From Candidatus Obscuribacterales bacterium (GTDB taxonomy: Bacteria > Cyanobacteriota > Vampirovibrionia > Obscuribacterales > Obscuribacteraceae), in assembly GCA_965228855.1 (NCBI GenBank), contig CBDDIJ010000003.1:3136001-3200000 (forward strand): 64,000 bases of DNA, written 5' to 3'. Below are positions 1 to 64,000 of the stretch, piece by piece; position 1 is the stretch's first letter, and every line of letters begins with the position of its first letter. The translations under genes were made by a program, and so were the position numbers. A model generated the notes under the pieces. The model had not been told where the DNA came from, ran no database searches, and saw only the letters and a list, made by a program, of their open reading frames with translations.

Positions 1-2
1 CT

Positions 3-710
3 ACTTTGTTCGGTTTCGCGAAAGATTTGAAAGAGAGCCAGATCGAAACGGCGATGCTTCCCGGAGAAGCTCGCATGATCAAGGGCGGCAGCTACTATGT
101 GCCTGATCCCGAAGGTGTGGCAATGGTACTGCAAAGACTGGCCGGCGCATCTCCGTCGGTTTCCGCCATTGCATCGGCAATGTCGTCTGAAAAAGATGTA
201 CTCGAGGCAAGCGAAGCAGAAGAGTACGAAAATTATGACCTCGCATCCGATGATGCTCAAGCCGGTCCAAGCAACGACACATTGCAAGCGGCCTGGGCAA
301 ATTCCTGCGCCGATGAGCGTCCTATGCGTTTTGTAATCCGCTATCCGATGGGTGCGGAGCAGGCCGCGAAAGACTTTGCCGAATCGCTCACAGAGGCAGG
401 CTACACTGTTATCTCGAGAGTGCGCTGCAAGGCTGCCGATTGCGCACACGAACAAATTGTTTTGAACAGCTTGCGAGCTGATGCGAAGCTCACCGCGGCG
501 CTGAAGTCAAGATTCCCTGAACTCGCAGAGTTTGCAGTGGTAGTCAATCCGTTGACAAAAACACGCATTGATGCGACCATTCAAATCTCACCAGATACGA
601 TACCATTGATGCCGCATGAAACGGCTGGTCAGTTTGACTACGACGGTTCAGACATTAACGGTGAAGTGAAAGCGAGCAGAGTTTCGCGCTCGAAAGACAT
701 CAGCGGTTAA
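3..710 (+). CDS. LytR-CpsA-Psr (LCP) family protein, C-terminal part with LytR_C-like domain (5' truncated by window edge)
   Basis: Frame is open from the window start. 'IETAMLPGEARMIKGGSYYVPD' resembles the end of an LCP domain, followed by a linker and a LytR_C-like alpha/beta domain. Confidence 0.6.
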   Translation, partial: TLFGFAKDLKESQIETAMLPGEARMIKGGSYYVPDPEGVAMVLQRLAGASPSVSAIASAMSSEKDVLEASEAEEYENYDLASDDAQAGPSNDTLQAAWANSCADERPMRFVIRYPMGAEQAAKDFAESLTEAGYTVISRVRCKAADCAHEQIVLNSLRADAKLTAALKSRFPELAEFAVVVNPLTKTRIDATIQISPDTIPLMPHETAGQFDYDGSDINGEVKASRVSRSKDISG

Positions 711-877
711 TCTGGGTGTTTGAGAAGTGCAAATTGCCGGACGATCCTTATCTCGGCAGGCGCACAAGGTATCCCGTTGCAACTTTGCCGCTCAGACTGT
801 GAATAGTCCGGCGCGACGAACGGTTTTGCAAGCCGCAGCAACACAGCGTTTCACACGTCCATCGGGAGCGCGTATAA

Positions 878-1531
878 GTGACTGTAGAAGAAATTATCAA
901 AATGTTCGATCTGAAGCCGCATCCGGAAGGTGGCTTTTATCGAGAGACGTACAAGTGCGAGGACTTCGTTCCGACCGAGCAACTGCCGAGTCGATACACT
1001 CTCGTCACCGGTCCGCCCACCGACAAAAATTTCACACGTGAAACTCTAGAGTGGCAGGTGCCGCCGGAGATGGACAAGCGCGCGCAAGAACAGGCTGGAG
1101 CATCGGCAAGGCAAAGCGCAGCAGCAGTAGAAGAAGCGCCGGTGAAACCAGAAATTGGTCGCATCTGGAGCACTTGCATCTATTACCTTTTGACGCCGGA
1201 TACATTTTCCGCGATGCACAAATTGAAAGGCGATGAGATCTACCACTTCTATCTTGGTGATGCAGTGGAGATGTTGAACCTCCACCCGAATGGACGTTCA
1301 AAAATAATCAAGCTCGGACATGATATCGCCAATGGTGCCACCGTTCAGCACCTGGTTCCACATGGCATCTGGCAAGGCTCACGCCTTGTAGATGGCGGCA
1401 AGTTCGCACTAATGGGAACCACAATGGCGCCTGGTTTCATAGCCAAGGATTGTGAATTCGGATCGCGCAAAAAGCTTTCTCAAGAATGGACGGAGTGCGC
1501 AGACTTGATCGCAAAACTCACACGCGAATGA
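878..1531 (+). CDS. Cupin_5 (DUF985) family protein with internal insertion
   Basis: Motifs 'LKPHPEGGFYRETY', 'STCIYYLL', 'HKLKGDEIYHFYLG', 'VPHGIWQGS', 'GTTMAPGF'. Confidence 0.9.
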   Translation: MTVEEIIKMFDLKPHPEGGFYRETYKCEDFVPTEQLPSRYTLVTGPPTDKNFTRETLEWQVPPEMDKRAQEQAGASARQSAAAVEEAPVKPEIGRIWSTCIYYLLTPDTFSAMHKLKGDEIYHFYLGDAVEMLNLHPNGRSKIIKLGHDIANGATVQHLVPHGIWQGSRLVDGGKFALMGTTMAPGFIAKDCEFGSRKKLSQEWTECADLIAKLTRE

Positions 1532-1553
1532 TGACGCGTAACCTGTACGTGAC

Positions 1554-2126
1554 ATGACTACAGAAGCCCAAGCGAGCAATTACAGAGCCGAAGAGTATCT
1601 TCGAGATGGGCGTCCCGTAACTATTCGCGCCATCCACGGTGAAGATAAACCGTTGTGGAAAGACATCTGGGAGCACATGAGCCCAACGTCTGTTTACTAT
1701 CGATTCTTCACGCCGAAAAAAGCAATCTCAGAACAAGAAGTCGCATATTTCACAGAACTCGACTTTATAACACACGTCGGTCTGATTGCTCTGGTGCATA
1801 ACCCATACATGCCAAACGAGGATCCCGCTGCCGCAGCGCGGTATCACGTATCAGACAAACAACAGGAAAGCGCCGAAATCGCATTCGGAGTAGAGGACAT
1901 TTATCACGGTCTCGGTTTAGGAACGCTTCTTCTCAAGCATCTTGCCATAATCGCGAGACAGTCAGGCATCAAAGAATTCAAAGCTTATGTTCTCGCTGAA
2001 AATTCAAAGATGTTGGAGGTATTCGAGAATTGCGGTTTGCCAATGTCTAAATCTCTGGCGGATTTCACAATGTGGGAAGTCACTCTTGATCTGAGTCAAC
2101 CGAGCGAATCCAAAAGCTCAACCTAG
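1554..2126 (+). CDS. GNAT family N-acetyltransferase (Pat-type stand-alone GNAT)
   Basis: 'LRDGRPVTIRAI', 'SVYYRFF', 'AEIAFGVEDIYHGLGLGTLLL' (acetyl-CoA motif A), 'VLAENSKMLEVF'. Confidence 0.88.
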   Translation: MTTEAQASNYRAEEYLRDGRPVTIRAIHGEDKPLWKDIWEHMSPTSVYYRFFTPKKAISEQEVAYFTELDFITHVGLIALVHNPYMPNEDPAAAARYHVSDKQQESAEIAFGVEDIYHGLGLGTLLLKHLAIIARQSGIKEFKAYVLAENSKMLEVFENCGLPMSKSLADFTMWEVTLDLSQPSESKSST

Positions 2127-2944
2127 GCAGAGTGCCTACTTGCAAACGGGTCGCGCCGCGCACGGAGCTTCGCTGCCAGCGCGTCTTCACGCGCCTGTAA
2201 TTCTTTTTGCCGTATCGTGAAATCATCTGCCGATTCACCGCTTCTTCCATTGTTTTTGTCTCCACTACCTGAGGAGTCCCGGCCACCACAGCCGCCAGGT
2301 CCTCAACCACCACCGGCGCTTCGCGCCATCGACATCTCGGGTCTGTCATGCACCACGTCCGAACGATGCTCCGCGCGTCGCTGCATTTCGCTTCGCAAAT
2401 CACCAGCCTCAGGCTTCGGAGCCTCAGACGTTTCGGATTTGTCACCATCGGCGGTGCCTGCCCCAGCATCACCGCGATTCATATCAACAGCATCTGCCTT
2501 ACAAGCTTTTGAATCGGATCTCGGAACACCGGCATCGGTATCACCGGCGTTGGTACCAGCCGCACTGGTCTCAGCAGCATTGGTCTCAGCAGTACTGGTA
2601 TCACCGAAACTGTTAACACCTCTGAGCGTGTCACCGGGCTTGGTATCACTGGAGCTGGTGTCAACGAGACTGGTATCACCAGTCCCATGAGCTCCAAGAC
2701 CACTGGTGGGCGAGCTACCATACAATTGATCGGTGCTCTGCAAACCTGCATTCAGGGACTCTTGCAGGTCATTCGAACTCTTCGAGGAATTGTCAGAGCT
2801 CGATGAAGAACCAGAGAGCGACGCAGCTTCGCGCATGTAACTCGAACCCAAGTCGCTGTATACACTCTGCATCGAGTTAACATCGCTTGTATTTGAAGGC
2901 GCGGCAACATTGTCCGACGCCTGTTCTGGCTGGAAGTTCGTCAT
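2123..2944 (-). CDS. Low-complexity hypothetical protein; 213 aa to TGA at 2303-2305, or 273 aa if the in-frame UGA is read through (candidate selenoprotein)
   Basis: ATG at 2944. The frame continues past TGA as GPGGCGGRDSSGSGDKNNGRSGESADDFTIRQKELQAREDALAAKLRARRDPFASRHSA to TAG at 2123-2125, which overlaps the convergent GNAT stop (CTAG). Confidence 0.6.
2270..2305 (-). promoter_or_regulatory. Candidate SECIS-like hairpin starting at the in-frame UGA
   Basis: mRNA UGAGGA-CCUGGC-GGCUGUGGUG-GCCGGG-AC-UCCUCA. UGAGGA pairs with UCCUCA, CCUGGC pairs with GCCGGG, and the apex is G/U-rich. Confidence 0.35.
2525..2690 (-). repeat. Coding 15-nt / pentapeptide repeat (xxGDT/xxAET)
   Basis: GTGDT SLVDT SSSDT KPGDT LRGVN SFGDT STAET NAAET SAAGT NAGDT; recurring 'tggtatcacc'-like DNA at 15-nt period. 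Confidence 0.7.
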
Positions 2945-3117
2945 ACTCTTCGGTTCAAATACTAAAGGGGCGTTTGGATATTATGATTTTGAACTGTGAC
3001 CTTTTGGTACCTAAAATTAGGAAATTAAGTGTCACCTACGAGGAGCAGTCTTTGTTGATGTAGCCACTTTCTTCCAATACTTGCGCCAGCTGCCGCAGAA
3101 CACCATCCACTGCGCGA

Positions 3118-4158
3118 TCAGCCTAAGCGGTCCGCAATTAAGAAGAGATTGGGATACCGGGCGTGATTGAGCTTGGTGAAAGGAGCGAAGTTCTTGCGGC
3201 CGGCATACCAGGCCACGAATTCGCGAATTCCATCAGCGAAGTCAGTTGACGGTGCATAGCCGAGAAGGTCTCTTGCTTTGTCAGTGGCGGCGAATGTGTT
3301 TGAAACATCGCCGGTTTGCATGGGCTTATAAACCAAACGCGCTTTCTTTTTCAGATTCAACTCGATCTCAGCAATCATGTCGAGGAGTCGAACAGGTTCG
3401 CTTCGCCCGAGGTTTATAACTTCGAAACCTGGCTTGTGGAGGGACATTGCGCGCTCGATTCCATCAACGATATCGAGAACGTAAGTGTAATCGCGGAGTG
3501 TGTTTCCGTCGCCGTAAACTTCAATAGGTCTTCCATCATCAATCAGTTTGCAGAACTTATGTATTGCAAGGTCCGGTCTTTGACGAGGTCCGTACACTGT
3601 GAAGAAGCGCAGGGCGACTACGTTTAAACCTGTTCCATTTCTAAAAGCATGGCAAACCATTTCGCCTGCAATTTTAGATGCAGCGTAAGGTGACAAGGGA
3701 CGATCGGTCGGGTCTGTTTCCGAAAAGCGCTCAGCGACCCGCTCTCCATAGACCGAGCTGGAAGAGCCAAAGATCATCAAGGTGTGATCGGCGGTAGGAA
3801 TGAGTTTGTCTAACAGTCGCTGCGTGCCGAGGATGTTCACATCCATATATGTAGCCGGCTCAGCAATCGAAGGACGAACACCTGCCATGGCTGCAAGATG
3901 AACGACTACGTCAAAAGGCGGTCCATCAAAGGTTTCTTGCAAATCGACGGGGCTGCGAATATCGCCTTCGATCAAACGGAAGTTCGGATACACGACAAAC
4001 GGCGCGACGTTTTCGCGTTTGATGCCGACATCGTAGAAATCATTGAAGTTATCGAGAACGGTTACATCATTGCCGTTTTTTAGCAGTCTTTCGACCAGGT
4101 GGCTGCCGATGAAACCGGCTCCTCCCGTAACTAAAACTCGTTTTCCAGTGACTCGCAT
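3118..4158 (-). CDS. NAD-dependent epimerase, probably UDP-glucuronate 4-epimerase
   Basis: 'VTGGAGFIGSH', 'HLAAMAGVRPS', 'SSSSVYG', 'SPYAASK', 'LRFFTVYGPRQRPDLAIHKF'. Confidence 0.88.
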   Translation of the reverse strand: MRVTGKRVLVTGGAGFIGSHLVERLLKNGNDVTVLDNFNDFYDVGIKRENVAPFVVYPNFRLIEGDIRSPVDLQETFDGPPFDVVVHLAAMAGVRPSIAEPATYMDVNILGTQRLLDKLIPTADHTLMIFGSSSSVYGERVAERFSETDPTDRPLSPYAASKIAGEMVCHAFRNGTGLNVVALRFFTVYGPRQRPDLAIHKFCKLIDDGRPIEVYGDGNTLRDYTYVLDIVDGIERAMSLHKPGFEVINLGRSEPVRLLDMIAEIELNLKKKARLVYKPMQTGDVSNTFAATDKARDLLGYAPSTDFADGIREFVAWYAGRKNFAPFTKLNHARYPNLFLIADRLG

Positions 4159-4228
4159 TTAGAATCCTTACTGACTCCGGTTCCCCTTCACCACTCGCGC
4201 CCTTACGTCGGCGAGTTTTATCCTCGAT

Positions 4229-5317
4229 TCACCTCGCCGACCCAGGCGCGACATTTAGTTTCTTATCGACAACGTAAATGCGCTTGTCCTGGGACTCGTG
4301 GTAAGTTCGCATCAAAATTTCAGCCAGCAAGCCCATCAATATAAATTGAATTCCGACGATGAGGAACATCGCCGTCAGCACCGGCAGTGGTGTCTCGATG
4401 AAAGTATGTGTGTGGAAAACAAATTTTAGTGCCAGCATCCAGACGAATGCCGCTGTCGACATGCCGAGCATCAAGAATCCGGCCGTGCCGAAAACATAAA
4501 TTGGTTTAGTGAAGTAAGTCGACATAAACTTCACGGTGATCAAATCGAGGACGACTTTAAAAGTTCTCGACAAACCATATTTCGATTGACCAAATTGACG
4601 GGCGTGGTGCGTCACCGGAATTTCGGCAACTTTCGCGCCGAGCCATGTGGCGTAAATTGGCACGAAGCGATGCATTTCGCCATACAGTCGAACGTCTTTG
4701 ATCACTTCACGGCGGTACGCTTTTAGCGAACAACCATAATCATGCAGCGGAACTTGACTGATCACAGAAATAATTTTGTTGGCCGTCCACGATGGAATGA
4801 GTCGTGTCCAGAGCTCATCCTGACGGTCTTTACGCCAGCCGCTCACCACGTCGAAACCTTCATCCATTTTCTCGAGAAGGCGAGTAATGTCGACAGGATC
4901 ATTTTGCAAATCTGCATCCATAGGAATGATGATTTTGCCGGTCGAGTGATCGATACCTGCCGACAGCGCGGCTGTTTGACCAAAATTGCGGACGAATTTA
5001 ACCACTTTGACGCGCGGGTCGCGAGCGGCCAATCCTGTGAGGTGAGTAAAGGAGGCATCACGCGATCCATCATCTATAAAGATGAGCTCGAAGCTCCTGC
5101 CGACCTTGTCCATCGCCATTAGCAATTTGTCATATAGCGGATGGATATTGTCCTCTTCGTTAAGAACCGGTATCACAACTGACAGCTCTGGTTGTTCGGC
5201 TTCGTTCGTCATAGGCTCAAAACTGATTGTCGCGTCGGTTCCGGCGCGAACCGTCGGGTTCGCGTCAGCGACGTTGTTTGCGGAAGTGGTTTCGACCTGA
5301 AAGGCATTATTCGACAT
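4229..5317 (-). CDS. GT2 polyprenyl-phosphate glycosyltransferase (ArnC/GtrB/RgtE-like)
   Basis: 'SVVIPVLNEE', 'DDGSRD', 'RNFGQTAA', 'MDADLQND', 'HDYGCSLKAY' and two C-terminal TM helices. Confidence 0.92.
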   Translation of the reverse strand: MSNNAFQVETTSANNVADANPTVRAGTDATISFEPMTNEAEQPELSVVIPVLNEEDNIHPLYDKLLMAMDKVGRSFELIFIDDGSRDASFTHLTGLAARDPRVKVVKFVRNFGQTAALSAGIDHSTGKIIIPMDADLQNDPVDITRLLEKMDEGFDVVSGWRKDRQDELWTRLIPSWTANKIISVISQVPLHDYGCSLKAYRREVIKDVRLYGEMHRFVPIYATWLGAKVAEIPVTHHARQFGQSKYGLSRTFKVVLDLITVKFMSTYFTKPIYVFGTAGFLMLGMSTAAFVWMLALKFVFHTHTFIETPLPVLTAMFLIVGIQFILMGLLAEILMRTYHESQDKRIYVVDKKLNVAPGSAR

Positions 5318-5494
5318 GCGCCCATTATTGCCTCCCGGGAGCTCAAAATCTTACACCTTGGGATCTTTTCATCCTGCTCTTGAGATTTGTTCATCCAGCT
5401 CAGAAGGCGATGCCGGATAATACATCGAGCGGCTGTCATGTCCGGGCTTTTCTAAACCGAGACTAATGTTAAGCAAACCTCAGACAGTCGTCGA

Positions 5495-7492
5495 ATGGTC
5501 GCCGGAGATCCCGGCAAAAAAGAGGTCACCTCATTGACGGTAGCTTTAAAGTCGGAAGGCGTGAAAACGCAATTGGAAAAACCGAACTCGAATAACAATC
5601 AAAACGCCCGCCAAGATTTGCTCGCTTGCGGTGCCCTGACTACGGTTTGCATCTTTCTATATTTCGTAGGCTTGGGCGATTTCCCATTCATCGACCCATC
5701 TGAAGCCTATTATGTTGAAGCTTGCCGCGAAATGCTTCAGCTCGGCGATTACATCACGCCTCACCTCAACTATCAAATCTATTTTTCAAAACCGATTCTA
5801 AACTTTTGGCTGATCGCGGCATCATATAAGATGTTCGGACTGTCGGAATTCTCTGCGCGCCTGCCGTTCGCGATTCTCTCGACGGCGCTTGTGCTCGCCA
5901 CTTATTGGTTCGGAAAACGGTTATTATCCCAACGCGCAGGCTTCATAGCCGGTATCATTTGTGCAACCTCGCCTCTGCTCTTACTGGTTTCACGCAAGTC
6001 GTCGATCGACATCGTCTTTACGTTTTTCTTGAACGTGGCCGTTTTCGCAACAGCGCTCACAATTGCAAAACGGTCAAAATGGGCGTGGTTAGCTATTTAC
6101 GGCGCTATAGGTTTAGGAGTACTAGCAAAAGGACCAGCGACTCTAATTCTTTTTGGTGCAGGAATGTTTGCGTTCCTCGTGGTGTCACGACCATCATTTG
6201 CGAATCTTAAAAACTGGATTTTGGCATTGAAACCGCTTGCAGGCATCGCGATCTTTCTAGCTGTGGTGCTTCCCTGGCATATAGCTGTTTCAATGGCGAC
6301 TGATGGTTTATTCCTGAAAGTGTTCTTCTGGTATGAAAACCTTGCTCGCTTTCAGGGACGCACAAATTTTGGAACGGTGCGCTACTGGTTCTACCTCAGT
6401 GTGCTTGGTTATGGCTTCTTCCCCTGGATCACGCTTCTCATTCCAGCGATGTGGAACGCGATTGTCGGCGATAAATCGCCGGTTTCAGACGCAACGAGTT
6501 CAGCATCAACAAACACTCAGGGAAGTAATGTTCTCACATCATTGCTGCAACTAGCGTCGAGCGTCAGAAGACGTGCTGCAGACGATGGTCAAGCCCGCGC
6601 ATTGATATTGATAGCATCATGGAGTTTGACGACCTTCGCCTTCTTCAGTATCTCGAAGACACAGCTTGCGACGTACATACTCCCGTTCATTGCTCCGGCA
6701 TCATTGCTGGTGGCAGCACTCGTCGATGATTGGATGGTAAAAGGCTATGACAATCTCAACAAGCCGGCGAAATTCTGGCTGGGCCTTACTGCCTGGGTTT
6801 TCGCAATTGCCGGCTTTGCAGCTCTGCCTGGATCGATATTCTTCGCCGTAAAATATACAGAAGCATCACCCGTGGTGCGGGCTCTGGTGGTCGCCATAGG
6901 AATCGTCTTTGCAATCGGCGGAGTAAAACAGTTGATGGTCCTTCGCCAGGGTCAGATGGAAAGGTCAGCTAAATGGCTTGCAGCCACAACCGCAGTGGCG
7001 CTAGCGATTGGCACGCCAATCACTTTTGACTTAGCAGTGAACAAAACTCAAGGCAACCTCAAAGCCATTTCGCTTGAAGCAGGAAAAAGCCCTGACAAAA
7101 TTGCGATGTACGGAAACTTCATGCCGTCATCAATGTATTACGCTCAGAAACCGGTCGATACATTCTTCCATGGTCACCAGCTTCTTCCGGTCAAGCCCGC
7201 TCCAGCAGGCAAAGAGAACGTGTATCCATACGTTCAACAAGCGATACTGGTCCGTGACTCGGAATTGGAAGCGCTCAAAGCGACGGCGCCATGCCCTCTG
7301 GTCAGCGTAAAGAAAATCGGAAACTGGGGCTGGTACAGAACGCCAGGATATGAACTGGAATCCGTAAAAACTCTGGAAGACACTTTCAAGGATCCAGTTG
7401 CGTTCAAAATCATCATCAATGGCGAATCCCAGACTGGACCGCTCACGGTGCCCTACGCAGCCGGAAAGCTATACGAGAACGTCAACAAATAG
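5495..7492 (+). CDS. ArnT-like GT-C (GT39/PMT_2) glycosyltransferase
   Basis: 'DPSEAYYVEACREM', 'YFSKPILNFW', 'EFSARLP', 'LAKGP', 'SKTQLATYILP'; multi-pass membrane protein. Confidence 0.88.
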   Translation: MVAGDPGKKEVTSLTVALKSEGVKTQLEKPNSNNNQNARQDLLACGALTTVCIFLYFVGLGDFPFIDPSEAYYVEACREMLQLGDYITPHLNYQIYFSKPILNFWLIAASYKMFGLSEFSARLPFAILSTALVLATYWFGKRLLSQRAGFIAGIICATSPLLLLVSRKSSIDIVFTFFLNVAVFATALTIAKRSKWAWLAIYGAIGLGVLAKGPATLILFGAGMFAFLVVSRPSFANLKNWILALKPLAGIAIFLAVVLPWHIAVSMATDGLFLKVFFWYENLARFQGRTNFGTVRYWFYLSVLGYGFFPWITLLIPAMWNAIVGDKSPVSDATSSASTNTQGSNVLTSLLQLASSVRRRAADDGQARALILIASWSLTTFAFFSISKTQLATYILPFIAPASLLVAALVDDWMVKGYDNLNKPAKFWLGLTAWVFAIAGFAALPGSIFFAVKYTEASPVVRALVVAIGIVFAIGGVKQLMVLRQGQMERSAKWLAATTAVALAIGTPITFDLAVNKTQGNLKAISLEAGKSPDKIAMYGNFMPSSMYYAQKPVDTFFHGHQLLPVKPAPAGKENVYPYVQQAILVRDSELEALKATAPCPLVSVKKIGNWGWYRTPGYELESVKTLEDTFKDPVAFKIIINGESQTGPLTVPYAAGKLYENVNK

Positions 7493-7498
7493 CATACG

Positions 7499-9208
7499 AT
7501 GGAAACAAGCTCCGCAAACGCGACACAGGTCAACAGACCGGATTCGAAGAAGAAAGCATTCGACGGCATCACAGCTGTGATTGTAGTCTTCATAATCGCA
7601 ATCGGACTCCGATTCAATGGAATCACATTCGACAGCATGTGGCTCGACGAAGCCTATCAAACCATGGTTGACGCCATCGGCGTCGCGCCTAATGAACTCG
7701 AGATTCTCCGACCCGAGCCGTTTATCTATTCCCTAGGAGCGCCGGGAAGTCCTCAGCAATTGCTGGCGAATTTCCGAAACGTCGACCCCCTGTGCCCACC
7801 GCTATATTTTTTGCTGCTAAACAGGTGGATGACCGTATTCGGCACAGATGATTTCGCGGTCAGAAGTCTATCCGCGTTCATTTCCATAGCATCACTGGCG
7901 GTGCTTTATTTTGGAACGAGAAAACTGCTCGGTCCGAAGGTGGCGTTCTTCACGCTGCTCATACACGCGTTTTCGCCCTTTGACATAACGTACGCGCAGG
8001 AAGCGCGCATGTACGGTTTGGTAACACTTACATCTGCGGCATCCGGTTTAAGTCTCTTCTTTCTGATCGACGCCCTGGGCAATAACGCGACAATTGCGCG
8101 CCGCATAGGTCTAACCCTGCTCTACAGCATATCGACGGCAGCGTTGATAAACACACACTATACCGGCTTGTATGTGGTTCTTTTCCAGGGACTGTTCGGC
8201 ACCGCCTACAGTATCAGCAAACGAAACTTCGGCATGTTGTTCCAACTTGGCATTGCCTGGGCATTGGTCTGTCTTTTCTGGCTGCCCTGGTTTGATCTCT
8301 TCCGGCAGTCCGCAGGAAAACGAGGCAATTTCTATGTTACGCGCGACTCCGGGATTTTCTGGTCACTAAAGGGCGCGTTCAAAATCGTGTTGAACTGGAT
8401 CAACTTTATGAGCGGCGGGCGAATTGTCGCTTACGCAGCGCCGTTGTATGGAACGAGTGCCGTGCTCTTAGCCACGGCCGCATTTATCAGTTTCCCAAGC
8501 AAAGTTAGAAACGCAATCGTCGCCAAACTGCCATTACGCAGAGGTTCAAACACCGATCAGTTGGAAACGGAAACAGTCTCAACCACAGAGGTTGAAACCG
8601 ATGGCATACAAACGAAAGACCGCTCAAGCGCCATGATCTTTGTCTGGTGCTGGGCTCTGGTTCCCGCGCTCATCGCGTTAGCAAGTGACATCGCTGAATC
8701 GAGAAAAACCATCGAAGTGACGCGTTACCTTATGGGAACGGCACCTGCAGTTTTCATTCTGGCGGGCTGTGGGGCGCGCTATCTTGTCGAGAATGGTGGC
8801 AAACTCAAATGGTTTGTCGCTGCGCATATTCTCTTCACGCTCGTCAATTACACTTACGCGCATGCTGTTCCACAACGCGAGCCTTGGAAGCAGATGGCAG
8901 TCAAAATTGAAGAAAAGGTGCCGCCGACAGAGGTTCTATTCGTTAGTCCGCATTACAATCTGATTTGCATCGACCGGTATCTGAAGACGCCTAGAATGCA
9001 AGTCGGTACCGGGCCGCTACTCGGCAACCAGCAAGTCTACGCGATACTAAAAGGTCGCTACAGTTTCTGGTTGCTTACAGCTCAGCAAGGCTCGACCGTC
9101 ACAGCGTTCATACCACCGGAATTCCAACTGGTCGAGAGTCTGAAAATGAGTCACGGACTGGAACTCACTCACTACCAGGCACCCAAACCTGCCGCCGATC
9201 AAAAATAA
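7499..9208 (+). CDS. GT-C fold (GT39-like) glycosyltransferase
   Basis: 'SMWLDEAY', 'PPLYFLLL', 'VRSLSA', 'YAQEARMYGL', 'THY'; starts 6 nt after the previous gene. Confidence 0.85.
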   Translation: METSSANATQVNRPDSKKKAFDGITAVIVVFIIAIGLRFNGITFDSMWLDEAYQTMVDAIGVAPNELEILRPEPFIYSLGAPGSPQQLLANFRNVDPLCPPLYFLLLNRWMTVFGTDDFAVRSLSAFISIASLAVLYFGTRKLLGPKVAFFTLLIHAFSPFDITYAQEARMYGLVTLTSAASGLSLFFLIDALGNNATIARRIGLTLLYSISTAALINTHYTGLYVVLFQGLFGTAYSISKRNFGMLFQLGIAWALVCLFWLPWFDLFRQSAGKRGNFYVTRDSGIFWSLKGAFKIVLNWINFMSGGRIVAYAAPLYGTSAVLLATAAFISFPSKVRNAIVAKLPLRRGSNTDQLETETVSTTEVETDGIQTKDRSSAMIFVWCWALVPALIALASDIAESRKTIEVTRYLMGTAPAVFILAGCGARYLVENGGKLKWFVAAHILFTLVNYTYAHAVPQREPWKQMAVKIEEKVPPTEVLFVSPHYNLICIDRYLKTPRMQVGTGPLLGNQQVYAILKGRYSFWLLTAQQGSTVTAFIPPEFQLVESLKMSHGLELTHYQAPKPAADQK

Positions 9209-9290
9209 AACGATCCTTTCAAAACGACAAAACCGTTCCCCTTTCGTCTATTTATAGAGTACGGGTAGTCAGAAAGCGGTTGAAACGGTC

Positions 9291-11732
9291 GTGAAAAATT
9301 ATCCTCAACTGTGGCCGACGCCCCAGGACTACAACGAGACAATTCAAAATCCACATATTTGCTTTGAAGACAGCGATCTGCGAACCGGCAAAGTCGAGAC
9401 CACGCCGATAGGTCTACCGCGTTCAGCAAGTGGAACGTTTGCCAGTGTCTACAAAATCAAATCACCAGGCGGAGTCTGGGCCGTGCGATGCTTTCTTTCT
9501 AATAGGACAGACCAGGAGGAACGCTACAAGCACATCAGTGAATTCGTCCTGTTCGACAAACTCGACTGCACTGTTGCATTCCACTATCTGCCGAAGGGAA
9601 TCAAGATCGGAACAACCTGGTATCCAATCGTGAAGATGCCGTGGATTGAGGGACCCACTCTCGAAAATTACCTCTTCAGCATTTACAGGGACAAGGAAAA
9701 ACTGAGTGCGCTTGCCAGGGATTTCTACAACCTGACTGTTCAACTGGAAAACGCTGGTATTGCCCACGGTGACCTCCAGCATGGCAATATCATTGTCAGT
9801 CCTGACGGTTTGCGTCTGGTCGACTACGACGCCTTTTTCGTTCCAAAGCTCTTAGGCAAGCGCAATCTCGAATACGGACATCCAAACTATCAACATCCGC
9901 TTCGCGATGACTTTCACTTTGATGTCAGCGTTGATAACTTTTCCTCGTGGCTAATTCACCTTTCATTGACTGCCCTTATGCACGATCAGGCGCTGTTCAC
10001 CGAATTTGGTGGCGGCGATGATTGCATTCTGTTTAAACGCGCAGATTTGATTGAACCGGAAAGTTCGGAACTGTTTATAAAACTCGATTCGCATCGTTCG
10101 TCCGAAATCCGAAATTTGTCACAACGGCTAAAGGGCATGTTATGGGTGCTACCACATCTGGTGCCGCCTCTCGATGCTTCGGAGGAAGAGCTAGCGCATT
10201 TGCCTATGGAGAAACCGGCATCCTGGGCATTGTCGATGCCGACCCAAGACTTCACCCTGGAGGACAACTCAGCCGCAATTTCAAGCGCAAGCACCGTGAG
10301 CAAGCAGAGAAGGGCAAGCTTGAAACCTAAATTCAGGGGACTAAAGCAGCTTGCCGAAAGTGCTTTCCACAATGTAACTAAACAAGCATCGCCGCGCTAC
10401 TTCATTACACTGCGCACGCTGGACGGACGAGACCATCTGAACAAAGGACGGTACAACGAAGCGCTCAAGTGTTTTTCACAGGCGCGAGATCTGCACGCAA
10501 CCGTCTTTCCAGCGGAGCAAGAGCAAAGCATGGCTCTCCTTTTAAGATTAGCGTTATGTTCAAATTATCTCGACACACGCTCTAATAACTATTGCTTACT
10601 GGCCGCGCAAACAGCAAAAGAGTATGCCCGCGAGCAAGAAGAAAATCTCGAAATTCACACCAAAGGCTCGAAATTGAAATTGCGATTACAAGCCAACGCA
10701 GACTTAGACCACGAAGCGTACACCATGCGGTTGTTGGCGAAATTTTACAAGTCTCTATCCGACTTTCTGTATTACACGAGTCGTAGAAATTCGAATCAAG
10801 AGTTCACGATGTCGAAGATGTTTATTGCACTGATGGAAAATTGCGTCGATACGATTAATAAACCTGAGATAAACATCGTCATGCTTCCCTTGATGCAATT
10901 TGTCTTGTCTCTGATCGAAACAGAAAGATTTATCGACTCACAATCCTCGTTAGCTGACGCATCCCGAAAGATGCTCTGGTACAGTGGATTATGGCACGTA
11001 TCGAATTCCTGGAGTAAAAAACAGGTCGATTACGAGGCGTACTGGTCAATCCAGTGTCACCTGATGCGGGCGCTCGCAACAAGATCGGGAGAAACGTCCT
11101 TAATTCTCAGAGCAGAAATCCTATCGCGCGTCGACGGCTGCATCCACAAGGCGGACTTGGCTTTCATAGAATTATGCAATTCAAACAGGGAAGCCTTCAA
11201 AACCGCCTTGCTCCAATGCTGCAAACAGATGAAACCCGATGATGCGCTCGGCGGGTTGACGTTTTCACTAAGCGTTTTGAAAAAGAAAGATCCAGTCAAA
11301 TACGATGAAATTGTTCTCTGGTTGTGGGACGAGGTGGTATCGACTAAGCCGGTGACACCTGTCGTGCAGATTCATTGGCTAAATCAATTCGACAAGAAAA
11401 TAATTGAGAAGTGTCTTAACGATGAGGCAAAAGAAGCGATTATCGACACCTTAAAGTCGAACGTCAGAGCTTTCAACTATAATTACTTCAATGAGTTAGT
11501 GAACCTGGTCAGAAAGATCGATCGCGACCATCACTCTTTCACTCATAGACTCGTTAGCACTCTGGCGCAGCAAACGAGAATCGACGCGCTGGAACTAACA
11601 GAGGAGCAAATCGAATCAATCAAGATTTTCGTCAGACGATACGCCAGTGATGACAGCGACTTGCAGTTCTTCGCGGCGACCTTCAAGAAATCGCATCCAA
11701 ACGTCCGACGAATTCGCGGAGAGAAACCCTGA
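9291..11732 (+). CDS. Atypical Ser/Thr protein kinase with TPR-like helical C-terminus (paralog 1)
   Basis: 'WPTPQDYNE', 'SGTFASVY', 'WAVRCF', 'HGDLQHGNI', 'LVDYD', 'GHPNYQHP'; TPR-like 'HLNKGRYNEALKCFSQA'. Confidence 0.8.
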   Translation: MKNYPQLWPTPQDYNETIQNPHICFEDSDLRTGKVETTPIGLPRSASGTFASVYKIKSPGGVWAVRCFLSNRTDQEERYKHISEFVLFDKLDCTVAFHYLPKGIKIGTTWYPIVKMPWIEGPTLENYLFSIYRDKEKLSALARDFYNLTVQLENAGIAHGDLQHGNIIVSPDGLRLVDYDAFFVPKLLGKRNLEYGHPNYQHPLRDDFHFDVSVDNFSSWLIHLSLTALMHDQALFTEFGGGDDCILFKRADLIEPESSELFIKLDSHRSSEIRNLSQRLKGMLWVLPHLVPPLDASEEELAHLPMEKPASWALSMPTQDFTLEDNSAAISSASTVSKQRRASLKPKFRGLKQLAESAFHNVTKQASPRYFITLRTLDGRDHLNKGRYNEALKCFSQARDLHATVFPAEQEQSMALLLRLALCSNYLDTRSNNYCLLAAQTAKEYAREQEENLEIHTKGSKLKLRLQANADLDHEAYTMRLLAKFYKSLSDFLYYTSRRNSNQEFTMSKMFIALMENCVDTINKPEINIVMLPLMQFVLSLIETERFIDSQSSLADASRKMLWYSGLWHVSNSWSKKQVDYEAYWSIQCHLMRALATRSGETSLILRAEILSRVDGCIHKADLAFIELCNSNREAFKTALLQCCKQMKPDDALGGLTFSLSVLKKKDPVKYDEIVLWLWDEVVSTKPVTPVVQIHWLNQFDKKIIEKCLNDEAKEAIIDTLKSNVRAFNYNYFNELVNLVRKIDRDHHSFTHRLVSTLAQQTRIDALELTEEQIESIKIFVRRYASDDSDLQFFAATFKKSHPNVRRIRGEKP

Positions 11733-11733
11733 A

Positions 11734-14145
11734 ATGTGGCCGACACCGCAAGACTATAACGAAGCCATTCAAAGTCCGAAGCTCTGTTTCGCCGACGAAG
11801 ACTTGAAGAACGGAAGAGTCGAGACAAACGCGATTGGTCTGCCTAAAGCAGCGAGTGGGACTTTTGCAAGCGTTTATAAGCTCGTCACGCCTGGTCGAGC
11901 GTGGGCTGTGCGATGCTTTCTGACTTTCCGAACGGAGCAGAAAGAACGCTATCTGAGTATCAGTAAATTCGTGCAGTTCGACAACCTGGATTGCACGGTC
12001 GCTTTCGATTTCATAGAGCAAGGAATCAAAGTTTCCGGTCAATGGTATCCGATAGTGAAGATGCCATGGATTGACGGGCCCACGATGGACACATATGTGG
12101 CAAAAAATTATCGAGACGGCGCAAAAATGCTGGCTCTTCGAAATGCCTTTTACGAGCTCAGTATGTCTCTTGAAACAGCTGGTATCGCACATGGTGACTT
12201 ACAACACGGCAATGTAATTGTAAATGCCGAAGGTCTGCGGCTTGTAGACTATGATGCATTCTACGTCCCGGAGCTTAATGGTCAGCTGAGTTTAGAGTTT
12301 GGGCATCCCAACTATCAGCATCCAATGCGAGACGATTACTACTTTGACGTTAGCGTGGACAATTTCTCGTCGTGGCTGATTTACGCTTCATTGACAGCTC
12401 TTTGTTATGACCCTGGTTTATTCGAACAGTTTGACGGGGCGGATGATTGCATACTCTTCAAAAGAGCTGATTTACTTCGCCCGGAATGCTCCAACCTTTT
12501 CGCGACATTGCTTTCGCACGAATCGCAGCACGTAAGAGAATCCGCGACAGTTCTTCAGCGGATGCTATGGCTACCACCACATCTGGTTCCCGCTTTGAAT
12601 GCGACGAAAGAGGAACTTGCCAATCTGCCTACTGAAAAGCCTGATTCCTGGGACCTATACAGGGATCTACAAAATGACAATCGCCAACTGCAAGAGGAGA
12701 TTCGCCAAGATTCTTCTCAGACAGAAGATCTCAGTTACGTTCAACAGCGCAAGGGCGCAAAGAAGCCGCAAAAACAGACAGCAAAGGAAAAAGCGAAGTC
12801 GGTTTTTCACAAGGTTATTCGTTCTGCAACGCCTTCGATTTGGGCGTCAATGCAAACGAACCTTGGTGAGAAGCACTTCCAAAACTGCGAGTATGAAGAA
12901 TCCTTGGCCTGCTTCCTTTCCGTCCGCGAGGCCCAGACGACAAAGTATAAACGCGAGCGAGTTCTGGAGCTTCTTAATTTGTTGAAGTTAGCAGCCTGTT
13001 CGGTTTACGTCCATCCTAAAAATCAGACAGATAACTACTGCCTGCTGGCAGCTCAAGTTGCCGGCGCCCAAGCAAAACGATTCGAGGCGGTGGAAGTGTA
13101 CGGAGGCGTAACCGGTCTTCAGGAGATGTACAGACTACTATGCGAGCTTCTCACTGCCATATCTCGCAGAGGCAGTGAAAAGGATCCAGAGGTTCTGCGT
13201 GCGCTCTTAAAACTAATCGAGTTCAGCAACATGATCTTAAGCGCCAATGATTCGCAGAAGGTCATGGTCTCGCTGTCAGAGCTTATTGTAGCGCTATTCA
13301 ACAATTCTCGAATTCAAACTACCCCGGACGATATGAGAAATTGCGCCGCTCAGTCTTTGCGGTATGCGGGCAGTTGGGCGAAAATCTATGGTGCCTTCGA
13401 ATTGGAAGGAAATTACAGCAAGCCGTGGAAAAATTTATGCAAACTCACAGAGACCCTCACAGAGCACGCGGCTGACCCGGTTTTAGCAATCGAACAGATT
13501 CTGGTGGCACGCGCCTGCCAGAACATCGAGAGCGTGAATACCGACCTTCTCTACAAGGGATTGAGCGACGAAGACTCTTTCCAGCAGGCACTGTTGAACG
13601 CAATCGATATTCTCGGAGTTGAACTTGCGATGCAGTGTTTCAATGCTCCAATTCAAAAGATATCTGACGATGACCTAGCGCATGCTTCTGACATCGTTTT
13701 CTGGCTCTGGACAAAGGCGGTGCTTGACGAGCAAGCTTTCGAGATCGCACCAAGAATCGCCTGGCTGAAAAACTTCAAGGATGATATTCGCGCTCGCTGC
13801 CTGGATCCTGAATCTATCGAACTAATCTGTCGCAGAATAGAAACCGACTTTGCTAGCGTTCGATTCGTAGCCCTGACCTCGGCAACTCTGCGCGCCCTCA
13901 GCGAGCTCGGGGTCGCCGCAACCGACTGCCGAGAAGCAGCTCTAGCAAAAATGATCGAACTGGCAAAAGCGAACGCACCGCGGCTAAATGTTCTCGAAAT
14001 GTTTAGCGTCAAACGCATAATTAGAGACAATGCTGTCTTCGAGTCTCCGGCGTGGCACTTCGGCGACACATTTCACAACCAGGTCAACCTGGAAGAAAAT
14101 ACGCTTTCGTCCCTGCACAGCGGGTTGCTTCCAAACGGCGACTAA
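11734..14145 (+). CDS. Atypical Ser/Thr protein kinase with TPR-like helical C-terminus (paralog 2)
   Basis: Same motifs as paralog 1. ATG at 11734 lies 1 nt after the TGA of paralog 1, with GGAGAG upstream, so the start is reassigned from 11647. Confidence 0.8.
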   Translation: MWPTPQDYNEAIQSPKLCFADEDLKNGRVETNAIGLPKAASGTFASVYKLVTPGRAWAVRCFLTFRTEQKERYLSISKFVQFDNLDCTVAFDFIEQGIKVSGQWYPIVKMPWIDGPTMDTYVAKNYRDGAKMLALRNAFYELSMSLETAGIAHGDLQHGNVIVNAEGLRLVDYDAFYVPELNGQLSLEFGHPNYQHPMRDDYYFDVSVDNFSSWLIYASLTALCYDPGLFEQFDGADDCILFKRADLLRPECSNLFATLLSHESQHVRESATVLQRMLWLPPHLVPALNATKEELANLPTEKPDSWDLYRDLQNDNRQLQEEIRQDSSQTEDLSYVQQRKGAKKPQKQTAKEKAKSVFHKVIRSATPSIWASMQTNLGEKHFQNCEYEESLACFLSVREAQTTKYKRERVLELLNLLKLAACSVYVHPKNQTDNYCLLAAQVAGAQAKRFEAVEVYGGVTGLQEMYRLLCELLTAISRRGSEKDPEVLRALLKLIEFSNMILSANDSQKVMVSLSELIVALFNNSRIQTTPDDMRNCAAQSLRYAGSWAKIYGAFELEGNYSKPWKNLCKLTETLTEHAADPVLAIEQILVARACQNIESVNTDLLYKGLSDEDSFQQALLNAIDILGVELAMQCFNAPIQKISDDDLAHASDIVFWLWTKAVLDEQAFEIAPRIAWLKNFKDDIRARCLDPESIELICRRIETDFASVRFVALTSATLRALSELGVAATDCREAALAKMIELAKANAPRLNVLEMFSVKRIIRDNAVFESPAWHFGDTFHNQVNLEENTLSSLHSGLLPNGD

Positions 14146-16088
14146 AACGCCTCATCGCGAACAATTCTACCTAAAATTACTTCTTTCAGTTTCGGCATGT
14201 TTTCTTTCATGCGCGCCACTGCATCCGGTGACACATTGTTTTTCGTCAAATTGATGTTATTCAACTCACGCGAGCCATATAGACCGGGTAAGCCATCATC
14301 AGTGGTGCCGGTGCGATGCAGGTTCAACGAGTATAGATGTGGCACCTGTCCAATCTGAGCCAATTGCTCGACAGTCAGCCCGGTGTCAGGAAATTCTAGA
14401 AGCCTGCAAATTTTCGCATCTTTGATATTGGTCAACGCATCCGGTTCCAGCTTGCAATGCTTGAGTGACAGCCAACCCAGATTTACTCCGCGAACGATAT
14501 CAGTTACATCGGCTTCCGAAAGCGAAGTATTCAAAAGGACAATGGCAAGCAGTTGCTTCATGCGTCCCAGGACGTTGCCGACATTTTTATATTCGTAGCC
14601 ACACTCAAGTTCTATGTTGCGGATCGAAGTAGATTTCGCCAGTCCATCCAAAACTCCTTGAGGGATATTGTCGCATTTGAGAATCTGTAGATGATTGATG
14701 CTTTTGGTTTTACCAATTTGCTCCAACAAACTTGGTGTCAGTTTAGTGTTATACAGAACAATCTTTTCCATACCCAAACCAAGAATGTATTTGTAGCACT
14801 CATCGTCGACTTCCAACTGTTCAAACTGGAAGACCTTCATTTTCTTGTACGGCTCGACTGCTTGTTTAACCTGCTCCAAGTTCATTTCTCCGGATAGCAG
14901 GCAAGAATCAAAACGAGAGCTCTTATCTTTTATAAGGTGCGCACCAGCGTCATAAGTTGATTTTCCTTCGGTCATATCCAAAATCAGTTCTTCGTTTTCC
15001 GGCTTAGCTATTGCGTCTGAGACCGCGGAAAAGCCCTCCTGAACGTCATTTTTCGCCTGACTGTCCAGCCAGTTTTGATAAACGATCCAACCGCCAGTTC
15101 CCAGTATAAGCACAGTCCCAATGATAGACGCGAGCTTAGTATTTCTCTTCAGCCATTCATCAGCCAGACGTTTGCGCTCAGCAATGAACGCTCCTGAAGC
15201 ATAGATTCCAGAAGCGAAAATTCCCTCGGATGCACGCTTTCTCTCGGTCAGAGTCGTTTTCACTTTCTCTAGCGCTTTGATCAGCTCGTCCATATTTTGA
15301 AAACGATCGCTGGGATCTTTCTTGATGCACTTCGCGACAAAGGCTTCGACTTCTTCCTCGCACTCTTTGCCGGAAACCTCCGAGATCGTCGGAGCAAGCT
15401 TGTTTACATGCGCCATCATGACGTGAAATGGCATCTCACCGGTAAATGGAGGGCGTCCGGCGATCATCTCAAACAGCGTACATCCTAAGCTGTAGATATC
15501 AGAGCGCTCGTCCGTATGTTTACCGTAAACGGCTTCCGGACTCATGTACGGGGGAGAACCCATTGCAGCACCGGTTTTTGTTAACTCTTGCTCTTTGTCC
15601 GCATATTTAGCCAGACCGAAATCGACGAGTTTTACAGAATCATCTTTGCTCCGATCGCTAGACATCATAACGTTGCTCGGTTTGATATCACGGTGCAAAA
15701 CGCCCTTCATATGCGCATATCGAAGCCCTCGACAAATTCGCTCAAAAATCGGAAGAACGTCAAAGAAGGTTTGCGGTCCGCGCTTTTCAATCATGGTGTT
15801 CAAACTGTCGCCTTTGATCAAATCCATGACGAGGTAGAGCTGACCGTCATCCTTTCCCTGTCCAAAATGTTGGACGGTCATGATGTTGGGATGATTCAGC
15901 GCTCCCAGCGCAATTGCTTCAGCGTGAAAACGCTTGATCACGATGTCCGGTGTATTTGGGAAAAGCGATTTTATCGCAACGGCCTTGTTGTTGCGAAGAT
16001 CATGACCGCGGAAGACCATGCCCATTCCGCCCTGTCCAAGTTTTTTCTCTACTCGATATCGTCCTTCAATTACATCGCCTTCTTGCAT
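14142..16088 (-). CDS. Hanks-type Ser/Thr kinase - TM - leucine-rich repeat (paralog 1)
   Basis: 'LGQGGMGMV', 'VAIK', 'HRDIKPSN', 'DFGLAK', 'YMSPE', 'DIYSLG'; TM 'LASIIGTVLILGTGGWIVY'; LRR-like 'LYSLNLHRTGTTDDGL'. Confidence 0.92.
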   Translation of the reverse strand: MQEGDVIEGRYRVEKKLGQGGMGMVFRGHDLRNNKAVAIKSLFPNTPDIVIKRFHAEAIALGALNHPNIMTVQHFGQGKDDGQLYLVMDLIKGDSLNTMIEKRGPQTFFDVLPIFERICRGLRYAHMKGVLHRDIKPSNVMMSSDRSKDDSVKLVDFGLAKYADKEQELTKTGAAMGSPPYMSPEAVYGKHTDERSDIYSLGCTLFEMIAGRPPFTGEMPFHVMMAHVNKLAPTISEVSGKECEEEVEAFVAKCIKKDPSDRFQNMDELIKALEKVKTTLTERKRASEGIFASGIYASGAFIAERKRLADEWLKRNTKLASIIGTVLILGTGGWIVYQNWLDSQAKNDVQEGFSAVSDAIAKPENEELILDMTEGKSTYDAGAHLIKDKSSRFDSCLLSGEMNLEQVKQAVEPYKKMKVFQFEQLEVDDECYKYILGLGMEKIVLYNTKLTPSLLEQIGKTKSINHLQILKCDNIPQGVLDGLAKSTSIRNIELECGYEYKNVGNVLGRMKQLLAIVLLNTSLSEADVTDIVRGVNLGWLSLKHCKLEPDALTNIKDAKICRLLEFPDTGLTVEQLAQIGQVPHLYSLNLHRTGTTDDGLPGLYGSRELNNINLTKNNVSPDAVARMKENMPKLKEVILGRIVRDEAF

Positions 16089-16218
16089 GCAATCAAGACT
16101 CCGGTTTCAAAATACGCAAACAGATTCTGCCCAGAATAAACAAGGTTGTCCGGTGTGTATTGATTGTAGCAGAAAGGAGGAAGGGCTCTTTGTCATACTA
16201 GACCTGGTTGAGAGGTCT

Positions 16219-16289
16219 GGAGTTCGGAGTTCGGAGTCCGGAGAGTTCGGAATTCGGAATTCGAGTTCGGAATTCGGAATTCGGAATTC
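16219..16289. repeat. Intergenic heptamer tandem repeat (GGAGTTC/GGAATTC), about 10 units
   Basis: ggagttc ggagttc ggagtcc ggagagttc ggaattc ggaattc gagttc ggaattc ggaattc ggaattc. Confidence 0.9.
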
Positions 16290-16358
16290 ATTTGGAGTGA
16301 AACGGTTAGCGTTTAGAATTCAGGGGCTCAAAGTCCAGCAGTTCAGATGATGATAAAT

Positions 16359-18419
16359 TCAGTACAGTTCCTTGAACGCCGGCGACGTGTCGCCGAAGGT
16401 AATCTCTGTGTCCGGACGAGATGCGCGCAGAACAGCAACTCCAGTTTCACTCACCTTTGTACCATTCAAGATCAAACGCTTGAGACTGCTGCAATGACGG
16501 AAATTGCGCAGGTCTTCGTCGGTGGTGTTGGTGCCGTGCAAATCAAGGAATGCAAGCATCGGCATCTGCGCTATCTCCGAAAAATGCCGCGGTTTCAAGT
16601 CGACATCGACAAGTGTCAAAGCCGTACAGCGCGATGCCAACTTGAGATCAGCAAATTCATCATCGGCAATTTCGCCGCCTATCAAGCCGAATATATTGAG
16701 ATGCAAACCGCTGGCCATCTCTCGAACGTCAGCGCGACTCAATTTGCAATCGTATAAAATTAGCAGCGACAGCGATTTGATTCTGGCAAGCGCCGCGCCT
16801 GGATGCGGGTAATTCTTTCCCGGTTCGAATTCGAGTCCCGTCAATTCTAAGGAGCTTATCTTTTCTGCTGAGCCTGCTTTATCCGTCGAACCGGCTCCGT
16901 TAAGTGAACCAGCCCCGCCTGCCGTGTCCGCTCTAACTGTCGAAACGGGTCTGTCAATCAATCCCGCCCCTCCTGTCGTGCCTAATCTTTCTATGAAACC
17001 AACAGGCAAATCACCTGTTTTGTAAAACCTGAGATTGTGAAGTTTAGGCATGCGGACAATAGCATCAAGTATGAACGGCTTGAGTTCCATCTCCGAAATT
17101 TGAAGGCACTCAATGCTCGGCAGGGCAAGAATATTTTTTATACAATCGTTGCTACAACTCAGTTCCGAAAGTTTAAACGACTTCATATCGCGGCGTTTAT
17201 CGACTGCGTTCATCAGCTCCTCATCAGGTATTCGACCGGCAATGAAACACGTTTTGTCAGCACAAAAAGAACTGTCAATAATGGATACGCCACCCTCGGT
17301 GGTATCAGTCTGCTCTAACATTCGCTGGCGTGTTTCAGGCTTTTCAACGGCCTGACCTAGCTGAATAAGAGCATCATCAAGCGGCACGACAGGCTCCGGC
17401 TCTTTCCATGACACGATTGCAAATACTGCCAGACCCACGCAACCGAGAATAACTACAGCCAGAACACTGCCGACACCTAGAATCTTGCGGTCAGCGCTAA
17501 ATACCTTATTCGCGAGGAAAGAGCCGGAAGCGTAGACACCAGAGGCGAGCGCGCCCAGCGACGTTTCCTTTTTACTTTGTAGAGCGGCTTTGACTTCGTT
17601 GAGACCCTTGATCAACGCATCCATGTTTTGAAAACGATCTTTCGGATCCTTTTTCATACACTTCTGAACAAACAACTCCACATCTTCATCAAACCGCTTG
17701 CCGCTCGCCTCCGCGAGTGTTGGTGGCAAGCGATGCAGATGAGCCATCATCGTATGCAGCGGATTGTCGCCGACAAGAGGCGGCACGCCGACCATCATTT
17801 CAAAAAACGTACAACCGAGACTGTAGATATCAGACCGCTCGTCCGAATCAATTCCACGAACCGCCTCAGGCGACATATATGGTGGAGAACCCATAGCAGT
17901 GCCAGTCTTCGTCAGCTCAAAATCCTTGTCTGCTACTTTTGCCAATCCAAAATCGACAAGCTTCACAGAGCCCTCTTGCGATTTGTCGTTAGACAACATC
18001 ACGTTGCTCGGTTTTATATCTCGATGCAACACTCCATTGTTGTGCGCATATCTCAGGCCTCGGCAGATCTTTTCAAATATCGGTAAGACGTCGTAGAACG
18101 TCTGCGGTCCCCGCTTTTCAATCATCGTTGCAAGTGACTCGCCTTTGATGAAATCCATCACGAGATAGAGTTGACCGTTTTCAGCTTGACCAAACTGATG
18201 CACCGTCAAAATATTCGGATGACTTAAGGCAGCCAGCGCAACCGCTTCAGCGTGAAACCGTTTAATCACCACATCTGGTGTATTCGGAAATAAAACTTTG
18301 ATCGCGACCGTCTTGTTGAGCAGCGTATCGAAACCACGATAGACCTGCCCCATACCGCCCTGACCGAGAAGCTTCTCGACACGGTAGCGTCCGTTTTCTA
18401 TCTGATCGCCTTCCTGCAT
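16359..18419 (-). CDS. Hanks-type Ser/Thr kinase - TM - leucine-rich repeat (paralog 2)
   Basis: Kinase domain closely parallels 14142..16088; TM 'ILGVGSVLAVVILGCVGLAVFAIV'; LRR 'LAFLDLHGTNTTDEDL', 'LKRLILNGTKVSETGV'. Confidence 0.92.
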   Translation of the reverse strand: MQEGDQIENGRYRVEKLLGQGGMGQVYRGFDTLLNKTVAIKVLFPNTPDVVIKRFHAEAVALAALSHPNILTVHQFGQAENGQLYLVMDFIKGESLATMIEKRGPQTFYDVLPIFEKICRGLRYAHNNGVLHRDIKPSNVMLSNDKSQEGSVKLVDFGLAKVADKDFELTKTGTAMGSPPYMSPEAVRGIDSDERSDIYSLGCTFFEMMVGVPPLVGDNPLHTMMAHLHRLPPTLAEASGKRFDEDVELFVQKCMKKDPKDRFQNMDALIKGLNEVKAALQSKKETSLGALASGVYASGSFLANKVFSADRKILGVGSVLAVVILGCVGLAVFAIVSWKEPEPVVPLDDALIQLGQAVEKPETRQRMLEQTDTTEGGVSIIDSSFCADKTCFIAGRIPDEELMNAVDKRRDMKSFKLSELSCSNDCIKNILALPSIECLQISEMELKPFILDAIVRMPKLHNLRFYKTGDLPVGFIERLGTTGGAGLIDRPVSTVRADTAGGAGSLNGAGSTDKAGSAEKISSLELTGLEFEPGKNYPHPGAALARIKSLSLLILYDCKLSRADVREMASGLHLNIFGLIGGEIADDEFADLKLASRCTALTLVDVDLKPRHFSEIAQMPMLAFLDLHGTNTTDEDLRNFRHCSSLKRLILNGTKVSETGVAVLRASRPDTEITFGDTSPAFKELY

Positions 18420-18425
18420 TGAGCG

Positions 18426-18431
18426 ATTATA
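18426..18431 (-). promoter_or_regulatory. Candidate -10 box (TATAAT) 6 nt before the kinase ATG; possible leaderless transcript
   Basis: Minus strand reads TATAAT-cgctca-ATG with no Shine-Dalgarno. Confidence 0.5.
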
Positions 18432-18510
18432 TCTGTTAACGGATCACCAAAAACATGCACGAAGAAACGGCAGGCACATAACACCTACCGCAAAAGACTG
18501 TGAAAACTTA

Positions 18511-18891
18511 CTAGCGCCAGGAGCCGTCGCCCGAATCACGTATGGAGCCAGGAGCAGGAGCTGCTTTGCGCAAGTCTTCTGGTCCTTTGATTTTGCATCC
18601 GCAATCTGCGCAGAAGTGTTGTTCGCCAACGATTCTTGCACCCAGGCGGTGACCGTACAACGAGCACTGGTTCTTCATCGAGCCAGAAGTGAATGTGCAG
18701 TAGTGCATGATATTTCTGAAGACAGAACTGATGCGATGTCCGATTGGCCGCTCGGCAGAATCGGACGAAAGCACTTTCATTTTAAGCGTGCTTACCTGTT
18801 CTTTAGTCGGAGTTGTCGCATCCGGATGTTTCTTTGAAATGACTGAACGATCGATCATTGCCGATTTACTCCCATTTCGCATGTCATACAC
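18511..18891 (-). CDS. Small Cys/His-rich hypothetical protein (possible zinc ribbon); start uncertain
   Basis: 'HYC...CSLYGH...HFCADCGC'; fills an otherwise empty interval. Confidence 0.55.
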   Translation of the reverse strand: MYDMRNGSKSAMIDRSVISKKHPDATTPTKEQVSTLKMKVLSSDSAERPIGHRISSVFRNIMHYCTFTSGSMKNQCSLYGHRLGARIVGEQHFCADCGCKIKGPEDLRKAAPAPGSIRDSGDGSWR

Positions 18892-19017
18892 GCATCACTC
18901 AGAGCTGACAGCGATCAGCGCCCTGAGCGGTTCTCATGGTCCTCCGGACGCCCCTTCCACAGGACAAATCCAGCTTGAGATCGTGATATTCGCATTTTTT
19001 CTTTCAAAAGGCAATGA

Positions 19018-19110
19018 TTAGAGCTTGTTTATCAACGTGAGCAAGATTCCCCAAAACGCAGCAGTAGTGAAGAAACAGAGCCAGAATGACATCCTGTAGC
19101 ACTCACCCAT
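19018..19110 (-). CDS. Candidate 30-aa hydrophobic small protein
   Basis: MGECYRMSFWLCFFTTAAFWGILLTLINKL*; AAGAGGA lies about 13 nt upstream; below the ORF-track length cutoff. Confidence 0.3.
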   Translation of the reverse strand: MGECYRMSFWLCFFTTAAFWGILLTLINKL

Positions 19111-19443
19111 GACAACATCAAATTCCTCTTATGTCACACGTGAAGAAGCGCCTCGTGAAATGCACTCGAGGGCAAGAACCTTCAAATAACCGCTAGCATC
19201 TGTCGTATTGCTATCTTCCAGCAATACATGTCGCATGGTCCTCTTAGTGTTGCTTCTAGTATTTCTAGACAAGTCTCAAATGTACGGTAGAGTCAGCTTT
19301 TGGGAACTTTCGGGGCGATAAATGGACTCTCTTATCCCAAAATTCAAAGCAGTTTCCCGGTCAATTTCTGCGGTTTATGTCTATTGGCAGTAGACGAAGC
19401 CCTAAGGAGTATTTCGTATAGATGACGGCTCGGAACCATAAGG

Positions 19444-19468
19444 AAAAGGGCGACCGAAGCCGCCCTTT
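19444..19468 (-). terminator. Rho-independent terminator downstream of korB
   Basis: Minus strand GGGCGGC-UUCG-GUCGCCC followed by UUUU. Confidence 0.8.
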
Positions 19469-19569
19469 CAAGATTTTTTCCCTCAGTCTTCGGGTCTCAC
19501 TCAAGCATGTTGGGGTTTCGACTCGGACTGGTCTGACCGCACCTGCATAAACGAAGTCCCGCGCGAGGA

Positions 19570-20448
19570 CTAGATCATCTCTTCTACGAGTTCCTTGAAG
19601 ACGTTTTTGTCAGCGCCGAGTTTGGCTTTGACGAGTGCGCCTTTCTGGAGATTCGGTTCGCCATCTTCGTAGGTCGGCATCTCGGTTTTGTAGAGAACGC
19701 CGAGCGGAATGGTGTCGCCCCACTCGTAGGATTTTTCGATTGATTTGTAGAAATCACTCGGATCCCAACCTTGATCTTCAAGCTTGTAGACACGCTCTTT
19801 GAACCAAGGATAGGTGTTGATTTTGTTGTATGTCACGCAAGGTGAGAACACGTCGATCAACGAGAATCCTTTGTGTGCGATACCGTTTGCGATGGTGTCG
19901 ATCAAGTGAGCTTGCTCACCGGAGAAACCACGCGCTACGTATGTGGCACCAGATGTGATGGCAAGCGCGAGTGGGTTTAGAGGCGACTCGATATTGCCTT
20001 GAGGTGTCGATTTGGTCTTGTGACCTTTGGTCGTCGTCGGTGAGGTTTGACCCGTCGTCAAGCCATAGATCTGGTTATCCATGACGATGTACGTGACGTC
20101 AAGGTTACGACGCATAGCGTGGAGCAAGTGTCCAACGCCGATACCGTATCCGTCTCCGTCACCACCGGTGATGACTGTCTTCATATCGGTGTTTGCGAGG
20201 TGAGCGCCGGTTGCAACCGGAACAGCTCTACCGTGCAAACTATGAATGCCGTATGCGTGGATGAATCCTGGCAGGTTGGACGAGCAACCGATACCGCTTA
20301 CGACAAAAAGGTTTTCCGGCTTGATACCCAAGCGTCCTGCAGCAGTTTGCACTGACTTCAGCACACCAAAGTCGCCGCATCCGGGACACCAGTCGGGATC
20401 GACTGCGCCCTTATACGTTTCAACTGGAAGTTCTATTACTGTTGCCAT
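19570..20448 (-). CDS. korB: 2-oxoacid:ferredoxin oxidoreductase beta subunit
   Basis: 'WCPGCGDFG', 'SGIGCS', 'HGRA', TPP motif 'GDGD...MDNQIYGLTTGQTSPT', 'SPCVTYN'. Confidence 0.95.
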   Translation of the reverse strand: MATVIELPVETYKGAVDPDWCPGCGDFGVLKSVQTAAGRLGIKPENLFVVSGIGCSSNLPGFIHAYGIHSLHGRAVPVATGAHLANTDMKTVITGGDGDGYGIGVGHLLHAMRRNLDVTYIVMDNQIYGLTTGQTSPTTTKGHKTKSTPQGNIESPLNPLALAITSGATYVARGFSGEQAHLIDTIANGIAHKGFSLIDVFSPCVTYNKINTYPWFKERVYKLEDQGWDPSDFYKSIEKSYEWGDTIPLGVLYKTEMPTYEDGEPNLQKGALVKAKLGADKNVFKELVEEMI

Positions 20449-20492
20449 TTTCCCTCGTTCCTATATTTATCAGGGGACAAAACTACTGAAAA

Positions 20493-22484
20493 CTACTCGG
20501 CTTTAGTGAACGAGTGCGTCGTTCCAGTCTTCGCGCCGATTACCATGGTGCCGCCAGCTTTGCCGGTGACTCGCTCTGCGATTTCCACGGTCCAGGTCGG
20601 TTCGCCCTTTCCGTTGGCTGCTGCCTGAGTCGCTTTGACTGGACGCAGTTTTTCGAGAGAGTGAGTGCGGAGGTAGTGATAGACCATTTCTTTTGCTTCC
20701 GCTTCGGAAACATCGAGGTCTTTCTGTTTACCTTCGAGAATCTCTTTGACGCTGTCGATGACACCTTGAGGCTCCAGCGGTTCACCGTCATAACGATTGA
20801 CGTGTCCGTCCATCGCGATTCCCGTTTCCATTCTGATGAAGCGAGCCATCACACTGGTGAAGTTAACTTCAACGGAGATTTTCTTCTTCGCTTTGCTCAA
20901 GAGTTCGGTCACTTCTTTCGTGTGGAAAGGAGCGATGTACTTGATGACGATGAAGTTGGTCTTGGTGCCTTGCGCGGTCATGCGCTCAGCAGCTTCCTTG
21001 ACCACACCGGAAGTCGATCCCCAGCAAACCAGGGTGACATCTGCGTCTGCTGGTCCTTCGATGACTGGTGCTTTGAGTTCTTTGAGCATGTTCACCATCT
21101 TGCGTTGGCGTTTCTCCATGATCTTGCGACGGATCGGAGGAGCTGTGAACATGTCGGAGATCAGGATGCTTTCTTCGTCGTGATCGTCTGAAGCATGGGT
21201 GTACAGGGTGTTTGGAGTACCAGGCAAGGCACGAGGAGAGACACCGGATTCGGTGAATTTGAATCTCTTATATTTGCCTTGCGACTCATCCCATTTTTCA
21301 ACGATCTCGCCGCGGTCAATTTTGACTTCAGCGGGGAACGCTTCAGGATCAACGGTTTCAGGGTGCTCGGAGAGGAGCAAGTCTGAAATCATCAATACTG
21401 GGAGTTGATATTTGTCAGCCAGGTTGAATGCTTCGACGGTTGAATCGTAAGCATCAGCGATATCGCGCGGAGCTACGATCAATCTCGGGAATTCACCTTG
21501 CGATGCGCCGTAAACTTGCCAGAGGTCAGCTTGTTCCGTCTTGGTCGGCAGACCGGTCGACGGACCGCCACGCTGAACTTCAACACAGATTACGGGAACT
21601 TCCATGATGCCTGCCATACCGACAGCTTCGGTCATGAGAGCGAAGCCACCACCAGCGGTTCCGCACATGGAACGTACTCCGGCGATGCCGGCTCCGATTG
21701 CCATGTTGATAACGGAGAGTTCGTCTTCGCACTGTTTGACGAGGATGCCGGTTTTGGTTTGGTTAGCAGCCATCCAGTGAAGAATGGTTGACGCCGGTGT
21801 CATCGGATACGCGGAATAGAATTTGCAACCAGCTGCGTAAGCTGCCAGTGCGATTGCTTCGTTACCGGTGACGAACGGACGTCTCTTCTTGGTGAAGTTC
21901 CAGCCGTCAGCAACAACTTTCGCGTTGGCCTTCGCGTACTCATATCCAACGGTGAGAAGTCCGATGTTGAGGTCGATGACTTCTTGACCCTTGTGAGCGA
22001 AGGTGTCGTTCAACACTTTGCTTGGCTCTTCCAAGCCGATTCCGGCGAGGTAAGCGACAGCACCGATCGCAATCGTGTTTTGCATGATTGGTTTAATCGG
22101 ACCGTATTTTTCTTTGAGCTCTGCAGTAATTTCGTTGATAGGCAAAGCGAGAATTTGTACGCCTTCACGAACGAGTGAAGGATCGCATTTGATTCTGTCG
22201 CCGTTGAAAACAATGGCGCCGCCCTGGTGAACTTCACCAGCGTGGCGTTCGATTGAATCTTGGTTTAACGCGACCAAAACATTGAGTTGGTCGCCGTGGC
22301 AGTAAACTTTCTCGTCGCCAACGCGGACTTTGAGCCAAATGTGACCGCCGCGGATGATCGACTGATAGCTGTTGTATGCGTAGACATAGAGACCAAGCCG
22401 ACCGCAGGATCTCGCTAGCGTGTCGCCGGACTTATCAAGTCCATCACCGGCGGCACCAGCTATACCGATTGTGACTTCGTGCAT
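20493..22484 (-). CDS. korA: 2-oxoacid:ferredoxin oxidoreductase alpha subunit (gamma-alpha fusion) with C-terminal extension
   Basis: 'YQSIIRGGH', 'AYPMTPAS', 'QCEDE', 'QRGGPSTGLPTKTEQADL'; about 70 extra C-terminal residues. Confidence 0.95.
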   Translation of the reverse strand: MHEVTIGIAGAAGDGLDKSGDTLARSCGRLGLYVYAYNSYQSIIRGGHIWLKVRVGDEKVYCHGDQLNVLVALNQDSIERHAGEVHQGGAIVFNGDRIKCDPSLVREGVQILALPINEITAELKEKYGPIKPIMQNTIAIGAVAYLAGIGLEEPSKVLNDTFAHKGQEVIDLNIGLLTVGYEYAKANAKVVADGWNFTKKRRPFVTGNEAIALAAYAAGCKFYSAYPMTPASTILHWMAANQTKTGILVKQCEDELSVINMAIGAGIAGVRSMCGTAGGGFALMTEAVGMAGIMEVPVICVEVQRGGPSTGLPTKTEQADLWQVYGASQGEFPRLIVAPRDIADAYDSTVEAFNLADKYQLPVLMISDLLLSEHPETVDPEAFPAEVKIDRGEIVEKWDESQGKYKRFKFTESGVSPRALPGTPNTLYTHASDDHDEESILISDMFTAPPIRRKIMEKRQRKMVNMLKELKAPVIEGPADADVTLVCWGSTSGVVKEAAERMTAQGTKTNFIVIKYIAPFHTKEVTELLSKAKKKISVEVNFTSVMARFIRMETGIAMDGHVNRYDGEPLEPQGVIDSVKEILEGKQKDLDVSEAEAKEMVYHYLRTHSLEKLRPVKATQAAANGKGEPTWTVEIAERVTGKAGGTMVIGAKTGTTHSFTKAE

Positions 22485-22519
22485 TAACGGAATTCTCCCT
22501 GTACTGAACCCTTTTTTCT

Positions 22520-22610
22520 GACCAGCCTGTTTGTAACGGCTGGACCGAGCGCCGATGGGCGCTTTGACCCGCGGCTACTCGCTCCCATACTCGCGGGAGC
22601 TCGCCTGGCT
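22520..22610 (-). promoter_or_regulatory. Structured 5' leader of korA (three hairpins), candidate cis-regulatory RNA
   Basis: Stems GCTCCC/GGGAGC (22581-22600), AGCGCC/GGCGCT (22548-22563) and CCAGCC/GGCTGG (22522-22543). Confidence 0.4.
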
Positions 22611-22826
22611 TAAACGATAACACAATCAACTAATCAGATGGCAAGCGAATGTTAATCAGGAAGCCATTTTGAGCAACAAAAGTTAGGCGCAAAACCGTCT
22701 CCGCCTCACTGAAAAGCAGATAGAAAGGACATCCAGGCAATCATCGTTTCGCCAAGTTGAGGCCGAAACAAAGAAACTACCTATAAGTAATATTGCGATT
22801 ATCTCGGACCGCCCCAGCTGTTTAAT

Positions 22827-23501
22827 TTAGTGCGAGGATGCTGGCGGAGTGCCTTCCGGATGAGCTTCTGCCGGATTCGAAGGAACAGCCGACGGGTTCT
22901 CCGCCGGAATGCTTGCCGGAGCGCCATCGCCTTTGCCCGGAGTGCCGGCGGTGTCAGGCGTCGTGGGTGTGCCTGCTGGAGCGCCTGCAGCTGGAGCTGT
23001 CACGGGAGCGACTTCGTGACCAGGAGCGGCGCCTTCCGGAGTCCCCTCATGACCGGGAGCGCCAGCTGGAGCGGTTTCGTGCGCAGCAGGAGCGCCATGC
23101 CCCTCCTGGCCCTCATGACCGGCTGGAGTTCCATGCGCACCTTCGGCGGCTTCGTGGTGCCCGTCCCATTTTACGTTCATATACCAATCAATCGTCGTCC
23201 CTGAAAGGAAGACAAAAGCGATAGTCAAAACAAGCATTAAGACCTTGTCTTCGAGGCTTTTCTCCGGCACAACTTCAGTGTGGAACGGAGGTCCCTCGTG
23301 ATGGTGAAGGTCGGCATGGTCCCCATGAGCATGATCGGCGTGTTCATGATCGCCATGAGCGTGATCATGACCTGCTTGGTCGTGGTCGGTGGAATGTGAA
23401 TCGCTTGCCATTTCTTTCAAACCTTGCTTGTTCGTTGAAACTAAACTCTGGTGTCGCTCGACGTTTGAGGTGCTATCGCTCGACTTCACTGAAGCTGTCA
23501 T
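22827..23501 (-). CDS. His-rich single-pass membrane protein with Pro/Ala/Gly-rich tail
   Basis: 'HDHAHGDHEHADHAHGDHADLHHHEG'; TM 'VLMLVLTIAFVFLSGTTI'; 42 nt downstream of ndhF. Confidence 0.75.
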   Translation of the reverse strand: MTASVKSSDSTSNVERHQSLVSTNKQGLKEMASDSHSTDHDQAGHDHAHGDHEHADHAHGDHADLHHHEGPPFHTEVVPEKSLEDKVLMLVLTIAFVFLSGTTIDWYMNVKWDGHHEAAEGAHGTPAGHEGQEGHGAPAAHETAPAGAPGHEGTPEGAAPGHEVAPVTAPAAGAPAGTPTTPDTAGTPGKGDGAPASIPAENPSAVPSNPAEAHPEGTPPASSH

Positions 23502-23543
23502 GAGCAGTTGCTTTCCAACGACCCACGATCGCTTGAATTCGGT

Positions 23544-25577
23544 TTACGCTAACGGATATGCCAGATAAACAATCCACGTCAACAGCGCCACCCAGGCGAA
23601 GATAACGAGAGCGTAGTACTGACCTTTACCTGTCTGTGTGTACTTGAGCACTTCGCCGAAGGCACTGGTGATCAAACTCATACCGTTGACGATGTTATCG
23701 ATAATTCCATCGACGAGCTTCCACGATTTATCGAAGAGTGGCAGCACGCCTTTGTTGACGAAAGCCATATAGATGTCATCGAAGTACCATTTGTTGTAAG
23801 AAATTTTCCACAATGGATTCTGGCTCTCGACCAACTTCGTGTTGAAATCAAAGGTCTTGGTTACGTATGTGAGATAACTGACTGCGATACCGCCGAGCGC
23901 AATGATAGTAGAGATGCCCATCACCATGCTGTCGACTTTCTCAACGTGCGGGTGCTGGAAGTGCACGAATGATGCCCACGGATTGACGCCGCCGGCGCCG
24001 AAGAAAGCTTCCTGGTTGAAACCGAGCAAGCCACCGGCAAACATAGAAGGCACCGCCAGGAATACCAGTGGCAACCACATGACTGGAGTGACTTCGTGCG
24101 CCTTATGGTCACCTCTGTAGGTCCCCGTGAACACGAGGAAATACAGGCGGAACATATAGAACGCGGTCAAGCCCGCCGTGATGATCAACGCCCAGCCGAT
24201 ACCCGGGTTGTAATGCATCGCGGCAGCAACAATCTCATCTTTGGAGAACCAGGCAGACAGCGGAGGAACACCGGAGATAGCCAGGGTACCAATCAAGAAT
24301 GTCGCGCCGGTCCAGGGCATCACTTTGCTCAGTCCGCCCATTTTGCGAATGTCTTGTTCGTGGTGGCAACCGAGGATCACCGCACCAGAACCGAGGAACA
24401 ACATCGCTTTGAAAAATGCGTGAGTGAACAGGTGGAAGAGTCCAGCCGAGAATGCGCCAACTCCGAGAGCCGCCATCATGTAGCCAAGCTGCGAGCAGGT
24501 CGACCAGGCGAGTACGCGTTTGATGTCGTTCTGGCTAAGTGCGATCGTCGCCGCCATAACCGCTGTGATGGTTCCAATAGTCGCCACCACCGCAAGCGCG
24601 ATACTATCCGTGCCACCATCCGGAGCGAGGAAGACTGGATATGCGCGAGCTACAAGATAGATACCTGCAGCAACCATTGTTGCCGCGTGGATGAGTGCCG
24701 AAATTGGCGTGGGGCCTTCCATTGCGTCAGGTAGCCAGACATGCAAGGGGAATTGCGCGGACTTCGCCATCGGTCCACCAAATATAAGGATGGCCATGAG
24801 TGGCATCGAACTTGCAGCAAGTGCAAGTTCAGGTCTGAGGGTTCCAGCCTGCAGTGCATGCTGAAGAGCGCCGGCCAGGTCGGTTCCACTGGTTCCCGGT
24901 TGCGCGACGAATGCCATACAGGTGCCGCCCGACCAGAAATCCTTGGTAGCGAGCAACAACATTAAGATACCGACGAGGAACGCGAAGTCACCAACACGGT
25001 TGACGACGAATGCCTTCATGCACGCAGCAGCAGCAGAGTTTTTATACCACCAGTAGCCGATGAGAAGGTAACTGCAAACGCCCACCAATTCCCAGAATCC
25101 GTACATCTGGAACATATTGGTTGAAACTACCAGACCCAACATCGAGCCTGTGAATAAAGATAGGTAGGAGTAGAACCTGGCATAGCCGGGGTCTTCGCGC
25201 ATGTAGCCGTGTGTGTAAACCTGAACGAACAAACTGACGGTCGTGACAACAATGAGCATCATGCACGCAAGGTTGTCGACGAGAAAACCGACCGAGAGCT
25301 TGAAGTTCTGACAGGTGAACCAGTCCCAGTTCTGCTGATATGCCAGCGCCGGATTAATTCGCAGGGCCTCGAATATGACGATTGAGTGGAAGAATCCCCA
25401 GGTCACCGCTCCTATGGAGGTGAGCATGGCGAGCGTTTTGAAAACACGCTTGTCGCCTATGTGAATCCCGCCGACCAGGAAGCTGCCTATGATGAGAAAT
25501 CCCGCCAGAAACGGTAACGCCACGATCAGCCAGGCGCTATCAACTGCCGCGGTCAGAAACTCTGGACTAAAGTTCAC
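23544..25577 (-). CDS. ndhF: NDH-1 / complex I subunit 5 (NdhF/NuoL)
   Basis: 'FWELVG', 'KAFVVNRVGD', 'AKSAQFPLHVWLPDAMEGPTPISALIHAATMV', 'HAFFKA'; GGAG before GTG start. Confidence 0.95.
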   Translation of the reverse strand: MNFSPEFLTAAVDSAWLIVALPFLAGFLIIGSFLVGGIHIGDKRVFKTLAMLTSIGAVTWGFFHSIVIFEALRINPALAYQQNWDWFTCQNFKLSVGFLVDNLACMMLIVVTTVSLFVQVYTHGYMREDPGYARFYSYLSLFTGSMLGLVVSTNMFQMYGFWELVGVCSYLLIGYWWYKNSAAAACMKAFVVNRVGDFAFLVGILMLLLATKDFWSGGTCMAFVAQPGTSGTDLAGALQHALQAGTLRPELALAASSMPLMAILIFGGPMAKSAQFPLHVWLPDAMEGPTPISALIHAATMVAAGIYLVARAYPVFLAPDGGTDSIALAVVATIGTITAVMAATIALSQNDIKRVLAWSTCSQLGYMMAALGVGAFSAGLFHLFTHAFFKAMLFLGSGAVILGCHHEQDIRKMGGLSKVMPWTGATFLIGTLAISGVPPLSAWFSKDEIVAAAMHYNPGIGWALIITAGLTAFYMFRLYFLVFTGTYRGDHKAHEVTPVMWLPLVFLAVPSMFAGGLLGFNQEAFFGAGGVNPWASFVHFQHPHVEKVDSMVMGISTIIALGGIAVSYLTYVTKTFDFNTKLVESQNPLWKISYNKWYFDDIYMAFVNKGVLPLFDKSWKLVDGIIDNIVNGMSLITSAFGEVLKYTQTGKGQYYALVIFAWVALLTWIVYLAYPLA

Positions 25578-25959
25578 TTAGATCGTCTCCAATTACTAAA
25601 TCGGGCACTCTTTTCAACGTCAACATGGACGTTCGAAACCCGGTGCTAATGATACATTGCGCACGGTGAACCATGTAGCTTTGATAAACCAGCGTTTAGA
25701 TCTTAGTAGTTGTAATGGTTTAGGTTGAAAAACAATTTTGATCTCATGGCATCACACTCAAAGTTAAACGCGCACCGAAAACTCTGCTCATTGCAATCCC
25801 GGTAATCAAGAAGAATATAGCTCTAGTGAAAAGATTTTTCATTTCAATAATTCTTCAAAGTGCCTCTTCCAATGTCAAAATCGCTGGATAGACGGAGGCT
25901 GTGGTGGCTATACTGTGGCCGCACGATTCTAATGGTTTCAATTTGATCGAGGGGACGTT

Positions 25960-27531
25960 GTGGACAACGCACTGCTATTAAAAGTCCTGTTATTCCTACC
26001 GCTGCTCGCAGCCGGTATCATCGCGGTCAACCCGTCGAAGGAAGACAAAGACGCACGAGGATTAGCCCTGTTTTTCAGCTGGGTAATGCTCGCACTTTCG
26101 CTAGTCATAGGACTGCAGTTCGACCGCACGCAAGCGGGACTGCAATTCGCTAGTTCGCACCCCTGGGTCACGCATCCGTTCCCCGTTGCATTCCACATAG
26201 GTGTCGATGGTTTCAGCATGGCGCTCGTTATGCTGACAGCGTTCGTGACTCTCATGTCGGTATACGCAAGTTACGCGATTCAGCAAAGGGTCAAGCTTTA
26301 CTACGCCAACGTGATGCTCCTCACGTTCTCCATTCTCGGCGTCTTCATGTCGCAAGACTTGCTTCAGTTTTTCGTCATGTACGAATTCGAACTTGTACCG
26401 ATGTACTTCTTGATCGCAATCTGGGGTGGACCGCGCCGCGGTTACGCGGCAATGAAGTTCTTGCTGTACACCTTCTTCGGCGGCGTGCTCATGTTCGCAG
26501 CCTTGCTCTATACATATACTCAGTTGATCGCGATGGATCCCGCGACCGCAACCTTCAATATGACGATGCTTTCGTCGTCGACAAATTCGTTGCCGGTCAA
26601 TGCGCAAGTAGTCGCATGTCTCGGTTTCTTCCTCGCATTCATCATCAAACTTCCGTCAGTTCCATTCCACACATGGTTGCCCGATGCTCACGTCGAGGCT
26701 CCAACACCCATCTCCATGATGCTAGCCGGATTGCTTCTCAAGATGGGCTCTTACGGTTTGGTCAGAATTTGCATGGGTTTCTTCCCCGCATTCTTTGCCG
26801 AGTACGCACCGTGGGTGGTTGCACTGGGTGCCATCAATATTATCTGGGGAGCAATTGCTTGCCTCGTGCAAAAGGACATGAAGCGCGTTATCGCGTTCTC
26901 CAGTATTTCGCACATGGGCTTCATTTTGCTTGGCATCGGCTCGCTATCTAACGCGGCGGTGAACGGCGCTATCTTCCAGATGATCTCCCACGGATTCATC
27001 TCGGCAATGCTCTTCTTCCTGGTCGGAACCGTCTACGAGCGCTGCCACACAAGACTACTACCGGAGATTGGCGGCGGTCTGGCTTATCAGATGCCGGTTC
27101 TCTTCTACTTCTGGATGTTTGCCACCATGGCGAACCTCGGCTTGCCGGCGCTCTCCGGATTCGTCGGTGAAGTCACGGTCTTTTATGGTGCGTACACTTC
27201 ACCACTGGCACAATCCTCGCTGCACGGCGCCTGGACGCAGGGCTGGATCGTTCTATCCGCTCTGGCAGTAGTGCTGACAGCCGGCTATATGTTGTGGCTC
27301 CTGAAGCGCCTCTTCTACGGTCCGGAACAGCCGAAATGGAAGGGTCATCTTTATGACGCCACCATGACTGAACGTTTCGTCGCTACCTCTCTTGCAGTGG
27401 TAACCCTCGTATTCGGATGCGTTCCGTTTTACTTAAACGATATGTACAGTCACGTCGGCGATCGCATCACCACTGAGTGCTTGAACAGAATTCAGATAAG
27501 CGACAACGCCAAGGCGAGCCCGAATCTGTAA
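25960..27531 (+). CDS. ndhD: NDH-1 / complex I subunit 4 (NdhD/NuoM)
   Basis: 'EFELVPMYFLIAIWGG', 'KLPSVPFHTWLPDAHVEAP', 'LLKMGSYG', 'SSISHMGF', 'GLPALSGFVGE'. Confidence 0.95.
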   Translation: MDNALLLKVLLFLPLLAAGIIAVNPSKEDKDARGLALFFSWVMLALSLVIGLQFDRTQAGLQFASSHPWVTHPFPVAFHIGVDGFSMALVMLTAFVTLMSVYASYAIQQRVKLYYANVMLLTFSILGVFMSQDLLQFFVMYEFELVPMYFLIAIWGGPRRGYAAMKFLLYTFFGGVLMFAALLYTYTQLIAMDPATATFNMTMLSSSTNSLPVNAQVVACLGFFLAFIIKLPSVPFHTWLPDAHVEAPTPISMMLAGLLLKMGSYGLVRICMGFFPAFFAEYAPWVVALGAINIIWGAIACLVQKDMKRVIAFSSISHMGFILLGIGSLSNAAVNGAIFQMISHGFISAMLFFLVGTVYERCHTRLLPEIGGGLAYQMPVLFYFWMFATMANLGLPALSGFVGEVTVFYGAYTSPLAQSSLHGAWTQGWIVLSALAVVLTAGYMLWLLKRLFYGPEQPKWKGHLYDATMTERFVATSLAVVTLVFGCVPFYLNDMYSHVGDRITTECLNRIQISDNAKASPNL

Positions 27532-27637
27532 GATTCACCCGCCGCGATAAAAGCAATCGAACCAGTCTCGAAACGAAGCGACGTAAATCGCCATTTCGCT
27601 CTAGTATCGAAACGGTTTCTGCTCAGAAGAAAAACAA

Positions 27638-30109
27638 TTATCGAGCCGCGACGTCCACAAAGAATGTTCGCGGCTCGCTTGTATATCCGGCTGCTTCACC
27701 GCGCTCGTTACGCGCCAGAATAACGACTTGATGCTTCCCGGGAGTCAGCGCCTCCCCGGGCAATTCGAACGTGCCCCTGGTGGAGTCGATGTTGGTTTTA
27801 AACAAAACAATTCGATCGTCCGGCAAGACTTTCGTCGGCAAATCTGGGGCGGCGATATCTGTTTTAAGCACCAGGAGTGAAACCGTTTTCGCTGTCTCTA
27901 TGTTTGATGCGTCGAAGGAAACGCTGACGCCGTCGCCTTCCTCAACCAATGGCAAGATGGTATCGGCGAGTGAGGCAAGTTTTGAAAAGGTCGGCTCAGT
28001 CGCAGTGTGAACTTGTAAATTCAGGACCGGCATCACCGACGGTGCCGGTATGCTGCGGACAGATTTTAAAACGGCGGGTTTGTAATCGCCCGGATACAAC
28101 TCGATTCCCAGGTCAATAATGGCACCGTTAAGCCCCCAGCTCCGATATCTGCCGGGCAAGAAAAGAAGCTTCTGAGAGCCGTCTTTAGCGGCTTCCGCAA
28201 ACGGTCCCTCGCTGTAGTCTATCCAGCTCTTCGGCTGTTTCTCTGAGCGCCAAACAAGGCGAGTACAGCGCGCCAGATTTTCAGTGATTGATGGGGCCTC
28301 GAATTCAACTTCAACGCATCCGATAGCAAGTGGATCTAAGTTCGCATTTTTTCCTACCCACTCGCACTTCGGTGCTTTAGGACTTTCAACAGGCAACGTC
28401 AAGTTTAAGGCTAGCGACTTCGCTCCAACAGGCGGCTTCCAATCAGTGAATGCTCTGGCGTCTCGCGACCAGACAAACCAGTTTGCCGCTCGCTTGTCAC
28501 CATATATGGAGGCAAGCACACCCGGATAAAAATATTCGGAGGGTCCGGGAATCGGCCGCGCCAATGTAACCATACGGTCGGCATAATCAGCATCTGCTAC
28601 AGGTTTAGTAAACATCAAACGAAGATATTCCGGTCTACCAATCATTCCGGAACCGGAGAAGTCTTGTGGAATATCAATAAGCACAATAGAGTCAGATCCG
28701 GATAGCGAGCGTGTCGCGTTCTTCAACTGTAGGTCCATACCTCGCATCTGTCGCCCGGCTTCGCGCCACGCGTACAAATTATGCTGCAGCCCTAGATACC
28801 AACAACAAGCTAGGGTTGCCAGCCCAGCAATGGACGCCGCTTGCAGCGAAAACGTCAGCGGTTTGAAAATCGGGAATGAACCGATGCGCCCAATCGATTT
28901 AAACGAAGGCACCAGAGTCACGGCAAGGAGAATACACATCGCCGCGGAACCCAAGAAGAATAAACGGCTACCTACCAGGTTGGGAAAGATGTGCCATATC
29001 TGAAACGTTGGAATGACTGAAAGAGCAAGCCAGGCAAGCAAGAATGCAAAGATTCGCAGCCTGGAGAGCGGCTGCAAAAGTCGCGTTAATAGAGCAATGC
29101 CGCAGACAAACCAGGCGCTCATAGCAGTCTTGACGAGCTGCGGAGCAATGGCTTGTTCCTCATTGTAGCCGAACAGAATTTTCTGAAACGTCGCGGCGTC
29201 ACGGAAGTTTTTAAACGACCGGAGATAGCCTTTGATACCATCAGTGCCGTATCCGCCGACCACAGTTCCCAGCAACATTGTGCGAAAGATGCCGAAGGCT
29301 GCCAGGATAAGGAAGAAGGAACCAACGCTAATCAAACGGCCACGAATGCTCTTTTTCTGCCATCCAAGTGGTCCTGCAAGTAGGATTTCCGCGCAGGCAA
29401 TCACCGCTGGTAGTGTCACTGCCATTTCCTTGCAAACCAGAGCAATCATGAACGAAGCCAGAGATATAAAGTAAGCCAGGCGACTACCAGACTTGCGACT
29501 GTGCAGATAAAGACAGACAGAGGTCATGTAAAAGATTGTGCAGAGTACATCCACTCGACCTATGATCCACGCCACAGACTCAGCATGAATCGGATAGAGC
29601 GCAAACAGCACACCAGCAGCGAGCGCGGTGATGTAACGGACCTTTCGACTGTTCTGCTCCGCGGGCTCCGCCGTTAGTTGAAACGCGATCACGCTACAAA
29701 GAAATGCGGTCAAGGTGTACGAGATCAGGTTGGAGATGTGATAGCCTGCCGCATTCAAACCAGTAAACATGTAATCGATGACAAACGACATCGATGTACC
29801 TGGTCGGTAGCTCGTCAAGCCGTCTGTTTGCCCGCTCCAATTGCCGGTGAAGGTTTTGAGAATTCCCGAGTAGTCGCCGTTCCAAGCCCCATATGCGGGT
29901 CCAAGATGCTTGTAATCATCAAGCAAAAAACCGGCGTCGATGATGCTGTGGAACGCACCGAATACGATACCACCAAGAATTACTATCCCCGCGACCATCG
30001 CTAGGAGAACGCTCTTGTCAGAGACAGCAGCTTGCGATATTGCGCCAACATCGTCAGCACCGTGAGGGGCTGGCGTGTTCAACAAAGAGGGATTGTCGTT
30101 GGACGGCAT
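27638..30109 (-). CDS. GT-C fold membrane protein (TMTC-like transmembrane region) with large extracytoplasmic C-terminus
   Basis: 'LLDDY', 'SYRP', 'YPIHAESVAWIIGR', 'CKE'. Start set at ATG 30109, downstream of an extended -10. Confidence 0.7.
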   Translation of the reverse strand: MPSNDNPSLLNTPAPHGADDVGAISQAAVSDKSVLLAMVAGIVILGGIVFGAFHSIIDAGFLLDDYKHLGPAYGAWNGDYSGILKTFTGNWSGQTDGLTSYRPGTSMSFVIDYMFTGLNAAGYHISNLISYTLTAFLCSVIAFQLTAEPAEQNSRKVRYITALAAGVLFALYPIHAESVAWIIGRVDVLCTIFYMTSVCLYLHSRKSGSRLAYFISLASFMIALVCKEMAVTLPAVIACAEILLAGPLGWQKKSIRGRLISVGSFFLILAAFGIFRTMLLGTVVGGYGTDGIKGYLRSFKNFRDAATFQKILFGYNEEQAIAPQLVKTAMSAWFVCGIALLTRLLQPLSRLRIFAFLLAWLALSVIPTFQIWHIFPNLVGSRLFFLGSAAMCILLAVTLVPSFKSIGRIGSFPIFKPLTFSLQAASIAGLATLACCWYLGLQHNLYAWREAGRQMRGMDLQLKNATRSLSGSDSIVLIDIPQDFSGSGMIGRPEYLRLMFTKPVADADYADRMVTLARPIPGPSEYFYPGVLASIYGDKRAANWFVWSRDARAFTDWKPPVGAKSLALNLTLPVESPKAPKCEWVGKNANLDPLAIGCVEVEFEAPSITENLARCTRLVWRSEKQPKSWIDYSEGPFAEAAKDGSQKLLFLPGRYRSWGLNGAIIDLGIELYPGDYKPAVLKSVRSIPAPSVMPVLNLQVHTATEPTFSKLASLADTILPLVEEGDGVSVSFDASNIETAKTVSLLVLKTDIAAPDLPTKVLPDDRIVLFKTNIDSTRGTFELPGEALTPGKHQVVILARNERGEAAGYTSEPRTFFVDVAAR

Positions 30110-30135
30110 GATTTCGCGCGATGTAAAGCGCCGCA

Positions 30136-30144
30136 ATTGTAGCA
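30136..30144 (-). promoter_or_regulatory. Candidate extended -10 promoter (TGcTACAAT)
   Basis: Minus strand TGCTACAAT, 26 nt upstream of ATG 30109. Confidence 0.4.
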
Positions 30145-30178
30145 TCGCAGCCTGGTTGAGACCCTAAACAGGGTTCAT

Positions 30179-31309
30179 CTAGTGATTCCGTTTTCGAGGT
30201 GGCGCGGGCAGGGGAGCTGTTTTCGTCCCTCTGCTTTGAGGAGGTTGCTTGATGTCATCTTCATCCGCCTCGGATGGATTGCGAAGCGTGTCCTCCAGGC
30301 TCTGGGCCGGCACAATCGGTGTTAGTTCTTCTGGAGTAGCTGGATTCATAATCGTCTTCGCCGCGCCTGGCGTTATCACGACACCTGAGATAGCCGCACT
30401 CACGCTGTTTGAAATACTTTCGACCAACTTGGCCGCAGTGTCGGCGTCGTAGTACTTGCCACCGGATGTCTTGGCGATGCAGTCAAGCTGATTTTTAGCG
30501 GATTTGTCGCCCTTCAAACCCAAACCAAGAACGTCCACTTTGAGCGCGATTCCGCGGGATGGTAGGGTTTGAATATAGCTACAAGGATTGAGACCACAGG
30601 TGTCTTCGCCGTCGCTAATCAGAATAATTGTTTTCTTGCCCTGAACGTGCGCAAGATCTCGCTCTGCACCATTTGCTAGAGCGTAGGTCAACGGAGTCAT
30701 CCCGGTCGGACGAATATCTCGAAGTTTATTCAAGATGGTCCGCCGATTGTTGGTTCCAGGCGGAACAAGAAGCGCTGTGGCTTTGCACTCCAGGCCTCCA
30801 CCGATGAATTGCCCAAATACTCGCAAACCTACATTTACATCGTGAGGAATTCGACCAAGCGCATTCTGCAAAACTCGCTTGGCTTCGTCCATCTTTTGAT
30901 TATCTCTGCCCAGTTTCTCTGTCATGCTGCGCGACGCATCCAGCAGAAAAAGAATGGTGACTGGACCGCCATCACGCTTGGTACCACCTTGCAGCATGGT
31001 TCCCTGCGTACCACCCTCAATCATCATTCCTTCGGTTCCGCCTTGCAGCGTTGTGGAACCGGTTCCACCTTGCAGAGTCGTCGAATCAGTTCCACCCTGC
31101 AGAGTAGCGGCTCCCGCTCCTCCTTGCAGCGCTCGAGAACGACCTCCGCCCTGCATCAAAATCAAGTCGGTATTGTGCTCGCCTTGAGCAAAAGCGGCAT
31201 TCTCAGCGAATCCTGAGAAGATAGCGAACGCGCATAGCCAGGAGATATATTTTCTATTCAAGCGTTTCGGTTTTTCTGACATGAGTTCTTGAGTTGAGTT
31301 TAACCCCAT
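30179..31309 (-). CDS. Secreted von Willebrand factor A domain protein with LQGG repeats
   Basis: Signal peptide ending 'AAFA'; MIDAS 'DASRS', 'TPL', 'ISDGEDTC'. Confidence 0.85.
   Translation of the reverse strand: MGLNSTQELMSEKPKRLNRKYISWLCAFAIFSGFAENAAFAQGEHNTDLILMQGGGRSRALQGGAGAATLQGGTDSTTLQGGTGSTTLQGGTEGMMIEGGTQGTMLQGGTKRDGGPVTILFLLDASRSMTEKLGRDNQKMDEAKRVLQNALGRIPHDVNVGLRVFGQFIGGGLECKATALLVPPGTNNRRTILNKLRDIRPTGMTPLTYALANGAERDLAHVQGKKTIILISDGEDTCGLNPCSYIQTLPSRGIALKVDVLGLGLKGDKSAKNQLDCIAKTSGGKYYDADTAAKLVESISNSVSAAISGVVITPGAAKTIMNPATPEELTPIVPAQSLEDTLRNPSEADEDDIKQPPQSRGTKTAPLPAPPRKRNH
30984..31160 (-). repeat. Coding 27-nt / 9-aa repeat (xxxTLQGG), about 7 units
   Basis: LMQGG GRSRALQGG AGAATLQGG TDSTTLQGG TGSTTLQGG TEGMMIEGG TQGTMLQGG. 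Confidence 0.85.
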
Positions 31310-31393
31310 TTAGCAACTGATTTCTAGCTGTTTTCTCTTGACTCGGAATTTTCATAAGCGAAGGTTGCTCCACCTCAGTTTACTCAATTGGAA

Positions 31394-33739
31394 TCAGTCT
31401 CGCTCATTTGAGCTGTCGTCAGACTTATCGCCAGAGGAGTAGGAGTAGCGAGACTGGCGGGTGGTCGGGATTTCCGCTTGTGCATCAAGTTCTCCATCGC
31501 TGGAGCTAACTGTGGACTTCTCGGTTTCGTTTTTCTCCGGGGCAAATGGATCGCCTGGTTTGCCAATTTCGAAGGGCTCGGTTGACGCCGGCTTCAATTC
31601 AGCCGGACGTGCCTGAAGACCAGGACTAGAAGGCTTTTCTGCAGCTGGAGAACTAGAGAGTCCGGACCCTGATGCTGCGGAACTCGATGCTGCGGAACCT
31701 GAGGCTCCAAAACTTGATGCTGATGGGCTCGAAGGCGTGGAACTGACAGGTGTTGAACTGGAATCGCCCGGTTTCTCTTTCATGTCCACGGGCTTGTTGC
31801 TCGAATCCGCAGGTTTGGAATCGGAGTCTTTGGATTTCGAGCTGCCATCACTGCTGGTGTCAGACTTTTCATCCTTCGGAATCGAAACCTTACCTTCTAC
31901 ATCCTCCTCATCGTGAACGTTCTTCACTAAAATTGTCCGCCGACTGATTGCTACAGCCTTATCGTCGGCGCCCATGTTCGCCCACACCGTCAAGTAATAC
32001 AGCCCTTCTTTGCTGTCGTTGCTAACGGTTACTTTAGAACTGAACGAGTCACCGGAAACCTTCACGCCACCTTTAACTGGAACATCGGAAACCGGCTTTA
32101 CTTCACCTGGATCCGGTCCAGCCATCATGATTAGCGGCGCCGCGAGCGCAACCGGTGGAACGAACATGCCACCAGCTATGGCGGCAAGCATACCGGCAGT
32201 TTTCAAAGCAAAAATCGCTTTCGAATGATCCTTCTCCGACTTCTGTTTGTAAGCGACGAAGTCTAACGGAGGGAAGTAGGGCAGAGGTTCCGTACTGTTT
32301 TCTTCCTGCGGCGGCAGATCGCTTACGCCTTCCCAGGCGAGCGTGATCCGGTCGAACACATAAGGTCTATCAACCGTCCCCTCTACCTCAATCTTGTCAC
32401 CGACGCGGGCTGTTTTCGGCACGGGGTGTATGATTCCGCGGTTAGTCAAAACTTCGATACACGAAATAATTTGAGCCCCCTGATTCATCGGCTCAATTGC
32501 ATAGCCAACATGAGTGGCTTCCGGAGCCAGTAGCGCCTCACGATCATCTTGTTGCATCAGCAATTGCTTCAGCAGCTTTGCGACCGCTGCCTTACAGAGA
32601 TGCGAGGTGTTCAGATCGGCAGTGCTTAGAATGGCAAGGGTTTCGTTGACAGCATCGACTCCGCCAAGCAAAGTGTAGCGCCTGTCAGGATTATCGCCTT
32701 TAGCGTTATTGTGCGATACAACACCGCGCTCAACCAGATCGCGGATTTGTTCGTCCGCCATTTTCTGCGCCAGATGATTATGTTGAAGCACTCCAAGCGC
32801 TCGCCTCTGGCGTTCGTAATTAATCAGCTCGAGCGCATAAGCATCCAGAATGGTTCTGTTCGACTTTTTGTAGTTGTCGGGGTTGTCGATAATCTCGTCG
32901 AGATAAGCCAACTCCGCAGGGTCCGGGCTGTTGTTCGCCATCGGGTTATCGACGAATCCTTCAGGCGGACCAAGTCCGTCATCGAACATCCCACCGGGCG
33001 GTTCAGCGGAAGGGGCCTTGCCAAGCAAAGTAGTCTTCAGGCGCTCGGTACGATCGAACAACGAATCATTGGGGTACGTCTTTGCAAACACCGCGGATTC
33101 AAGTGAAATCAGGCGTTCCTCAATCTGCAAATCCGGTTTGGAAGTTCCGAATGTCAGCTGCTCGAGTTTTCCAATCGCGGGATACATATCAGCGGGTGAC
33201 GGCTGGGACGCACCGCCTGCAGTGGCAGTTGAGCCAGAAGAACTCTTGCCGATAGGCGGCGCAGTTTTCAATCCTCCACCTGAAGAGCTGTACGAACTGC
33301 TGCCTTTCGACGAACTTGAGCCCAGTGAACTTAGACCCGCTTTGCTACCGGACGAGTCGCTGCGGCTTGATGAACTCACTGAAGAGGAAGTACCCGAGTG
33401 CGTATTTGAATTCGAAGGTCGAGATATTCTATAGGGATCGGAAGGCCGGCTAATTCGATCAGAGTCTTTTCCAGTTCCACTACCCGGGAGTTGACCAGGT
33501 CGAGCTATCCGATCGCTGCTCTCCGAAGACGGATGTGCGGAATTTTTGGGAACGCTGTCCAGCTGAGCATGCTGTTCCTGAACGGCACTAGCAGCCGGCT
33601 TCGCAGTCTCTGTGCGATCAGATGGTTTGACAATTTTCGGTGCAGTCGGTGGCATCGTTGCAGAACTGCTCTGCGCAAGTGCAGGCGCAGCCGGCATGAG
33701 CATCAGAAGGCTGAGCGCGACAGCGATAAACGGTTTCAT
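31394..33739 (-). CDS. Secreted CAP (SCP)-domain protein with Ser-rich disordered arms; start uncertain (ORF open to 33922)
   Basis: Signal peptide 'MKPFIAVALSLLMLMPAAPALA'; 'LELINYERQRRALGVL...SH...ETLA...THVG'. Confidence 0.7.
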   Translation of the reverse strand: MKPFIAVALSLLMLMPAAPALAQSSSATMPPTAPKIVKPSDRTETAKPAASAVQEQHAQLDSVPKNSAHPSSESSDRIARPGQLPGSGTGKDSDRISRPSDPYRISRPSNSNTHSGTSSSVSSSSRSDSSGSKAGLSSLGSSSSKGSSSYSSSGGGLKTAPPIGKSSSGSTATAGGASQPSPADMYPAIGKLEQLTFGTSKPDLQIEERLISLESAVFAKTYPNDSLFDRTERLKTTLLGKAPSAEPPGGMFDDGLGPPEGFVDNPMANNSPDPAELAYLDEIIDNPDNYKKSNRTILDAYALELINYERQRRALGVLQHNHLAQKMADEQIRDLVERGVVSHNNAKGDNPDRRYTLLGGVDAVNETLAILSTADLNTSHLCKAAVAKLLKQLLMQQDDREALLAPEATHVGYAIEPMNQGAQIISCIEVLTNRGIIHPVPKTARVGDKIEVEGTVDRPYVFDRITLAWEGVSDLPPQEENSTEPLPYFPPLDFVAYKQKSEKDHSKAIFALKTAGMLAAIAGGMFVPPVALAAPLIMMAGPDPGEVKPVSDVPVKGGVKVSGDSFSSKVTVSNDSKEGLYYLTVWANMGADDKAVAISRRTILVKNVHDEEDVEGKVSIPKDEKSDTSSDGSSKSKDSDSKPADSSNKPVDMKEKPGDSSSTPVSSTPSSPSASSFGASGSAASSSAASGSGLSSSPAAEKPSSPGLQARPAELKPASTEPFEIGKPGDPFAPEKNETEKSTVSSSDGELDAQAEIPTTRQSRYSYSSGDKSDDSSNERD

Positions 33740-34081
33740 CGCAAAAGAAAAATTTGATCGCGTGATGATTGCGATCGCGCCAAGCAACAAAGCTTTGAGA
33801 AGCTCGGGTGCCGGTGAGGAATAGATTCTTTGCGTGGAGAGAAAAGACACGAAGAGAACCAGCCTGTAGCGATACTTATATATTGTCGTCCAAAACGGCG
33901 TCGAAAACAAACCAGCCAACAAACTTTACAACGACGCCCATCGGTCTATTAGGACGGGACACCTGAAACTCCGAACTCCATCGCGCTAAGACTGATTGAG
34001 ACGATTGTTTCATCGTTTTGTTGCAGGAAACTGTCAGGTTTCAAGGCGCCGGTGCAACGCGGCGATCACATTTGTCTGTTT

Positions 34082-34777
34082 CTAAATCGTGCTGCGGATC
34101 GACAGCGGTTCGTACTTGTCGGACAGCTCGTCGAAGTTCATCTGGCGCGCGGAGCTTCGGTCCTTATCCGCATTAGCTCGGTCTTCCAGCGCATCGTATG
34201 CTTTGGCGCGGAAGAAGTAAGCACGTCCCCAGGTCGGCACCAATTTAATAGCTTCAGAAAAATCGTCTAGAGCCAGCTTCGGATCCGCAAGCTCCAGGTG
34301 CATCTCGCCCCGATCCATGTAGATCGGCGCCACGTCTGACTTCCCTTCGGCGAGTTTGACGGCTTCATCGAAATCCTTAGCCGCGTCCTCGAACTTGCCG
34401 ATCTTCATCAGAGCCTTGGCGCGCGTGTCGAGATAAAACATCCGGCGGCGCGAATCCTTTGGAGAAGCAAGATCCAGAGCGTGCGTAGCGTCGTCGACCG
34501 CTTGCTGAGTGCGCCCTACATGACGGCATGCACGCGAGCGCCGCCACCAATAGACGGGATTCGCATCGTCAAGCCTCACCGCCTGGTCCCAGTCCTCGAT
34601 TGCTTTATCGTACTCTTCTCGCTCATATTTCTCGCAGGCGCGCTCGTCCCAGGCTGCGGCATCACCAGGAAAAGTGTTGGCGTAAGTGCATCCCAGTTGC
34701 ACCAGGCATATCGAGATACAGGCAACTAAACCTAAGAGGCTTCGCCTGGCTCTAAATATGTTTTGGATGGCTCGCAT
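34082..34777 (-). CDS. TPR repeat protein, exported (possible lipoprotein)
   Basis: Repeated 'YDKAIEDWDQAVRL', 'FEDAAKDFDEAVKL', 'ALDDFSEAIKL'; N-terminal hydrophobic segment ending 'LGC'. Confidence 0.85.
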   Translation of the reverse strand: MRAIQNIFRARRSLLGLVACISICLVQLGCTYANTFPGDAAAWDERACEKYEREEYDKAIEDWDQAVRLDDANPVYWWRRSRACRHVGRTQQAVDDATHALDLASPKDSRRRMFYLDTRAKALMKIGKFEDAAKDFDEAVKLAEGKSDVAPIYMDRGEMHLELADPKLALDDFSEAIKLVPTWGRAYFFRAKAYDALEDRANADKDRSSARQMNFDELSDKYEPLSIRSTI

Positions 34778-34813
34778 GGCTGCCGTGAAACCCCTGTATT
34801 CAACGCCTTACGC

Positions 34814-35647
34814 TTAAACGCCGCGCAGGGCAATCATTGCGCCTTGCCGACCGGTCGTTCCACCGGATTGTCGGTGTGAATAAAACATACCCGGATTGCA
34901 TGCGGTGCAAAAGTTGGAAACATCAACTTGCTCGACACCGCACTCCAGAAGCTGAAGGGCGTTAAACGCCTTCAAATCAGGCGCCGGCTGGCTTCCATTG
35001 CGTCCAATCAGACCGTCCGGACCGGTCGAAACAGTCTCGCTCAAAGCTCTGGCAACATCGTCGGACGTCGGATAACAACACGGTCCGATGGCGGGACCGA
35101 CAGCGCCCACCATGTTACGCGGATCACCGCCCATTTCCTTGACCATACGTTCAACACCGTGACTGACTATGCTGGCAGCCGTCCCTCGCCAACCGGCGTG
35201 AAAAATGCCTATCAGTTTTTTCCTGGTTTCAACAACCATAACCGGCACACAATCTGCGAAGTGCAGCAATAGAGGCGTCGCATCTTTCTCGGTCAACAAA
35301 CCGTCCACGCCCTTCAAATCAGGCATGTGCTCTCGCTCCCGGACGATTTCCACGTTACGAGAATGGACCTGCCCTGGCACAAACAAATTGGAGAAGTCCA
35401 CGGAAAGCGCGTTGCATAAACGCATGCGATTGTTGATTGCATCACGTTTGGTCTCGTCATCGCCGACGCTGCCGCCCAGGTTAAACGAATCGAATGGCGC
35501 TTTGGTTTCACCACCCAGACGGGTCGTGAAAGCATGCGTCACGAAATCGAGTTCGGACAGGCGCGGCGAAAAAATCAGCTCCATCCCATCCACATTTTTG
35601 ACCGTCCATTCGTTAGTCTTACGGGCGATTTCAACCAAGTTTGCCAT
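34814..35647 (-). CDS. pgeF: Peptidoglycan editing factor PgeF (YfiH / laccase-domain family)
   Basis: 'HAFTTRLGG', 'QVHS', 'ADCVPV', 'HAGWRG', 'GPAIGPCCY', 'FYSHR'. The ATG overlaps the upstream TGA (TGATG). Confidence 0.92.
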   Translation of the reverse strand: MANLVEIARKTNEWTVKNVDGMELIFSPRLSELDFVTHAFTTRLGGETKAPFDSFNLGGSVGDDETKRDAINNRMRLCNALSVDFSNLFVPGQVHSRNVEIVREREHMPDLKGVDGLLTEKDATPLLLHFADCVPVMVVETRKKLIGIFHAGWRGTAASIVSHGVERMVKEMGGDPRNMVGAVGPAIGPCCYPTSDDVARALSETVSTGPDGLIGRNGSQPAPDLKAFNALQLLECGVEQVDVSNFCTACNPGMFYSHRQSGGTTGRQGAMIALRGV

Positions 35648-36471
35648 CACGATATCGAAAGACCTCCGCATATGTTGATTGCTTGTCCAGTTATACCTTT
35701 TGCTCGATCGGAACACAAATAGCCAACTAATCCAGCCACCTCATCGGGCTGTATAAGCCGCATTTGGGGGACCGACAGTCGCGCGATATCCAGCGATTCC
35801 TCCGGATTGATGTCGTTGAGCCGGCACCACTCAGGGTCATTTATTTGCTCCTGAGCCATATCTGTCTCAACCCAGCCTGGACAGACAGAATTGACAGTTA
35901 TACAGTGACGGGCAAGCTCAAGTGCGAGCGATTGCGTAACTCCGATTAAACCAAATTTTGACGCCGAATACGCGGTGCCATAAGCCTCCGCCTTTTGACC
36001 GGATATGGAAGATATATTGATTATCCTTCCCCACTTACGCTCGATCATCGCAGGAGCAAAAACTTTTGCAAGTATATATGGCGCATTGAGATTGACAGCC
36101 ATAGTGCGTTTCCAGAGGTCGTCATTGCCTGGATCTGAAGCTTCCCAGCCGTCGGCATGCTCAAGCGGTATGTAGTCTGTTGAATAAATTCCCGCGTTAT
36201 TGACAAGAACATCCACGTGAAAGTCTTCCGCTTTCAGCCATTTCGCAAGCTCCAGCGCAAAAGATTCTTTCTCGATGTCCAAACTTTTATAAATGGCAGT
36301 GCCCGAATTTTTGTCGTTGATTTCCTTCGCCAGCGATTCGAGAAGATTGGTGCTTCGCGCTACCAGAGCCGTGCGAGCACCGAGAGCGGCTAATTCGAGA
36401 GCGATCGCGCGACCGATTCCGCGACTCGCCCCGGTCACCAATGCGTTTTTGCCGTGTAATTCAGTCGTCAT
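35647..36471 (-). CDS. Short-chain dehydrogenase/reductase
   Basis: 'TGASRGIG', 'NNAG', 'YSASK', 'CPGWVET'. Confidence 0.93.
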   Translation of the reverse strand: MTTELHGKNALVTGASRGIGRAIALELAALGARTALVARSTNLLESLAKEINDKNSGTAIYKSLDIEKESFALELAKWLKAEDFHVDVLVNNAGIYSTDYIPLEHADGWEASDPGNDDLWKRTMAVNLNAPYILAKVFAPAMIERKWGRIINISSISGQKAEAYGTAYSASKFGLIGVTQSLALELARHCITVNSVCPGWVETDMAQEQINDPEWCRLNDINPEESLDIARLSVPQMRLIQPDEVAGLVGYLCSDRAKGITGQAINICGGLSIS

Positions 36472-36881
36472 ATCGGTTGTACTAATCTGGAGCGAAGTCT
36501 GTCTCTAAGCAAATTTTGCTGTGGGCAAGCCAGAAAGGGTTTCCCTACAACCAATGACTCCGCTCGCCCGCTCATTCCTCGACTCCACACAATTCGACTA
36601 TACGCTTCCCACGTAAGATTCGGGTTTGCAGATTATTAACTGCACATATGGAATTTCCTCTAATCACACTTCGAAGTAAACCGAGATGCTCCGCTTGACC
36701 ACCATCGGACGGCGCAGCTATATTGGGTTTATCAAACTCTCAGAAACGTAATCGGGAACATTGGTAGACTTTGATAGTCATAAAGCCCAGTTCGCATTGC
36801 GGGCAACGGTGAATGTCGAGTCCTACGGATTAAGCATAAAGACCCGCACTGACACAACGTCGAGACGATAGGGAACAAACC

Positions 36882-38162
36882 ATGAAGTCGAACAGAAGAT
36901 TTTCAATCTCAAAGCGCACAGTGGCAAGCGCGCTCGTACTCAGTCAAATTCTTTGCCTGACACCACTGGCGGTGCTTGCTGCGGACGTCAGATTCGCAGG
37001 ACACCCTGTCATGACGAACATAGCCGGCTCGGGCTCAGAGTCAGCAGATGCAAGAGCTGAACAAGTTCAGCAAAACCTCGACAACGCTCTCGTCGCTGCC
37101 AAAGACCGCACTCCAGCTTCTGTCAACATAACGTATGTGAAAGGTCTGCCTGTCATTACTCTCGGTGGCTATCAAGTCATCACTGTGGATGCTGCCAGTG
37201 CGAAGGCGAACGGCACCACTCCTGCTGTTCTAGCTGGTAAGTGGGCAGACGGTTTGAGAAACTCGCTCAGAGATCAAGCAAGTGTTCAGAGCTATGTGTC
37301 ACAACTTTCCGGCGACTACGCAAGTAGCGCACCGCCTGTAGCCAACAACCCACCACCGCAGAGCGCTCCGCCTCAAGGTGGTAACGGCGAGTATTTCGGC
37401 AGCAACAACGGACAAGGACAGCCGACTCAATACGGTGCGTCAGCAACATACAACTATGCCTCACCTCAGGGTGGTCAGGGCGGATACGCCGCTCCTCAAG
37501 GCAACGTAGGATACAACCCACCTCAACGTGGATACAGACAGGGGCGCGTGGCCTACGCACCGGCCGGACTGGTTATCCCTGCACAGTTGAATACGTCGAT
37601 TGCGACTCAAGTTGCACGTCCTGGCGATATGATTCAAGCTGGCATTTCCCAAGCCGTTATCCTTGGAGACTCTCAAATTCCCGCTGGCTCAGTGCTTCTC
37701 GGTCAAGTTTCGGAAGCTAAAAAAGGCGGCTATCTTGGAATGTCAGGCAAATTAGAAATTCAATTCAATAGAATTAGAACTCCTGACGGCACCGAAACAC
37801 CAATCGTTGCGCATATCGTCGGTGGCATCGGTAAATACGATGACAAAGACGGCAATGGTGAGCTCGTAGGTGAGACCTGGAAAGGCAAGACCGTTCAAGC
37901 CGTCGGTAGAGGCGCAGTCGGAGCCGGTGTAGGAGCTGCACTCGGCACCGCAGTTGGTGCAATCGCGGGCGGCAGAGGTGGCGTTGGAAGAGGCGCCTGG
38001 TCTGGCACCGCCATTGGTGGCGGCGCCGGTGTCGCACAGAGCTTGCTCTTGCGTAAAGGCAAAGACGTGACCATCCCGTCCGGAACGCCCCTGCAAATTC
38101 AACTTGACGCCCCATCATCCATCGCCGGAGCCGGACCTGGTCCATACGTCGGAGCCTACTAA
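36882..38162 (+). CDS. Secreted protein with TrbI/VirB10-like beta domain and glycine zipper
   Basis: Signal peptide; 'IPAGSVLLGQV...GKLEIQFNRIRTPDG', Gly-zipper helices, 'KGKDVTIPSGT'. Confidence 0.7.
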   Translation: MKSNRRFSISKRTVASALVLSQILCLTPLAVLAADVRFAGHPVMTNIAGSGSESADARAEQVQQNLDNALVAAKDRTPASVNITYVKGLPVITLGGYQVITVDAASAKANGTTPAVLAGKWADGLRNSLRDQASVQSYVSQLSGDYASSAPPVANNPPPQSAPPQGGNGEYFGSNNGQGQPTQYGASATYNYASPQGGQGGYAAPQGNVGYNPPQRGYRQGRVAYAPAGLVIPAQLNTSIATQVARPGDMIQAGISQAVILGDSQIPAGSVLLGQVSEAKKGGYLGMSGKLEIQFNRIRTPDGTETPIVAHIVGGIGKYDDKDGNGELVGETWKGKTVQAVGRGAVGAGVGAALGTAVGAIAGGRGGVGRGAWSGTAIGGGAGVAQSLLLRKGKDVTIPSGTPLQIQLDAPSSIAGAGPGPYVGAY

Positions 38163-38395
38163 TAGATGGTCTGACTTAACAGTCAGTCCCAGAGCCTTTC
38201 GGGTCAAAGTTCCATTAGAGACTTTGAGAGATTCTTTCGCAAACAACAGGATTTCTGACCGCTGCTCGCCGGCAAGCTGTTACACATCAGCGCGTCATCT
38301 TCAGCAACCTGAATGCTCAATCGACTAATAAGCCAGCAGGCAATTTGGTTGAGCTAAAAGGTCCAATTGCGTCAAGTCCTACTGAACTCGATGAG

Positions 38396-38432
38396 AAACG
38401 CGCAGCCCTGTCGGACTGCGCGTTTGATTTTT
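38396..38432. terminator. Hairpin terminator between convergent genes, probably bidirectional
   Basis: AAACGCGCAG...CTGCGCGTTT 10-bp stem followed by a T-rich tract. Confidence 0.75.
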
Positions 38433-38477
38433 CAGGTCGTTGCAGAATTCATCTGTGCTTAGAAAAGCCCTTCTGAA

Positions 38478-40184
38478 CTATTTCTTCTTCGACTTCGACT
38501 TTTTCTCTTTGGGCTCGGTCAACACCTGACCACGAACCTTCGCGCTGGATCCAGGCATGATGGATGCTTCGGAGCGCGCCTCGCCGGTGAATTCTTGTTT
38601 GAGCTCAACAAGGAATTCGTCGCCCGGTTTGATGATGCATTCCTGACCTTTGGTGACAGTGTCTTCGATAATCCAGCTACCCGGAACGCCGCTCAAGAAG
38701 CCCCAAGCGAAGCCTTTGATTCGACGGTGACGAACGTTGGTACCAACTGGTTTCATGAACGCGAATGACGGGTTCACCGCACCAATAACACCGAGAGCGA
38801 CTGGCATAGCGCCGAAACTGAATACACCAGCCGGAGCAAGTGCGAAGTTCAATCCAACGCGGATAGCTTTGTACTTCAACTGTTGTCCCCACGGTCCGAC
38901 GATTTGACCCTCGTCGTTAACACCGAGCTCGCGGCCTTCAGCTTTGTTTCTTACGATACGCGACTTACGAGCAGGTTTTGCGTTAAGCGCAATGTGCTCT
39001 TTCTTGCTGTTGATGATTTCGTCGAAAGTGATACCAATTACGCCGGAATTTTTATACCAGCGTTTTGGAGTTACCAACGAGTGCATGACGGAGCGAGCAG
39101 GCAAGTTGTAGTTGATGTGACCGGTTACTAGCGCGCCTTTTTCAGCGACTAAACGATCGCCGATCTTGAGGTCGTACTTCAGACGAGCTTGAAGCGTGTC
39201 ACCCTTCTTGTTGTTCTTACTGTTCAACTGCGACGACATGACGACCGGAAATTGAGCACCGGAGACGATCTTCGTTTTGCCGTCGTCGGTCGGAAGTTCC
39301 TCATAAGGAATCGTCTCGGTCTCTACGGCTTCGTCATTGTCGATAACGATAACTTCGCCGAGAGTCTCGCGAACGCCTTGTTCTACGAAGCCATGCTCGA
39401 GAAGAGCGACTTCGCCGTCACCATTGTCTCCGATGAATCCACCGATGCCGTCTTTATTGACGCGCTCGCCATCAGCGCGAACTTCAGCTGGCTCACTGAC
39501 AATTGGTGTCTTCTCGGCGATTTGCTTGTTCGGCTCCTCTTGAGGAGTGGCGGCTGTTTCAGTTCCTGCAGCCGATTCCGTTGAAGCTCCAGGAATTGGT
39601 GAAGCGTCGGTGGCCGGTTTCGTTTCGGTTGAAACTTCAGGTACGTCAGACTGTACTGAAGGAACGCTCGCAGTGGGAGATACTACTGGCGCGCTCGGCG
39701 CAGGTTCTGAAGGAGAAGCAACCGGCGTGCCTGTCGCGGTCGTCGCTGATGCTGTCGGGGAAACAGCAGGCGTGACTGGCGCATTGGCGGTCGGTGTCTC
39801 TACTTCAAGAGGCGAATCACCAGCGGCATGCGCTTCTGTTTTGGCACCGGATGCGGTTTCTCTAACCTCTTCGGGTGTGCTCTTCAGCGCATTCTCAGAG
39901 CTATTAATGAGATCGTTGGCGGCGCTTTCCCAACCACTCGGATTTTCGTCCGCTGGCTCATGCAAAGAATGTTCCGACGCTGTGTCAGAGATGACTCTGC
40001 TAACCGCATCGGCTGTCTGATCGGCAGAACCTGATGTTACAGCTGAATCCAGAGTGGTATTGTCCGCTGCAACCGCCTGTAGTGGCATCGCGAAACTTGA
40101 CAGTAAAAACTGCACGGATAAAAACAACCGCAACCAGGTTGCTTTAGTAAGTTTCTTTTTGGAATGGAAAGTATGCGACCGCAT
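38478..40184 (-). CDS. Secreted protein with disordered N-terminus and TrbI/VirB10-like C-terminal domain
   Basis: Signal peptide, Pro/Ala/Thr-rich arm, 'SQLNSKNNKKGD...KGALVTGHI...GITFDEI...GQECIIKPGD'; GGGGA before ATG 40184. Confidence 0.65.
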   Translation of the reverse strand: MRSHTFHSKKKLTKATWLRLFLSVQFLLSSFAMPLQAVAADNTTLDSAVTSGSADQTADAVSRVISDTASEHSLHEPADENPSGWESAANDLINSSENALKSTPEEVRETASGAKTEAHAAGDSPLEVETPTANAPVTPAVSPTASATTATGTPVASPSEPAPSAPVVSPTASVPSVQSDVPEVSTETKPATDASPIPGASTESAAGTETAATPQEEPNKQIAEKTPIVSEPAEVRADGERVNKDGIGGFIGDNGDGEVALLEHGFVEQGVRETLGEVIVIDNDEAVETETIPYEELPTDDGKTKIVSGAQFPVVMSSQLNSKNNKKGDTLQARLKYDLKIGDRLVAEKGALVTGHINYNLPARSVMHSLVTPKRWYKNSGVIGITFDEIINSKKEHIALNAKPARKSRIVRNKAEGRELGVNDEGQIVGPWGQQLKYKAIRVGLNFALAPAGVFSFGAMPVALGVIGAVNPSFAFMKPVGTNVRHRRIKGFAWGFLSGVPGSWIIEDTVTKGQECIIKPGDEFLVELKQEFTGEARSEASIMPGSSAKVRGQVLTEPKEKKSKSKKK

Positions 40185-40447
40185 GAAAAGTTCCCCGATA
40201 AGTTCGTTAGATCGAAAACCGCCAGTAGTACCACTTGACTTCAAATCGTGGTACCGAAGGTCGCTATTGTACCGCATTCCCTAAATTACTCGCATCTTGA
40301 GAACCTGCTTGAAAAGCAGGTCTTATGCTCGCAATGACCGGTCGCGAGCAAGGCTTGCAAGAAGTTCATTGAAGGAAATGACAACTTCTGTAACGCAGCA
40401 TTTATGAGCATATCGACTGCATATCAGAATGTAAGCAGCAAGGCTCG

Positions 40448-40576
40448 TTTCAAAGTGGCGGGCAAGTCAGTTCCAAAGTGGCGAAAGTTTCGAGCTCGGA
40501 GCGTCTTCCAAAGTGGAGTAAGTTTCATCTCAAACGGCTACGAGTACCCACCAAATGGTATACCGCTCGTTTCAAC
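40448..40576. repeat. Degenerate direct repeats of about 22 bp (core CAAAGTGG) downstream of rpoD
   Basis: CAAAGTGG at 40451, 40474 and 40509; CAAACGG at 40531; CAAATGG at 40552. Confidence 0.5.
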
Positions 40577-40606
40577 GTACCGCACGCTTGACCGCGAAGC
40601 CGGACT

Positions 40607-41701
40607 TTAATCGTCGTCTTCGTCCATGTATTCGCGTAATCGTCGAGAACGTCCAGGATGACGCAGTTTTCGCAAGGCCTTTGCCTCGATCTGACGAACG
40701 CGTTCTCTCGTGACCCCGAAGAGCTGGCCTACTTCTTCAAGAGTTCTGGTCCTTCCGTCATCCAGACCGAACCGCAGACGTAGCACGTCGCGCTCGCGCG
40801 GACCAAGCCCCGCCATTACTTCAATAATTTCTTCACGCAGCATCTTTTGAGTGACATTCGCCGAAGGCGTCTTCGCATCAGTGTCTTCGACGAAGTCACC
40901 AATATTGCTGTCTTCCTCTTTACCGACTGGTGTCTCAAGCGAAATCGGCTCTTGCGCAATCTTTTGAATCTCGCGCAAACGAGCAACGGTAATCTCCATG
41001 GAGGCGGCGACCTCTTCTTCCGTGGGCTTGCGACCGAGATCTTGAGAAAGCTTGCGTTGTGCCTTTTTGAGTTTATTGATGGTTTCAATCATGTGCACGG
41101 GAATGCGGATTGTCCGTGCCTGGTCAGCAATTGCGCGCGTGATCGCCTGGCGAATCCACCAGGTCGCGTAGGTGCTGAATTTAAAACCACGTTGATAATC
41201 GAATTTGTCGGAGGCGCGCATTAGACCAAGATTTCCTTCCTGGATCAAATCGAGAAACTGCATGCCACGACCCAAATATTTTTTCGCAATCGAGACTACA
41301 AGCCGCAAATTAGCTCTGACCAGGTTGCGTTTCGCCATGGCACCGGTGGCTCCACCCATCTCAATCGCGCGAGCCAACTCGATTTCTTGAGTCGCCGTCA
41401 AAAGCGGTATCGAACCTATTTCGCGAAGATACAGTCGGACAGGGTCGTCAGCAGTGATCGAAGCTGGAACTTCCTCGGCTTTGGATGTATCGACCTCTTC
41501 TTCGAGTTCGTCCACCTTAGGTTCAGGATCGTCCAGGCGCCCTTCCCAGTCTTCTTGCTCGACAGGAAATTCGCCGGCCGAACCGCGCCGGGGCGCATCA
41601 TAATCGACAGGCTCCCCGCGCTTTCGTCCCTCGCCCTTTTTTCGGCCGTTTTTGACTACAGGCTCTTTCCCTTTAACGTTCGCGGTCTTATTTTCGTCCA
41701 T
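40607..41701 (-). CDS. rpoD: Primary (group 1-like) sigma-70 factor
   Basis: '[11 protein letters not shown]', '[13 protein letters not shown]', '[30 protein letters not shown]', '[19 protein letters not shown]'. Confidence 0.95.
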
Positions 41702-41821
41702 CTAAAGCAGTCCCAATAAACAGGCAGCAAAAGTTCGCCACTCAAAAAAGTTATGCCCGCTCTCCAATCACCCGACACGCTTTGACAACATCACGCAACA
41801 GACTGCAAACACTGAGTCCGA

Positions 41822-41856
41822 TAAAGAAAGCCCGGCAACCAAACGGTCACCGGGCT
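41822..41856 (-). terminator. Rho-independent terminator after the TPR-CHAT gene
   Basis: Minus strand AGCCCGGUGACC-GUUU-GGUUGCCGGGCU followed by UUCUUUAU. Confidence 0.7.
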
Positions 41857-41932
41857 GGAGTTTTGCGTTGTCACGAGCTTTTGCTTCCTGACAGGCTCTC
41901 GCTTTTGCATTGCGGCGAGGCTCTCAGTCAGA

Positions 41933-44900
41933 CTACATACCCGCGCCAAGAAGCTGGAATGCGGCCCAGGCTTTCGGATTACGGTCTGCTCTCAGGGCCA
42001 GGAGTTGAGCCTGACGGAGCGCAATAGCATCGTTCATGCCGTTCTTCTTGTTTTTGTAGAAGTTAGCAATCTCGTTGGATCTTGTGTCGCAAGGTTCGTT
42101 CCACAAGCTCATCATCACATTACGTGCGCCGGCGTAGTTGAGCCCGCGGCTGACGACTTGGACAGCTTTGCCGTTTTGCTCCTTGCCTTTGATGGAGGTG
42201 CCGGAAAGCACGACCAGGTCATTCGGAATCGACAAGCAAAAGAGACCGCCAGCGGTATTGTCCTTGGTTTCCTCAGACTGCCCCTTAGCGAAGGGCAGTT
42301 TTGCGGTCACCGGATTATCGTCCGACAGAGGCAAATTTGTGGAGAGGTGTAAGACGGCTTTATCTTGCGAAACCCTTTGCAGCTCTTGCAAATCAGTTGC
42401 TTGAGCAGAGAGAGTCGCGATCGGTTCCGGCTCCATGGCGTTCAATATATTGTTTGATTCAGCCTGATCGTTAGCGCTGCCGTCTTGAGCAACGAGAACA
42501 GTCAAACGGTTTCCGCTCGGAAGCGGTCCGTCGATGATCGCGCCCATTGATGTTGCAAGGCTCAACAGGTGGTTTTCGATGAAATATTTTCCAGTCTCAT
42601 CGATCAAAGCAGCGAAGGGCAGATTGAACAGCACCGAATCCGGTATCACTACAATCGGCTTGTCCGGTGTGCTTGGAACAAAATCGAGCACGGCTTTCGG
42701 CAATAACTGTTTATACAATTGCTGCAAAGCTATGCGGTCAGGGCTTTCGCCCCCTTCAGGCACAGCGCCCGCGTTGGCCAGGAGCGGCGCGATCTGACTG
42801 GCAAGACGCTCTTCGCCAATTGGAAGCACCGTTGCCGAGATTCTACCGATCGGATCGATCGTAAAAGCGACGCTTGACTTATCGCCCACCATGTACTCGA
42901 TGACAGTGACTCGCTTCTTACGAACGCCATTGATGATGTCTTCGGCAGTTGTCGGATACGGAGCGATTAAACGCGCCAGTGATTTATTCTTGTGCGCGAG
43001 TTCTGAGAAGCGCGCCAACCAGCTCTTCCACTCTTCGGTCAACTTATTGGGAGTGGTGGAATTCTCAGCGGCGTGAAGGTGAGCTCTTTGATTCACGAGG
43101 TCGGTGTAGACATCACGATCTTCAGCCTTAACCGGACAGCTCTTACGAATCCATGTGTTGATGATTTGCTCCTCTTTCAATTGCTCCGCTGCAATCAGAG
43201 CTTTCTCGGTCATGCCTTGCGACGCAACCAGAGCAATCAATTGATGTCCGAGAGCCTTTCGTGGGCTTACGAACTGGAAGCTCTCAACCAGCGGGAACGA
43301 ACCTGCTTGAGGAGAACGGAAGTGAGATTGTGCGTTTTCGAGCGCGATCTTCGCCTTCTCGTCTTCACGCTGACCCAATTCGAGCTGGGCAAGAATTGTG
43401 TACGCTCTCCAGAGAGAAGCATCATCAGCCAGTTTAATCCCTAGCTCGATCGCTTTTTCTGTGTAGTCTCTGGCGAGCACCGGATCTGCCATCTTCAGCG
43501 AAACTTCGCCAAGTGACGTCAGCGTGCGCAGCACAATAAGCGGATGATGTTGTCTGACTTTTTGATCGCGTTCAGCAATCGCCATGATTGACTTCAAATG
43601 CGTAGCGGCTTCGCGATACTTACCGCCGGCGAATTCCGCAGCTGCCATGTTCTGCAACAACATGTATTGCATTCTCGGCTGAGAAGGCTTAACCATGTTT
43701 TGCGCGTCTACGGCGCGCTGGAAGTAAGGAAGTGCTTTGTAAGGCTCTCCGCGATTCGCAACCAGAATACCGAGTGCGTTCAAGCACTCGGTTTGTGCGT
43801 AATACTTCGAATTGCGCTCGAAATAAGGAATGATGCTCTTGAGCATTTTCTCCGCTCTGTCACTCTCGCCGGTAGCGATGAGCGAGAATGAATATCCCAT
43901 CAACAAGTTGGCTTTGCCTTCTTTGCCGAGGATTTTCTCATCCATCTTTCCGCCAAGCTTGTAGGCTTGTTCGTAGCTCTCCAGAGCGTCATTGTACTCA
44001 CCAAGCACGTACTGAGTGTTGGCGTAACTCGCCAGGGCGGAAACCATCGCTCGATCGTTTTTAACATTCTTAGCGATGACTACAGCCTTTTGAGCTTCTT
44101 CTTTTGCTGCGACGTACAAACCAACTTCATTCATCAACGTGGCAATCTTGCTGTGCAACGAGAGTGCCGTCGGCATATCCTTTGCTTCTTCGCAGTATTT
44201 TGCACTCTCTTGCAGGAAGCGGATCGCATCAAGTGTTTTTCCAAACTGCAAAAGCAATCCGCCGGAGAGGCGCATCAAATTTGCCGCTTCGACCGGATCG
44301 TTCTTCGGTTGTTCGATCAAGTGCTTCATTGCCAGCTCAAGCTGTTTTACAGCCCAGGTTGGGTTTTCCAAACCGAAATACGCTTGCGCGAGCGCGATAC
44401 GGGCTCGTCCGAGGTTGGTCTGGTCGTTCATACCGGAGAGGACTTCGATTGCGTTTTCGCCGAGCTGTTTAGCCTTGACCCATTTGCCTTGAGACAAATA
44501 GATTTTGCACATTCCGGTCAGCGCGCGACCTTGACCTGTCCCGTACTTCATCTCGATGGACATGCCATAGGCTTCCTGCCATTTGAGAAGTGCGTCGCTG
44601 TTCCGTCCTTGCTTAAATAACTTTTCGGCTTCATCATCCAGCCGTCTGACTTTACTTTCATTTTCCGGAGTAGCCTGGAGTTCTGCGTACTTGGTTACTT
44701 CTCTCAGTGCTTCCGGTTTCACTTCTTTCAAACGAGCTTGATTGAGCTGCCCCGAGCTCTCAGCAGCGCGCTTGAGAGCTGCAGCTCGGTTCGCTTTGGC
44801 TCTAGCGACAGCTTCGGCGGAGGTTCCGTGTCCAGCAGATGGGGTTTCAATAGGCGCAGCTTCTGGTTCCCCGTCGAGGAAATTCTCCTGGGCTACAGCA

Positions 44901-44971
44901 CCACCTGCGGTGCTGGTAAGCCACAACATTGCAGCCAATCCAATAACGCTTTGATTACGGCTTTTAATCAT
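41933..44971 (-). CDS. Secreted TPR-CHAT domain protein with degenerate catalytic dyad
   Basis: Signal peptide and long TPR array; CHAT hallmarks 'VIPDSVLFNLPFAAL', 'GARNVMMSLW', 'ALRQAQL', 'WAAFQLLG'. Start set at ATG 44971. Confidence 0.88.
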   Translation of the reverse strand: MIKSRNQSVIGLAAMLWLTSTAGGAVAQENFLDGEPEAAPIETPSAGHGTSAEAVARAKANRAAALKRAAESSGQLNQARLKEVKPEALREVTKYAELQATPENESKVRRLDDEAEKLFKQGRNSDALLKWQEAYGMSIEMKYGTGQGRALTGMCKIYLSQGKWVKAKQLGENAIEVLSGMNDQTNLGRARIALAQAYFGLENPTWAVKQLELAMKHLIEQPKNDPVEAANLMRLSGGLLLQFGKTLDAIRFLQESAKYCEEAKDMPTALSLHSKIATLMNEVGLYVAAKEEAQKAVVIAKNVKNDRAMVSALASYANTQYVLGEYNDALESYEQAYKLGGKMDEKILGKEGKANLLMGYSFSLIATGESDRAEKMLKSIIPYFERNSKYYAQTECLNALGILVANRGEPYKALPYFQRAVDAQNMVKPSQPRMQYMLLQNMAAAEFAGGKYREAATHLKSIMAIAERDQKVRQHHPLIVLRTLTSLGEVSLKMADPVLARDYTEKAIELGIKLADDASLWRAYTILAQLELGQREDEKAKIALENAQSHFRSPQAGSFPLVESFQFVSPRKALGHQLIALVASQGMTEKALIAAEQLKEEQIINTWIRKSCPVKAEDRDVYTDLVNQRAHLHAAENSTTPNKLTEEWKSWLARFSELAHKNKSLARLIAPYPTTAEDIINGVRKKRVTVIEYMVGDKSSVAFTIDPIGRISATVLPIGEERLASQIAPLLANAGAVPEGGESPDRIALQQLYKQLLPKAVLDFVPSTPDKPIVVIPDSVLFNLPFAALIDETGKYFIENHLLSLATSMGAIIDGPLPSGNRLTVLVAQDGSANDQAESNNILNAMEPEPIATLSAQATDLQELQRVSQDKAVLHLSTNLPLSDDNPVTAKLPFAKGQSEETKDNTAGGLFCLSIPNDLVVLSGTSIKGKEQNGKAVQVVSRGLNYAGARNVMMSLWNEPCDTRSNEIANFYKNKKNGMNDAIALRQAQLLALRADRNPKAWAAFQLLGAGM

Positions 44972-45307
44972 AGTCTTCCACTTGAAAAGGTACTTGAACT
45001 GTCCCGGTGGTCTGGGTGCTTTGAGCGAATAGCACCGGGCAAATTTGCAGTGTGTCCGAAACCACGAAAACTGGCTTCGCACATTACCTAAGCTTAGGCA
45101 ATCAGCGACCAATTTTCCTGGTGTTTTAGCTTCCTTTCAACCCACATGGGCAAATCTTAAGGTTGCTGAGAGCTAGTAGAAACGACGAATCTCCCCGTCC
45201 GGTTGCACCTGTGGTCAAGAGCGCCCAGCATTAGAAAAACGAAACCTATAAGGGTTGTTTATTACTATTTGACGCGCGCCATAATAAGGTAAACAGAATC
45301 TCAGATT

Positions 45308-46972
45308 ATGCAAAAACGAAGCGAAGCCCTGGCTGCCCTACGAGACACTACATTCGACGTTGCCGTAATTGGCGGCGGGGTAGTAGGGGCGGGCATTGCG
45401 CAAAATGCGGCGTCTCGAGGTTTGTCCGTAATCCTTATAGACAAAAGTGACTTCTCGTCCGGCACATCCAGCAAGACGACAAAATTGATTCACGGCGGGC
45501 TGCGTTATCTCGAACAATTTCAATTCAGACTGACTCAAGAGCTTTGCCACGAGCGCGCGTTGCTGGAGCAACTGGCGCCCCATCTTGTCAAGGACTTCAG
45601 TTTTGTCCTGCCTATAAGGGACAACAACCAGACGTTCGGACTCAAAGCGCAGCTCGGTCTCACGCTGTACGACTTGCTTGCCCTCCACGTTACGGGCGCA
45701 AGGCGCCATCAACGACTTAAACAGAAAGAAGTAGTCGGTGCAGCACCATCACTGGCTACAGCCAAGGTTAAAGGTGGCTTGCGCTTCCACGACTGCATCA
45801 CGGACGATTCCAGAATCGTCATGGAAGTGATCAAGTCGGCTGAAAAACTCGGCGCCGTAGCGATCAACTATCTCTCTGCAAACGGTTTCGAATTCGAGAA
45901 CGACCGCGTATCCGGCATCCACTGCCGCGACCGCTTCAGCGGGCAGGATATAAAAATATCGTGCCACACATGCGTGAACGCCACAGGTGTCTGGTCAGAC
46001 GGGCTGATGGAAAAACTCGACCCGACCTGGCGACCAAAGGTTTTGCCGGCAAAGGGCATTCATATAATGATACCGAGCTCCGCATTTGATACCAACTCTC
46101 CGCTGTTTCTACCGGCAGCGGACGGTCGATACGTATTCGTCATACCATGGCAAAGAGCGCTAATGATCGGCACTACCGATACAAAATACGATGGACCGCT
46201 GGACAATCCAACCGCGACCGAAGAAGAAATCAACTATCTACTCGATGTGGTGAATTCTTATGGACGGGAAGATCGGAAGTTAAACCGCAATCACGTTATC
46301 GCCTCATGGGCTGGACTCAGACCGCTGGTGGCGTCAAGTGAAGCGGGCGCCGCAGATACGAAAACGATATCGCGCGAGCACGTTCTTTTCGAAGGTAAAG
46401 GTGGCGTGGTCGGTTTGATTGGCGGAAAGTTGACAAACTATCGACTACTGGCAGATGAAACGGTCGACCGCCTGGTCTCAAAACTTCCGCAACAATCTTT
46501 TGCGAAACTGAAACCACCCACCACCGACAAAGTAATGCTCGGCGGATGGACAGACAAAGATGACTATTTGACGTCGTCTGCAGAGATTTCGGCGAGAGCC
46601 AGACGCTCCTCCATAGAACCGGGGACTATCGATCATCTACTAGCGAGCTACGGCAAGGATGCATTGCAGATCATCGAACTTGTCGAGAAAGACTCCTACC
46701 TTAACAAGAGAGTCTGTCCTGATTTTCCGCCGATCATGGCGGAAGTAGTCTTCTGTGTCAGGCACGAGATGGCGTTGTGCCTGGAAGACATTCTATTTAG
46801 AAGATTAAGGCTTGGACTGGTGCACCAGGGGCAGTGCATGCAATCGGCGGAGAAAGTTGCGCGCTGCGTGCAGGGGGTGCTCGGCTGGGATGAAGCCAGA
46901 ACCTCGGCGGAGCTCAAAGCAATAAGAGCAACTCTGGAAGATCATCTAGGACAGAAGCCTGTAACCCAATAG
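45308..46972 (+). CDS. glpD: FAD-dependent glycerol-3-phosphate dehydrogenase/oxidase
   Basis: 'IGGGVVGAG', 'GTSSKTTKLIHGGLRYL', 'AGLRPL', 'GGKLTNYR'. Confidence 0.93.
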   Translation: MQKRSEALAALRDTTFDVAVIGGGVVGAGIAQNAASRGLSVILIDKSDFSSGTSSKTTKLIHGGLRYLEQFQFRLTQELCHERALLEQLAPHLVKDFSFVLPIRDNNQTFGLKAQLGLTLYDLLALHVTGARRHQRLKQKEVVGAAPSLATAKVKGGLRFHDCITDDSRIVMEVIKSAEKLGAVAINYLSANGFEFENDRVSGIHCRDRFSGQDIKISCHTCVNATGVWSDGLMEKLDPTWRPKVLPAKGIHIMIPSSAFDTNSPLFLPAADGRYVFVIPWQRALMIGTTDTKYDGPLDNPTATEEEINYLLDVVNSYGREDRKLNRNHVIASWAGLRPLVASSEAGAADTKTISREHVLFEGKGGVVGLIGGKLTNYRLLADETVDRLVSKLPQQSFAKLKPPTTDKVMLGGWTDKDDYLTSSAEISARARRSSIEPGTIDHLLASYGKDALQIIELVEKDSYLNKRVCPDFPPIMAEVVFCVRHEMALCLEDILFRRLRLGLVHQGQCMQSAEKVARCVQGVLGWDEARTSAELKAIRATLEDHLGQKPVTQ

Positions 46973-46978
46973 ACATCT

Positions 46979-47998
46979 ATGAAAATCAAAGTTCTGGTCC
47001 TCGGACAATTAAACGAACAACTGTCAAAGCGGCTCGAAAAGATCGCGGAGATTCAGTGCATTCATCGAGAAGAAGCGCTTCCTGAGGACGTTTTACTCGA
47101 ACAGCTTCGTGACAAGGATGCGGTGGTCAGCGAACCGCTCGACACCATATCCAGTGCCATCATGGACTCTTCACCAAACCTGAAGGTGATCGCCAATCGC
47201 GCAGTCGGGTTCGACAACGTTGAAATTCCGGAAGCAACGAAGCGGGGGATAATCGTCACGAATACCCCGGGAGTGCTGGATGCGGCAACTGCTGACCTGG
47301 CGATGGCGTTGCTGCTTTCGACTACGCGACGAGTCTGCGAAGCCGATCGGTATGTTCGCGCCGGGAAGTGGAGCGGGTTTAAGAGCGATCTGATGCTCGG
47401 TCCGGACCTCGACGGCAAAACCATGGGTATCATCGGCATGGGCCGAATTGGCAAGGCTTTTGCTAAGCGAGCCGGCGCCTTTGGTTTAAAACTAATATAT
47501 TCACGCTCCTCCTCGCCGGACGAGACGGACAAGCAACTTACAGCAGAACTTGGAGCAAGACGTGTCGCGCTGGATGAGCTTCTGCAAAGCTCCGACTTCA
47601 TAAGTATCCATTGCCCCTTAAATGCCGAGACTCGCGGACTAATCGGTCAACGCCAACTCGACCTGATGAAACCTGAGTGCATTCTGATTAACACTGCCCG
47701 CGGTGCCATAATTGACGAGTCGGCACTGGTATCGCATTTAGTGAACGGCAAAATTCTGGGAGCCGGACTTGATGTCTTCGCCCATGAGCCAAACGTTCCT
47801 GAAGAGCTGCTCTTGCTGGATAACGTGGTTCTCCTGCCCCATATCGGCTCGGCGTGTTTCGAGACGCGTTTTCGAATGTCGGAGCTTGCAGTCGATTCGA
47901 TTATCAGCGCATTTGGCGGTGAGCGCCCGCCAAACATCGTAAACGCTGACGCGTGGGACGAGCAGAAGTGGACCACCAGAGCTAAGGAGCGAGGATAA
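46979..47998 (+). CDS. D-isomer-specific 2-hydroxyacid dehydrogenase (glyoxylate reductase / D-glycerate dehydrogenase)
   Basis: 'VGFDNV', 'NTPGVL', 'GMGRIG', 'INTARG', 'LDVFAHEP', 'PHIGSA'. Confidence 0.92.
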   Translation: MKIKVLVLGQLNEQLSKRLEKIAEIQCIHREEALPEDVLLEQLRDKDAVVSEPLDTISSAIMDSSPNLKVIANRAVGFDNVEIPEATKRGIIVTNTPGVLDAATADLAMALLLSTTRRVCEADRYVRAGKWSGFKSDLMLGPDLDGKTMGIIGMGRIGKAFAKRAGAFGLKLIYSRSSSPDETDKQLTAELGARRVALDELLQSSDFISIHCPLNAETRGLIGQRQLDLMKPECILINTARGAIIDESALVSHLVNGKILGAGLDVFAHEPNVPEELLLLDNVVLLPHIGSACFETRFRMSELAVDSIISAFGGERPPNIVNADAWDEQKWTTRAKERG

Positions 47999-47999
47999 G

Positions 48000-49391
48000 T
48001 TGGCTAATCAAAAGCTTCTGAACAAACTTTGGTTTGCATACATCTCTGCTCTGATCATGTGGACGGCATTGACCTATAGCAACCTTGTGCAGGCCTATGT
48101 TTTCAATCAATCGTTCGCTTATGTGCAAGAAAGTCCGGAACATCCTGATGACCCGTTTGTTTACACCGCGGATTTTCTGCTCTATTACAACGACGCCGTC
48201 ATGTCCTGGGAATGCGCCAGGGGTAATAAGATCGACGTCTGGGACCCGCAACTGCAAAATTCTTATTTGCAAAAGTTGGTACCACACGTTGAGCTGAAGA
48301 AAATTTTCTACTCGCAGTACCCGCCATATCTAATGGTCCTCTGCATGCCGCTTTCGCTGGTCTCGCTCGATACCGCTTATCTCATCTGGGAGTTTCTCGG
48401 ACTGGCAGGAATCATTCTCAGTGTTCGCTCCTTATTATCAACGACGCTAAAAGGCAAATTCGAGCGCGCCTTCACTTACGTAGGCGTTCTCTCTACCTTC
48501 CCAGCCTGGCTGTGTTTTCGGCTAGGACAAATCGGACTGGCAATATTTCCCGCGTTGATGTGGTATTGGGTCGCGCTTGATAGAAAGTATTGGTTTCGCG
48601 CTGGGATGCTTGGCGGTTTTTGTTTGTTGAAACTGCAATACGCGCCGATTCTGTTTATTACAGGCTGTTTTCTCGGAGGATTGCGCTTCTTCGCCGGCTA
48701 CAGTCTCATGGGGCTCATCTATCTGATTGGTTGCATTGCGGTGCTCGGTTTAGATAACGTCCTGCACTATCCGGAAGCGCTCAAGATGGGCGAGATTAGC
48801 GGCGGACAGATAACCGGGGTTTCGCCTGAGTCGCAGCAGAATCTGCGAGGGCAGCTGGTAATTTTGACCGGCAACGATGGCGGAGTCGTTCACCTGGTAG
48901 TGGTCGCGGTTTGGGCTGTCGCTACACTTTATACGGCGTTCTTGTGGTGGAAATATCGAGCAAAAGCTGCGCTGCAGAACGATGACGATCGTCGCAGAAT
49001 GTTCATGATACTTGCCTCAATCACGATGCTGTTGCAACTTGTGACAAGCCCGCACACGCACAAGCAGGACTATATTTTCGTAACGCTGCCGGCGATATGG
49101 CTCATCTATAACGTGGTGGGCAACTATCCGATCGGCGAAGCTGCCATGCCTGGAGTGCGAAACAAGAATCTGATTCTCGCGATTCGCTATTTGCTTCTCG
49201 GATTTCCGATTCTTAGTTGGTTCTTCTTCACTGCGCCACACGTCTCAGGACTCATAGAGCAGAAGATTGGCTTGCACATTCCAGCGCTTCCGATCCAGCC
49301 CTTCTTTCTATATGCAGTCACTCTTATTGTCCTTCTCGGGCTAATTATTCGCGATACCGCCAGCAATACCGACGTTAAAACTGCAGCTTGA
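48000..49391 (+). CDS. GT87 (DUF2029) GT-C glycosyltransferase
   Basis: 'ADFLLYY', 'YPPY', 'LGQ', 'LKLQY', 'SPHTHKQD'; multi-pass membrane protein. Confidence 0.75.
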   Translation: MANQKLLNKLWFAYISALIMWTALTYSNLVQAYVFNQSFAYVQESPEHPDDPFVYTADFLLYYNDAVMSWECARGNKIDVWDPQLQNSYLQKLVPHVELKKIFYSQYPPYLMVLCMPLSLVSLDTAYLIWEFLGLAGIILSVRSLLSTTLKGKFERAFTYVGVLSTFPAWLCFRLGQIGLAIFPALMWYWVALDRKYWFRAGMLGGFCLLKLQYAPILFITGCFLGGLRFFAGYSLMGLIYLIGCIAVLGLDNVLHYPEALKMGEISGGQITGVSPESQQNLRGQLVILTGNDGGVVHLVVVAVWAVATLYTAFLWWKYRAKAALQNDDDRRRMFMILASITMLLQLVTSPHTHKQDYIFVTLPAIWLIYNVVGNYPIGEAAMPGVRNKNLILAIRYLLLGFPILSWFFFTAPHVSGLIEQKIGLHIPALPIQPFFLYAVTLIVLLGLIIRDTASNTDVKTAA

Positions 49392-49413
49392 TCCGCCAAC
49401 CGCTATTAGGAAT

Positions 49414-50562
49414 TCAATTGTTTTCCGAATCGGAAGAAGCAGAATCGGTGCCAGCTTCGGTAAGCTCGTCTTCGTCGAGTTCATCATCGAACACAACGCT
49501 CGGATTGAGCTTTTGCTTTTCACGACGCCTGGAGGCGAAGCGGTATGAGTCCGCCAGTTTGGGAATCATTTTCTTCCCGCCGACGGACTTCACGTGAGAC
49601 TCGACCTTTTGGGAGGTGGTACGCCGGAAGTTATATTCTTCCTGGGCCTCAGCTTGAATCAGAACATAGTTTTCGTATCGACTGCGCGCCACCATAAGCG
49701 GTTCACTTTCCTCAACGCTCTCATCGTCCTCGACGATGTGGTCGATGACAGCGCACTCCTGCTCTACCAGGTGCAGGCAGTTTGAGAACTTACAGTCATT
49801 AGATAGTGCGGCAATCTCCGGGAATTGCCACATAACATCGGCTGGAACAGGATAGCGAATCTCCTGAAGGTTGAACCCTGGCGTATCGGCAACCCAAGTG
49901 GGGGTATCGGGGAACTTATCGGCCAGCACCTGGTAAAGTTTTGAGTACGTAGTCGTCTGGCGCCCGACGCCGAAGTCGTTGTCCATGACACCAATCTTGA
50001 GGTTAAGAGAAGACTCGAGTTTGTTCAAAATACTGGACTTACCGACACCGGACGGGCCGGCGAAAACGGTGATATTGCCCGCCAGAAGCGCGTTCAGCTT
50101 ATCCATCCCCATACCGGTTCTCGCCGAAAGAAGGACGACTTCGTAACCGAGCGGTTCATAAATTCCGCATAAGGTGCGCTGTTGACCCTCGTTGATCAAG
50201 TCACATTTGTTAAAACACAAGATTGGCTTGGCATGCGGTAATTCGAGCTGAAAGTGAACAATGTAACGGTCGCACCACAGCTGGTTCCACTCAGGTTGGC
50301 GAACTGCCTGTACAATTACAACCTGGTCCACATTGGCTAATGGTGGTCTCGTCAGGAGACTCCACCGCTCACGACAGCCCGTGATCACAGCGGTGCCTTG
50401 CTCCAGGTCGACGTCCGTAAGGTCGACTCGGTCTCCGGTCAAAATGGACACACGTTCCTTTTTTAAGCGCTTTCGTGCCTGGCACAGTAAAGACGCCTTC
50501 GACTGAGGTTCAAACACAAGGTGACCACCTGCGTGGCTTCTGAGTACAGTTCCTTCGGTCAT
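49414..50562 (-). CDS. rsgA: Ribosome small subunit-dependent GTPase A
   Basis: Circularly permuted GTPase 'NKCD', 'GPSGVGKSS', 'DTPG'; zinc finger 'CKFSNCLHLVEQEC'. Confidence 0.95.
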   Translation of the reverse strand: MTEGTVLRSHAGGHLVFEPQSKASLLCQARKRLKKERVSILTGDRVDLTDVDLEQGTAVITGCRERWSLLTRPPLANVDQVVIVQAVRQPEWNQLWCDRYIVHFQLELPHAKPILCFNKCDLINEGQQRTLCGIYEPLGYEVVLLSARTGMGMDKLNALLAGNITVFAGPSGVGKSSILNKLESSLNLKIGVMDNDFGVGRQTTTYSKLYQVLADKFPDTPTWVADTPGFNLQEIRYPVPADVMWQFPEIAALSNDCKFSNCLHLVEQECAVIDHIVEDDESVEESEPLMVARSRYENYVLIQAEAQEEYNFRRTTSQKVESHVKSVGGKKMIPKLADSYRFASRRREKQKLNPSVVFDDELDEDELTEAGTDSASSDSENN

Positions 50563-50647
50563 ACGTACCTAGTGCGAAAAACCCATTATCGTCTCAAACG
50601 TGAGTAACATGATTGACTTAAGGATACACCAAAGCGGCGTGCAAACA

Positions 50648-52453
50648 ATGAACGGAAACGGAAACCAGGACCTCTCTCACATTCGAAATATCGCAATCAT
50701 TGCGCACGTCGACCACGGCAAAACGACGCTAGTGGACGGTTTCTTGCACCAGACAGGTGTATTTCGTTCAAACCAGGAAGTGGAAGTCTGTGTAATGGAC
50801 TCCAACGATCTGGAGCGCGAGCGTGGTATCACGATTCTTGCAAAAAACACCGCTGTCCAGTACAAAGACCACCTCATAAACATCGTCGATACGCCCGGGC
50901 ACGCAGACTTCGGTGGAGAAGTCGAGCGCATCCTCGGCATGGTTGACAGCGCTATTCTGGTAGTCGACGCGGCGGAGGGTCCGATGCCTCAAACCCGTTT
51001 CGTGCTTCGTAAAGCACTGGAACGCGGACTGAGACCACTGGTCGTTATCAACAAAATCGATAGACCAAATATCGATCCCCATCCGGCAGTCGATAAGGTT
51101 TTCGACCTGTTTGTAGAGCTCGGAGCGGATCATGACCAGCTCGACTTCCCATATATCTTCGCTTCCGGTGTCAAAGGTATTGCGACCAAAGACCCAGACA
51201 ATGACCCGGGCGAAAACTTGATTCCGCTGATCGATATGATTCTCGAGCACTGCCCGAGTCCCAAAGGCGATCCGAACAAGCCGCTCAAAATGCAAGCGAC
51301 GATTCTCGACTACAGTGACTACCTTGGTCGTATCGCAATCGGTCGTATTTATGATGGTGTCATCAAAGCTAACACTGAAGTTGCATTGATCGATGAGTAC
51401 GGTGCGCGGGTCACCGGCAAGATCACAAAACTGTTCACATTCCACGGGTTGAAGCGTGTCGAGGCCGACAAGGCAGGCGCTGGTGAGATCGTAGCCATCG
51501 CAGGTTTCGCGGATATAAACGTTGGCGATACCGTATGTGATGTCAGCGTAGACGAGGCATTGCCGCGCATCCGCGTTGATGAACCAACAATGAAAATGTC
51601 GTTCCTCGTAAACGACAGTCCGTTCGCCGGTCAGGAAGGCAAGTTCGTCACATCGCGTCAACTGCGAGCTCGCTTATTCAAGGAATTGGAAACCAACGTT
51701 TCCATGCGCGTTGAAGAAACCGACAACACCGACACGTTTATCGTGAGCGGTCGAGGCGAGCTTCACCTGGGCATCTTGATTGAAACGATGCGTCGCGAAG
51801 GATACGAATTCCAGGTATCGCGTCCGGAAGTAATTATGAAGAACGTGGATGGTAAGAACTTCGAGCCGTTCGAAAGACTCGTCATCGATGTGCCGGATGA
51901 GTACACTGGTGCGGTTATGCAGACTCTCGGACCGCGTCGCGGCGAACTGCAAAATATGAACGTCGAAGGTGCAACCGCACTTCTCGAATTCATTATTCCG
52001 ACAAGAGGCTTGATCGGTTTCCGCTCAGAATTCTTGCGAATGACCCGCGGCAACGGCGTTATGAACCACGCCTTCCTCGAGTATCGCGAATACTGCGGCG
52101 ACATCGAAAAACAACGCAACGGCGTTCTCATCGCATGGGAAGAAGGCGTCGCTACCGGTTACGCCATCCAGGCAGCCGAGGATCGCGGTGTGTTCTTCAT
52201 CTCGCCCGGTGTCAGAGTGTATGGTGGCATGGTCGTCGGCGAGCACAGCCGCGCCCAGGACCTCAGCATCAACGTTTGCAAAACCAAGAAACTCACCAAC
52301 ATGCGTTCAGCCGGCGGTGAAGTTCTCGTCGCATTGCAAGCACCAGTCGATATGAACCTGGAGAAATGCCTCGAGTACATCGAATCTGATGAACTCGTAG
52401 AAGTGACTCCGGTTAACGTTCGCATGCGCAAACGTCAGTTGGCTCGCAAGTAA
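50648..52453 (+). CDS. typA: Translational GTPase TypA/BipA
   Basis: '[13 protein letters not shown]', '[11 protein letters not shown]', '[14 protein letters not shown]', 'GRGELHL', 'KKLTNMRS'. Confidence 0.97.
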
Positions 52454-52459
52454 GCTCGA

Positions 52460-54484
52460 TTAATCTGTTGCTTTTCTCGGGCTTCGCTTCGGCAAATATA
52501 AATACCCAAGGTCCTCCTCAATAATGACTTTCGGAGTGCCGTCTCCGAGCGTTCGAAGTTCGTCGTAAACCTTTTGCGCCTCGGTTTCCTGACCTGCTTT
52601 CGATAAAGCGTCCGCGTAGCTCTCCATCGTCGAGCGCAGCAAGTCTTGGTCTGGCTCTTTCATTTTGCGCACGCCATTTATCGCGCGTCGCAGTTGGTCT
52701 GCGGCGGTTTTGTACCGTCCGGCAAGTGACAAAGCACGTCCTGCATCTATCTGTTGCGCAGTCGTCTCAACATCGGCCTCCCCAAGATTCTTTGCCTTGA
52801 TATCGCTTGAGGCAAGGTACATCTTGCCAGCAGCATCATAGTTTCCCCGTCGCTCGAGTTTTTTGCCAGTCTCTGAAAGTCGCTTGGCGAGCGAGATACA
52901 TTCAAGCTGCATGATTCTGTGAGAAGCCTGCTGCTTTAAATCGGCGACCGCGATCTGAAGTTTTTTGTCAGGCTGCTCTTTTAAATCAGCTTCGATTCTC
53001 GAACAAAGGAGAAACTTCGCTCGTGCCGACGGCTCACTTTCAGCTCTCGCCTGAGTGATGAACTCGACGGCCTTCTTCATCGAAGCGTAGAACTCTTGCT
53101 TCTCGCCAATAGTGCGCTGAACTTCCGCAACTGCCACCGCGTTAAATGCAGCACCGATTTTATCGATGGGCATACTATTAACCCACTGTTCGCAGAATCG
53201 CTGAGCAAGTTTTGCTTCTCCGACTTTGATTAATGCCTCCGCAACCATAACTCTGGAGATGGTTTGATCTCGAACCGTGAAAATGTCGGTTGCCGCCATC
53301 CTGAGGGATCTTCCGGATGTGGTTTCCGACGAAATGTCATTGGTCGAAAGAAGCTCTGACTCATGGTCCTTGAAGAGTCGAACAACGTCATCGCGTTTTC
53401 CTAAAGACGCATAGGTGTCCATCGCAGACGAAACCCATAAAGAGGAGAAGTAGTGTTCGAGACCTATTTCGATTGCTGGAAGTCGGTCCTGCAGGTTTTC
53501 GGATGCAAATTTGAGGAGCTTCTGAGTAATAAAAGCAATCGGCATCTGAGCGAGCCCAAACTCGTTTCTACTGAGCCAATCATCAGTGTCTCTGTGCTTT
53601 GCAAGAAGTTCGGCGGCCTCTTTTAACTGCCCCTGCACATTGGACGTTTCGCCTAGCCGCTCTTCGATTGACGCAACCTTCACTAAGTCTAGAGCATAGC
53701 CAATGAAATTTTCAGATGGTTGCTCGATTGCAAGTGAGTCGCGATAGTGCTGCATAGCACTCTTTAAGAAAGCGGTCGATTCAGACTCCGTCGCCAATGG
53801 TGTGAACTTGCGTTTTTCCGATAGCTGCTCAATCGCTTGTTTGAGTTTGAATGCTGAACTTCTATCCATATCCGGCAAGTTAAGCTCGAGAGTAATTCTT
53901 TCGTTTCTCGACGGCTTTCTAAAACGATGCTTCAGAAAGGCGCGCCGAGCAACCGGTATTTTATCGTCGAGCAACTCCAGGTCAGCTCGGCTCAAAAGTA
54001 TCTCGACATCAGCAAGCCTCGACAAACTGCGAGCGTAGAGCCTCTTATACTCCGGTCTGGCTTTCAAATCATCGGCGATACTAGACCACCATCGGCGCGC
54101 TGATATCAAGTCATCATTCGCTTCTTCATTCGCGGCAGTATCAATTGCGCATTGAAGAGAAGGCTCTTTGTGAGCGGCGTATCGGTCCAAAACCATGCTC
54201 CGCTGAAGAGAACGCGTCTGCTGAACCACGGCACCCGCGTGATCACCGTATTCGAGTCCGCGAAAATTGCGAATGGTGGTGGGTGAAACAGTTGGATTCG
54301 CGGGACCGCGCTCCAAGTCTTTGATACCACCGTTTAAAACATCATGATATTCAGCATAGTCAGGACAAGCTCCGTGCTCGTGTTCGGCCCAAGCAGTTTG
54401 CCTTTCACTGCACCAGAACCCAAAAACCGCAACTACTGTCACAGCAAAGCGAAATATCGCAGTTGGCAGTTTCCCCGACGACAT
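52460..54484 (-). CDS. Exported TPR-like helical repeat protein
   Basis: N-terminal signal ending 'AWA'; TPR-like 'RRGNYDAAGKMY', 'AGRYKTAADQL'; GGAG 6 nt before ATG 54484. Confidence 0.7.
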   Translation of the reverse strand: MSSGKLPTAIFRFAVTVVAVFGFWCSERQTAWAEHEHGACPDYAEYHDVLNGGIKDLERGPANPTVSPTTIRNFRGLEYGDHAGAVVQQTRSLQRSMVLDRYAAHKEPSLQCAIDTAANEEANDDLISARRWWSSIADDLKARPEYKRLYARSLSRLADVEILLSRADLELLDDKIPVARRAFLKHRFRKPSRNERITLELNLPDMDRSSAFKLKQAIEQLSEKRKFTPLATESESTAFLKSAMQHYRDSLAIEQPSENFIGYALDLVKVASIEERLGETSNVQGQLKEAAELLAKHRDTDDWLSRNEFGLAQMPIAFITQKLLKFASENLQDRLPAIEIGLEHYFSSLWVSSAMDTYASLGKRDDVVRLFKDHESELLSTNDISSETTSGRSLRMAATDIFTVRDQTISRVMVAEALIKVGEAKLAQRFCEQWVNSMPIDKIGAAFNAVAVAEVQRTIGEKQEFYASMKKAVEFITQARAESEPSARAKFLLCSRIEADLKEQPDKKLQIAVADLKQQASHRIMQLECISLAKRLSETGKKLERRGNYDAAGKMYLASSDIKAKNLGEADVETTAQQIDAGRALSLAGRYKTAADQLRRAINGVRKMKEPDQDLLRSTMESYADALSKAGQETEAQKVYDELRTLGDGTPKVIIEEDLGYLYLPKRSPRKATD

Positions 54485-54648
54485 AAATTTCTCCACGCCT
54501 TTTAGCCATTATATATAAAACTGATTTTGCTCGCTCGCAGTTCCGCTTTTGAAACTGCAAAGGTAAGCAGGGCTTCTAAAACGGGGCGGATTATCGGAAA
54601 AGAATCGGCCTGTGCAGAACCGCCTGAAACAAAATCAGTCTGGTCCAA

Positions 54649-55452
54649 TTAGGCTGGCAGCGGCACGTTGTTGTTTTGTTTATGCACGATATTTTGGAGG
54701 TAGAAAGGCACCATTTCTGACGGCGTCCCATCGCCGACTATCTCTCCCTTGTGCATTACGATTGCACGATTGCAGACTTGATTGACCATCTTCAAATTGT
54801 GCGAGACGAACAAAACAAGATTCGCGCTGTCGATTAGTTCGACCATTCGCGTAATCGCCTTCTCTACAAAACGCTCATCGCCAGTAGAAAAGACCTCGTC
54901 AATCAACAAAATCTCAGGTCGAATTGCAGTCGCGATGGAGAAGGCCAACCTTGCCACCATTCCAGACGAATAATATTTCACCGGCATATCGATAAACTCT
55001 TCTAGTTCTGCAAATTGAATAATGTCGTGTTCCAAACCACGAAGAAGCGCGACTGGTCTGCCTAGCATGACCCAATTGACGAGTATGTTTTCACGTCCGG
55101 TAAGCTGAATGTCAAAACTCGTTCCCAGTTCAATTAGCGGTGTTGTAGAACCGACTATTTCTACAGTTCCGGTTTGAGGAACATAAATTCCACTGATTGT
55201 TTTCAACAGTGTAGATTTTCCGGCGCCATTGAGCCCGATCACACCAACGACCTCGCCGCTTCCGACATTCAAACTCAAATTGTTCAGTGCATTGAACTTC
55301 AATTGCGTCTGGCGCGGTTCTCGCTTCAAACTAACAGTGTTTAAAAACCATTCCTTAATACTGGCGGAACAGTTGCCGTACATGGAGAACTGCAACGTCG
55401 CATCGGCAAGGCGCACGTTTGGTTTCACAGGAGTAGAGAACGGCTTATTCAT
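54649..55452 (-). CDS. wzt: Polysaccharide ABC exporter ATP-binding subunit
   Basis: 'GLNGAGKST', 'YSSGMVARLAF', 'LLIDE', 'VSH'. Confidence 0.9.
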   Translation of the reverse strand: MNKPFSTPVKPNVRLADATLQFSMYGNCSASIKEWFLNTVSLKREPRQTQLKFNALNNLSLNVGSGEVVGVIGLNGAGKSTLLKTISGIYVPQTGTVEIVGSTTPLIELGTSFDIQLTGRENILVNWVMLGRPVALLRGLEHDIIQFAELEEFIDMPVKYYSSGMVARLAFSIATAIRPEILLIDEVFSTGDERFVEKAITRMVELIDSANLVLFVSHNLKMVNQVCNRAIVMHKGEIVGDGTPSEMVPFYLQNIVHKQNNNVPLPA

Positions 55453-55455
55453 GGC

Positions 55456-56298
55456 TCACAGGCGATAGATGATATCGCGCTCCCTCCACAAATATGTTGC
55501 GACGCCTAAAACAAGTGCCACCGCTGCTAGTGCCCAAGCTGTGCACCACTCATTGGCGGTTGGGTATCGACCGTCGCTAATCACGACTCGAACAACATTT
55601 ATCAAGTGATAAAACGGGTTCAAATGATACCACTGGCGCAGGTGCTCAGGCACGGCGTTAAGGGGATACAAGATGGGTGTGAGGTAAAACAAGCCACCAA
55701 GAGCGACACCAATTATGTGAGCGATATCACGAAAATACACGGTCAGTACAGACAGGAAAATCGTGATAGCAAGCGTACAAACTACAACCGGCAATACAGC
55801 AATCGGGAGAGCCAGAGCAGAGGCGTGAAACGGCAGTCCAAGAGCGAACCCGAAGACAGCCAGAGCGATCAAGCTCAGAACGAAATTCGATGTTTCGGTC
55901 AAACCTAAGACCAGCGGGAATACAACCTTAGAAACGGGCAGTTTCTTCAACAACGACTCCGCTTCGACGATTGAACCACAACCAGCAATCATTGTGGAAC
56001 TCATGTAAGACCACGGCAGCAAGCCGCTAAAGATGTAGAGCGCAAAATCACGCGGATCGCGTTTGAAGAAAACAGAGAAGACCATCGTCATAATGGTCAT
56101 CATCAAAAGTGGGTTTAACAGACTCCACACAAAGCCGAGGATAGAACGCTGATAGCGACGTTTCAAATTGTTTGCCACCAGCGTAGGCAAGCAGGCACGA
56201 TAACGCCAGAGGTTTTTCAGCTCGCGAGAAGCGCGCATGGTGAGCGGATCTCGATAGCCATGCGTTAGATATATTTCGGTCGTCACCGTCTGCGACAT
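55456..56298 (-). CDS. wzm: Polysaccharide ABC exporter permease
   Basis: 'KRRYQRSILGFVWSLLNPL', 'VYFRDI', 'FYLTPILYP', 'LNP'. Confidence 0.9.
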   Translation of the reverse strand: MSQTVTTEIYLTHGYRDPLTMRASRELKNLWRYRACLPTLVANNLKRRYQRSILGFVWSLLNPLLMMTIMTMVFSVFFKRDPRDFALYIFSGLLPWSYMSSTMIAGCGSIVEAESLLKKLPVSKVVFPLVLGLTETSNFVLSLIALAVFGFALGLPFHASALALPIAVLPVVVCTLAITIFLSVLTVYFRDIAHIIGVALGGLFYLTPILYPLNAVPEHLRQWYHLNPFYHLINVVRVVISDGRYPTANEWCTAWALAAVALVLGVATYLWRERDIIYRL

Positions 56299-56304
56299 GC
56301 CAGC

Positions 56305-56310
56305 ATTGTA
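56305..56310 (-). promoter_or_regulatory. Candidate -10 box (TACAAT) 6 nt before the wzm ATG; possible leaderless transcript
   Basis: Minus strand reads TACAAT-gctggc-ATG with no Shine-Dalgarno. Confidence 0.45.
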
Positions 56311-56491
56311 TATGCCACAGCAAATATCGGCGCATCAATGAATGCAAATCAATCTCAGAGAGCCGCATGCGCAGCTCGTTTATATACAGAGCAACACAAA
56401 CAGATATCCAGACAGATCACTTTCTCCGACGTGAGGTTTATTGCTCACCTCTCGTGATTTCGTTAGATTGAAAACTAACTCAAGTGGCAAC

Positions 56492-57304
56492 TTAGTCCGG
56501 CTTCAAGAATTCGAATTCAAAACCGCCGTCAGCCGGTTTCTCTTCCTCTGCCTTAACAGGCTTGCGAGCGTCCATTACACCGAGTAGATAGCTCGCCAGA
56601 GTCAAAATGCGAGCGGTTTCAACAAAGCTGAAAACGGAGTTTTGTTGTACGCTGCCATAGCGACCGAGAAATCCAGCAAGCAAGTCGCCGACGCCCTGGT
56701 TGTCGGTCAAGCTGGTTTCCTTGTCGATGAGAATGCCATCTTCCGGATCGAAAGCTTTGCGAACAAGCGCAACACCTGAATCGTTGATGTTGCCGGAGAC
56801 AGCCATCTTTACGGCATCTTCGACTTCTTTGACAGCGAGAACTATCGCCTCTCCAAAGTGGTGGCGCTCGAAAGGTTTCCAACAAATGTGATAAATCTGG
56901 GGATGCAACTGCGCCGCCATAAATTCACCGCACGGCGGTTCAGGAATCATTGGCAGCACCTTGTGGAGCCCGACCAGCCGATCCAGTTTTCCTTTTACGA
57001 CGTGAGGAAACTCGTCGCAATCACGCTCGAAATCATCCAATTTAAAGCTCGGTTCGAAATAAACGTTGGACGCAAAGTGCAATGCCGGTGCTTCGCCAGT
57101 AAAGCACTGCTTGAGAATGTTGCTGGTTTCCAGCGTCCATTCCCATTCCTGTTTTTTCAGCGCCTGCATGATTTCAGGACTGGCTGCACGCTCTTTGATT
57201 AGCTTCGCGCCCTTCTGCGCCGCCGCCTCGATTGAATGCTGCACCTTATCCCGCGGGATCGCGAGCGTCAACCCGAGAGCTGGGACAGCGGGAAGCTGAT
57301 TCAT
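56492..57304 (-). CDS. TIGR02391 / Ymh-like (HEPN-fold) domain protein
   Basis: 'LHPQI...EAIVLAVKEVEDAVK...SGVALVRKAFDPEDGIL...QGVGDLLAG...ARILTLASYLL'. Confidence 0.7.
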   Translation of the reverse strand: MNQLPAVPALGLTLAIPRDKVQHSIEAAAQKGAKLIKERAASPEIMQALKKQEWEWTLETSNILKQCFTGEAPALHFASNVYFEPSFKLDDFERDCDEFPHVVKGKLDRLVGLHKVLPMIPEPPCGEFMAAQLHPQIYHICWKPFERHHFGEAIVLAVKEVEDAVKMAVSGNINDSGVALVRKAFDPEDGILIDKETSLTDNQGVGDLLAGFLGRYGSVQQNSVFSFVETARILTLASYLLGVMDARKPVKAEEEKPADGGFEFEFLKPD

Positions 57305-57409
57305 TTTTCTTACCTCGATTCAAAGAGTCGGTCGATCGAAGGGCTACCAGTGGAAACAGTTTATTTTACTGCTTTGAACATAACTATTGGTCATTGCTAA
57401 GGGAATCTT

Positions 57410-58591
57410 TCAGTTCGGTTTTACCGCAGGTTCGGCTCGATTTCCCGCGTAGGAGATTCGATAAATAGCGCCGCAGCGATCGTCGGAAACCAACATCGAA
57501 CCATCAGGCATCATGCAAAGATCAACGGGTCGTCCCCAGGCATCATCACCCTGATGAAAACCGCTCAGGAACGGCTCGTACTTGGTTGCTTTACCACTTT
57601 CCAGCGTTACCATCTGAATTCGATAACCGATTTTCTTATCGCGATTCCATGAACCATGCTCGGCGATAAAAACATTGCCTCTGTACTTTGCAGGAAACAT
57701 ATTGCCTGTGTAGAAGCGCATTCCCAATGATGCGACGTGAGGAGCAAGTGGCATCGCCGGCGGTGTAAACTTTAAACCTTTCGGCGCCTTTACCCCGAAC
57801 TCCGGGTCAGGAACATTGCTGCCGTATCGATAAGGAAAACCAAAGTGCATGCCCTTTTCAGGCGCACAATTCAATTCGTCCGGCGGTAAATTGTCGCCGA
57901 GATAATCGCGACCATTATCGGTAAACCAGAGCTGTTTAGTCTCAGGATGCCAGTCGAAGCCAACTGTATTTCTAATCCCCTTTGCAAAAATTTCCAGGTT
58001 GCTACCATCCGGCTTCATCCGCATCAGGGTACCGAAGCGCTCGTCGGGCTTCTCGCAAACATTACAGGGAGCGCCAACGCCAAAATACAACAGATCGTCG
58101 GGACCAAACCGAATATACCGATAACCGTGCCATTCGGCATTCGGCAATTTGTCGGTCACGATTTTGCTGGTAAACGCGCGAGCCCCCTTAGAATCCGCTG
58201 GCTTGCTAAGCTGACCTTCGATGTCATCGTATCTGGTAATTTTTGGAATTTCACCAATGTACAAAGCGCCATTCCGCACTGCGACGCCATTGGGGTGATT
58301 CAAATTCGATGCGACCGTTATCACTTCGTCAGCTTTGCCATCGCGATTCCGGTCAGGAAGAGCATATACGGTGTTTGGGATAATGCTGCCGACAAACAAA
58401 GTTCCTTTCTCATCTAGCACCATCTGGCGAGCCCCGGGCACTTTGTCAGAAAAGACGCTGATTTGAAACCCGGGCGGAAGCGTGAGGCGCTTTATCTGGG
58501 GCTGCGCAGATGTCTGCGGCACACAACCCGCAAGCAGAGCGAAAAGGGCAAGCAGGGCGGTCCCAACGTAGGACCGTTGTAGATTTCTCAT
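57410..58591 (-). CDS. PQQ-dependent sugar / L-sorbosone dehydrogenase family lipoprotein
   Basis: Lipobox 'LAGC'; 'FGPD', 'GAPCNVC', 'GIRNTVGFDW', 'HGSWNR', 'GRPVD'. Confidence 0.88.
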   Translation of the reverse strand: MRNLQRSYVGTALLALFALLAGCVPQTSAQPQIKRLTLPPGFQISVFSDKVPGARQMVLDEKGTLFVGSIIPNTVYALPDRNRDGKADEVITVASNLNHPNGVAVRNGALYIGEIPKITRYDDIEGQLSKPADSKGARAFTSKIVTDKLPNAEWHGYRYIRFGPDDLLYFGVGAPCNVCEKPDERFGTLMRMKPDGSNLEIFAKGIRNTVGFDWHPETKQLWFTDNGRDYLGDNLPPDELNCAPEKGMHFGFPYRYGSNVPDPEFGVKAPKGLKFTPPAMPLAPHVASLGMRFYTGNMFPAKYRGNVFIAEHGSWNRDKKIGYRIQMVTLESGKATKYEPFLSGFHQGDDAWGRPVDLCMMPDGSMLVSDDRCGAIYRISYAGNRAEPAVKPN

Positions 58592-58693
58592 GTACGAGCT
58601 CCTTCGTAACGTGAGAAAGCATACCTTATATAATTGGTTCAGTAATAGGGCTCCGAATCGAACTGGGCGTTACCGCGCACCGGAAACAGAGAA

Positions 58694-60913
58694 ATGCCTC
58701 GAAAAACAATACCTGGCGGCGGTTGGCAAGCCATAAGATATACGCTTCGCAAGGCGCTGCAAGTTGGTCCCTGGCGCTTATGGCAGCGCATGCGCTCGCG
58801 CAACGCTTGCAAAACATGCGCGCTGGGCATGGGCGGCATGAAAGGCGGCATGGTCAACGAGGCCGGTCATTTTCCGGAAGTCTGCAAGAAAAGCCTTCAG
58901 GCGCAAGTCGCCGACATGATTGGTGCGCTGCCTGCGGATTACTTCGACAAAAATCCGCTCGACTCGCTGATGAAGCTCACGCCAAAGCAAGCTGAAGACG
59001 CTGGTCGCATCAGCTATCCGGTTATATTGGAACCTGGTGCGAGCAAGTTTCGGACAATTTCATGGAACGATGCTCTCACGCTCATAAGCGATCGATTGAA
59101 GGAAACACAGCCGGATGAAGCGGCTTTCTATGCGTCAGGCCGTTCTTCCAACGAAGCCGCGTTTTTGCTCCACTCATTCGCGCGCGTGTATGGCTCCAAC
59201 CACACGATGAATTGCTCCTACTATTGCCACCAGGCGTCCGGAGTTGGTTTGAAGATGGCATTTGGAACCGGCACCGCGACTGTCGATCTCGACGATATCG
59301 GTCGAGCGGATCTCGTCTTTCTTATCGGCGCCAATCCGGCGTCAAACCATCCGCGTTTGATGACGCAGTTGGCAAACCTGCGCGGTCGAGGCGGAGAAAT
59401 AATCGTCGTAAACCCGCTCCGCGAGTCGGGACTTGAAACATTTTTCGTCCCATCTCAAGTCAAATCAATGTTGATGGGTTCCAAAATAGCATCGCTCTTC
59501 GTTCAACCCAAAGTAGGTGGCGACATCGCTTTTCTCGTTGGAGTGTTGAAACAGCTGGACGAGCAAGGTTTAGTCAAACAGGATTTTATGGCACAGCACG
59601 CCGACGGACACAATGAAGTTCTAGAGCATGTACGCAGCGTCGATTGGCAGAGAATCACCGCTGATAGTGGCGTCGACCGTTCCACCATCAATGAAACAGC
59701 CACGAAGCTGGCGAATTCAAAAGCCGCAATTTTTGCGTGGGCCATGGGAATTACGCACCACCAGTGGGGCGTAGACAACGTACTTGCGCTGTGCAATCTT
59801 GCTGTTGCAAGCGGCCATATTGGTCGTCCCGGCGCGGGCATGATGCCTATCCGCGGACACTCAAACGTACAGGGCATAGGCTCCATCGGTTACTCCCCGG
59901 CGCTGCAAGATAGTATTCGTGAGGCTCTGGAACGCGCTTATGGCGGCGCGAAGTTACCCACGACTCCGGGGTACGACACCCACGCCATGATCGAAGCAGC
60001 CGATAACGGCAAACTGAAATTCTTGTTCAACCTTGGCGGCAACCTCTGGGGTTCAAATCCGGACAGCGACTGGGCTTCCAGAGCCATGCAAAAAGTCAAA
60101 ACCATGGTTTATCTCTCAACGAAGTTGAACCCGGGACATTTTTACGGACGCGGTCAAACGACCTTGATTCTTCCTGTTTTAGCCCGAGATGAAGAACCTC
60201 AGCCAACAACTCAAGAGTCAATGTTCAATTATGTTCGGATATCGGAAGGCGGCACCCCGAATGTCGAGGGGCTGATTCGCTCTGAGTCCGACATTATCTG
60301 CGATATTGCCGATCGAGTACTCTCTACTAAGCCTGTTGATTGGAAGAGACTCAAGGATCTCAGAGAGGTGCGAAAAATTATTGGAGAAATTATTCCAGGC
60401 TGGGATAAAATGCGCACCATAGACGATACCAAAGAAGAGTTCACAATCAGCGGTCGTATTTATCACACACCAGCGTTCAGTACAGCGACCGGCAAGGCCA
60501 GCATGATTAAAACACCGCTTCCCGACCTGGATCCGGACGAATTGATGCTGATGACCATTCGCTCCGAGGGACAATTCAACACCGTCGTTTACGAAGAATA
60601 TGACATTTATCGCGGCGTACCTCATCGATACTGCATCTTAATGGCGGCAGAAGACATCAAACGTTTAGGGCTCAAGGATGGGCAGCGCGTCACCGTGCGA
60701 GGAGAAGCAGGCTCCATGGACAATATCGAAGTTGTCGAAGGCCATATTCGTGCCGGTGTCGCAGCCATGTATTACCCTGAATCCAACGTTCTGATCAAAT
60801 CTAGAATTGATGTCCGTTCAAAAACTCCGGCGTTCAAGAGCGCGCCCATTCGGATTGAAATCAACAAAAGTTCTGGTTCTCAGAGCCAGACCTCCGCAAA
60901 GTCACTAAGTTGA
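58694..60913 (+). CDS. FdhF/YdeP family molybdopterin oxidoreductase
   Basis: 'YASGRSSNEA', 'NCSYYCHQASG', 'NPASNHPR', 'RGHSNVQG', 'TIRSEGQFNT', 'TPAFKS'. Confidence 0.92.
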   Translation: MPRKTIPGGGWQAIRYTLRKALQVGPWRLWQRMRSRNACKTCALGMGGMKGGMVNEAGHFPEVCKKSLQAQVADMIGALPADYFDKNPLDSLMKLTPKQAEDAGRISYPVILEPGASKFRTISWNDALTLISDRLKETQPDEAAFYASGRSSNEAAFLLHSFARVYGSNHTMNCSYYCHQASGVGLKMAFGTGTATVDLDDIGRADLVFLIGANPASNHPRLMTQLANLRGRGGEIIVVNPLRESGLETFFVPSQVKSMLMGSKIASLFVQPKVGGDIAFLVGVLKQLDEQGLVKQDFMAQHADGHNEVLEHVRSVDWQRITADSGVDRSTINETATKLANSKAAIFAWAMGITHHQWGVDNVLALCNLAVASGHIGRPGAGMMPIRGHSNVQGIGSIGYSPALQDSIREALERAYGGAKLPTTPGYDTHAMIEAADNGKLKFLFNLGGNLWGSNPDSDWASRAMQKVKTMVYLSTKLNPGHFYGRGQTTLILPVLARDEEPQPTTQESMFNYVRISEGGTPNVEGLIRSESDIICDIADRVLSTKPVDWKRLKDLREVRKIIGEIIPGWDKMRTIDDTKEEFTISGRIYHTPAFSTATGKASMIKTPLPDLDPDELMLMTIRSEGQFNTVVYEEYDIYRGVPHRYCILMAAEDIKRLGLKDGQRVTVRGEAGSMDNIEVVEGHIRAGVAAMYYPESNVLIKSRIDVRSKTPAFKSAPIRIEINKSSGSQSQTSAKSLS

Positions 60914-60952
60914 CGATGCAAAAAAGCTTCCAACTTAGTCAGGAGAAAGACC

Positions 60953-61627
60953 TTGTCGACAGATGTTGAAAAACAAAACGCCGCCAGAGCTGCCGTTGAT
61001 TTGATTGAAGACGGCATGATAGTCGGGCTCGGCAGCGGCTCGACGTCGCTAATATTTGTGCGACTGCTCGGAGAGAGAGTCAAAAACGGTTTAAAGATAA
61101 AGGGAGTGCCGACGTCTGATGAAACCGCGATGGTTGCCCGAGAAGTCGGTATAGAGCTCGTTTCCCTAGACCAGGAAGTACACCCGGATCTCGACGTCGA
61201 TGGCGCAGACGAGGTCGACTCCAACTTGAACATGATCAAAGGCGGCGGTGGAAAACTTCTACGCGAAAAAATTGTCGCCTTTGCAGCGAAAGAAGTAATT
61301 ATCATGGTCGACTCGACGAAACTAGTGGAGAAGCTCGGCAAGTTCACAGTGCCAGTTGAGATCGTTCCTTTTTCCCAGCCTATAGTTGAAATCGCCATCG
61401 AAGATATCGGCGGCAAGCCCGTCTTACGAAAGGCAAAAGACGGTTCGACGTATATCACGGACGAGAAAAACTACATTCTCGACTGTGATTTCGGCTTGAT
61501 TGATGATGCAGAATCACTAGCTCGCAATTTGTCGAACACACCCGGAATCGTTGAACACGGACTGTTCATAAACCTCGCCGACCTTGTGCTTGTCGGAGAG
61601 AACGATGGTGTGCGCCAGATAATTTGA
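60953..61627 (+). CDS. rpiA: Ribose-5-phosphate isomerase A
   Basis: 'GLGSGST', 'DGADEVD', 'IKGGGG', 'REKIV', 'PGIVEHGLF'. Confidence 0.96.
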   Translation: MSTDVEKQNAARAAVDLIEDGMIVGLGSGSTSLIFVRLLGERVKNGLKIKGVPTSDETAMVAREVGIELVSLDQEVHPDLDVDGADEVDSNLNMIKGGGGKLLREKIVAFAAKEVIIMVDSTKLVEKLGKFTVPVEIVPFSQPIVEIAIEDIGGKPVLRKAKDGSTYITDEKNYILDCDFGLIDDAESLARNLSNTPGIVEHGLFINLADLVLVGENDGVRQII

Positions 61628-61628
61628 A

Positions 61629-62366
61629 CTACTTGTTGCGCTGCTCTTTCTTCAACGCTTCGTCAGCTTCGCGGACACTCTTCTTGGCACGGCTTTCATC
61701 TTTCTTCGCCTCCGAATTCAACTTCTTGGAGGCTTTTTCCATGGTGACAATGTGGTCCTGCAACTGCTGCGCTGCTCGAGCAATGGCCATATTGTCATAA
61801 TCGGGTCCCTGTGTAACTTCTTTCAAAGCTTCGATGTCCTGCGGCAGGAGAGCCAGTGTGTCAGACAAGGTTTTCATCTCTGTCTTCGCCTGGTCGTTTG
61901 CGTCATCGGGCAACACAAGTGCCGTCACCTCAGTTTGAGTCATCTTCATCAGGTCATCGATTTGTGACATGAAGTAATCGAGAAATTTTTTGCGTGGCGG
62001 TTGAAATCCACCGGTCGAAATCATTCCGCTTGGATTCGGCATAGCTGGAATGATGATCGGTCCGATGACGTCAGGCTCTCCAACGACGACCATGTTGGAG
62101 CGTTGCACTTCAACAAAAATGTCGAAAGCAGATCTTTTCATGTGGTGCAAAGACTTGGTCAAGTCTTTGATACCAGTTTCCAGCGTGACGGCAACATCTT
62201 GAATCCGCCCTTCGATTGTCTTCTGCTTATTAAGCGCGGCGTCAGTTGCAGAGGAATCGGCAGAAGTCGTTGAATCCGCAGCAGATTCATCAGCATATGC
62301 AGAACCAGAAATACTGAAAACGAGTACAGCTGCTATAAACAAACTGTTTGCGCGATCAACTCTCAC
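61629..62366 (-). CDS. Secreted helical hypothetical protein
   Basis: GGAGG then GTG at 62366; signal peptide ending 'AYA'; coiled-coil-like body. Confidence 0.7.
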   Translation of the reverse strand: MRVDRANSLFIAAVLVFSISGSAYADESAADSTTSADSSATDAALNKQKTIEGRIQDVAVTLETGIKDLTKSLHHMKRSAFDIFVEVQRSNMVVVGEPDVIGPIIIPAMPNPSGMISTGGFQPPRKKFLDYFMSQIDDLMKMTQTEVTALVLPDDANDQAKTEMKTLSDTLALLPQDIEALKEVTQGPDYDNMAIARAAQQLQDHIVTMEKASKKLNSEAKKDESRAKKSVREADEALKKEQRNK

Positions 62367-62433
62367 ATTTACCTCCAATCGGCGGGAGCAGTAAACTTGA
62401 CTCCGTCGTCACCGCCGCCTACTGCATCTGATT

Positions 62434-63321
62434 TTAGTGCTCTTGGCTAGATTTGTCATTTTCGCCAGGCTCGTTGTCAACGGTCGGCGAAACCTCCTGG
62501 ACGCTCTCCTCATCGGGAAAATCTATTGTTTCACCGATTTCCGCCTCTTGCTGCAAGGTCAGATTCGATATCTCGCCAGGCGCTTGATCATCCTCAAGCT
62601 GTTCATCGTATCCCATCTTTTCGTCCCAATCCAATGAGCCAGCTGGGGAAGTGACAGCTGAATATGGAAACGGTAGTTCCGCCGCCGGCGTTTTATCCAG
62701 AAGAATTCTGTACGCCTGCGTGATTGCTAGTTCCGAAAACATATGGGCCGGAATGATTCCCACAACGAATGCAAGAGGTGCAAATAGTTTCAAAATTCCA
62801 AGAATCAGGTTCAAAAAGAACAATTCCCACATAGCACCGGATGTGATGGCAGCACTGGCTTTCAGTGCACCGATTGGGCCGAGCTTATGTTCTGCCATGA
62901 AGTACGGGTAAAACATGAACATGATACTAAATATGATGCCAGGTACAATAAGAAAGCAGAGTCCAAACGTCACCACCCACCAATAAAAGATCGTGGCAGC
63001 GAGGTACGGAAAGAAACTCTTAGCAGCGCCCCACAGGTCGTCAGAACTGACCGGCTTGCCGCGCACAATTAGAATCTGAACGTTTATTCGTCCGAGCGAA
63101 CCAGCGATCACATGGACGACGGAACCGAGAAGCGAGAAGAGTAACGTAAGCGCCCACCAATCCGGATTCATGTTGGTGACTGTTCCTGCGAGCATCGGCA
63201 AAACAGACAAGAAACTCGCAAGAGACCAAAGACCTAAATATGGCCAGAAGTTTTCGAGCAGATTTGCCCACGCGGCAGAGACCGCGTCATCGAGTGAAAA
63301 TTTCTGTTCCTTCTCCGTCAT
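62434..63321 (-). CDS. Integral membrane protein (DUF975-like) with acidic tail
   Basis: Several TM helices; 'LIVPGII', 'GPIGALKASAAITSG'. Confidence 0.7.
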   Translation of the reverse strand: MTEKEQKFSLDDAVSAAWANLLENFWPYLGLWSLASFLSVLPMLAGTVTNMNPDWWALTLLFSLLGSVVHVIAGSLGRINVQILIVRGKPVSSDDLWGAAKSFFPYLAATIFYWWVVTFGLCFLIVPGIIFSIMFMFYPYFMAEHKLGPIGALKASAAITSGAMWELFFLNLILGILKLFAPLAFVVGIIPAHMFSELAITQAYRILLDKTPAAELPFPYSAVTSPAGSLDWDEKMGYDEQLEDDQAPGEISNLTLQQEAEIGETIDFPDEESVQEVSPTVDNEPGENDKSSQEH

Positions 63322-63329
63322 TTAAATTT

Positions 63330-63998
63330 TTACTGCTTCGTCAAAGTTCTCTGGTCCTTCGGATTTGCCGGCAAGACCTGCAATAGCTCGCCCCAGAGGA
63401 ACCCCTGCGCAAAGTGGATTCCCAATTCTTGTAACACGGGGAGGTCCTCGCGACGTTCAACACCTTCAGCCACCACTTCCGCACCCAGTGATTTAGCAAC
63501 GTTTGTGAGCCGCTTCAACAGCCGCACTTTATACTTATCTTCCGAAATACCGGTCACATAAGTTCTATCGACCTTAATAACATCCGGTTCTAAGAAGATC
63601 AGAGTTTCAAGTGAATTTCTGCCGAAACCGATATCGTCGATCGCCACTAACACCCCGGCGGAACGCAGCTTCTGAACATGCTCTCGCATGAATGTCGGAT
63701 CGCCAATAAATTGCTGCTCACTGATTTCAACGCAGTATGTTCTTCCGCCCTTGTCCTGCGGAAAAATTTCGAGTAGACGTTCAATCGGCGTGTCAAGAAT
63801 TGTCGATGGAAACAGATTGACATGAACCCGCATGTTCTCCGCCACGTCGGCAGACATTTCGATTCCCAGCTTCAAACACTGAAGGTCGACTTGAGTCAGA
63901 ATGTTGTTATCAATACAGACTCTAAACAGGTCACCCGGATTCTCGAAAGCCCCATCAGGACCGCGAGTATAGATTTCGAAACCAGCAACCTGCTCAGT
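63330..63998 (-). CDS. EAL-domain c-di-GMP phosphodiesterase (5' truncated by window edge)
   Basis: Frame is open to the window end: 'GFEIYTR', 'HVNL', 'VEISE', 'IDDIGFG', 'IKVD', 'AEGVE', 'QGF'. Confidence 0.9.
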   Translation of the reverse strand, partial: TEQVAGFEIYTRGPDGAFENPGDLFRVCIDNNILTQVDLQCLKLGIEMSADVAENMRVHVNLFPSTILDTPIERLLEIFPQDKGGRTYCVEISEQQFIGDPTFMREHVQKLRSAGVLVAIDDIGFGRNSLETLIFLEPDVIKVDRTYVTGISEDKYKVRLLKRLTNVAKSLGAEVVAEGVERREDLPVLQELGIHFAQGFLWGELLQVLPANPKDQRTLTKQ

Positions 63999-64000
63999 AG

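Follow-up and report, generated by a model that had tools for sequence, protein, structure and literature searches.

The locus and its host genome

The window analyzed here is a stretch of 64,000 nucleotides from a Candidatus Obscuribacterales assembly (GCA_965228855.1; hereafter G000), a genome of 8.2 Mb that is 95% complete and 5.8% contaminated. On the minus strand, at 2123..2944, lies a predicted selenoprotein gene, delineated from its open reading frame and its orthologues, which would encode 273 amino acids, or 213 if an internal UGA terminates translation. As originally predicted, the frame opens with an ATG at 2944 and runs for 213 codons to a TGA at 2303..2305 (codon 214, likely selenocysteine), beyond which 59 codons stay open; the residues after the UGA are GPGGCGG...RARRDPFASRHSA, followed by a TAG at 2123-2125. 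Conserved in the alignment are an N-terminal stretch with LY[GS]S at its end (residues 60-77; 2714..2767, minus strand) and the motif ARSAGGG-U-GP[GR]GCG (residues 207-220; 2285..2326, minus strand), which is defined by invariant columns in the genus and contains the codon for Cys219 (2288-2290, minus strand). Converging from the plus strand is a GNAT acetyltransferase gene (Pfam PF00583; 1554..2126), a neighbor that we place outside the system. The TAG does overlap the GNAT stop in G000. However, the claim that the extension fills the gap between the two genes exactly holds only for G000 and one close relative; the gap is ~30 and ~90 nt in two other relatives, and the gene lies elsewhere in one more. 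In four genomes the gene adjoins those of an epimerase and the GNAT protein; its neighbors encode an exporter pair in G002 and a hydrolase and a glycosyltransferase in G021, the one carrier from another genus; the GNAT gene is adjacent in neither of the latter two.

The TGA is not an assembly error; contigs from all four sequencing runs, which came from four studies, cover the codon, and none lists a change there. The open frame behind it had been taken as a sign of coding, but on its own it does not serve as one, as at least 59 codons are also open behind 297 of 1800 G000 genes that end in TGA. Since such frames are common in this genome, the case rests on conservation. The dicodon score of the extension is -2.2 in G000, and the downstream frame holds no start codon in the stretch. 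Just 5′ of the UGA, at 2315-2327 on the minus strand, is an inverted repeat, GGCGC-GNA-GCGCC, that occurs in all genus members and is absent from G021; it may merely reflect codon use.

G000 encodes the machinery for selenocysteine (Sec) insertion, with selA, selB, selD and tRNA-Sec(UCA) all scoring over cut-off. A tRNA-Sec is present in all five other carriers of the gene, and selB scored over cut-off in four of them (G007, G021, G002, and G006), with a partial, sub-cut-off match only in G005. Across the order Obscuribacterales, at least 71 of 107 genomes have selB, at a cut-off that is too strict for this genus. The G000 selD is of the Cys form (L010:680-2598, minus strand), and the protein encoded behind it has what we take to be SirA/YedF-like and DsrE-like motifs. 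The sel genes and the target gene sit in parts of the assembly with 50-51% GC, away from the first 1.2 Mb of contig C2. A higher GC content (53-59%, against 50-51% in the rest) was observed in C2:1-1200000, C1, C4, and C6, which could possibly represent contamination or a mis-join.

Five other G000 genes with an in-frame TGA served as controls: MsrA (C2:2345996), Rdx/SelW-like (C2:1482372), ArsC-like (C3:2656332), TlpA-like (C5:1078754), and a CU-motif protein (C3:1338742). The first four were named from their catalytic motifs; with four selenoprotein genes of known type, the Sec system of G000 has clients. All five have a hairpin with a G in its loop 17-26 nt past the UGA, and the selenoprotein MsrA is paired with a Cys paralogue. 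A genome-wide screen of G000 for Sec genes by coding score returned mostly noise, and a screen for Cys paralogues recovered MsrA as its only control. We also considered, and rejected, a β-carbonic anhydrase gene (L146, C5:1258618), with a TGA at its HxxC zinc ligand, as a new selenoprotein or as a control for short SECIS spacing. A gene in G007 that is 97% identical has no stop there, and the TGA of L146 is therefore likely to be a strain-specific break.

Might the UGA instead be read through without Sec, by a near-cognate tRNA-Trp or because TGA is reassigned to Gly or Trp? The position of the codon within a run of glycines would suit such a reading. However, TGA is an ordinary stop in G000 (889 of 3028 long genes), and tRNA-Sec is the sole tRNA with a UCA anticodon among the 74 called. 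Reassigned codes (tables 4 and 25) were rejected on the same counts, and we regard non-Sec readthrough as very improbable compared with decoding as selenocysteine. Among the tRNA genes of G000, 21 are called in an array at C3:724518-727973 and five more at C3:1529761-1530653, odd anticodons included.

Conservation of the gene on both sides of the UGA

The gene was found in 6 of the 107 genomes of the order, namely G000, four of its seven same-genus relatives, and G021. It was not found, with the queries used, in G001, G003, and G004 (87-95% complete, all three with selB), nor in a sample of 400 additional genomes of the phylum. All six carriers keep the TGA within SAGGG-U-GP[GR]GCG, and none has Gly or Cys in its place. 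The final stop alternates between TAG and TAA within the genus; the in-frame UGA is constant and never TAA or TAG. Three divergent genus members share only 29-41% identity with the G000 protein overall, and the middle of the protein varies freely in length (187-273 amino acids), yet ARSAGGG-U-GP-x-GCG is invariant and the helix at the end is kept, as is an R-[DN]-PF motif at the C-terminal end of the extension.

The sequence after the UGA, the conservation of which was a key prediction, is indeed conserved as protein and is under purifying selection. Its dN/dS is 0.18-0.38 in the six between-species pairs that are unsaturated (six further pairs are saturated at silent sites, and three within-species pairs have too few changes), and the corresponding values before the UGA are 0.36-0.47 (five pairs). 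Variable columns after the UGA number 35, 25, and 51 of 56 at the first, second, and third codon positions. The sense frame past the UGA is open in all six carriers, with the +1 frame broken in three of the six and the +2 frame in all.

These results bear on the possibility that the UGA is a true stop, that the protein ends in a GGG of the kind for which ubiquitin and Pup offer a comparison, and that the downstream conservation has another cause. All nine database proteins that we found (P0002-P0010) do end at ...GGG, i.e., at the UGA, although gene callers would give the same result, and the candidate SECIS element is weak in G000 (see below). On the other hand, a true stop sits poorly with a downstream frame that is open in six of six genomes, is under selection of the protein type and offers no separate start codon in the stretch. 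Furthermore, the UGA is never swapped for TAA or TAG, and an earlier UGA in G021 would cut the protein ahead of the GGG motif. We therefore judge termination at the UGA to be improbable. If the UGA is read as Sec, each of the nine database entries is a truncated version of the protein.

A second concern is that the conserved codons belong to an antisense open reading frame (2217-2690, plus strand), with which the gene shares third codon positions. That frame is open in G000 and reads PPQPPGPQPPPALRA in several relatives; moreover, invariance of the TGA is weak evidence by itself, since, counted by eye, three of the motif's ten four-fold sites do not vary either. Nevertheless, a stop interrupts the antisense frame opposite the helix in three of the six genomes (G005, G002, and G021), the sense frame is open in all six, and it is the minus-strand gene to which the conserved ATG and upstream region belong. 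An antisense origin of the conservation thus appears extremely remote, and a Sec codon within a longer minus-strand protein accounts better for these observations.

The homologue in G021 (L090:1294-2025, minus strand) is a predicted triple selenoprotein with a Cys at its end. Its match to the motif has an E value of 2.6e-9, of which the significant part spans 22 columns only; SAGGG-U-GP-x-GCG is present here too, and the region upstream of the gene aligns with those of the first genus. Three in-frame TGAs lie in a G-U-G context, one as CxxU behind the LYAS block and two as UxxxxC, these being the shared site and a C-terminal SG-U-GRGGC, with the first UGA 75 codons ahead of the conserved motif. 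The three are followed by hairpins of -12.7, -13.0, and -10.0 kcal/mol with G-leading loops 22-23 nt past the UGA, and a hairpin of -9 kcal/mol or lower follows no more than 34 of 644 ordinary TGA stops. We read a fourth TGA, which has no such hairpin, as the stop. G021 is a single sequence, and its metagenome match is 100% identical. Judged from its sequence, this three-site gene is the strongest single argument for Sec.

Searches for more distant relatives gave little beyond these genes. A relaxed motif pattern matched 32 times in the 107 genomes, and the 30 matches inspected yielded only the seven known sites as plausible genes; the reversed control pattern matched about equally often. Three matches of a tighter pattern with a Cys codon were rejected as unrelated frames or proteins. 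Of 19 pattern matches in metagenomes, three (L065, L068, and L081) belong to this gene family and the others are chance frames or unrelated proteins. Profiles were built for both ends of the protein; the N-terminal one found no paralogue in G000, and the C-terminal one had no match among 1.84 billion representatives, where the low complexity of the query and the truncation of the entries limit sensitivity. A Cys homologue of the protein was not found in the database and profile searches.

Hairpins downstream of the UGA

The bSECIS consensus in PMC13188914 has a loop of 3-9 nt with a G in its first two positions, located 16-37 nt from the UGA, and a free energy of -7.5 kcal/mol or lower; a canonical SECIS is given for 87.4% of BSepDB entries. 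We scored candidates with a simplified model of our own based on this consensus, which also asks for at least 4 bp. The original prediction had proposed a hairpin that starts at the UGA itself (2270..2305, minus strand). It folds as claimed, with an energy of -22.1 kcal/mol, but it is not a conserved hairpin. Its z-score is -3.4 on 40 nt and only -1.2 to -2.2 on four other folding windows, and across four species 71% of its pairs can form, with no compensatory changes and with the register not maintained. Its loop lies about 12-13 nt past the UGA, short of the published 16-37 nt, and the UGA itself is paired within its lower stem, which a ribosome has to melt in order to decode the codon. An alternative register (2279..2292, minus strand) gives a proximal hairpin with its loop 15 nt past the UGA that is good in three relatives and poor in G000.

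A distal hairpin (2260..2276, minus strand), with an AGGUA loop 32 nt past the UGA, is the better SECIS candidate. Its GGU loop is invariant, 32-36 nt past the UGA and in register in all four species, 87.5% of its pairs form across the four species with one compensatory pair, and its geometry fits the simplified bSECIS model in G000 and all relatives tested. Energies of the hairpins are -7.1 kcal/mol in G002 and G006, -9.2 in G005, and -10 to -13 in G021, compared with -6.8 for the TlpA-like control, which itself falls short of -7.5. In G000 the distal hairpin reaches -3.7 to -4.8 kcal/mol alone and -9.7 together with the proximal hairpin, and a value of -4.8 is equaled by 21-31% of ordinary TGA stops (133 and 201 of 644). 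With the 9 nt after the UGA blocked, all seven copies of the shared site pass the simplified model, as opposed to 47 of 819 ordinary stops; extending the block to 11 nt makes the three copies of the G000 type fail. No hairpin beat column shuffles in a covariation test (105-500 of 500), for which there were four distinct sequences only. Since the distal hairpin is weak in G000, its 32-nt spacing lies outside the 17-26 nt range of the five G000 controls, and the shuffles were not beaten, we consider a SECIS in G000 to be plausible, and no more than that. The two tandem hairpins would provide a clean test of the spacing that is read by the SelB of this lineage.

The protein, its probable promoter, and its possible function

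The protein before the UGA is acidic and rich in Ser, Ala, Gly, and Asp, and its composition lacks the hydrophobic stretch of a membrane segment. It has no family match in Pfam or NCBIfam, and a search of the PDB by sequence gave nothing significant. AlphaFold2, run with a five-sequence alignment, returned a mean pLDDT of 51 and a pTM of 0.18, and the sole confident element of the model is a C-terminal helix (residues 237-264; 2153..2236, minus strand; block pLDDT 87-89). The helix is encoded wholly past the UGA, and the rest of the protein is predicted to be disordered.

Upstream of the ATG, a conserved region (2957..3011, minus strand) keeps the same spacing in all four species and aligns with that of G021. 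It contains the box GGTAC-N5-GGTCAC (2996-3011), a CATAAT (2980-2985), and a C/T-rich leader motif; GGTAC-N5-[GC][GT][AT]CAC with CATAAT 26 nt further on is conserved in four of four species. This region is likely to be the gene's own promoter. A scan for sigma-70 promoters and terminators found nothing on the strand of the gene. We searched G000 with a box pattern that was refined after the first matches had been seen, leaving out C1, C4, C6, and the first 1.2 Mb of C2. Ten of the 32 matches were intergenic, upstream of a gene, and on its strand, compared with 0 of 25 and 1 of 17 for patterns with altered spacers. The shared box may possibly mark a regulon or a promoter for an alternative sigma factor. 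It was rejected as a sigma-54 promoter, as an RpoN domain was not found in G000, and as a LexA box, as it is absent upstream of lexA and SOS genes are not among the matches. GG[TA]AC-N5-[GC][GT]TCAC precedes nine other G000 genes (C3:87836, 1382649, 3237653, and 3743961; C5:166126, 647556, 1171931, 1327713, and 1562974), most of which encode lineage-specific proteins with long acidic N-termini; three have Pfam domains, of a CGAC thioredoxin (C3:1382732), an esterase, and a histidine kinase.

What was found, namely Sec machinery in the genome, TGA rather than Gly or Cys in every orthologue found, agreement among contigs from other runs, and conservation after the UGA, supports the candidate selenoprotein proposed originally. 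We are highly confident, on these genomic grounds, that the UGA is decoded as selenocysteine. Our best overall explanation, to which we assign a probability of roughly 0.5, is that the conserved UGA is read as Sec214 of a disordered 273-residue protein in which Sec214 and Cys219 form a reversible Se-S redox pair. The host SelB and tRNA-Sec would decode the UGA within the invariant Gly-rich motif, with SelB bound to a downstream hairpin that has a GGU loop, most probably the distal hairpin. Insertion is probably inefficient, and short and long forms would coexist; given its weak distal hairpin, G000 would also produce a 213-amino-acid form with GGG as its C terminus. The exposed selenolate, on its flexible tether, could reduce peroxides or disulfides, bond to Cys219 through Se-S, and be regenerated by a thioredoxin, whilst the C-terminal helix may dock the protein to a partner or to itself.

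The redox role takes a little over half of the confidence that we place in Sec decoding. The hints in its favor are the U/C pair and the upstream box that is common to the CGAC thioredoxin, with the caveat that the U-x4-C of this protein differs from the usual redox spacing, UxxC. Among eukaryotic selenoproteins, K is grouped with S as a disordered type. Selenoprotein S is disordered, has its Sec and a Cys to pair with it in a stretch rich in Gly, and acts as a reductase in vitro (PMC10298544). The present protein resembles it in the predicted disorder around Sec, the Gly-rich stretch, and the Cys partner. In contrast, a sequence match to selenoprotein S was not found and no membrane segment is evident; the Sec lies inside the chain, ahead of a helix, and the candidate SECIS is of the bacterial type. 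The likeness is an analogy, not membership. It is this analogy, together with the CxxU that G021 adds, that leads us to favor an Se-S redox pair.

The main rival to a redox role is metal binding, in which the U-G-x-x-G-C modules of the selenoprotein would bind As(III), Hg, or Cu(I) as a metallothionein-like buffer. The modules are foldless, Gly-rich, and repeated, and a Cys form, SAGGG-C-GPSGCG, ends an otherwise unrelated protein of an ArsR operon (L079), whose gene has that of an arsenite methyltransferase on one side and that of an ArsG-like permease on the other. The L079 protein (L079:2482-3168, minus strand) belongs to no NCBIfam family, ends in SAGGGCGPSGCGPAGCK, and is encoded in an operon with ArsR, ArsM, an ArsG-like protein, and a P-type ATPase. 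The Cys-rich Gly tails of metal-resistance proteins such as L079 thus share SAGGG-[C/U]-GP-x-GCG with our protein, but the tail of L079 has Cys, is C-terminal, and sits on an unrelated protein, with the likeness confined to the motif. It is also a single look-alike among 19 pattern matches, most of them chance frames; metal-resistance genes lie beside none of the carrier loci examined, and members of the first genus have just one U and one nearby C. We accordingly consider a metal buffer to be unlikely and retain the redox pair as our preferred role.

A further possibility is that the protein is the precursor of a modified peptide, with Sec and Cys converted to seleno- or thiooxazoles or cross-linked by an enzyme acting in trans. 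Its G-U-G resembles the SGUG of the selenobacteriocin in Table 1 of PMC13188914, the third G021 site being SG-U-G; each carrier has 2-5 MNIO (DUF692) genes, and the G002 gene lies upstream of an HlyB/HlyD-like exporter. The selenobacteriocin SbtA (TIGR04081) and its radical SAM partner SbtM (TIGR04082) likewise involve a Gly-flanked Sec in an unstructured context, with more than one Sec in one member. However, TIGR04081 was matched, and TIGR04082 scored over cut-off, in none of five genomes, and instead of a short precursor beside its enzyme we find a protein of 240-273 amino acids with a conserved helix. No modifying enzyme, MNIO included, lies beside any carrier locus examined, and three of the four G000 MNIO genes adjoin an obvious Cys-rich precursor of their own and the fourth a plausible one (by eye). 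The clusters and their candidate precursors are at C5:55417-56826 (EGSCK repeats), C2:1432842-1434911 (CKGKGGC repeats), C5:1041145-1043219 (a membrane protein with a Gly/Cys tail), and C2:1703683-1705195 (a protein ending in CGMG). The modified-peptide idea has thus lost ground, and we give it a small chance, with a redox selenoprotein as the preferred reading.

The gene shares with the bacterial SelB/bSECIS selenoproteins the in-frame UGA, a 3′ G-loop hairpin, the selABCD system, and a Sec near a Cys. Yet, as the original prediction surmised, its motif and architecture have no match among the 119 families of Table 1 of PMC13188914, and it lacks a Pfam or NCBIfam match, a folded domain, and a detected Cys homologue. 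Among the freely accessible papers covered by our searches, we found none linking Obscuribacter or Obscuribacterales to a selenoprotein or selenocysteine. The gene very likely represents a genuine selenoprotein family of unusual construction that is missing from the catalogues, in which the decoding is known and the client is new. There is perhaps an even chance that the family lacks both a fold and a Cys version, is built from portable G-U-G-x-x-G-C modules (one in the first genus and three in the sister genus), and is expressed from a promoter that is specific to the lineage and common to a thioredoxin gene.

Every known selenoprotein is reported to have Cys homologues (PMC12013277), current catalogues rest on Sec/Cys pairs in folded domains, and it is stated that deep-Sep may miss selenoproteins that have no Cys homologue. 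The gene described here encodes a predicted selenoprotein for which no Cys homologue was found. If true, it would be an exception to that rule and would represent a class that is invisible to searches for Sec/Cys pairs. The motif is short enough to be synthesized, which makes the choice between redox and metal binding directly testable. More broadly, the non-photosynthetic relatives of the cyanobacteria may carry selenoproteins of their own making.
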